From: Candidatus Hydrogenedentota bacterium
GTDB taxonomy: Bacteria; Hydrogenedentota; Hydrogenedentia; Hydrogenedentales; SLHB01
Direction of reading: 5' to 3'
Length of the DNA stretch: 27,025 nucleotides
NCBI GenBank assembly: GCA_045863295.1
Contig: BTWA01000053.1
Location: 1-27,025 of the forward strand
Shown here piece by piece: positions 1 to 27,025 of this stretch. The translations under genes were made by a program, and so were the position numbers. Each line of letters opens with the position of its first letter. Position 1 is the first letter of the stretch. Below the pieces are notes generated by a model. That model ran no database searches and had not been told where the DNA came from. It worked only from the letters and a program-made list of their open reading frames with translations.

Positions 1-53
1 GCTTCACCGCCGACGGCTCCGCAGTCAGCGTCAGCTCGCCCCCGATGAACTAA
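1..53 (+). CDS. 3' end of an upstream gene (partial; ...FTADGSAVSVSSPPMN*)
   Basis: Open frame from position 3 to TAA at 51-53, followed by a strong terminator hairpin. Confidence 0.5.
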   Translation, partial: FTADGSAVSVSSPPMN

Positions 54-75
54 GCCTCTCTGAATCCCCCACTTG

Positions 76-119
76 GATCAGCGGCGAACCGGACCCCCGG
101 TTCGCCGCTGGTCGTTTTT
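76..119 (+). terminator. Rho-independent terminator
   Basis: Perfect 14-bp stem CAGCGGCGAACCGG (79-92), loop ACCC, CCGGTTCGCCGCTG (97-110), followed by GTCGTTTTT. Confidence 0.85.
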
Positions 120-153
120 CTGCCACGCTGATCCATATCGGATAGGCGGCGGA

Positions 154-182
154 TTGTTAAGTCATTCTCATGAAATCCTCAT
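154..182 (+). promoter_or_regulatory. Putative Pho box (three 11-bp-period repeats) upstream of btaA
   Basis: TTGTTAA-gtca-TTCTCAT-gaaa-TCCTCAT, matching 4/7, 5/7 and 4/7 of the PhoB half-site CTGTCAT with exact 11-bp periodicity; btaAB is phosphate-starvation regulated in alphaproteobacteria. Confidence 0.45.
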
Positions 183-236
183 GGTGCGCAAACAGCTTGC
201 CGGTACCCTTTGGCGAACCAGTACACCAAACCGGGT

Positions 237-1451
237 ATGGGGATATCGGCCATGCGTCTATTCGATCGGTGGAATCACACGTGGTTCACTTGGGTTCACC
301 AAAATCATTTGATTTACAACACCTGCTGGGAGGACCCCCGCCTCGACCGCGTTGCCCTCGACCTCACGCCAAACGACACGCTCGTTATGATTACGTCGGC
401 CGGCTGCAATGCATTGGATTATGCGATACAGGGACCACGACGCATCCACGCGGTGGATGTGAACTCCAAACAGAACGCGGTGCTGGAGCTTAAAATGGCG
501 GGCATCCGCCGCATGGACTACGCTCCTTTTTTTGAGCTGTTTGGGCGGGGGCGATTTCGGCACTTTCGACAAGAATACCGTACGCGCCTGCGGCCCGAAC
601 TCTCCGATACCGCCCGCGCGTTTTGGGATGACCGTCTGCATTATTTTGACATAGACAGCCGGAGGCCGGGGTTTTACTTCCGAGGGACGTCTGGTTTCTT
701 CGCACGGTTGATCAACGTATATCTGGATCGCATGCCGGGGCTGCGCCATGGCATTGACGCCATTCTTTCCGCCGAATCCATCGAGGCCCAGCGGCAAATT
801 TACCACGACGGCCTCTACCGCAAGTTCTGGAATCCCTTTATCCGCTGGTTTGCGGGCCAGGACACAACGTTGGCTCTTTTGGGCGTGCCCAAAGCGCAAC
901 GTGAACAAGTAGAACGGCACTACTCCGGTGGGATCGCGGAGTTTATCGAGCAGGCTATTGAGCATGTGTTTTCCCGGCTGCCGCTGGGTGACAATTATTT
1001 CTGGCGCGTTTACCTGACCGGTGAATACACGCCAACATGTTGCCCTGAGTACCTGACCCCGCACGGCTTCGCGTCATTGAAAACGGGCAAGGTGGAATGC
1101 ATTCGAGTGCACACCAATACACTCGAGGGTTTTTTGCGTCGAAGCGAGGTTCGCGCCACGCGCTTTGTATTGTTGGATCACATGGATTGGCTCAGCACGC
1201 ATCAGAAACGGGCGCTCGAGTCGGAATGGCAGGCGATTATCGACAGTGCAGCCCCCGGCACTCGCGTACTCTGGCGAAGCGGCGGCATGAATGTGGACTT
1301 TGTCGATCCAATTCACGTGGTATTGAATGGACGGCAACATGAGGTGGGCGAACTGCTGACGTACAATCGCGAACTGGCCAGCGAGTTGCACGCCATCGAT
1401 CGCGTACACACCTATGGAAGCTTCTACATCGCGGACCTCGCCACCGCATGA
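237..1451 (+). CDS. btaA: BtaA-like S-adenosylmethionine:diacylglycerol 3-amino-3-carboxypropyl transferase (DUF3419)
   Basis: Motifs YNTCWEDPRLD, ITSAGCNALDY, DNYFW, LLDHMDW, LWRS and DRVHTYGSF are typical of BtaA. Start uncertain (TTG 210, ATG 237 or ATG 252). Confidence 0.88.
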   Translation: MGISAMRLFDRWNHTWFTWVHQNHLIYNTCWEDPRLDRVALDLTPNDTLVMITSAGCNALDYAIQGPRRIHAVDVNSKQNAVLELKMAGIRRMDYAPFFELFGRGRFRHFRQEYRTRLRPELSDTARAFWDDRLHYFDIDSRRPGFYFRGTSGFFARLINVYLDRMPGLRHGIDAILSAESIEAQRQIYHDGLYRKFWNPFIRWFAGQDTTLALLGVPKAQREQVERHYSGGIAEFIEQAIEHVFSRLPLGDNYFWRVYLTGEYTPTCCPEYLTPHGFASLKTGKVECIRVHTNTLEGFLRRSEVRATRFVLLDHMDWLSTHQKRALESEWQAIIDSAAPGTRVLWRSGGMNVDFVDPIHVVLNGRQHEVGELLTYNRELASELHAIDRVHTYGSFYIADLATA

Positions 1452-1486
1452 CGAGACTTCGTCCCTGGGATTGGAGCACATAACGC

Positions 1487-2215
1487 ATGGAATTCATGAG
1501 CGATTTGCGAACCGCGTTTCATCTGGCATTCGCACCCAAACGCGGCGCATCGCATGCGGAGCGTCTAGAGCGGTTTTACGCACGTCAAGCCGCGGACTAC
1601 GATCGATTCCGCGAGCGGTTGCTCCATGGCCGAAAAGAAATGTTCGCCGCCTTGCAGATGCCGGACAACGGGACGTGGATCGATATGGGAGGCGGTACAG
1701 GGGCCAGCCTGGAATTTGCAGGCAATCGGATCGCAACGTTGATGTCTGCCACGGTGGTGGACCTCTCTCCCTCCCTATTGAATCTCGCACGAAAGCGAAT
1801 TGCGGTTCGGGGATGGAAAAACTGTGACGCAATTGAAGGCGATGTAACCACGTATAGGCCTGCGAGCAATGTAGACGCGGTGACATTCAGCTATTCGCTC
1901 ACCATGATTCCGGATTGGTTCAAGGCGATTGATCACGCCTTCGAAGTGTTAGGACCCGGCGGGTTGATCGGCGTTGTGGATTTCTATGTATCCCGCAAGC
2001 ACCCGCTGGACGACTGGAAGAAACACGGCTGGTTCACGCGCAGCTTCTGGCCGGTTTGGTTCGCCACTGACAACGTCTACCTGAGCCCGGATCACGTACC
2101 GTATCTGCACGACCGTTTCACGCCGGTACATTTCACCGAGGGCATGGGAACCGTTCCGCTTTTGGCGGGGATGAAAGTCCCCTACTATATTTTCATCGGC
2201 AGGAAACGAGGTTAA
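1487..2215 (+). CDS. btaB: BtaB-like SAM-dependent N-methyltransferase (betaine lipid synthesis)
   Basis: LERFYARQAADYDRFRERLLHGR, DMGGGTG, FSYSLTMIPDW and VVDFYV motifs; directly downstream of btaA. Confidence 0.82.
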   Translation: MEFMSDLRTAFHLAFAPKRGASHAERLERFYARQAADYDRFRERLLHGRKEMFAALQMPDNGTWIDMGGGTGASLEFAGNRIATLMSATVVDLSPSLLNLARKRIAVRGWKNCDAIEGDVTTYRPASNVDAVTFSYSLTMIPDWFKAIDHAFEVLGPGGLIGVVDFYVSRKHPLDDWKKHGWFTRSFWPVWFATDNVYLSPDHVPYLHDRFTPVHFTEGMGTVPLLAGMKVPYYIFIGRKRG

Positions 2216-2218
2216 CGC

Positions 2219-2701
2219 TCATGCCTGCCCTCCGAGCCCCGCGGTGGATTCCAGTTCGGAAAGGAATCTCTGAATGGCCTTGGCATCCTTCGGCGCGACG
2301 TGCGTGAACTGACCGCCGATCGCGTAGCCGCCTTTCGCCTCGACAGTCTTGGTCCAGCGGGCTTCGGCCAGCGCTTCGATTTTCGTTCCATCGTAAAGTT
2401 CAATGGAAAGCCGGAATGGCTGGCCAATGGCCAAAGCATGCTGCACAAACAGGGAAACGCCGCTCGAGCTCAGGTCAAGCACGCGGCCTTTCATTCTCGA
2501 TTTTGAGACCTTCCACTCGCTGGACCCGCCGGCGGCAGTGGCCATTTCCAAATCGACATAGGCATGGCACATGTGCCGGATGGCGTGGCGTTTTTGCCGC
2601 TTCTGGTCGCTCTGCACCATGAGCGTCTTTTGGTCGCTCTGGGCTAGCGTCAAAAGGTCCCGGTCAGCCTTACGGCGCACGATCTTTCTGCGTTCATCCA
2701 T
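2219..2701 (-). CDS. PilZ domain protein (c-di-GMP receptor)
   Basis: RxxxR (QKRHAIR) and D/NxSxxG (DLSSSG) motifs, with C-terminal GGQF. ATG 2701 chosen as start. Confidence 0.75.
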   Translation of the reverse strand: MDERRKIVRRKADRDLLTLAQSDQKTLMVQSDQKRQKRHAIRHMCHAYVDLEMATAAGGSSEWKVSKSRMKGRVLDLSSSGVSLFVQHALAIGQPFRLSIELYDGTKIEALAEARWTKTVEAKGGYAIGGQFTHVAPKDAKAIQRFLSELESTAGLGGQA

Positions 2702-3089
2702 GGTATTTGCGTATCCACCCCTGTTGCACAGCCGTAGTCCGGGTCCGCGTCCGTTCGCGGCTGCCCATTGCGACACCGCCTTCAGGAATTTGATGACGCC
2801 GTGCCACGGCCTAAGCGTAGCAATTCAGTGGGGCCATTTGCACGATTCCCCGCGTACCGGTTCTGTTCGGGGGTATACCGCTACCTTTGAGAATCGAGCG
2901 GGGCAAGCGATGTAGAGCATGCGGAAGCCATTCCCTGAACTGCCACGCAATGTAAGCAATAGTCCTACAGGAATCAGAAACGCGTTGCTGTACTCTAGTC
3001 GAAGCCAACAGATGTGAAACACATTCATTGCCGATTTCGATCGTATGTGCGCAGACTTCATCGGGCCAATACAACGAGGGAGACAGGGC

Positions 3090-4880
3090 ATGTTCAGACA
3101 GTCGTGGGCGTTGTGGTCAAGGTTGATTGTCATATTCCTGTTGGCGATGGCGGGGCATTCGGTACTCGCCGATCCGCCTGCATTGCAAACCGTGGTTACT
3201 TCGATACCGGCATCGTCGCCGGATGATAGCGGCAATCCGGTGTCGCTGGACGCGGAAGTCATCGTCCCAATTCTCGAATACGCCGTTCCCGGTGTCATTT
3301 GGAACCATGGATTCGGCGGGCACAAGGGAAACGATCGAGCCATTCGTGAGCGGCTGGCACAACGCGGTTACGTTGTCCTTTCCTACTCGTCGCGCGGATT
3401 CGGGGATACGCCAGGCCAGGTGGACCTGATGGGCCCTAAAGAGCAACAAGATTTGATTGACGCCGTGAATTGGCTCATTGATCCCGGCAATCCGATTGTT
3501 GGGGGCGCGGTCATCCCGGACTCAATCGGGCAAGTGGGCGCCAGTTACGGCGGCCTTCACGCGTGGTCGCTTGCGCGTTCTGGCCATCCGGCCGTTAGAA
3601 CGGTAGTGCCGATCGCCACGGCCACCAATCTCTACGAGGCGATAGTGCCCTACGATGTAGCCATGCTTGTCTGGCCGGTGGGATTCTATGCAACAGGGTT
3701 CGTGCCCGAGGAAAACAACTACTCCGCAACCTTTCACCAAATCGTTCTGGAAATGGTCAGCGGGGTCAACATGCCGCATGTGTACAATGAACTGACCGCG
3801 CGCGGCATGACCGGACGGTGGGACGACGTGGACATTCCCGTGTTTGTCATTCAAGGCATTAACGACAGCTTATTTCCCGCGAATCCCGGCATGAAAGCCT
3901 TCCAGGAATTGCGGTCGCGCGGCATTGAGACGCGACTATATCTTGGCGGTATCGGCCATCCGCCCGCCGTGGGCGATGGACCCGAGATCGAACGGCTCTA
4001 CGATCAAGTGCTTCAATGGCTTGATCGGCACTTGAAAGGCGCGCCGGAATCCGAGACGCCGCTGATCAACACCTCAGATATCGAGATTGCCAATACGGGC
4101 TATGTCAATAGCCACTGGGATGGCACGGTGCGGTACGCCAATTCCATTTCTACTCCGGGCCGCACGTATTACCTCAAGGCGACATCGCCGTTTGGAGGAA
4201 CCTTGTCAACCACGCCCCCGCTACCGCTATTGACGCCTCCTCTGCCGATGATCAATACCTATGCCGGATCAGGATATCTGGATGAACCTGTAACCAGTGA
4301 GTTGCTCCTGGGGCTCGGCCTGCCCTTGCCTAATCTCTCGCAGATTCCGGGGGTATTGACGTTTGAGACCGCCCCGTTTACCAGTGCCAACGCGATAGAT
4401 ATCGCGGGGATTCCCACGTTTAATTTGAAAGTAATCAGCATTCACCAATTGCCTGTAGGCGCCCCGGGGTTATTGGCAGCGTTTCAGGCAGATCCGAAAA
4501 TATGGGACGTTGATCCGGCAGGCAACGCGACACTCATTTCACGCGGGGCATTCAGCGAACCGGTGAATTCCGCGCCGCTTGTCGCTTCCGCGTTGCACAC
4601 CGCGAGTTTCGAGTCGTTTGCCCTGTTTTACACGTTCCAACCGGGACACCGCCTGCGAATTACCTTGTCTACCGAAGATGCGCCGTACCTTCGGCCCACG
4701 ACCAATCCCTTTATCGTTACTATACATCCGGGGTCAAAGGTGACTTTTCCGACGGGATCGTGGCTGAGTGCTCCGGATCAAGTGGCCACAGTGCCGGATC
4801 CGGAACCGGTCATCCCCCCCACCGTGTTCGAGGGACTGATGTCCGTGCAGGAGTTGGTTTTCGATTTCCTTGGCGTATAG
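3090..4880 (+). CDS. Secreted CocE/NonD family alpha/beta hydrolase (peptidase S15-like)
   Basis: Signal peptide, HGFGG, SRGFG, nucleophile GASYGG, QGINDSLF, GGIGH and C-terminal PGHRLRITLS typical of CocE/PepX_C; GGAG-type SD before ATG 3090. Confidence 0.8.
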   Translation: MFRQSWALWSRLIVIFLLAMAGHSVLADPPALQTVVTSIPASSPDDSGNPVSLDAEVIVPILEYAVPGVIWNHGFGGHKGNDRAIRERLAQRGYVVLSYSSRGFGDTPGQVDLMGPKEQQDLIDAVNWLIDPGNPIVGGAVIPDSIGQVGASYGGLHAWSLARSGHPAVRTVVPIATATNLYEAIVPYDVAMLVWPVGFYATGFVPEENNYSATFHQIVLEMVSGVNMPHVYNELTARGMTGRWDDVDIPVFVIQGINDSLFPANPGMKAFQELRSRGIETRLYLGGIGHPPAVGDGPEIERLYDQVLQWLDRHLKGAPESETPLINTSDIEIANTGYVNSHWDGTVRYANSISTPGRTYYLKATSPFGGTLSTTPPLPLLTPPLPMINTYAGSGYLDEPVTSELLLGLGLPLPNLSQIPGVLTFETAPFTSANAIDIAGIPTFNLKVISIHQLPVGAPGLLAAFQADPKIWDVDPAGNATLISRGAFSEPVNSAPLVASALHTASFESFALFYTFQPGHRLRITLSTEDAPYLRPTTNPFIVTIHPGSKVTFPTGSWLSAPDQVATVPDPEPVIPPTVFEGLMSVQELVFDFLGV

Positions 4881-4900
4881 CGGCTGATTCAAGCATCAAC

Positions 4901-4926
4901 GCGCCGTCCGGTTCGCCGGACGGCGC
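4901..4926. terminator. Hairpin between convergent genes (likely bidirectional terminator)
   Basis: Perfect 11-bp stem GCGCCGTCCGG-TTCG-CCGGACGGCGC; U-tracts are weak. Confidence 0.65.
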
Positions 4927-4961
4927 TTCTAATTTCCAGGGAGTGTGCGGAGCAGTCGAGA

Positions 4962-6329
4962 TTACTCCAGGGAATGCAGACGATCGCAAGCCCGGTGCGC
5001 GCTTAATACGCAGTCGTTCAGGCCGACCCCGCGGTAGGCATTGCCGGCAAAGACCAACCCGGGATGCCGTTGTTCCCCCGCTTCGATGGCCGCGAGTAAC
5101 TCACCATGATGCAGCAAATACTGTGGAATCCCCGCGAAGTGCCTGTAAATCCGTACGAAATCGGGATCGCCGTCAATCTTCAGCAGGGGATGAATCTCAC
5201 GCTTGAGGCAATCTACCATTCCAGAGTCGGTCATGCGAACGGCATCGGGATCCGTGTAGCCGCCGTACATGCTGCGCAGCATAACCCAACCGTCGGGCGC
5301 CTGGTGCGGAAACAGCGAGGAGGTCCAAATGCACCCAAGCGTTCGCTTGCCTTCCTTTCGCGGGATGAGGAAACCAAAACCGTTCATGTCATGCCCAACG
5401 CGATCGCGTTTGTACGCGGTGCACAATACCGCAATGTCGGCATAGGCAATTCGACCCAGAGCGGCGCTCAATGCCGTATCGAAACCGTTGATCATGGACG
5501 CGGCGGCATAGGCCGGCACGGCCACTACAACAGACTTCGTTTCCAAGGCAGGGCCGTCTGTAGTGGATACGCGGAATCCTTGCAACAAGCGCTCAATCGT
5601 GGTTACCGCAGCGCCGCTGCGGTAATGCTCACCCAATGCGACCTGGGCCGTGGAGGCGACCTGACCCATGCCCTGCTTCAACGTGGTCAGCGTACCTCCA
5701 GGTCCCATGGCGCTCGCGCCCTTATTCTCGCGCCGCTTTGCCTTGAGCGCCTTGTAAAGTCCGCCGTAATCCCGTTCCATGGCGGCCATCCGGGGAAAAC
5801 AGTGTTCTAGAGACAGTTGTTTGGCATCACCGCCGAATATGCCCGTCACCATCGGGGATACCATCGTATCCGCCGCTTCGGCGCCTATACGACGCGCGGC
5901 AAAATCCCAGATGGTCTCCGGACGGCCATCGGCCTTCTGCCGAATAAGCGGCTCGCCCATCAGTCTCAACCGCCCTGGGATCGACAACAAGGGCGACACG
6001 AAAAACTTCGGTGGACCGGCAATTTCGATGAGCCGGCCGTCTTTCATGATGAATCGTTTCGCGGCAAGCGCATTTGCCTTGATCAGGTCGGAGGACAAAC
6101 CCAGATCGTCCATCCATTGGAGCGTCCTGGGTTCGCGATCGAGAAACCCGTTGGGTCCCCAGTCGCACAGAAATCCGTCAACGGCGTCGGTTCGGGCAGT
6201 TCCGCCGGGATTGGTATTGGCCTCCAACACCGCAACGGCGCCCGCACCGAGCCTGCGCTGGAGGTAGAATGCGGTGCAGAGTCCTGTCACTCCACCGCCA
6301 ATGACCACTGCTTGATATTCGGAAGGCAT
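4962..6329 (-). CDS. hemY: FAD-dependent protoporphyrinogen oxidase (HemY family)
   Basis: GGGVTG FAD motif, DWGPNGFL, GFGFLIP, IPQY and AGNAYRGVGLNDCV; 4 bp downstream of hemN. Confidence 0.9.
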   Translation of the reverse strand: MPSEYQAVVIGGGVTGLCTAFYLQRRLGAGAVAVLEANTNPGGTARTDAVDGFLCDWGPNGFLDREPRTLQWMDDLGLSSDLIKANALAAKRFIMKDGRLIEIAGPPKFFVSPLLSIPGRLRLMGEPLIRQKADGRPETIWDFAARRIGAEAADTMVSPMVTGIFGGDAKQLSLEHCFPRMAAMERDYGGLYKALKAKRRENKGASAMGPGGTLTTLKQGMGQVASTAQVALGEHYRSGAAVTTIERLLQGFRVSTTDGPALETKSVVVAVPAYAAASMINGFDTALSAALGRIAYADIAVLCTAYKRDRVGHDMNGFGFLIPRKEGKRTLGCIWTSSLFPHQAPDGWVMLRSMYGGYTDPDAVRMTDSGMVDCLKREIHPLLKIDGDPDFVRIYRHFAGIPQYLLHHGELLAAIEAGEQRHPGLVFAGNAYRGVGLNDCVLSAHRACDRLHSLE

Positions 6330-6333
6330 GGAA

Positions 6334-7734
6334 TCACACAGTCCGGGAGTAGCGCACAGGCGAATCCGGACGCTTCAGATAGGCATCAAAGGCCATGGCA
6401 ATATTGCGCACGAAAATCTGGCCCAGGGGCAGCACGTCGACGGCTGCATCCGTTGCGGCGATCATGCGGTCTTGTTCAAAGCCCGCGAGAGATTCGCGCT
6501 CCCGTTCAAAATACGATTCGAACGCCACCCCAAAGCGCGATTCGAACGCGGCGAAATCGATATGGAAATTGCACATCAGTTCGCGAATGACCCACGCACG
6601 AATACGGTCGTCGTCCGTTAACTCGCAACCGCACGCGGTGGGGAACTCCCCTTCATCAATAGCCTCGTAATAGCGGGATAGCTTCTTTTCGTTCTGCGCA
6701 AAACACCCGCCCACCTCGCCGATGGCTGACGTACCCACGGCGACCATGTCGGGCGCATGGGTCACCGTATATCCCATAAAATTACGATACAAACGGCGCT
6801 GTTCCACGGCTTGGCACAATTCATCGTGGGGCATGGCGAAATGATCCATGCCGATTGCAACGTAGCCGCCTTTGACAAACCCTTCGCGTGCTTCCGCAAA
6901 TAAGGCGTACTTGGTCTCGGTATCCGGGAGTTCTGATGGCTCGATATGTTTCTGGTTGCGCAGCCGATCAGGAAGGTAGGCGTAACTGTAAAGGGCCAGC
7001 CGATCGGGACGGATATCCAGGATCTTCTGTACTGTGTCTTTCCATCGTTCCGGGCGTTGGGAAGGGAGCCCATACACCAAATCGATGTTGATACCCGTGA
7101 ACCCGGCCTGTCTGCACACTCCAAACAGATGCCGGGTCTGTTCCTCGGTTTGGTTTCGATGGATCGCGCACTGAACCTCGGGATCGAGATCTTGAACACC
7201 CATACTGACCCGATTGAATCCAAGGTCGCGCAAGAGTCCTACTTGGGCCTCCGTGGTCACTCGGGGGTCCATCTCAAGTGCGACTTCTGCTTCCGGGAGA
7301 AACGCAAAGTGCGCGCTTACCGCATTGTGCAACCGCTGGATTTGGTCCAGATCCAGAAACGTTGGCGTACCGCCTCCCCAGTGCATCTGAGCAAGGCCGC
7401 GGCGGTTACCCAAGCCCGTGGCCAGCATGGACAATTCTTTTTCAACATAGTCCAGATAGGTGTCGGCTAACCCTTCTTTGCGGCCGATTATCACATTACA
7501 TCCGCAAAACGCACACCGTTCCTGGCAAAAGGGAATATGGATGTACAGGGCCAATGGATCGTCCGGAGTCAATGACGCCTTCTTCAAGGCCTGCCGGTAC
7601 GCGGACGAACCAAACGATTCGCGCCACATCGGCGCAGTGGGGTAACTCGTATAACGGGGACCCGGCCGATCGTTTTTACGCAGCATTTCCGGCGTGACGG
7701 CAATGGCTACCCTGTCCTCATTGTAAATCGGCAT
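6334..7734 (-). CDS. hemN: Oxygen-independent coproporphyrinogen III oxidase (radical SAM)
   Basis: GPRYTSYPTA, YIHIPFCQERCAFCGC, HWGGGTPT, IGMDHFA and RNFMGY motifs. Start taken at ATG 7734 (GAGG SD upstream) rather than 7878. Confidence 0.93.
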   Translation of the reverse strand: MPIYNEDRVAIAVTPEMLRKNDRPGPRYTSYPTAPMWRESFGSSAYRQALKKASLTPDDPLALYIHIPFCQERCAFCGCNVIIGRKEGLADTYLDYVEKELSMLATGLGNRRGLAQMHWGGGTPTFLDLDQIQRLHNAVSAHFAFLPEAEVALEMDPRVTTEAQVGLLRDLGFNRVSMGVQDLDPEVQCAIHRNQTEEQTRHLFGVCRQAGFTGINIDLVYGLPSQRPERWKDTVQKILDIRPDRLALYSYAYLPDRLRNQKHIEPSELPDTETKYALFAEAREGFVKGGYVAIGMDHFAMPHDELCQAVEQRRLYRNFMGYTVTHAPDMVAVGTSAIGEVGGCFAQNEKKLSRYYEAIDEGEFPTACGCELTDDDRIRAWVIRELMCNFHIDFAAFESRFGVAFESYFERERESLAGFEQDRMIAATDAAVDVLPLGQIFVRNIAMAFDAYLKRPDSPVRYSRTV

Positions 7735-8039
7735 GAATGTGGAAAGACCTCGCATCGTAATTCGACTCCGGTATTTTATACTCAAATCCAGCGTGAAGTC
7801 GAAGCAATTCAGACCAGGAGGCTTGCCGCAAAATGACAGGTCCACACTGCGAAACCTGCAATACTGATCCGCCAGCATGGTATTTTAGGCAAGAGACCTA
7901 ATTGCCAACAACAAATGTGTATATTGATATCTATTAGAATAGTTAAATTATTTGTCGCGTTTTAACCCATTTGGGATGCCTGAAAACACTATCACTACAG
8001 AGCGATTACCGCAAATTACTGGGTATGCGGGATTTTTAC

Positions 8040-8068
8040 TTGCATAAAATTAATATTCCCGGTATAAT
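8040..8068 (+). promoter_or_regulatory. sigma70-type promoter
   Basis: TTGCAT (8040-45), 17-bp spacer, TATAAT (8063-68), in an AT-rich intergenic region. Confidence 0.7.
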
Positions 8069-8079
8069 CGGTCTGTAGC

Positions 8080-9057
8080 ATGACCAAGGGACACTTAGCA
8101 TACGTTGGGAGCGAGACCCTGCGAACCGTGGGGGAGCCGGCGAGTCGGCTCCACGCCTCGGTGCATCCTGCATCCACGTTGGAACGCAGCCAGAGCGGCG
8201 GGGCCGACGCTTCCGTACTATCTACGAACGGAAAACGGACGGTAGAGAAGTCTTACGGAATGCTCGAAGTTGGCGTCGTGTCGGTAACATTTCGAAACTT
8301 CGGACCGCGGGATGTAATCAAGCACGCCCTGGCAGGGCGGGTTTCGCACATCGAGTGGTCCGCGGATCGTCATGTCCCGACGGGCGGGCTGGACGCGGCT
8401 CGGGAAGTGGGCGCCATGACTCGAGATGCCGGTCTCTCAATTGCAGGCTACGGGGCCTACTACAAAGCGGGCCTGCCTCCCATGGATGCCCAGCCGTTTG
8501 AGCCGGTGCTGGAAACCGCCATGGCATTGGGCGCCACCAACATCCGCATCTGGGCCGGTGACAAGGGGTCTTCGGGAGCGCGTGAGAGTTACTGGAACGC
8601 AGTGGTTCAGGACACGTTACGCATCGCGGATTTGGCGCAGTCGGCAGGTCTGACCATCTCCTTTGAATTCCAAAGCAACACATTGAACGACACGGGCACC
8701 AGTTCAGAGCGCCTGATGCAGGCTATCAAACATCCGGCTGTCTTTACCTATTGGCAACCGGACAGCCGCCTGCTCCCCGACGAGCGGCTGGAAGGCCTAA
8801 ACCAGATTCGGCCCTGGCTGAAGAACATACATGTATTTCACTGGTCGGACGGCAGACGCCAAGCATTTGCCGATGGCGAAAAAGAGTGGCTGACCTACTT
8901 GACCTCGGCCGCACACTGCAATTCGACTCGAGTCTGCCTCATCGAGTTTGTAAAAGACGATTTGCTTACCAATTTTGTTGCCGATGCCAACATACTCCGT
9001 TCGATCGTAACCCAGGCCAATGGCCGGGTGAAACGAGTCGAATCCACTCAACGATAA
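8080..9057 (+). CDS. Sugar phosphate isomerase/epimerase, xylose-isomerase-like TIM barrel
   Basis: SVTFR, IEWSADRHVP, IRIWAG, TYWQP, NIHVFHW and LIEFV motifs. The conserved domain appears to begin near ATG 8260, which may be the true start. Confidence 0.75.
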   Translation: MTKGHLAYVGSETLRTVGEPASRLHASVHPASTLERSQSGGADASVLSTNGKRTVEKSYGMLEVGVVSVTFRNFGPRDVIKHALAGRVSHIEWSADRHVPTGGLDAAREVGAMTRDAGLSIAGYGAYYKAGLPPMDAQPFEPVLETAMALGATNIRIWAGDKGSSGARESYWNAVVQDTLRIADLAQSAGLTISFEFQSNTLNDTGTSSERLMQAIKHPAVFTYWQPDSRLLPDERLEGLNQIRPWLKNIHVFHWSDGRRQAFADGEKEWLTYLTSAAHCNSTRVCLIEFVKDDLLTNFVADANILRSIVTQANGRVKRVESTQR

Positions 9058-10523
9058 TTGCTCGCCCACCGCTCCATCCGTTGATCCTCGTTTCGCATTC
9101 TCCATCGCAGCAGACGCTGGCAAAAATCCAGAACAACGCCGCTGTACAATGGGTCTCCAGCACGGTTCTCCAGTTCCCGGGGGTCTCGTTCGAGGTCGAA
9201 TAGAATGGACGGCAAATCCTCAACGCCAAATTGCACATACTTGAACCGTTCGTCCCGAATGACCCACAAAAGGCAGGTCTCCGGATCGTCCCGGCCAATG
9301 GCCGCAAAGGCGCGAAAGTCGAATTCAAAGTGAATCTCCGCACGGTGGCGCGCGGTTTCGCCGTACAAGAGGGACTTCAGGCTCTTGCCTTGAAAGCCTT
9401 CGGGAATGGGCAGACCCAGGCAATCCACTATCGTCGGTGCAACGTCTATGGCTTCCACAAGACCGGAGTAGACGCTTCCCCGCGACCCATCGGCCCGGGT
9501 ATCCGGATCGCGCACGATCAAGGGAACGTGCATCCCTCCGTCACAATAGTGGCCTTTGTCCTGGAGATAGTGGTCGCCAAGATATTCGCCGTGGTCGGAC
9601 ATGAAGACGATGATCGTATTGTCCCAGTGCCCTGAACATTTCAATGCTTCGACCAGCCTCCCGACGCATTCATCCACTTCCGAAATCATGCCATAATAAT
9701 TCGCCTGCGTTTCCTGAAGATCTCGACATTCAGAGAGAAGCGGATTGGGCCGGACTCGCCGCATATAGGGGTGAGGATCCCGCAGTTCCGCTTCGCACCG
9801 TGCGGGCGCGGGCATGGCTTGAGGTTCGTATAGGGCATGGTACGGCGCAGCACAGATACGTGGAGGATGCGGCTTAATCAAGTTCAGGTTGAGAAACCAA
9901 CCGGGCTGCTTCGCATCGGCAATCCACTCGATTGCCCGGCCCGTGAGATAGCCGCACGTGCTGTCTTCGGATCGATAGTGTGCGGGGTATCGCAACGGCA
10001 GATGGCCGTTCAAACCGGTATCCGGCACGTCATACTCGGTACTGATACAGGGACCGCACAACGCATCCGGATACCCTTTTTGGCGCAGATACTCGAAGTA
10101 AGCGGGAGAGTGGTATTCGAAGTATTCCCCCACATCAAATCCGGGCAGTGCATTATCGTAGGCCAGAGAGGTGCGACGAGGATCGTCATCGGGGAGAATT
10201 CGCGGGTCCACCGTGTAATCGTTGTACCCAAAGAGAACAGGGCGATACGATGCTCGCCGGACGTGCATGGCAATGTTTTCATGCGCATCCGCCAACGGCG
10301 TGAAATTTCGGACCGCGCGTGTGGAACAGAGATACCGGCTGGTGTACATGGACATGCGGCTGGGACCGCATGGCGCTGTCTGGACAAAGCAGTTTTTGAA
10401 GAACACGCCGTCCCGTGCGAGCGCGTCGAGATTCGGCGTATGAATTAGGGAATTGCCCGCCACGCCAAGGCAGTCGCCCCGAAACTGATCGGAAATGATC
10501 CAGAGGACGTTTCTAGAAGTCAT
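9048..10523 (-). CDS. Sulfatase-family hydrolase, phosphonate monoester hydrolase/phosphodiesterase-like
   Basis: NVLWIISDQFRGD, TPNLD, formylglycine motif CGPSR, RAVRNFTPL, KPHPP, SDHGEYLGDH, DERFKYVQF and LFDL..DP.E resemble PMH/PehA. Confidence 0.8.
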   Translation of the reverse strand: MTSRNVLWIISDQFRGDCLGVAGNSLIHTPNLDALARDGVFFKNCFVQTAPCGPSRMSMYTSRYLCSTRAVRNFTPLADAHENIAMHVRRASYRPVLFGYNDYTVDPRILPDDDPRRTSLAYDNALPGFDVGEYFEYHSPAYFEYLRQKGYPDALCGPCISTEYDVPDTGLNGHLPLRYPAHYRSEDSTCGYLTGRAIEWIADAKQPGWFLNLNLIKPHPPRICAAPYHALYEPQAMPAPARCEAELRDPHPYMRRVRPNPLLSECRDLQETQANYYGMISEVDECVGRLVEALKCSGHWDNTIIVFMSDHGEYLGDHYLQDKGHYCDGGMHVPLIVRDPDTRADGSRGSVYSGLVEAIDVAPTIVDCLGLPIPEGFQGKSLKSLLYGETARHRAEIHFEFDFRAFAAIGRDDPETCLLWVIRDERFKYVQFGVEDLPSILFDLERDPRELENRAGDPLYSGVVLDFCQRLLRWRMRNEDQRMERWASNYR

Positions 10524-10555
10524 GGGGGCCTTTCATTCCAAGCACTCACTGGGGT

Positions 10556-11305
10556 TTAAACGTATCTCATCTTGCGATGAAGCACAATCAAAATGGCTAT
10601 TACAAACACGCCTCCCGCCACCAGCGCTTCAGGCACGAACCGCAAGATGGGCTCAATGTCCTCAATACTCTGAAGCGGCCGGCCCCTCCGTTCTGCTCGC
10701 AACAACATGGTCTGTGTCACCCAATCGTCCCACTTGTTCCACAGGAGGCAAACATAGCCAATCCACACGGTCATCCAGACGATGGCAAGCCGTGTTCCGC
10801 GTTTTCTGAGTTTGAACAGGTGGTACGCGATCAAGAAATACAGAAGACCGACGCACACATTCACGAAAGGCGTCATCGCATCCCAGAGCGGAAGTGCGGG
10901 ATTGCCCAAGGTCCAACGATAGACAGCCTTTGACCCATCAAGGAATAGCAGGAACGCGACCAACATGGAGAACCATGATTCGTTTACCTTAATTTTGGGA
11001 TCGACTATGAGCGCGATTTCCGGGTTTTGCGATTCACTGCCTTGAGACAACGCTACCCGGTAGATACTCAGGAATGCGAATCCAATCGAAAAAGAGTAAC
11101 CGTAAGCGAACATCTCAACGAGAATGAAAACCGGAATCTTTGTAACACCCGGCAGCGCAAACTCGTACCACTTGAGCAATCCATAAAGCACGACGCCCCA
11201 AATGGAACTGAAGAACAGATAATCCAAATAAATGGCGAGAAGACGGCGTTTCCTCGACGCCAGGTATACCTTCTTTTCCGGGAGCTCCAACGATTCAGTC
11301 ACCAT
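10556..11305 (-). CDS. Integral membrane protein with RDD-like N-terminus
   Basis: ASRKRRLLAIYLDYL followed by about 6-7 hydrophobic segments; ATG 11305 overlaps the stop of the radical SAM gene. The longer ORF to 11950 is a shadow extension. Confidence 0.6.
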   Translation of the reverse strand: MVTESLELPEKKVYLASRKRRLLAIYLDYLFFSSIWGVVLYGLLKWYEFALPGVTKIPVFILVEMFAYGYSFSIGFAFLSIYRVALSQGSESQNPEIALIVDPKIKVNESWFSMLVAFLLFLDGSKAVYRWTLGNPALPLWDAMTPFVNVCVGLLYFLIAYHLFKLRKRGTRLAIVWMTVWIGYVCLLWNKWDDWVTQTMLLRAERRGRPLQSIEDIEPILRFVPEALVAGGVFVIAILIVLHRKMRYV

Positions 11306-12411
11306 GCGCTCCGGGGTATACCACTCCCCGCGCTTCGGCACGGCGGTGAAGATTCCCATACACCCGGCACTGCACGTTTGCACGAGGGACATTGGCTTCC
11401 CTTCATATGATTCTGCAGAACATAGAAGCCGCGCCGCTCGACCAACAACGCGCCACAGGAGGAACAAAAGGTGTGTTCCCGATCCCCCACTTTTCCTGGA
11501 AGATTGCCGGGATACACGAACTGAAGTCCAGACGATTTGCCGATATCGTAGGCTGCCAATAATTGGTTCACGGTGGTTCGCGGCGGATCGGTCATCTTGT
11601 AATCGGGATGAAATGCCGTAATGTGCCACGGAATCTCGGAAGACACTCCGGCGATAAACCGGGCCATGTCGGTCAATTCCGAGGGATCGTCGTTGAACCC
11701 AGGCACAAGCAAAGTGACAATCTCTATCCAGAATCCCATGGATTTGATGCGGGAAATGGAATCCAGCACGTTCTGGAGCACGCCGCCGAGTTGCCGGTAA
11801 TTTCTGTCGTCGAATCCTTTTAAGTCGACCTTGTACAAATCGACATACGGCCGTAGGAATTCCAGTACCTCCTGCGTTGCATTGCCATTGCTCACATATC
11901 CGCAGGTCATTCCCGCGTCTCGCGCCTTGGCAAATACCTGCACCGCCCAATCGGATGTGATAAGGGGTTCGTTGTACGTGCTCACCACAACCGGGGTGTT
12001 GTGTTTCAACCCAATCCGCACGAGTTCGCCTGCATCCACGAGATTGGGATTGGCCACCGCTTTCTCATCGCGCAATGCCTGGCTGGTCACCCAGTTCTGA
12101 CAATATCCACAATGGAAATCGCAGCCCAACATGCCGAAGGAAAGAGCGTCCCGCCCTGGAAAAGCATGAAAGAACGGCTTCTTTTCAATGGGATCCACTT
12201 GGAGACCCGCGACGTAGCCCCCGGGAACACGTAGTTCGCCGCCCTGGTTGAATCGAACTTTGCAGATTCCCGCCTTGCCTTCACGAATCAGGCAGCGGTG
12301 CCCACAAGCCAAACAACGAATAGCCTGGCCGGTTTCGTGCCGGATCAATTCCGGTGAGGCGGAAATCGTATGTTCCGCAAGCAGGTCTCTCAATGGCAGT
12401 TGGGTTGTCAT
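11299..12411 (-). CDS. amrS: AmmeMemoRadiSam system radical SAM enzyme
   Basis: CLACGHRC..G.C.VR, DPIEKKPFFH, CDFHCGYCQNW, STYNEP, PWHITAFHPDYKM and C-terminal CxxC...CxxC. Confidence 0.85.
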   Translation of the reverse strand: MTTQLPLRDLLAEHTISASPELIRHETGQAIRCLACGHRCLIREGKAGICKVRFNQGGELRVPGGYVAGLQVDPIEKKPFFHAFPGRDALSFGMLGCDFHCGYCQNWVTSQALRDEKAVANPNLVDAGELVRIGLKHNTPVVVSTYNEPLITSDWAVQVFAKARDAGMTCGYVSNGNATQEVLEFLRPYVDLYKVDLKGFDDRNYRQLGGVLQNVLDSISRIKSMGFWIEIVTLLVPGFNDDPSELTDMARFIAGVSSEIPWHITAFHPDYKMTDPPRTTVNQLLAAYDIGKSSGLQFVYPGNLPGKVGDREHTFCSSCGALLVERRGFYVLQNHMKGSQCPSCKRAVPGVWESSPPCRSAGSGIPRSAW

Positions 12412-12438
12412 GCCTGAAAACCCTCCTGGCGCCCCGGA

Positions 12439-12783
12439 CTACTTGTCGCCGGTTCCGGGTGCGGGATCGAACAAATCACGCTTGGCCGCGAGCGTTTTGA
12501 ATTCGTCCGCAGTCTCCATGGGATGCTTTATGTAGGTAAGCATCGGCCATTGTTTGCAGTAGGTGGCGTTAATCTTTTTGTACTCTTGCCACTTCTCCGG
12601 AAGTTCTTCTTCGGGAAAGATCGCATGTACAGGACATTTGTCCACACACGCGCCGCAATCAATACAGACCACCGGGTCGATGACGACCATGTTTGCACCT
12701 TCATGAAAGCACATAACGGGGCAAATGAGCACGCAGTCCGTGTACTTGCACTTGATGCAGGGCTCCGCGACGATGTAAGCCAT
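12439..12783 (-). CDS. fdxA: 7Fe ([3Fe-4S][4Fe-4S]) ferredoxin, FdxA type
   Basis: [18 protein letters not shown]...[12 protein letters not shown], like Azotobacter ferredoxin I. Confidence 0.85.
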
Positions 12784-12811
12784 TACTTACACCCCAAGTA
12801 TACCATCCCCG

Positions 12812-13108
12812 TCAATCCGGCATCTCAATGTGTACTGCGTCGTCTTCCACTTTGACCTTGTAACGGCTGATGCCGTCGCCGTTGCCTTCCGAGGGATCCA
12901 GACCAAAAGACCATCCGTGCCAGGGGCACGTCACTTCGTTGTCGTCAATGAATCCGTCGGCCAAAGGACCGCCGGCATGTGGGCAGGTATTGGAAATGGC
13001 GAAGAACGTTCCACCAACATTAAAGACGGCGACGCACTCAGCGGCACATTCAATGGCCTTGCCTTCACCCTCGGGAATTTCATTGCAGTTGGCAACCTTG
13101 ACCCACAT
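12812..13108 (-). CDS. Rieske [2Fe-2S] ferredoxin
   Basis: CPHAGG...CPWHGW Rieske motif; GGAG SD upstream. Confidence 0.88.
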   Translation of the reverse strand: MWVKVANCNEIPEGEGKAIECAAECVAVFNVGGTFFAISNTCPHAGGPLADGFIDDNEVTCPWHGWSFGLDPSEGNGDGISRYKVKVEDDAVHIEMPD

Positions 13109-13259
13109 CGTTCATCTCCATGGTGTTTACTTCGAGTCCACATCCGAGCCGGGGGATACCGGCGCGGGAAGTGTAGACATGCACGGTTTGCGGGGTCAAG
13201 CCTAGGCGAGGAACAGGCCGGCCATAGAAGAAGGTGAAAGAATGGTTTGTAATGTCAAT

Positions 13260-13904
13260 TTAGTACCAGGTTCTTTTCGCATTAATGCGGACCTTGAAAC
13301 GCATCTCTCCAGTCAATCCAAGGGTTGCCTTTTGTCTTGCTTCCAAATTGTAGTCGTTGCACGAAAAAACCAACTCCCCTTGTGCCACCAGATTGGTCCC
13401 GTTGATCTGAACCTCCGCTGGAAACGTGACTTTCCTGGAAACGCCATGCAAGGTAAGCATCCCGGAAATTAGGTAGACTTCGTCCAAATCAATAATCCGG
13501 GTAGACGCAAATGTCACTACAGGGTACTTGTCCACGTCGAGAAAGGCCGGGCTTTTCATGGCATTCGTCGTGCCCACGGCATCGGAATACAAGGATCCTA
13601 GGTCCATTCGTATGGCAATAGCCGCTTGCGCCGGATCGTCGCGGGGCACCTCTATAGACCCGGCAATGGTGTCAAACCCACCTTCCCACCGGTCGCCCGC
13701 CTTGGTTTGAGCGGTCCACGTGATATTTGATTGCGGCTCCAGCATGTACGATTGAGGTCCGGCCTTAAGGGGTGGCAATGAAGCGAACGGGTCGGAATCG
13801 TCGCGCTCTGCCATCACTTTCCGCGATCCGGGCTCAGCACACGAAGCCACCAAAAGTCCGAATAGTAGCAATACGGACACTGCCTGCAAACCCACATGAC
13901 GCAT
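13260..13904 (-). CDS. YceI family lipoprotein
   Basis: Lipobox-like LLVASC; MKSPAFLDVDKYPVVTFAS and GMLTLHGVSR motifs. Confidence 0.75.
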   Translation of the reverse strand: MRHVGLQAVSVLLLFGLLVASCAEPGSRKVMAERDDSDPFASLPPLKAGPQSYMLEPQSNITWTAQTKAGDRWEGGFDTIAGSIEVPRDDPAQAAIAIRMDLGSLYSDAVGTTNAMKSPAFLDVDKYPVVTFASTRIIDLDEVYLISGMLTLHGVSRKVTFPAEVQINGTNLVAQGELVFSCNDYNLEARQKATLGLTGEMRFKVRINAKRTWY

Positions 13905-14087
13905 AGCAGATTTCTCCGATAGATGGAATTGTGTGTAGATATCACTTTGGTGGAACTGTCACTGAATTGAACACATGAATGGTGCGGGCGGTTCCCGTTA
14001 GACGCAGAGACCCGTGCAATTCGACTTGGCAATGTGAAAAAAATGCGGTCTGTGTTTAAGTGGTAATCCGGTCAAACGATTCCGTCT

Positions 14088-14127
14088 AAATGAAATCGGC
14101 CCCGGCCATCGTCAGACGACCGGGGCC
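14088..14127 (-). terminator. Probable intrinsic terminator after the upstream yceI gene
   Basis: GGCCCCGG...CCGGGGCC stem (14098-14127) followed on the minus strand by GATTTCATTT. Confidence 0.55.
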
Positions 14128-14149
14128 TCGGAATGGTTGTTGGAATGTG

Positions 14150-14825
14150 TTACGACTTGGTTGCGGTTATGTCGAATTTGATGACCACTTCATCGCGAAT
14201 TAAGTCGTCAGCCTTGCCTGCATAATTAATGTTGAAGTCTTTCCGGTTAATGACGAATTCCGCGTTCGCCTTTAGCGTGTCCCCTTCCATTGCCAAGGAA
14301 GCCGGAAAAATGATTCCCTTGGTAACGCCGCGAAGGGTCAAATTGCCGCTGACATCGTAGCCCGTCGCTGTCTTGGCCAGACTGGTGGATTCGAACGTTG
14401 CGGTCGGGAATGAAGGCGCGTCAAAGAAATCAGGGCTTTTGAGATGCTCCGTCAACTTGTCGTTGTCGGAATACATGCTGTTTACGTCCATGTCAATCTT
14501 GATTGCGGCTTGGGTAAGGTCGTCTGCGGGAAGTGTCACCTGGCCGGAGAACGTGTTGAACCCCCCATCGTGGCTTCCGGTTACCTTCGACCCGGTCCAC
14601 ATAAGCTTAGAACCGCTTGCAATGGTATACACGGAGCCGTTCGCTGCTTGAGCCGGCGTTTCGATTGGCGTAATTTCCTTCTCAATGGGCGCGCTGGTTT
14701 CCGCCACGGGCTTGTTATCGGCCGGGTTCGCGCATGAATTGGCCAATACAACCAACGACAGTGCGCCGACTGTGCAAGTCAGCAACCGCCGGACGACTTT
14801 ACAACGAGTGGGTATCAAGTACATG
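14150..14825 (-). CDS. YceI family lipoprotein
   Basis: Lipobox-like LANSC; WTGSKVTGSHDG, HLKSPDFFD, GNLTLRGVTK and INRKDF motifs. Start approximate (MYLIP...). Confidence 0.85.
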
Positions 14826-15131
14826 GCAGGTATCTCCTTGGCGGTTTGGATTGAGATCGGCGGACTAACTGCGGTCCTATGCAACCGTCCGCGATCCTAA
14901 GGACAATTCGGGCATTGCGTAAACCGCCGACTTGCGACCAATATTCCAAGTAACCGGGCTGCATGCGCCGCCCGGTTCGTCTCCGGCAACTGTTAACCAG
15001 TGGGATTTCCCCTGTTTCATCGTGGGAACTGGAATCACCGTGCCGGTTTATGATGTTATAGCTTACTGTAAGCACCTGCTGGGTGCCGCCACCGCGGAAT
15101 ATCCTGTTGACCGAAAAAAGGAGAGAGAGCC

Positions 15132-15740
15132 ATGCCTTATTCCCTACCGCCGCTTCCCTACGCGCAAAACGCGTTGGAGCCGCATATTGACGCGAAGACG
15201 ATGGAAATCCACCACACCAAGCACCATCAGGCCTATATCAACAACGCCAACGGACTGCTGGAAGGCACGGGGTATGAAGATAAGCCCGTGGAAGAGTTGC
15301 TCAAGAACATTCAGTCGATTCCCGAGGACAAGCGCCAGGGCCTGATCAACAATGCCGGCGGCCATGCCAACCACTCGTTGTTCTGGCAGATTATGGGACC
15401 CAACGCAGGCGGCGAACCCGTCGGCAAACTCGGCGAGGCCATTACCACGGAGTTGGGCGGTTTCGCGGCCTTCAAGGAAAGTTTTGCCAAAGCCGGTGCG
15501 ACCCGTTTCGGCAGTGGCTGGGCTTGGCTCGCGGTCGATAGCAACAAGAAGCTCAAGGTGTTGAGCACCGCAAACCAGGACTCGCCCATAATGCAAGGGC
15601 TCAAGCCCGTACTCGGCCTCGACGTGTGGGAACACGCGTATTACTTGAACTATCAAAACCGCCGTCCCGACTACATCACGGCCTTCTGGAACGTGGTGAA
15701 CTGGGAAAAGGCGAACGAGTTCTACGAAGCCGCCCTGTAA
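15132..15740 (+). CDS. sodA: Superoxide dismutase, Mn-type signature
   Basis: [31 protein letters not shown] and [16 protein letters not shown]. Confidence 0.95.
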
Positions 15741-15768
15741 TTCGCGAACGGGTTATGAATTCCTGTAT

Positions 15769-15808
15769 GGGCGCCCCGTCTTGACCGTGCGGGGCGCCCT
15801 TTCTATTT
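15769..15808 (+). terminator. Rho-independent terminator of sodA
   Basis: GGGCGCCCCG (15769-78) / CGGGGCGCCC (15790-99) followed by TTTCTATTT. Confidence 0.8.
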
Positions 15809-15837
15809 GCCGGGTTGCGGCCTGACTCAAACGAGTC

Positions 15838-16371
15838 TCAGGCAGTAAACCGGACGGCATAGTACAACGCCAGGTACACTTTGAGATCGACTTGCGCCCC
15901 CTCTTGGCGTTTCTGGTCCAGCCAATGCTCGGCCTCGCCGATGGGCACGTCAAACACCGCGATATCTTCATTGTGCACGCCGCCGCCTTCGGCCACTCGG
16001 GTAAGGCCGGAGGCGATGTAGACCGTTATCTGTTCCGTGCTCATGCCCGCGGACGATGGGCCTTCCGTCACAAGTAGCCAGTCGGAAGCGGTATATCCAG
16101 TCTCTTCCAGCAACTCGCGTCGTGCCGCGTCAAGCATGGGCTCGTGCTCACTGCCGGTGTCATCCCCGACAAGCCCCGCTGGAATCTCGATGACGTTCGC
16201 CTGTACGGCGGGCCGATGCTGCTCGATAAGAATTACGCTGCCATGATCGGTCAATGGAACAATCGCGACAACACCGCTACCTTTCTTTCTCTCGCAATGT
16301 TCCCAACCATCGTTATCGACGAGGCGCAAAAAACGGCCTTCCCCAAGTACACGGGACTCACCATCGGTCAT
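15838..16371 (-). CDS. NUDIX hydrolase (ADP-ribose pyrophosphatase-like)
   Basis: EIPAGLVG...AARRELLEETGY Nudix box; AAGGAG SD. Confidence 0.88.
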   Translation of the reverse strand: MTDGESRVLGEGRFLRLVDNDGWEHCERKKGSGVVAIVPLTDHGSVILIEQHRPAVQANVIEIPAGLVGDDTGSEHEPMLDAARRELLEETGYTASDWLLVTEGPSSAGMSTEQITVYIASGLTRVAEGGGVHNEDIAVFDVPIGEAEHWLDQKRQEGAQVDLKVYLALYYAVRFTA

Positions 16372-16401
16372 TTAACACTCCTTGGCTATGACTTGCGGCC
16401 A

Positions 16402-16761
16402 TCAGGATTGGCCGGGTAATCCGGACAGTTCAAAGACCGGCCTGATTTCGACTGTACCCTTTAGGGCGCCCGGTATCCGGGCTGCGATTTCGACGGCCTC
16501 GTCGAGATGGGCTACGTCGACGAGATAATATCCGCCCAATTGTTCGGCTGTTTCGGCGAACGGGCCGTCAACGACGATTCGCTTGCCGTCGCGGATACGA
16601 ATGCTCGTTGCCGTCGTGACGGAGTGCAGCGGAGACGCGCCCAGGAATTGTCCTTTTTGGTGCAATTCTTGACAAAGCCTGGTGGATTCGCCCATGCACT
16701 CCATACGTTCCGCGTCCGTCCAGGCGGATTCAGCGCCGTATACCAGCAACATGTATTTCAT
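16402..16761 (-). CDS. YciI family (DGPF-domain) protein
   Basis: MKYMLLVY, DGPFAETAEQLGGYY and VEIRPV motifs; GAGG SD before ATG 16761. Confidence 0.88.
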   Translation of the reverse strand: MKYMLLVYGAESAWTDAERMECMGESTRLCQELHQKGQFLGASPLHSVTTATSIRIRDGKRIVVDGPFAETAEQLGGYYLVDVAHLDEAVEIAARIPGALKGTVEIRPVFELSGLPGQS

Positions 16762-16835
16762 CTCAACGTCCTCTAGTTGCATCAATGGTCCATTGCGTAT
16801 GCCGAACACGAATTACCGGATTGCAGGAACTTGAT

Positions 16836-16864
16836 TTGGCCTTGCAACGGCAAATTGATACTCT
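16836..16864 (+). promoter_or_regulatory. Putative promoter of the retron ncRNA-RT transcript
   Basis: TTGGCC (16836-41), 17-bp spacer, TACTCT (16859-64) with extended -10 TG at 16856-57; predicted start near 16871, just before the first arm of the inverted repeat. Confidence 0.5.
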
Positions 16865-16872
16865 GAATGTAA

Positions 16873-16975
16873 CTTGCCTTGGCGGCGCGTTCAATTGCGC
16901 GGGCCGGCGTTTCGCCGGCCGGGTCCCATGGGCCTGTTTGAGAATCACCAGTACTCTACAGAGTAGCAAGGCAAG
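16873..16975 (+). ncRNA. Putative retron msr-msd non-coding RNA
   Basis: Perfect inverted repeat CTTGCCTTG (16873-81) / CAAGGCAAG (16967-75) with inner-flanking G16882 and G16966. Internal hairpins: GCGCG-ttcaat-TGCGC, GGCCGGCG-ttt-CGCCGGCC, GGGTCC-cat-GGGCCT and TACTC-taca-GAGTA. Lies 56 nt upstream of a retron-type RT. Confidence 0.72.
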
Positions 16976-17005
16976 GCGGATGCCGGCGCCAAGACCGGCA
17001 TCCGC
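16976..17005 (+). other. Perfect 11-bp hairpin between the ncRNA and the RT ribosome-binding site
   Basis: GCGGATGCCGG-cgccaaga-CCGGCATCCGC with no U-tract. Confidence 0.7.
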
Positions 17006-17031
17006 GATTCAGCCATTACCGAGGGAACGAA

Positions 17032-17892
17032 GTGTCGCTATTCAAGAGTCTGTTCAAGGGTTCCGGACACGGCGTGGACGAACTCGCGCGCCGTATGGGC
17101 ATGTCCACCCAGGAATTGACCGCCCTCGTTCCCACGTATTCCTCGTTCTCTATTCCTAAACGCAGCGGAGGCCAACGGAAAATACTTGCTCCTGACCCGG
17201 ATTTGAAGCGCGTGCAGCGGCTCGTATTGCGACGCCTTCTGGCACGGCTGCGGTCGCACCCGCATGCCGTCGGATTTGAGCATGGACATTCGATTGTGAC
17301 TAACGCGGCGTGCCACGTAAATCAGGCCGTGGTGGCCAAGCTCGATATCGTTGACTTCTTTTCCAGCACCACAGCCAAGAGAATTGAGAAATACTTTCAG
17401 TTCATCGGCTGGAACCGTGAAGCCGCCGCGTTGCTGACAAAACTGTGCACCCACGAAGGCGCCCTCCCGCAAGGCGCTCCCACCAGTCCCCGCCTGAGCA
17501 ATCTGGTGAATTTCGGACTTGATGCCGGGCTGACCGCGCTGGCCGCACAGGCCAGCGCCACGTATACTCGATATGCGGACGACATCACCTTTTCCTTTCC
17601 CAAGGACGATATCGACAGCATCAAGTTGGTTCTCAACACCGCGCGGTTGAGCCTCGTGGAAGCAGGATACAAAGTGCACGTCCGGAAAAAACGCAAAGTC
17701 CTGCGGCGGCACCAACGGCAGCAAGTAACTGGCCTTGTCGTAAACCAAAAAGTTCAATTGCCGCGCAAGACGCGACGCTGGCTTCGCGCAGTGAGGTACC
17801 GCGCAGTGAATGGTGCCGAAGCGACGCTATCGCCAGCACAGATCGCAGGATGGGATGCCCTGGAACGGATGATTTCCTCACAACGTGGCTGA
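17032..17892 (+). CDS. Retron-type reverse transcriptase
   Basis: IPKRSGGQRKILAP, region X NAACH (NAxxH), DIVDFF, LPQGAPTSP, catalytic YADD and region Y QQVTGLVVN; GTG start with GAGGGA SD at 17021-26. Confidence 0.92.
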   Translation: MSLFKSLFKGSGHGVDELARRMGMSTQELTALVPTYSSFSIPKRSGGQRKILAPDPDLKRVQRLVLRRLLARLRSHPHAVGFEHGHSIVTNAACHVNQAVVAKLDIVDFFSSTTAKRIEKYFQFIGWNREAAALLTKLCTHEGALPQGAPTSPRLSNLVNFGLDAGLTALAAQASATYTRYADDITFSFPKDDIDSIKLVLNTARLSLVEAGYKVHVRKKRKVLRRHQRQQVTGLVVNQKVQLPRKTRRWLRAVRYRAVNGAEATLSPAQIAGWDALERMISSQRG

Positions 17893-17898
17893 CTGCGC

Positions 17899-19248
17899 CT
17901 ATCCCTTGCTTCCATTGCGAATGCAATAGACCCGCGCGGCCGTGCGAATCAGAAGATTGTCGCCGGCGATCGCGGGGGTAGCCATGCCCATATCATCTTC
18001 CGCCAGGGTATTTTGTCCCAGCAACTCGAACGTATCGCCCGCTTTTACAACAAAAGTCTCGCCATCTTCGTTCAGACAAAAGATCTTTCCATCATACGCC
18101 CAGGGAGACGTGGTGAAACCACCGGTTGCGGGAAATTTCTGCTGCTCGTAAATGAGTGAGCCGTCTTTGGCGTTATAGCAGGAAAACAGCGCGCGATCGT
18201 AGAGAATGTACATGCGGTCGCCGTACACCAACGTCGAGGGATTGTACGGTGCGGCCAAGGGTTGCGCCCACGCCACGAATTCGTTCGACGTTTGTCCCTC
18301 GGCCAACGATATGTCACCGCTGGCGCCGGGCTTAATTGCGAATACGGGCCGTTTTTTGTCGCGCACGTACCCCGAACTCAGGTATAGGAGCCCGTCCGCG
18401 GAATAAGGCGTGGCAATTGTAATGCTCGACATGCCCTTCAAGGACCATAGTTCTTTACCGTTGAGATCATACGATCGGGTGGCCCGAGTTCCCGGTGTCA
18501 CAATTTCAGTGCGTTGGTCGTTCACCCAAACATACGGCGTTGACCAATTGGACTTCTCTTCCCGCACAACCCGCCAAATCTCATTACCGGTCTTCTTGTC
18601 CAGCGCCCACAAATAGGATTCCTCGTCGTTGTCATTGACAATATAAAGCCGATCTTCATGCAGCACAGGCGATGCCGCCGTCCCCCAGCCAAACCGCGTC
18701 TTTTGCTGTTTTACCGGCCTTTCCCAAACAATATTGCCTTTGAAATCAAGGCACCAGAGTCCGAGGTTTCCAAAATACGCGTAGACATGTTCACCATCGG
18801 TGACGGGAGTCTCCGAAGCATAGCTGTTCTTGATGTGGCGCGAAGCGGTGGGCTTGCCTTCGTGCACTTGCTTTTCCCAGAGAACATCGCCGGAATCCAA
18901 ATCGAGGCAATATACCTTCCACACATGGACAGAATCCGGAGCGTCCTTGCGATCGCCGCCCAAATAAAGCCCCTTCTTCGCGTCTTCAATTTCACCCTGG
19001 CTAACGACCGTTGTAAGGAACACGTTTTTGCCCCAGACCACGGGCGAAGACCAACCCCGGCCAGGCATGTCGAACTTCCACGCAACGTTTTCGGTTGTGG
19101 ACCACGTTGCGGGCAGGTTCGTACCCTCTGCGATGCCGCGCGATTCCGGACCGCGGAATTGGGGCCAATGGGTCTGGCCATTCGCATGCATGGCTGTGAA
19201 AACGCACAAGACAAAAAGGACCGTACCGGTCAAGCGTTCATAGTGCAT
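17899..19248 (-). CDS. Secreted PQQ-like beta-propeller repeat protein
   Basis: Signal peptide, WPQFRGP, GWSSPVVWG, ASETPVTDG, WSTP and ATPAIA repeats. Confidence 0.85.
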   Translation of the reverse strand: MHYERLTGTVLFVLCVFTAMHANGQTHWPQFRGPESRGIAEGTNLPATWSTTENVAWKFDMPGRGWSSPVVWGKNVFLTTVVSQGEIEDAKKGLYLGGDRKDAPDSVHVWKVYCLDLDSGDVLWEKQVHEGKPTASRHIKNSYASETPVTDGEHVYAYFGNLGLWCLDFKGNIVWERPVKQQKTRFGWGTAASPVLHEDRLYIVNDNDEESYLWALDKKTGNEIWRVVREEKSNWSTPYVWVNDQRTEIVTPGTRATRSYDLNGKELWSLKGMSSITIATPYSADGLLYLSSGYVRDKKRPVFAIKPGASGDISLAEGQTSNEFVAWAQPLAAPYNPSTLVYGDRMYILYDRALFSCYNAKDGSLIYEQQKFPATGGFTTSPWAYDGKIFCLNEDGETFVVKAGDTFELLGQNTLAEDDMGMATPAIAGDNLLIRTAARVYCIRNGSKG

Positions 19249-19304
19249 GGTGGGGGGCTCCAAGTTGTGGTTTTGGCCATAGTCAATGAATCGCGAAGCT
19301 GCAG

Positions 19305-21050
19305 CTACTCCTTTGCCGCAGCCGATGTCTTCAATGCATCCAGCGCGTCGTCAATCCATGTCTTCACCGATTTGGTGACTTCGCTTAAAGGAAGCGTGCC
19401 GGACTCGCCAGTATCGCGCCGTTTCCATTCCACCTGACCTTCCTTGAGATTACGTTCACTCACGATGAGCCGGTATGGAATGCCAATCAAGTCGGCATCG
19501 GCGAACTGAACGCCGGGCCGCTCATCGCGATCGTCAAACAGCACTTCAATGCCGGCCGCTTCGAGTTCTCCGACAAGCCGATCAGCCGTCTCTTTGACAC
19601 CCTCGGCGGACAGCTTCAGCGCGTTGACATGAACCTGCCAAGGAGCAATGGAAATCGGCCAGATGGGTCCGAACTTGTCCCGGTGCACTTCCATGACGGA
19701 ACTCATTAACCGCCCGACGCCAATGCCGTAGCAGCCCATAATCGGCACTTGCTTTTTACCTTGTTCGTCATCGTATTCCATGCCCATGGACTGCGAATAC
19801 TTGGCGCCCAACTGAAAGATATTGCCGACTTCAATTCCGCGTTTGAGGTGTAGGGTGCCGTTTCCGTCCGGGCTCCCGTCCCCTTCCTGTACAGACGCGA
19901 TTTCCACCGTGGCAATACCCGGCAGGTCACGGTCGAGGTTGAAGTTCTTGTAGTGGTAGTCTGCCTCGTTGGCGCCCGTAACGAGGTTGTTCGTCGACTT
20001 CACCGTGTGGTCGATCACCAGACGTACTTTCCGCGTATCCAACCCCATCGGCGAGGCAAATCCAGGCTCAGCGCCTGCCTCTCGGATTCTCGCATCGGCT
20101 GCGGGCACTGGCATTTTCTGGATGATTTTGGCCAGTTTCATTTCATTCACTTCGCGATCGCCGCGAATCAATGCCAGCACCAGCCGGCCTTCGGCATCGG
20201 AATCGTAGAAAACGGCCTTCGCTGTCTGGTGATGCGGTACACCCAAAAAGCCAGCCACTTCTTCTATCGTTTTGTGGCCGGGTGTATGCACCTTTTCCAG
20301 CGGATATGGATCGGACGAATGGCCTTGAATTACCCCCGTGGCCACCTCCATGTTCGCGTAGTAGTCGCCGGATTCGCTGATGACTATGGTGTCCTCACCC
20401 ACCTCGGTGAGGAGAATGAATTCGTGCGCCACCTTGCCGCCCATCATGCCTGTATCGGATTCCACCGCGACCACCTGCGGCAGCCCCGCGCGGGCGAATA
20501 TGCGGTGATAGGCCACGTAACAATCCCGGTAGTACACGCGGAGGTCATCTTCGTTGACGTGAAACGAATATCCGTCCTTCATGGTGAATTCCCGGACCCG
20601 GATCAAGCCGCCCCGCGAGCGGGGTTCATCCCGAAACTTGGTCTGAATCTGGTACACCATGAACGGAAGCTGCATATAGCTGCTGACCTCGCCGCGGCAA
20701 AGGTGAACCACGCCTTCTTCGTGGGTCATGGCAAGCACCATGTCGTGATCGGTGCGATCCTTGAATCGAACTAACTCGTTTCCAACCGCTTGGTACCGGC
20801 CGGATTCCTCCCACAATTCCCGGGGTTGCACCAGCGGCATCAGGATTTCCTGCCCGCCAATGCGGTTCATTTCCTCTCGAATGATTTGCTCGATTTTCCG
20901 GCAAACCCGGAGCCCCGGCGGCAACAACGAATAGATGCCGTTGGCCACCTGACGAGCATAGCCTCCGCGCAACAAAAATGCATGGCTGTCCAGCGTGGCT
21001 TCCGCGGGACGTTCCTTGTAACGATGTCCAACCAACCGGCTCATGCGCAT
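19305..21050 (-). CDS. proS: Proline--tRNA ligase (bacterial type with INS editing domain)
   Basis: QTKFRDEPRSRGGLIRVREFTMKD, IEVGNIFQLG, MGCYGIGVGR and DADLIGIP motifs. Confidence 0.96.
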   Translation of the reverse strand: MRMSRLVGHRYKERPAEATLDSHAFLLRGGYARQVANGIYSLLPPGLRVCRKIEQIIREEMNRIGGQEILMPLVQPRELWEESGRYQAVGNELVRFKDRTDHDMVLAMTHEEGVVHLCRGEVSSYMQLPFMVYQIQTKFRDEPRSRGGLIRVREFTMKDGYSFHVNEDDLRVYYRDCYVAYHRIFARAGLPQVVAVESDTGMMGGKVAHEFILLTEVGEDTIVISESGDYYANMEVATGVIQGHSSDPYPLEKVHTPGHKTIEEVAGFLGVPHHQTAKAVFYDSDAEGRLVLALIRGDREVNEMKLAKIIQKMPVPAADARIREAGAEPGFASPMGLDTRKVRLVIDHTVKSTNNLVTGANEADYHYKNFNLDRDLPGIATVEIASVQEGDGSPDGNGTLHLKRGIEVGNIFQLGAKYSQSMGMEYDDEQGKKQVPIMGCYGIGVGRLMSSVMEVHRDKFGPIWPISIAPWQVHVNALKLSAEGVKETADRLVGELEAAGIEVLFDDRDERPGVQFADADLIGIPYRLIVSERNLKEGQVEWKRRDTGESGTLPLSEVTKSVKTWIDDALDALKTSAAAKE

Positions 21051-21258
21051 GACAAACGATTACTCCAGACGTGATGATGGATTCCGGGTGCGATACGAAA
21101 GGCGTAGTTATAGCAGAAAAGACGCTGCATGGGCATCTTCAGCGCCGGCCTATGTTGCCTGAATACAGACGTCGGTTCCGCGCCCCCGCTGGAAGCGCCG
21201 GTGCCTTTTCCGTAAAATCAGGCGTTTGTCCGGAAATCCGATGATCGGGAGTTCTTGC

Positions 21259-22530
21259 ATGTCCCTCTACCATGAGCTTGTCTGGCGCCGAATGGTGCAT
21301 CAAATCACTTCGGATGAACTGCCCGCCTTTCTGGAGAAGGAATCGTTCACCGTCTACGCGGGCTTTGATCCGACGGCCGACAGCCTGCATGTGGGACACC
21401 TGCTTCCCGTGATGGGACTCGTTCACTGCCAACGGGCGGGGCATCGCCCCATCGCCGTTGTGGGCGGCGCTACGGGTATGATCGGCGATCCAAGCGGCAA
21501 ATCCTCGGAACGGAATCTGCTGGACGAACAGGCCATTGAACGCAACGTAAACGGACTTCGCGGGCAACTGGAAAAGTTTCTGGATTTCTCCGGCGAACGC
21601 GGCGCGCTGCTTGTGAACAATCATGACTGGATTGGCGATCTGACGCTCATCCGGTTCTTGCGCGACGTCGGCAAGCACTTCTCGGTCAACGCCATGATGG
21701 CCAAGGATTCGGTGAAAAACCGGATTGAGAACCGTGAGCAGGGTATTTCATTTACGGAATTCACCTATAGCCTATTGCAGGCGTTTGATTACTACCACTT
21801 GTGCGCGACCTACGGATGCCGACTGCAGATCGGCGGCAGCGACCAGTGGGGCAATATCGTCGCGGGCACGGACCTGATACGCCGGCTGCTCCGGCAGGAA
21901 GCCTATGGCTTGACCTTTCACCTGCTGGAGAAAAGTGACGGGACAAAATTCGGCAAAACTGAATCCGGCGCCGTATGGCTCGATCCGAATCGAACCTCTC
22001 CGTACAAGTTTTACCAGTTCTGGATTAATACGGCGGATTCCGACGTGCCGCGAATGCTGCGCACATTTACGTTGCTCTCCCATGATGAAACCGAGGCGCT
22101 CGAATCAGCCGCCGTCGACGCCCCGGAAAAGCGAGAAGCGCAAAAGAAACTGGCCGGGGAAGTCACGCGCATGGTCCACGGCGATGACGCACTCCAAAAT
22201 GCCATCCGCGCGAGCCAGGCCATGTTTGGAGGCGACATCAAAGGACTGGACGACGCGACCCTGCTCGAGATCTTTGACGAAGTCCCGTCCATTGAGTTGC
22301 CCGCCGCGAGTCTGGGCGAGGCAAAACTCTTGATCGATGTGCTGGTGGAGACGAACGTGTTTCCCAGCAAGGGCGAAGCGCGACGCATGATTCAGAACGG
22401 CGGTCTCTACTTGAACGGCGAGCGCGCCACGCTCGACAGCCGCGTGAACGAGCAGGCGCTGTGCTCGGCGAGTATCGCCGTCGTGCGCAAGGGCAAAAAG
22501 GACTATCACCTGCTGAAATTCGTGGAGTAA
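21259..22530 (+). CDS. tyrS: Tyrosine--tRNA ligase
   Basis: YAGFDPTADSLHVGH, QIGGSDQWGN, KFGKT and C-terminal S4 domain (SKGEARRMI, RKGKK); GGGAG SD before ATG 21259. Confidence 0.96.
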   Translation: MSLYHELVWRRMVHQITSDELPAFLEKESFTVYAGFDPTADSLHVGHLLPVMGLVHCQRAGHRPIAVVGGATGMIGDPSGKSSERNLLDEQAIERNVNGLRGQLEKFLDFSGERGALLVNNHDWIGDLTLIRFLRDVGKHFSVNAMMAKDSVKNRIENREQGISFTEFTYSLLQAFDYYHLCATYGCRLQIGGSDQWGNIVAGTDLIRRLLRQEAYGLTFHLLEKSDGTKFGKTESGAVWLDPNRTSPYKFYQFWINTADSDVPRMLRTFTLLSHDETEALESAAVDAPEKREAQKKLAGEVTRMVHGDDALQNAIRASQAMFGGDIKGLDDATLLEIFDEVPSIELPAASLGEAKLLIDVLVETNVFPSKGEARRMIQNGGLYLNGERATLDSRVNEQALCSASIAVVRKGKKDYHLLKFVE

Positions 22531-22594
22531 TGCCGGATACAGGTGAATTGTTTACCGCTGTGAGTAAAATAACGCTTTGCTCCTGACGAAACCT

Positions 22595-22603
22595 TGGTAT
22601 AAT
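22595..22603 (+). promoter_or_regulatory. Extended -10 promoter element
   Basis: TGgTATAAT at 22595-22603 upstream of the DUF1232 gene. Confidence 0.5.
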
Positions 22604-22712
22604 GACGCAGGTCAAGGCAATTGGGACAACCGCGGCGCAAGGAAGCCGCGCGTTCCGGAAAGTCGTACCGGCGTATCTTTCGGGATCAATCAGCGAAAGG
22701 GCCCGTGTTCCG

Positions 22713-23186
22713 GTGTCCAAAAAGAAACGTAAACACTTTCACATCGCCGCCAGCGCGTCCAAACACCCATCGCATACCCAGCCCCCACTTCCCGCGGCCT
22801 TCGTGGAGGCCAAGGCCCGCGCCGAAGGCCTGCTGGACAATCCGGCGAAGATGGAAGAAGTCATTCACAAAGCGATCGCCAACGCTCCCCACATGCGCAA
22901 TAGTTCGCAGGAACGGGTGTGGAAATACATTTCCATTTTCCTGCGGCTCATCAGCGCCTACGTGCACGGCGGATACAGGAAGGCCGGCCGCTCATCGCTG
23001 GTGTTGATGACCGCCGCCCTCGTCTACTTCGTCACGCCCGGCGATCTCATTCCCGATATGCTGCCCAATCTAGGCCATCTCGATGACCTGGTCATCGTCG
23101 CGTACGTCGTCGCCACGACACAAAAAGACATCGACGCGTTCCTCACATGGGAAGCGCAACAACGACAGGCGTCGGGCGACCGGTAA
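22713..23186 (+). CDS. YkvA/DUF1232 family protein
   Basis: ALVYFVTPGDLIPDMLPNLGHLDD motif. Start uncertain; GTG 22713 preferred because ATG 22602 overlaps the -10 element. Confidence 0.78.
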   Translation: MSKKKRKHFHIAASASKHPSHTQPPLPAAFVEAKARAEGLLDNPAKMEEVIHKAIANAPHMRNSSQERVWKYISIFLRLISAYVHGGYRKAGRSSLVLMTAALVYFVTPGDLIPDMLPNLGHLDDLVIVAYVVATTQKDIDAFLTWEAQQRQASGDR

Positions 23187-23191
23187 AACGA

Positions 23192-24055
23192 TCAGTAAAT
23201 CAGTTCGGACCAGCGCTCGCCCGCAACCATTTCCTTCTTGCGGCGCCGCCACTTCTCTTCCGACCCCGCGATGGTGCTCATCGCTTTGTCCATCATTTCG
23301 CGCACGGGTTCCAGACCCGCCAAGTACACGTAGGTGTCCGGGCTCTGAACCAGCTTCCACACCTCGTCCGCGTTCTGTTCGAGCGTATGATCCAGGCTAA
23401 TCGGCTCATCCAAGTACGGCCGCGGGCTCACGGCTTCAAACGCCTGAAACGTCGTCTCGTCGTAATAATTGCCAAGGTCGTTCTTCAGGTCGTTCATATA
23501 AAGTAATTCGAGGCCGGTCTTCGCGCCGTAGAACAACCGCACCTGGCCTTTCCAGCCGTGCTTCTTCGCGTAGATATGGCGGACAAAGGCGCGGAACGGG
23601 GCGATTCCAGTGCCCAGACCAACCATCATGATATTGGAATGCACATCCTCAGGGAGCTTGAAAACGCTGGGATAGGGGCCGCTCAGGGGAACGACTTCGC
23701 CAACCGCACGGTCGCACAAGAAATGGGACGCCACACCGGGATACCGCTCACCGTTGACTTCGTCGATGTAGAAACAGCGCCGCACGCAAAGCGCTATCGC
23801 GGCCGAGCTGCCATTGTGGCCGGGCTCAAAACCCGCGATAGAATACAGCCTGAAATGTTCGTCGTTGCCAAACTCGTGGGGGCCGGGAACCGATACGCCG
23901 ATGCTTTGACCCACTTCCAATTTCATCCCAATGCGGTCAAGTTCCAAAACGATATGGCGCACTTCGTCCTTATAGTCCTCGGGCGTCAGGCGGACGCTCT
24001 CGAGAACCGTTCCATTAAATGTGACACGTTGATCGAAGTCCTTGAGCGTAGACAT
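23192..24055 (-). CDS. Ferredoxin--NADP+ reductase, plant/cyanobacterial (PetH/BoxA C-domain) type
   Basis: GQSIGV, RLYSIA, LCVRR, GVASHFLCD, GTGIAPFR, LFYG, VYLAGL and C-terminal WSELIY; AAGGGGG SD before ATG 24055. Confidence 0.82.
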   Translation of the reverse strand: MSTLKDFDQRVTFNGTVLESVRLTPEDYKDEVRHIVLELDRIGMKLEVGQSIGVSVPGPHEFGNDEHFRLYSIAGFEPGHNGSSAAIALCVRRCFYIDEVNGERYPGVASHFLCDRAVGEVVPLSGPYPSVFKLPEDVHSNIMMVGLGTGIAPFRAFVRHIYAKKHGWKGQVRLFYGAKTGLELLYMNDLKNDLGNYYDETTFQAFEAVSPRPYLDEPISLDHTLEQNADEVWKLVQSPDTYVYLAGLEPVREMMDKAMSTIAGSEEKWRRRKKEMVAGERWSELIY

Positions 24056-24284
24056 GTTGCCCCCTTGGCTGGGCGCGGTAACCAATTGCCTGGCGGCACG
24101 TTACGCGGCCCCTTGTTGTGGGATTCGAATCCGGTCGCCGGATGCGCCTCGTTCCCCCGTGGCGCATCCAACCGGGTTTCGATCCGGTGCTGGATGTATC
24201 ACGCATCCATGATGCCATGGATCGGATTCGCAAATCTAGCTGAAGTGTATCACATCCACCCGCAACGCGCTATTTTGTGCGCGT

Positions 24285-25142
24285 TTATTGAGCCGTCGGC
24301 TCAAGGGCCTCGGGCGCTTGCTGCGGTGCCGTCGGGGCGGAAGGCTCGAAAATCGTAATCTTGTTGTCCACCTTCTCCACACCCGCGATGCTCAGCGCGA
24401 TGTCCTCGGCCACTTGCTTCTGCTCGTCCGCATCCACCGTCCCCGTGAGAATGCAGGTCGCGTCGACCACGTCGACGCTCAGATTGCGAATGCTCACACG
24501 GCGGTTCAACAATATGGCCGTCTCAATCCGCTTCTCGAGATACTCGTCCGACACTTCGCGAACCACGCCGGACACCGGGGCCAACGGCTCGCGCTCCTGA
24601 ACCGTCAAATTGTTGATGACCGTCTCGACCCCCCGCGTCTCGCTGGCGACCAATCCGATATTGTCTTTCTGAAAATTCGTATTTACCACGCCGTACAGCG
24701 TAACCTCGCCCCCGGCCACGTCCACCCCAATCCGCAACCCCTTGAACTCGCGATGATACAACAACCGCGAACGAATGGCCGCCGCAAGTGACATGTCGTC
24801 CACCCGCTCCCGCCACGACCGCTTCGGACGATCGGACACCACCGTCGGCACGACGGTCAGATTGTTCTTAACCTCGGTGACCCCCTCGACCGACTTGGCT
24901 ATGTCCTCGGCCAGCCGGTGTTGCACCTCGTCCGCGACGCTGCCGGTCAGCGTCACCACGCCGCTCTGGGTAGTCGTATTGATGTTCAATGGGTTCAGAT
25001 ACTTGTTCAGCAAGAACGTCGTCTCAATCCGCGCCGTAATGGCGGCATCCTCCACGGCCCGCTTCGTATCCTCCACCACTTGGGCATTTGAAACAAAACA
25101 GAAAAACACCAAACCCATTGCCAATAGTATCCGTGCCCGCAT
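24285..25142 (-). CDS. Secreted BON domain protein (three BON domains, OsmY-like)
   Basis: Signal peptide and three repeats of D..I...I.....L...I.V.....V.L.G.V.........A..V.GV..V.N; GGGAGA SD before ATG 25142. Confidence 0.88.
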   Translation of the reverse strand: MRARILLAMGLVFFCFVSNAQVVEDTKRAVEDAAITARIETTFLLNKYLNPLNINTTTQSGVVTLTGSVADEVQHRLAEDIAKSVEGVTEVKNNLTVVPTVVSDRPKRSWRERVDDMSLAAAIRSRLLYHREFKGLRIGVDVAGGEVTLYGVVNTNFQKDNIGLVASETRGVETVINNLTVQEREPLAPVSGVVREVSDEYLEKRIETAILLNRRVSIRNLSVDVVDATCILTGTVDADEQKQVAEDIALSIAGVEKVDNKITIFEPSAPTAPQQAPEALEPTAQ

Positions 25143-25210
25143 ACAACAGTCTCCCTGGTCAGCCTTCGACGATATAATGTCTGTAAGTGCGGGCACAGTT
25201 CCACACACTT

Positions 25211-25273
25211 AGGCAGACGTCCAGTCTGCCTTCTCAAATGTGTGTCCACGCGCGGCAGACGGGGATGTCTGCC
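25211..25273. repeat. Pair of REP-like palindromes GGCAGAC-N5/6-GTCTGCC
   Basis: AGGCAGAC-gtcca-GTCTGCCT (25211-31) and GGCAGAC-ggggat-GTCTGCC (25254-73). Confidence 0.55.
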
Positions 25274-25286
25274 ATTCCAACATTTC

Positions 25287-27025
25287 TCAATCCAGCACGA
25301 AATCCACGGTAGTGACGGCGTCCCCGGCGACTTCGGCTTGCCGGGTGTGTTGCGCGGGCGGTTCGCCGGGCTGTGCGGGCGGAAGCTGGACGGTCACGTC
25401 GTAGAGACCGGCGGGCAACGCGTTGACGGTGTACGCACCGTCGTTGTTGGTGAACGCGGAGGCGGATTCGACGCCGCCCTGACTGATCGCGATGCGCAGT
25501 GGCGACGCGGGCTGGCCGCCGCGCGTGACGGTTCCCTGAATCGTGCCCAACGCCGCCAACACGATGCGGACGTCCTGAGCCACGTTCGCGCGCGGTGTGA
25601 CGGACGCGGTCCCCGCGCCGGACCGCGCGTGATACGCGCTCACCGCGAGCGGCTTGTCCACCTCAACGCCTTTGAGTTCGAAGCGACCATCCCCCCCGCT
25701 CTTCGCCGATGCGAGATCGGGGCGCGATTCGACCCGCTCCGGCAGCGCCCCTTTGTATACGCTTGCGCCGGACACAGGTTGCCCCGCCGCGTTGACCACG
25801 ATGCCCGTCACAACCGCATCGCCCGGCTTGAGCGTGATCGTAATCTCCGTGGGCGCGCCGTTTTCCACGCCGACACTGTCCATTCGGCTGGACAAAAAGC
25901 CCTCGGCGCGCACTTCAACCGTATAACTGCCGGGGCTCAGCGGAATCTCCACCTTGCCTTCGGGGTGATTCACCCATTTGAATTCGCTTTCGGGCAGGGG
26001 TTGATCCGATCCGGGCCGGTTCCGGCCCAACACGGCAATGCGGAACTTCGCGACAGGCTGGTGCGCCGTATCAATCACTCGTCCAGTCAGCAACCCCGCC
26101 GACGACTCCATCACAAGCTCCACGCCGGTGGCACCCGCCTCCGCTTCCACCGGTGCCCCTTCGTAGCCTGCGGCCCGAGGCCACAACGCGTACGTTCCTG
26201 GCTCAAGGTTTTTCGCTTCAAAGGTCCCATCATCCCTGGACTGCACAGAAGTATTGCCGGACATGCGATCGCCTTCCATCCGCAGACATTGAATCGAGGC
26301 GCGGATGGGATTGCCGTCCTGATCGGTTATGCGACCGGTAATTGCAAGCAATGCCTCGGCCTCGTATACAATCCGCAAGTCCTGCACCGTCTGCCCTGAT
26401 GCTATGGTCACCGACGCGGAAGGTTTCTGTTTGCCACCTTCGGGGGTTACAAAGAGGGTGTAGGTTCCAGCGGCAACGTTGGCAAGCATGAATTGACCGA
26501 AGCTGTCCGTCTCATCGATGGAGGGTTTATAGGGGTAGGGCATCACGTCGTTCGTCGCCATAATCCGAGCTTTAAGCGGTTTGGCGTCTCTTGTCACGAC
26601 CTTTCCCGCAATAATGCCGTCCCGTATCACGTCGAGAACTAAACGGATATCTTTCACCCCTTCGGAAGATACATAAACCGGGCCAAACGGTTTACTGCTC
26701 GCAGTCAACGAACTTGCGGCCAATGTGACTTCCTGATCCGGCTTGAGCGCACTTAGCGCAAAATGTCCGCGCACATCGGTCGAGGTTTGCGTATCGGCAC
26801 CCGTCCCCGATATTTCACCTTGCAACAACAATTGAGCATCGGCTACGGGATTGCCCGCGACATCCACTACGATTCCCTCAAGGGTAACCCCTCGATCCAA
26901 GAGCATTTCCACCCCTTCGATGGTTTCGCCCGGCGAAACCTGCACGACAACGCTTGTTTCATTGACCAGCGAAGAGGCAAATCCGGGAATCCGGCCCGAA
27001 ACAGACAGGCGCCAGGAACCCGGCG
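25287..27025 (-). CDS. Carboxypeptidase regulatory-like (CarboxypepD_reg) repeat protein, partial (5' end beyond window)
   Basis: Repeated G.V.D..G.PV..A / TD..G.F....L.PG.Y.L modules; the frame stays open from 26945 to the window edge (PGSWRLSVSGRIPG...). Confidence 0.8.
   Translation of the reverse strand, partial: PGSWRLSVSGRIPGFASSLVNETSVVVQVSPGETIEGVEMLLDRGVTLEGIVVDVAGNPVADAQLLLQGEISGTGADTQTSTDVRGHFALSALKPDQEVTLAASSLTASSKPFGPVYVSSEGVKDIRLVLDVIRDGIIAGKVVTRDAKPLKARIMATNDVMPYPYKPSIDETDSFGQFMLANVAAGTYTLFVTPEGGKQKPSASVTIASGQTVQDLRIVYEAEALLAITGRITDQDGNPIRASIQCLRMEGDRMSGNTSVQSRDDGTFEAKNLEPGTYALWPRAAGYEGAPVEAEAGATGVELVMESSAGLLTGRVIDTAHQPVAKFRIAVLGRNRPGSDQPLPESEFKWVNHPEGKVEIPLSPGSYTVEVRAEGFLSSRMDSVGVENGAPTEITITLKPGDAVVTGIVVNAAGQPVSGASVYKGALPERVESRPDLASAKSGGDGRFELKGVEVDKPLAVSAYHARSGAGTASVTPRANVAQDVRIVLAALGTIQGTVTRGGQPASPLRIAISQGGVESASAFTNNDGAYTVNALPAGLYDVTVQLPPAQPGEPPAQHTRQAEVAGDAVTTVDFVLD

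Follow-up and report, generated by a model that had tools for sequence, protein, structure and literature searches.

Most characterised retrons carry an effector in addition to their reverse transcriptase (RT) and non-coding RNA (ncRNA). Effector-less retrons have already been described by Mestre et al. 2020, the sole relevant treatment found in a literature search on effector-less or orphan retrons, which places such orphans in the Ec107/Retron-Eco5 branch of its clade 2 and in its clade 11. According to its passages on these orphans, their hosts are mostly devoid of homologues of the known retron effectors and their function was left open. Among the retrons with an effector, types X and XIII are the closest to the locus considered here. 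Type X, which is RT clade 7 in the classification of Mestre et al. 2020, has a compact RT preceded by an IHF-like/VHL-beta membrane protein and, as reported in the SPIRE survey of 2026 (PMC13712802), is found largely in Planctomycetota and aquatic samples. Type XIII corresponds to Mestre clade 10, the myxobacterial Mx162/Mx65 group, and its Singulisphaera RT, for instance, is accompanied by a SWIM_XIII effector and a HEAT/ARM protein.

The present cassette is located in a window of 27,025 nucleotides, the whole stretch of DNA that was analysed, on contig BTWA01000053.1 of a Candidatus Hydrogenedentota bacterium (assembly GCA_045863295.1). It is a complete retron made of an ncRNA and an RT (Table 1) and comes from a large, so far unnamed clade, a well-delimited group that represents a third orphan retron lineage. 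Like the orphan retrons of Mestre et al. 2020, it is a stand-alone (msr-msd)-RT cassette; it appears to differ from them by its ncRNA family and by its host range, which includes Hydrogenedentota, Planctomycetota, Acidobacteriota and others.

Table 1. Features of the retron cassette and of its two flanking genes (positions in the window).
Feature	Position	Strand	Details
YCII-family gene, bystander	16402..16809	-	PF03795, E = 6.1e-20; divergent
Retron ncRNA (msr-msd), about 144 nt	16870..17013	+	covariance model R1, 134.9 bits
a1 arm of closing stem, CTTGCCTTG	16873..16881	+	9 nt, 100% complementary to 16967-16975
Unpaired G, candidate branching (priming) guanosine	16882	+	directly 3' of a1
Three conserved msr stem-loops	16885-16900; 16902-16920 (GGCCGGCG-TTT-CGCCGGCC); 16921-16934	+	helices 3-5 of the consensus
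Predicted msd template	16936..16966	+	single-stranded GAGAAT stretch and short hairpin 16952-16965, just 5' of a2
a2 arm of closing stem, CAAGGCAAG	16967..16975	+	complementarity and covariation
Conserved 3' hairpin between a2 and RT start	16976..17005	+	11-bp arms, no U-run behind
Retron-type reverse transcriptase	17032..17892	+	286 aa, GTG start; Pfam RVT_1 alone
RT motifs	NAACH 17302-17316; YADD 17572-17583; VTG 17725-17733	+	read from the translation
PQQ-type beta-propeller gene, probable bystander	17899..19263	-	PF13360, E = 2e-19; convergent

A first-pass annotation of the same DNA had proposed a 286-aa RT with NAxxH, VTG and YADD motifs, and these were indeed located in the translation of the RT gene as NAACH, VTG and YADD. 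The window RT displays the NAxxH, VTG and YxDD signatures of the retron lineage, keeps every catalytic and retron-specific motif, and is intact. The sole Pfam domain of the protein is RVT_1 (residues 41-229), so that it contains no fused domain, as had also been proposed. Its orthologues share 53-68% identity with it and their catalytic residues are invariant throughout; among 59 members of the clade, YADD is found in all, NAxxH in 55 and VTG in 53. The 25 best PADLOC matches shown for the window RT are all retron RT models, RT_XIII (265.8 bits, in two stretches) and RT_X (240 bits) being the best. In parallel, its closest solved structure is the Ec86 RT (E = 2.7e-36), followed by Ec67, Ec83 and Ec78.

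None of the PADLOC retron RT models, however, gives the clade a score at family level. While RT_XIII is the top RT model of the window RT, members of type XIII reach 369-626 bits on it and are proteins of 426-514 aa with an N-terminal extension, as compared with 286 aa here. Assignment of the window RT to type XIII was rejected on its score below family level, the missing extension and the lack of an adjoining SWIM protein. In the window genome SWIM_XIII gives 0 matches, and it is missing from four of the five other carriers searched, while no WH-SWIM or HEAT/ARM protein was observed among the neighbours of the RT. HEAT-ARM_XIII returns only generic HEAT-repeat matches in the window genome, and the control for this model gave matches in 8 of 14 genomes. 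In the same way, the ncRNA model of the clade, R1, finds no match at type XIII loci. The supplement of the SPIRE survey (PMC13712802) lists the clade RT of one locus, L054, as 'typeXIII, 215.8, low confidence' and with no effector. The survey table also contains type XIII entries from Planctomycetota that lack a SWIM neighbour, one of them named Schlesneria paludicola; these are candidate members of the clade, and the latter may be a cultured host. Best-hit typing thus puts the lineage under type XIII with low confidence, which masks the absence of both the type XIII effector and the type XIII RNA.

Type X is resembled in another respect, as residues 18-284 of the window RT cover the whole RT_X profile of 272 positions. 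The score is 240 bits, whereas a verified type X RT (L213, 8070-9005) reaches 361. Unlike in type X, IHF-VHL_X is found in none of 68 neighbours of clade RTs. The same model has 0 matches in the window genome, in the 135 genomes of the phylum and in four other carriers, and as a positive control it does find the effector beside a true type X RT. The window RT was also considered as an Ec107-like orphan of clade 2, and this was rejected because it stays below family level (214 bits on RT_Ec107-like versus 377-483 for members) and falls in a separate clade in the trees. Finally, on RT_outgroup the window RT reaches 212 bits as compared with 394 for the RT of locus L069, which is not a verified clade 11 sequence and lies outside the clade.

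Phylogenetic analysis agrees with this delimitation. In the careful RT tree, composed of 50 rows with type X represented by one sequence only, the clade is monophyletic (support 100/97), and the quick trees concur on monophyly. Its sister in the careful tree is the one verified type X RT (98/95), outside of which the clade stands on a long stem, a relationship that depends on this single type X sequence; type XIII comes next (85/79). Placement of the RT in the retron RT phylogeny had been recommended as a check; in our own trees it sits beside the type X and type XIII retron RTs. Stand-alone forms of the clade with a score of 348 bits or higher number at least 120. Relatives at 47-62% identity belong to Hydrogenedentota, Planctomycetota, Acidobacteriota, Armatimonadota and Chloroflexota, plus a Verrucomicrobia record, and phyla are intermixed in the RT trees. 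A metagenome scan yielded no closer relative above 63% identity.

The ncRNA is the second constituent of the cassette. The 226-nt stretch upstream of the RT folds at -92.5 kcal/mol (z = -3.44), and none of 200 shuffles was as good. Covariance model R1 was built from 5 orthologues, and in an alignment of 33 sequences 95.2% of cells are paired, versus 32-48% when the partners are slid. Both sides change in 34 of 43 pairs, a level that is reached by 0 of 500 shuffles, and the feature is more than chance because the RNA covaries in relatives. The closing helix 2 is paired in 100% of cells with double changes in 5 of its 7 pairs, which bears out the earlier description of a structured ncRNA with an a1/a2 repeat: the 9-nt arms are fully complementary and the stem that they form is covarying. 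The structured upstream RNA closed by a1 and a2 that characterises retrons is thus present in the window. Helices 3, 4 and 5 are paired in 96.9%, 99.6% and 88.4% of cells and contain compensatory changes in 4, 4 and 3 pairs, respectively. Downstream of a2, the arms of the 3' hairpin (16976-16986 and 16995-17005) are 100% complementary, and this helix 7 displays double changes in 12 of 12 pairs with 95.7% of cells paired.

At each of T16880, G16881 and G16882, conservation across the 33-sequence alignment is 97% or higher. G16882, which is unpaired, lies where retrons have their branching guanosine and, by analogy with them, is the candidate branch point. The segment at 16936-16966 is taken as the putative msd from its position beside a2, as in retrons. 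Length varies in this segment alone (27-82 nt over 33 members), and a hairpin is formed in every one of them, often with a TCGCA loop. Long msd stems occur in members of the L049 and L051 type. The predicted msd hairpin of the window comprises 5 bp only, far shorter than in characterised retrons, so that the extent of reverse transcription is a guess. A comparison of the 31-nt predicted msd with the window genome gave no second match beyond chance words of up to 13 nt.

R1 recognises a match directly upstream of the RT and on the same strand in 33 of the 38 genome loci of the clade and in 22 of its 25 metagenome loci. The first of these counts answers the suggestion that homologues be examined for a conserved upstream RNA. 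In 40 loci whose retron RTs are more distant, R1 gave no match at E <= 1e-5, nor did it at E <= 0.01 in 12 further distant loci. Within the 6.3-Mb window genome the model matches 16870..17013 alone, i.e. the RNA is single copy. Rfam gave nothing on the window at gathering score, and a relaxed threshold led to one chance match (E = 6.7). Orthologues show little conservation of the DNA upstream of a1, and the putative promoter of the first-pass annotation was not recovered, as a sigma-70 consensus scan returned 0 sites in 16700-18000.

The two genes around the cassette are arranged as first described. The YCII-family (YciI) ORF lies upstream on the minus strand and is therefore divergent; its true start is probably an ATG near 16761, since the domain begins at residue 17, and no other locus of the clade has a YCII gene beside the RT. 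The convergent beta-propeller gene has its stop codon at 17899, which leaves 6 bp after the end of the RT at 17892 and no room on the transcript for an effector. With no fused domain either, the linked effector of a tripartite retron is missing from the window. The 20 other large ORFs of the window that were scanned belong to housekeeping-type Pfam families or to none, and no integrase or transposase was identified among them. GC content is 0.55-0.59 across 16000-18400, equal to the flanks, and the earlier statement that neither an integrase, nor a transposase, nor a GC shift is visible thus holds. No terminal repeats were seen at the cassette.

The absence of an effector extends well beyond this locus. 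In 63 loci, the 2551 ORFs of 50 aa or longer that lie no more than 5 kb from the RT were clustered (BLASTP at 1e-5, a setting that may overlook remote similarity, with ORFs called mechanically), and the largest families were sulfatases (7/63 loci) and PQQ propellers (6/63). Pfam assigned 19 and 59 flanking proteins to unrelated housekeeping families. Among the 68 immediate neighbours examined with PADLOC, 61 had no match, 7 had generic-domain matches and none matched a retron effector. Inspection of homologous neighbourhoods, as had been advised, thus reveals no retron effector model and no neighbour recurring in more than 7 of 63 loci. Moreover, searches of the window genome, which is 96% complete, returned no homologue of the type XIII or type X effector, nor of the parts that are fused in rare clade members. 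From these comparisons, the stand-alone ncRNA and RT is the normal architecture across the clade and the lack of an effector is not a local loss. It had been argued that homologues with an adjacent effector would undermine the reading as an intact, effector-less retron; this objection is removed because the effector-less state is clade-wide, and the reading stands, both ncRNA and RT being intact and the same layout recurring over the 63 loci.

These data also bear on the view that the locus is an ordinary tripartite retron whose effector was lost in this genome only, leaving a decaying remnant. Effectors are usual in characterised retrons and rare clade members do have fused parts, which gives this view some ground. 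Nevertheless, the effector-less layout is found in 63 of 63 clustered loci (the fused L213 is a separate locus outside this set), the RT is intact and conserved, and the ncRNA is conserved with covariation, so that a remnant is extremely unlikely.

Another proposal would make the adjacent PQQ beta-propeller the missing effector or partner. In 6 of 63 loci the RT has a related propeller at a distance of up to 5 kb, and beyond 4 kb none was seen over 221 kb of sequence. The second, unrelated RT of the window genome also lies about 5 kb from a PQQ_2 match. However, the six loci amount to three independent contexts with about 30% identity between them, and each has its own arrangement: the propeller gene converges on the RT at 6 bp, follows it by 1.4-3.9 kb on the opposite strand, or precedes it by 100-350 nt in the same orientation. 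Propeller paralogues abound, the window genome alone having 21 PQQ_2 matches, and 57 of the 63 loci are devoid of the family. A role for the propeller as effector or partner is therefore very unlikely.

Of 135 genomes of the phylum, 15 carry the cassette, in 6 of 66 genera and with one copy in each carrier. It persists in some genera, being present in 4 of 5 genomes of genus g12, and the 6 carriers of family f5 all belong to genus g39. Homology at the DNA level, both between genera and within g12, runs from the ncRNA 5' end (window 16872) into the 3' part of the RT gene, where it is lost about 90 nt short of the stop codon; the flanks are different. One genome of g12, G110, has no RT, and its synteny with G011 breaks off about 420 nt past the RT stop; as it is not regained over the rest of the stretch compared, no clean empty-site boundary was obtained. 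The propeller orthologues of G011 and G014 were tried as guides to an empty site and were rejected, as their surroundings are unrelated. At the level of sequencing runs, contig-level DNA runs alone were listed for the locus, with no RNA sequencing run. Contigs of four of these runs, compared with 15800-19300, gave pieces of at least 99% identity from other sludge and bioreactor runs, and they contain neither a join that skips the cassette nor a signal at its start or end.

A non-defence host role, in which the cell would have put the RT-msDNA complex to use in, for example, regulation or nucleic-acid metabolism, is one way to read this setting. The 61 of 68 neighbours without a defence match and the housekeeping surroundings, seen in the window and in nearly all relatives, argue against a defence island and fit a non-defence role as well as they fit a sensing module. 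The single copy per genome and the persistence within g12 and g39 point in the same direction, and the possibility was raised for orphan retrons in Mestre et al. 2020. For a core cellular function, wider retention and a stable place would however be expected, whereas the cassette is patchy in the phylum, phyla are intermixed in the RT tree, the flanks differ within one genus and one congener is without the cassette. Such a role thus appears unlikely. The same patchiness and varying contexts leave the first-pass term 'domesticated' unsupported, while its description as a two-component retron without an effector in cis stands.

The differing flanks are also what a selfish or drifting cassette would leave, i.e. 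an ncRNA-RT pair that spreads horizontally without benefit to the host: homology is confined to the cassette and relatives occur across several phyla. Against this, there is always one copy per genome, and no integrase, transposase or terminal repeats were seen. To our knowledge, no mechanism of retron self-mobility has been described. Since YADD has been lost in none of 59 members and compensatory changes are seen in the ncRNA, both RT and RNA are under selection, and a purely selfish nature is improbable.

Beside the stand-alone forms, 43 proteins of 502-2000 aa were found at E <= 1e-40 in which the clade RT is fused to a helicase-nuclease, to membrane segments or to HU-like domains. In locus L213, the clade ncRNA (7470-7641, minus strand) lies directly upstream of a 1913-aa ORF corresponding to P0122 (1908 aa), which joins the RT to DUF4011, SF1 helicase, REase and DUF3320 parts and scores 1562.8 bits on the PADLOC model PDC-S37. 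Another member, P0125, contains fused HU/IHF-type domains (PF00216), and its extension showed no similarity to the type X effector by BLASTP. The AlphaFold model of P0140, from the TM-RT-C group, is mediocre (mean pLDDT 64.6, about 80 in the C-terminal part), and the Foldseek search made to identify its accessory domain returned RT matches only. A defence-type use of the module is suggested by the rare helicase-nuclease fusions alone, and the fused variants need not mirror what the stand-alone forms do.

Taken together, we hold with moderate confidence that the locus is a working cassette of about 1.02 kb (16870-17892) whose RT-msDNA particle is a sensing module without a linked effector. By analogy with established retron biochemistry, the RT would bind the ncRNA and prime from the 2'-OH of G16882, and the msd segment at about 16936-16966 would be copied into a small branched msDNA that would stay bound to the RT. 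Such a module may act with an unlinked host or other partner, which we regard as plausible at rather less than even chances, or it may, with a lower likelihood, act alone, the particle or its cDNA being the acting agent. In DRT2 and DRT9, two-component defence systems outside the retrons, the RT needs no partner other than its own ncRNA, and it is the cDNA product that acts. The solved RT-ncRNA complexes of both are distant fold matches of a clade RT. The resemblance is limited to the mode of action, as the RT lineages differ and, unlike DRT2 and DRT9, the window RT is retron-type and has an msr-msd RNA closed by a1 and a2. That the clade consists of self-sufficient two-component retrons, with RT-msDNA as both sensor and acting agent and no protein effector at all, is a tentative and somewhat unlikely reading. 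If true, the fused helicase-nuclease, membrane and HU-like parts would be later additions to a module that already worked by itself.

The sensing module without a linked effector is the reading that we carry forward for this clade, whose wide distribution covers Planctomycetota, Hydrogenedentota, Acidobacteriota and other environmental phyla. The clade adds a lineage to the question of the role of effector-less retrons, open since Mestre et al. 2020. It offers a strongly covarying ncRNA model, a compact RT of 286 aa and a single copy per genome. Such a small RT and RNA could be of interest to users of retrons for making DNA in cells, the msDNA being here a predicted product. Finally, as the same RT and RNA are found bare and fused within one clade, they provide a direct way to ask if the bare module senses alone.

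The identity of the cassette seems secure: it is a retron from a separate lineage, adjoining types X and XIII, in which most members have no partner. Pfam and reading of the ORF upheld the description given in the first-pass annotation of a reverse transcriptase (RT) with NAxxH, VTG and YADD motifs and without fused domain. All of its best 25 PADLOC matches were retron RT models, led by RT_XIII (265.8 bits) and RT_X (240 bits), and the RT_X alignment covers the profile from end to end (residues 18-284 against positions 3-271 of its 272). The nearest solved structures by sequence are retron RTs, namely Ec86 (E = 2.7e-36), then Ec67, Ec83 and Ec78. A divergent YCII gene lies 222 bases away, and a convergent PQQ beta-propeller gene (17899-19263) follows downstream, the two stop codons being 6 bp apart. 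The remaining 20 large ORFs scanned in the window were of housekeeping type or of no family, with ProRS, TyrRS, SOD, two YceI genes, a ferredoxin and a sulfatase among them. The housekeeping setting and the absence of a GC shift around the cassette were borne out, the putative promoter being the sole item of that annotation left unconfirmed.

Coordinates of the retron features in the window and at L213, a locus of genome G135 carrying a fused relative
Feature	Location	Coordinates	Strand	Remark
Perfect inverted repeat, 9-bp	window	16873-16881 with 16967-16975	+	between YCII gene and RT
Further hairpin, 11-bp	window	16976-17005	+	3' of inverted repeat
RT ORF, intact, 286 aa	window	17032-17892	+	RVT_1 sole Pfam domain
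NAACH motif	window	17302-17316	+	RT ORF
YADD motif	window	17572-17583	+	RT ORF
VTG motif	window	17725-17733	+	RT ORF
Fused RT-helicase-nuclease ORF	L213	1731-7472	-	P0122 locus
Clade ncRNA	L213	7470-7641	-	R1 match, directly upstream of fused ORF
RT_X of type X retron	L213	8070-9005	-	immediately beyond clade ncRNA
IHF-VHL_X	L213	9025-10326	-	upstream of RT_X

The window RT reaches 266 bits at most, and many models give it similar scores of 210-240 bits. It scores below type XIII, with 265.8 bits on RT_XIII against 369-626 bits for true members of the PADLOC retron RT models on their own model, and below type X, with 240 bits on RT_X against 361 bits for the verified type X RT of L213, which has its IHF-VHL_X gene directly upstream. 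A quick tree built from 82 RTs included 35 members of the monophyletic group holding the window's RT (the clade), all of which fell together (SH-aLRT 100, stem 0.74), adjoining type XIII (support 82). A careful tree of 50 rows recovered the clade at 100/97, with type X as sister (98/95), a word that stands for nearest neighbour since the trees are unrooted and type X is one sequence only; type XIII joined at 85/79, and the Ec107-like group, III-A, II-A and an 'RT_other/outgroup' representative (L069) lay farther out. Supplement file 5 of the 2026 SPIRE survey (PMC13712802) lists the RT of L054, a clade locus, as 'typeXIII, 215.8, low' and annotates no effector for it, and the survey gives a raised low-confidence fraction for Planctomycetota. 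The lineage has therefore already been seen in print, but filed as type XIII.

The arms of the 9-bp repeat enclose four hairpins. The covariance model of the ncRNA, R1, was seeded with the sequences upstream of the window's RT and of four orthologous RTs (53-68% identical to it) from further genera of its family and order, about 145 nt being alignable between them. In these five sequences, aligned by MAFFT independently of R1, RNAalifold predicted 43 pairs with compensatory changes in 19. In 33 of the 38 clade genome loci, R1 matched on the RT's strand and immediately ahead of its gene (window, L021, L026-L061); among the five misses, the contig is cut at the RT in L030 and L055, L036 has 183 nt upstream only, and L052 and L054 gave no match. 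Matches were also found in 22 of 25 metagenome loci (L123-L147). Loci of retron RTs farther off gave none, whether at E <= 1e-5 (40 loci: L025, L062-L100) or at E <= 0.01 (12 others); no Rfam family was matched. In the 33-sequence alignment, which was fitted to R1 and hence biased toward structure, standard pairs fill 95.2% of cells versus 32-48% with partners slid 1-3 columns, both-sided changes occur in 34 of 43 pairs, and none of five measures was reached in any of 500 shuffles. The a1/a2 helix is paired in all 33. This covariation bears out the proposed structured ncRNA with its a1/a2 repeat, and comparative sequence evidence argues firmly that the ncRNA upstream of the RT is real. At each of T16880, G16881 and G16882, at least 97% of the 33 sequences agree; G16882 is unpaired and holds the position of a retron's branching G, for which it is a candidate. 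The sole length-variable segment is a hairpin of 27-82 nt just 5' of a2, in the place of the msd stem. Many members, from different phyla, have TCGCA in its loop, frequently as GTCGCAC, with a stem varying freely in sequence and length (alignment A5), unlike the window's own predicted msd hairpin (16952-16965), whose loop is TACA. The ncRNA is single-copy in the window's genome. One metagenome locus, L133, has two tandem copies (2095-2257 and 2394-2588; 55.7 and 64.3 bits) with one RT downstream.

The claim that no effector lies adjacent was supported by the homologues. No neighbouring gene is common to any two of the four orthologues, or to one of them and the window, their flanks being unrelated housekeeping genes. 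Neighbours were clustered for 63 loci, many of them short MAG or metagenome contigs and at least one pair (L045 and L141) looking like the same DNA; at least 1 kb of sequence was present upstream in 46 loci and downstream in 52. All 2551 ORFs of 50 aa or more lying up to 5 kb from the cassette, called mechanically by script, were clustered by BLASTP, immediate neighbours being compared by Pfam and PADLOC as well, and no conserved partner emerged. The largest family was sulfatases, in 7/63 loci at varying positions and strands, followed by PQQ propellers in 6/63 (window, L027, L028, L047, L129, L133), in three independent arrangements; with many paralogues around, their proximity is probably due to chance. 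No Pfam family recurs among a further 59 immediate neighbours. For 68 immediate neighbours, PADLOC gave no retron effector model, no match at all for 61, and generic-domain matches for seven (cyclase, TPR repeats, ArsR-type HTH, Ser/Thr kinase, helicase fragment, glycosidase). Moreover, the protein database has at least 120 relatives scoring 348 bits or higher, all of them 286-427 aa long with PF00078 only. Effector absence is thus a trait of the clade. In the closest genus, locus L021 (G011:C26) has at 2862-7796 a gene whose 1644-aa product combines an N-terminal TIR domain with RHS repeats; it stops 48 nt short of the retron ncRNA and runs in the same direction. In the congeneric G110, retron and TIR/RHS gene are both absent at the syntenic place.

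A partner was also sought elsewhere. SWIM_XIII, IHF-VHL_X and DUF4011 were not found in the window's genome (completeness 96%), HEAT-ARM_XIII gave generic repeat matches only, and tblastn with the non-RT parts of nine fused proteins found nothing there at E <= 1e-3. IHF-VHL_X is absent from all 135 phylum genomes and from four other carriers (genomes with a clade RT), the search succeeding in one genome known to hold it; SWIM_XIII is absent from four of five other carriers, the fifth having a partial match far from the RT. These searches cover known effectors and parts, and a partner of a kind not yet described may exist.

Some clade members do carry attached parts, with 43 matches at E <= 1e-40 among longer proteins (502-2000 aa). 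For instance, P0122 (1908 aa) has an N-terminal RT, 54% identical to that of the window, fused to a DUF4011 / SF1 helicase / REase_MTES_1575 / DUF3320 protein of about 1600 aa (PADLOC PDC-S37 1562.8 bits, Hhe 681 bits). At its locus (G135:C29, 1731-10326, minus strand) a type X retron and then the clade retron stand head to tail, and the fusion seems to be a retron architecture not described before. In a second group (P0123, P0127 and others; 681-758 aa), the N-terminus is a conserved, hydrophobic multi-pass region of some 450 aa. A third (P0136, P0140, P0146, P0150, P0134) combines a single hydrophobic helix at the N-terminus with a conserved domain of some 110 aa at the C-terminus; the additions of both groups are membrane-type. 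P0125 has two HU/IHF-type domains. Since these variants are all nested within the clade in the trees, the stand-alone RT is the common state and attachments have arisen several times, in agreement with the modular behaviour of retrons described by Mestre et al. 2020.

Clade RTs (E <= 1e-70) occur in 15/135 phylum genomes, the window's own included, in 12/86 good-quality genomes and in 6/66 genera, with exactly one copy in every carrier. Some genera retain them: four of five genomes of genus g12 (G110 being without the cassette), and six carriers in family f5, all of genus g39. Within g12, G011 and G111/G113 have only the cassette in common, homology beginning at the ncRNA 5' end (window 16872) and flanks differing. 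Moreover, Hydrogenedentota, Planctomycetota, Acidobacteriota, Armatimonadota and Chloroflexota are intermixed across the clade. This distribution fits an accessory element gained, lost and moved, and speaks against a domesticated core gene, the retron having been proposed at first as 'possibly domesticated'. Selfish persistence is judged quite improbable. The window's genome has a second RT (G000:C7:182251-182865; L025 8138-9073; 311 aa, 35% identity) that matches none of the PADLOC retron models at E <= 1e-100 and has a very long branch. Upstream of it stands a XerC-type integrase gene (L025 6138-7085), downstream a CinA gene, and some 5 kb away a PQQ_2 match. G010, of the same family, has 15 RT matches of near-equal score (E = 2.1e-5 to 2.2e-5; thirteen frames of 544 aa, one of 569 and one of 393 aa), which look like a multi-copy retroelement, in contrast to the single-copy retron.

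As to function, priming by the RT would take place at G16882, with the short msd as template for a small msDNA. A hint of defence comes from the helicase-nuclease fusion that adjoins a type X retron; against life in defence islands stands the housekeeping setting of almost every stand-alone member, and neither is decisive. A non-defence role of the RT-msDNA particle is judged unlikely, and action of the particle or its cDNA alone rather doubtful. Tentatively, as the reading given most weight, the particle may act with an unlinked or host partner.

Follow-up and report, generated by a model that had tools for sequence, protein, structure and literature searches.

The locus described here raises two questions: whether a 103-base stretch (positions 16873-16975) in front of a reverse transcriptase (RT) gene encodes the msr-msd RNA of a retron, as had been proposed from the sequence alone, and how short a DNA such a cassette could be expected to make. 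The window, i.e. the whole stretch of DNA that was analysed, comprises 27,025 nucleotides of the genome of a Candidatus Hydrogenedentota bacterium. Judged from the comparison of related sequences, the answer to the first question is well supported: the 103 bases are a genuine and conserved retron ncRNA gene, which precedes its RT in a lineage without effector. The parts of the locus are the following.

16836-16841, + strand: -35-like hexamer TTGGCC of the putative ncRNA promoter (4/6 match)
16859-16864, + strand: putative -10-like hexamer TACTCT, 17 nt after the -35 hexamer
16873-16881, + strand: a1, 5' arm of the closing helix, sequence CTTGCCTTG, exact complement of a2 over 9 bp
16882, + strand: predicted branching G, directly 3' of a1 (putative 2'-OH primer, a role taken from retron biology); invariant column (31/31)
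16885-16900, + strand: msr hairpin H1, 5 bp including one G-U pair (MFE fold; 3/3 modelled pairs covary)
16902-16920, + strand: msr hairpin H2, perfect 8 bp with UUU loop; no other part of the RNA is as conserved (MFE fold)
16921-16935, + strand: hairpin H3, 6 bp with CAU loop (MFE fold; kept in relatives)
16936-16951, + strand: single-stranded linker of 16 nt with a GAGA motif, unpaired in the MFE fold of most members
16952-16965, + strand: msd hairpin, 5 bp with UACA loop (MFE fold), first part of the predicted template, ending one base before a2
16966, + strand: unpaired G facing the branching G, directly 5' of a2; invariant (31/31)
16967-16975, + strand: a2, 3' arm of the closing helix, sequence CAAGGCAAG (inverted-repeat listing, RNAalifold, covariation)
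16976-17005, + strand: GC-rich, terminator-like hairpin after a2, 11 perfect pairs (a perfect inverted repeat), without U tract
17021-17026, + strand: ribosome-binding site GAGGGA, as read from the sequence, 5 nt before the GTG start
17032-17892, + strand: retron-type reverse transcriptase of 286 aa (RVT_1, retron RT profiles, motifs)
17035-17067: RT residues 2-12, SLFKSLFKGSG, an LFxxLF-like peptide

The minimum free energy (MFE) fold, computed on 16860-16990, gave H1 and H2, the short hairpin and the perfect 8-bp UUU hairpin of the sequence-only reading, and the repeat with an unpaired G on each inner side (G16882 and G16966) lies exactly where that reading had placed it. The arms of the repeat are 100% complementary and are separated by 85 nt. 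The features assigned to 16873-16975 are thus exact, yet the element itself appears to be larger, with a putative promoter upstream and a conserved hairpin at 16976-17005. No coding sequence was found inside the ncRNA. An Rfam scan of 15500-18500, with E values up to 10, returned only two unrelated sub-threshold matches. A further pairing can be drawn between 16878-16887, which takes in the 3' part of a1 and the branch region, and 16984-16993, on the loop side of the post-a2 hairpin; these 10-nt segments are 90% complementary. This candidate was rejected, as judged by eye it is not conserved among the relatives inspected.

Taken by themselves, the repeat and the fold of this single sequence are at chance level. 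The z-score of the fold was -1.65, with 9 of 200 shuffled sequences folding equally well, and the 27-kb window contained nine perfect 9-bp inverted repeats with a gap of 60-120 nt, compared to 9.2 +/- 3.7 in random (Markov-1) sequences. One such repeat had a G on both inner sides, where 0.67 were expected. What raises the element above chance is its position, 57 nt upstream of a retron-type RT encoded on the same strand, together with its conservation and covariation in relatives.

The RT relatives were obtained by scanning one genome per species; 509 were confirmed, and the best 80 of these 509 loci were kept. The approximately 40 closest relatives, which are 45-58% identical in their RT and come mostly from Planctomycetota, have an upstream region of the same layout: a variable a1 ending in C(U/C)UG, a G, H1, H2, H3, a linker, a variable hairpin, a G, and a2. 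The core of H2, GAUGUUUCGUC, is nearly invariant among them. The upstream regions of 31 of the closest relatives were aligned (alignment A1), and RNAalifold recovered a1/a2, H1 and H2 from this alignment. In the A1 consensus, where the a1/a2 anchors were set as the longest helix at the conserved motifs and the counts therefore lean towards pairing, 94.7% of the cells were paired (83.3% in shuffled alignments and 30-52% with slid partners), 13 of 19 pairs had changed on both sides, and the covariation score was 0.409 vs. 0.186. No shuffle out of 500 reached the observed values for the percentage of paired cells, for the covariation score, or for the pairs or cells that had changed on both sides; the observed value for further pair types was reached by 17 of the 500. 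Covariation of the a1/a2 helix among homologues had been named as one check of the original claim, and 6 of the 8 aligned pairs of this helix had changed on both sides in the 31 sequences. For H2, 99.2% of the cells were paired and 4 of 8 pairs had changed on both sides, the loop and the closing pairs being invariant. Fourteen further cases were found by the covariance model without this choice of anchors, and separate MFE folds showed the same layout in most of the 31 sequences.

The covariance model, R1, gave a full-length match in 41 of 81 sources, in each case on the RT strand and upstream of the RT. The matches end 12-324 nt before the RT match, and 10 of the 41 are outside the seed. With the 14 further relatives added to these 41 sources, the ncRNA layout was seen in 55 family members. 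The model missed three members of the RT clade (L012, L039 and L041), and in two loci (L037 and L051) the RT match is itself no more than partial. Three weak partial matches (E 0.05-0.28) upstream of type XIII-like RTs were disregarded. R1 also matched all four close RT homologues in related genomes and exactly one place in the window's own genome. In a sample of 135 genomes of the phylum it matched 15, at one place each, which represent 6 of 66 genera; the distribution in this sample is patchy but stable within genera. Where it occurs, this conserved and covarying structured RNA always stands on the RT strand, just upstream of an RT of this clade.

Both Gs, the one after a1 and the one before a2, are present in all 55 family members. 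In 48 of the 55 a hairpin of at least 4 bp starts at most 3 nt after H2, and 38 versions of its stem sequence were counted. Most members keep the sequence GGGUC in the 5' arm of H3. The length of the linker varies between 12 and 16 nt, and the linker of the closest relative is nearly identical to that of the window. The msr of this closest relative, whose RT is 68% identical, differs by a few bases, and its msd stem is UACACA/UGUGUA vs. UACUC/GAGUA in the window. Other species of the same group have the msd stems UUCACG/CGUGAA and UACACU/AGUGUA, and in two relatives of the group a1/a2 contains CCCG/CGGG instead of CUUG/CAAG. On this comparative evidence, a conserved msr combined with an msd that changes fast while keeping its structure is the pattern expected of a retron msr-msd. 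The identification of the RNA as a retron msr-msd is thus borne out by layout, by covariation, by association with the RT, and by the Gs present in 55/55 members.

The RT encoded downstream of the RNA begins 57 nt after a2. It matches RVT_1 (5.2e-17) and retron RT models (2e-79 to 1e-47), and contains NAACH at residue 91, YADD at residue 181 and VTG at residue 232. According to the parts of PMC7736814 and PMC6868368 that were available, NAXXH (region X), YxDD and VTG (region Y) are the marks of retron RTs. The locus thus combines the RT motifs with an adjoining ncRNA on the same strand, which is closed by a1/a2 and carries the G pair found in 55/55 members. Its assignment to a known type is less straightforward. 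The best PADLOC profiles for the RT were RT_XIII (265.8 bits) and RT_X (240 bits, full length), and the NCBIfam model retron_St85_RT was matched below its cut-off. For calibration, the RTs of distant loci scored 516-668 bits on RT_XIII, 358-466 on RT_III-A, 552-573 on RT-Protease_XI, 412-497 on RT-TIR_XII and 378 on RT_II-A, compared to at most 278 bits on any typed profile for the clade of the window's RT. In a quick IQ-TREE maximum-likelihood tree of 62 RTs, 46 rows, among them all RTs with the ncRNA, were placed apart from the typed RTs with 99% SH-aLRT support.

In approximately 20 of the relatives a single transmembrane (TM) helix is fused in frame to the N-terminus of the RT (Kyte-Doolittle mean of the best 19 residues 2.2-3.6; loci L003, L005-L009, L011-L014, L018, L019, L021-L023, L027-L029, L036 and L078). 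In the 62-RT tree the TM-fused RTs, about half of the lineage, are a nested group supported at 100%; the msd stems that go with them are longer. The relatives lacking the TM helix have, at the place where it stands in the other sub-clade, a short hydrophobic N-terminal LFxxLF-like peptide followed by a Gly-rich linker. When the RT N-terminus of the window was tested for its hydrophobic moment, the peptide was not exceptional and the best window of residues was the following helix, therefore the idea that the TM-less form is also at the membrane depends on position and motif. Many of the TM-less relatives have the same tip, UCGCA, in msd hairpins that are otherwise different (L004, L016, L034, L035, L002, L015, L086, and five relatives of L086 from the same genus); the corresponding sequence in the window is CUACAG.

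We looked for an effector in the neighbourhood of the cassette. Upstream of it there are a YCII and a NUDIX gene, downstream a PQQ/BamB-like propeller gene and ProRS, all on the other strand. None of the window's 27 ORFs contains a defence or mobile-element domain: the remaining ORFs with a Pfam match are all housekeeping, and 4 of the further 20 scanned had no match. PADLOC found nothing in the four nearest proteins besides the RT. Among 104 flanking ORFs of 38 homologous loci there was no recurrent domain, only unrelated housekeeping domains. The conserved effector gene or fused effector domain that completes the tripartite defence systems (types I-XIII) is thus absent here. The cassette is not syntenic between genera: the orthologues of the PQQ-propeller gene in two other genomes (G011 and G039) are on other contigs or at other places than the RT, and no YCII or ProRS gene was found within 1.5 kb of these orthologues.

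It is instructive to compare the cassette with the retrons described so far. The closest solved structure to the RT is the Ec86 RT (2.7e-36) of Retron-Eco1, type II-A, and the order of msr hairpins, msd and a2 is also shared with this retron. The msd stem of Ec86 is long, its msDNA measures 86 nt and an effector pair belongs to it, whereas the window has a 5-bp msd hairpin, a predicted template of at most 30-45 nt, and no effector. On the RT_II-A profile the window's RT reached 225 bits, vs. 378 for one type II-A-like RT. Retron-Eco6 (Ec48) produces an msDNA of 48 nt, and the template predicted for the window is shorter than this. Mestre et al. (PMC7736814, consulted in part) place Ec48 in type IV, with a 2TM effector. 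The same source, in its Fig. 2B legend, draws the opposing Gs for the IA/IIA1 consensus, to which the Ec86 group belongs, and the a1/a2 helix with two opposing Gs is a likeness between Ec86 and the window. Of the Ec86-like branch geometry proposed for our RNA, the opposing Gs hold in 55/55 members, but they are a general retron hallmark and indicate no special closeness to Ec86.

The two types with the best profile scores do not fit either. Type XIII gave the highest profile score, yet member-level RTs score 516-668 bits and the clade is separate from them in the tree; no SWIM/ARM protein of the kind found in type XIII was present in the window or among the 104 flanking ORFs. The type X profile was matched over its full length. 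The IHF-like/TM/VHL-beta protein of type X (cluster 2273; PF00216, PF01847) was found neither in the window nor among the 104 flanking ORFs, and the gene upstream, where type X has its characteristic gene, encodes a YCII protein on the other strand. The ncRNA of type X is listed as not determined in the part of Mestre et al. that was available (PMC7736814).

The retrons that are most similar by description are stand-alone cassettes. According to Mestre et al. 2020 (PMC7736814), (msr-msd)-RT cassettes of this kind occur in branches of RT clades 2 and 11, clade 11 being essentially actinobacterial, and a SPIRE survey of 2026 (PMC13712802) reports low-confidence 'clade11-B' candidates that are mostly from Planctomycetota; both sources are cited here from part of their text. 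The window's cassette resembles these stand-alone groups in having a retron RT and a cognate ncRNA but no effector gene, and the Planctomycetota hosts of its relatives fit the statement of the survey. It differs from clade 11 in that none of the best 80 of the 509 loci was named as actinobacterial. As for clade 2, the Ec107-like profile was not the best for the RT (214 bits, ranked 13th). Since stand-alone cassettes occur in clade 11 and the clade11-B candidates are mostly from Planctomycetota, it is possible that the window's element belongs to this catalogued but uncharacterised clade-11 group, with which it was compared by description only. The available parts of PMC7736814 and PMC13712802 mention neither a sub-clade of TM-fused RTs nor a hairpin after a2, and the literature on retrons in Planctomycetes, on clade 11 and on stand-alone cassettes, so far as its text could be consulted, describes neither this RNA, nor the post-a2 hairpin, nor TM-fused retron RTs.

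The ncRNA appears to have expression signals of its own. In 24 of 45 relatives an exact TTGAC is located 40-44 nt upstream of the last a1 base, followed in 22 of the 24 by a -10-like hexamer 16-18 nt further on; TANNNT starting 16-28 nt upstream of the last a1 base was seen in 28 of the 45, the background being 0.0047 per position. The window's own match is weak (7/12 overall) and a scan of 16700-17100 for consensus promoters and terminators yielded 0 sites, thus the evidence for a promoter comes from the relatives. Together these sequences suggest that the RNA is transcribed from a sigma-70-type promoter and begins at about 16871-16873, where a1 has its 5' end. On the other side of the RNA, a hairpin of at least 7 bp, starting at most 4 nt after a2, is present in all 44 assessable relatives, in each with a different sequence. 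It is followed by a T run in 23 of the 44; the window has no such run. Retrons do not usually have a terminator-like hairpin in this place, between ncRNA and RT. The hairpin seen here may serve to terminate the ncRNA, to attenuate RT expression, or to cap the 3' end of the ncRNA structurally. With the promoter and the post-a2 hairpin the RNA looks like a self-contained gene, and the RT must then rely on read-through or on signals of its own.

Four public sequencing runs were covered, all of them as assembled contigs, and two contigs from a wastewater run gave similarities to this region. One of them, of 151 nt, covers 16802-16950 with 3 differences; the run is labelled as RNA-Seq cDNA, but the contig was judged to be probably DNA and is uninformative on expression or ends. 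In the other contig, from the same run, a 36-base piece matches inside the RT gene, with flanks unlike the window.

The second question concerns the size of the template. Among the 45 members in which the a1-a2 distance was measured, none has a shorter one than the 85 nt found here. Among RTs without TM helix the median a1-a2 distance is 92.5 nt and the median length of the msd hairpin 10 bp (range 3-22), compared to 109 nt and 15 bp (range 8-21) among the TM-fused RTs. Other members of the sub-clade also have a small msd, therefore the minimal msd is a trait of the sub-clade, with the window at its extreme. The sequence-only reading had correctly described an RNA without the usual long msd stem, but this is not unique to the window, close relatives having hairpins of 5-8 bp. 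Similarly, the 45 nt that it had assigned to the template are indeed the length of 16921-16965, but the first part, 16921-16935, is a third hairpin, which is more likely to be msr; the start of the RT-DNA that it had quoted is the reverse complement of 16936-16965, a segment of 30 nt. The conservation of this hairpin, H3, in 48/55 members with 38 stem sequences makes it more likely that it is msr, probably the last msr hairpin, and points to a template of ~30 nt. Thus the template would probably be ~30 nt long if H3 is msr, and 45 nt if H3 is copied, and the product could be shorter than was thought at first. The G that precedes a2 is not known to be copied in Ec86. For the predicted RT-DNA of the window we have moderate confidence in an upper limit of 45 nt. 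The DNA hairpin expected in a 30-nt product has a predicted energy of -1.4 kcal/mol, and 107 of 200 shuffled sequences fold equally well. We know of no precedent for an msDNA so small and unstructured. The long stable msd stem-loop, a common retron feature according to the part of Mestre et al. at hand (PMC7736814), is replaced in the window by the 5-bp hairpin.

Taking these observations together, we consider it likely that 16836-17892 is a two-part retron without effector, a small RNA gene followed by the RT, which would carry out the standard retron reaction on a miniature template. Transcription would start from the sigma-70-type promoter at about 16871-16873, and the RNA would fold with a1 paired to a2. 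The RT would bind the conserved msr hairpins H2 and H3, H2 above all, which is the likely recognition site of the enzyme. With the 2'-OH of G16882 serving as primer, the RT would copy leftwards from A16965 (+/- one base), through the 5-bp hairpin and into the linker, and 16936-16951 would be the candidate zone for the 3' end of the RT-DNA. After removal of the template by host RNase H the product would be a very short branched msDNA of at most 45 nt, most likely ~20-30 nt, and as DNA it would have hardly any secondary structure. By ending or attenuating the RNA, the post-a2 GC hairpin would limit the expression of the RT. The cassette could then depend on a partner whose gene lies elsewhere, or the RT itself could be the acting part.

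Other explanations have to be considered. The chance level of repeat and fold in the single sequence is what would be expected of an accidental inverted repeat in an intergenic spacer, or of a functionless, decayed relic, but the strong covariation, the co-occurrence of the element with the RT across several phyla, and the intact RT frame with all its catalytic motifs make such an origin exceedingly improbable. It is also conceivable that the RNA is a structured leader or attenuator, which controls the expression of the RT and is reverse-transcribed not constitutively, or only after a trigger. Such a function would be in keeping with a promoter belonging to the RNA itself and with the terminator-like hairpin that stands between a2 and the RT in 44/44 relatives, and type VI retrons give no msDNA that can be detected when phage is absent, according to the part of 10.1101/2025.10.22.683967 that was available. 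Nevertheless, we find this explanation very unlikely, as the a1/a2 helix with its invariant opposing Gs and the RT with NAXXH and VTG constitute a retron priming apparatus, which an attenuator would not need, and the ncRNA contains no coding sequence.

A different kind of alternative accepts the retron ncRNA as true and places the boundaries of the template elsewhere. H3, or even more on the 5' side, could be copied, with an RT-DNA that reaches or exceeds 45 nt, or synthesis could stop inside the hairpin, giving less than 20 nt. In the available parts of Palka et al. 2022 (PMC8989520) it is stated that the 3' end of the RT-DNA cannot be predicted from RNA secondary structure and that termination depends on RNase H1 and tertiary folding, which leaves room for such boundaries; H3, moreover, varies in sequence and keeps its structure, as msd stems do. 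Against this, most members share the sequence of the 5' arm of H3 (GGGUC), as is typical of msr, and only the hairpin beside a2 varies in length (3 to 22 bp), as expected if that hairpin alone is the msd stem. We therefore regard shifted boundaries as improbable, and keep to the two-part retron with a miniature template as the preferred reading.

A more far-reaching interpretation can be offered tentatively, and we have considerable doubts about it as a whole. It would describe the cassette as a member of a distinct lineage centred on Planctomycetota, in which the ncRNA is an autonomous gene extending from its promoter to a terminator-like hairpin, there is no separate effector and the RT is held at the membrane, and in which the shortest natural msDNA is made, ~20-30 nt long and essentially unstructured. 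If this were true, the complex of RT and msDNA would be both sensor and effector. Apart from this interpretation, the work provides an ncRNA model, supported by covariation, for retron RTs of a clade that falls outside the typed profiles, and shows that the priming apparatus of a retron (a1/a2, the opposing Gs and three msr hairpins) can be kept while the msd shrinks to a hairpin of 5 bp. Confirmation of the product would set a new lower bound for the size of msDNA. The RNA would also represent a scaffold of ~100 nt for RT-DNA production; a retron census, cited from part of its text, found that editing was improved by shorter stems flanking the donor. The lack of an effector, the hairpin that separates ncRNA from RT, and the relatives with membrane-anchored RTs bear on the role of effector-less retrons.

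The genome contains a second retron-like RT, of 311 aa and 35% identical to the first (G000:C7:182251-182865; locus L083, ORF 1387-2322). The R1 model has no match beside it, and its best profile is that of the type VI RT, with 236.5 bits vs. 174 for the next.
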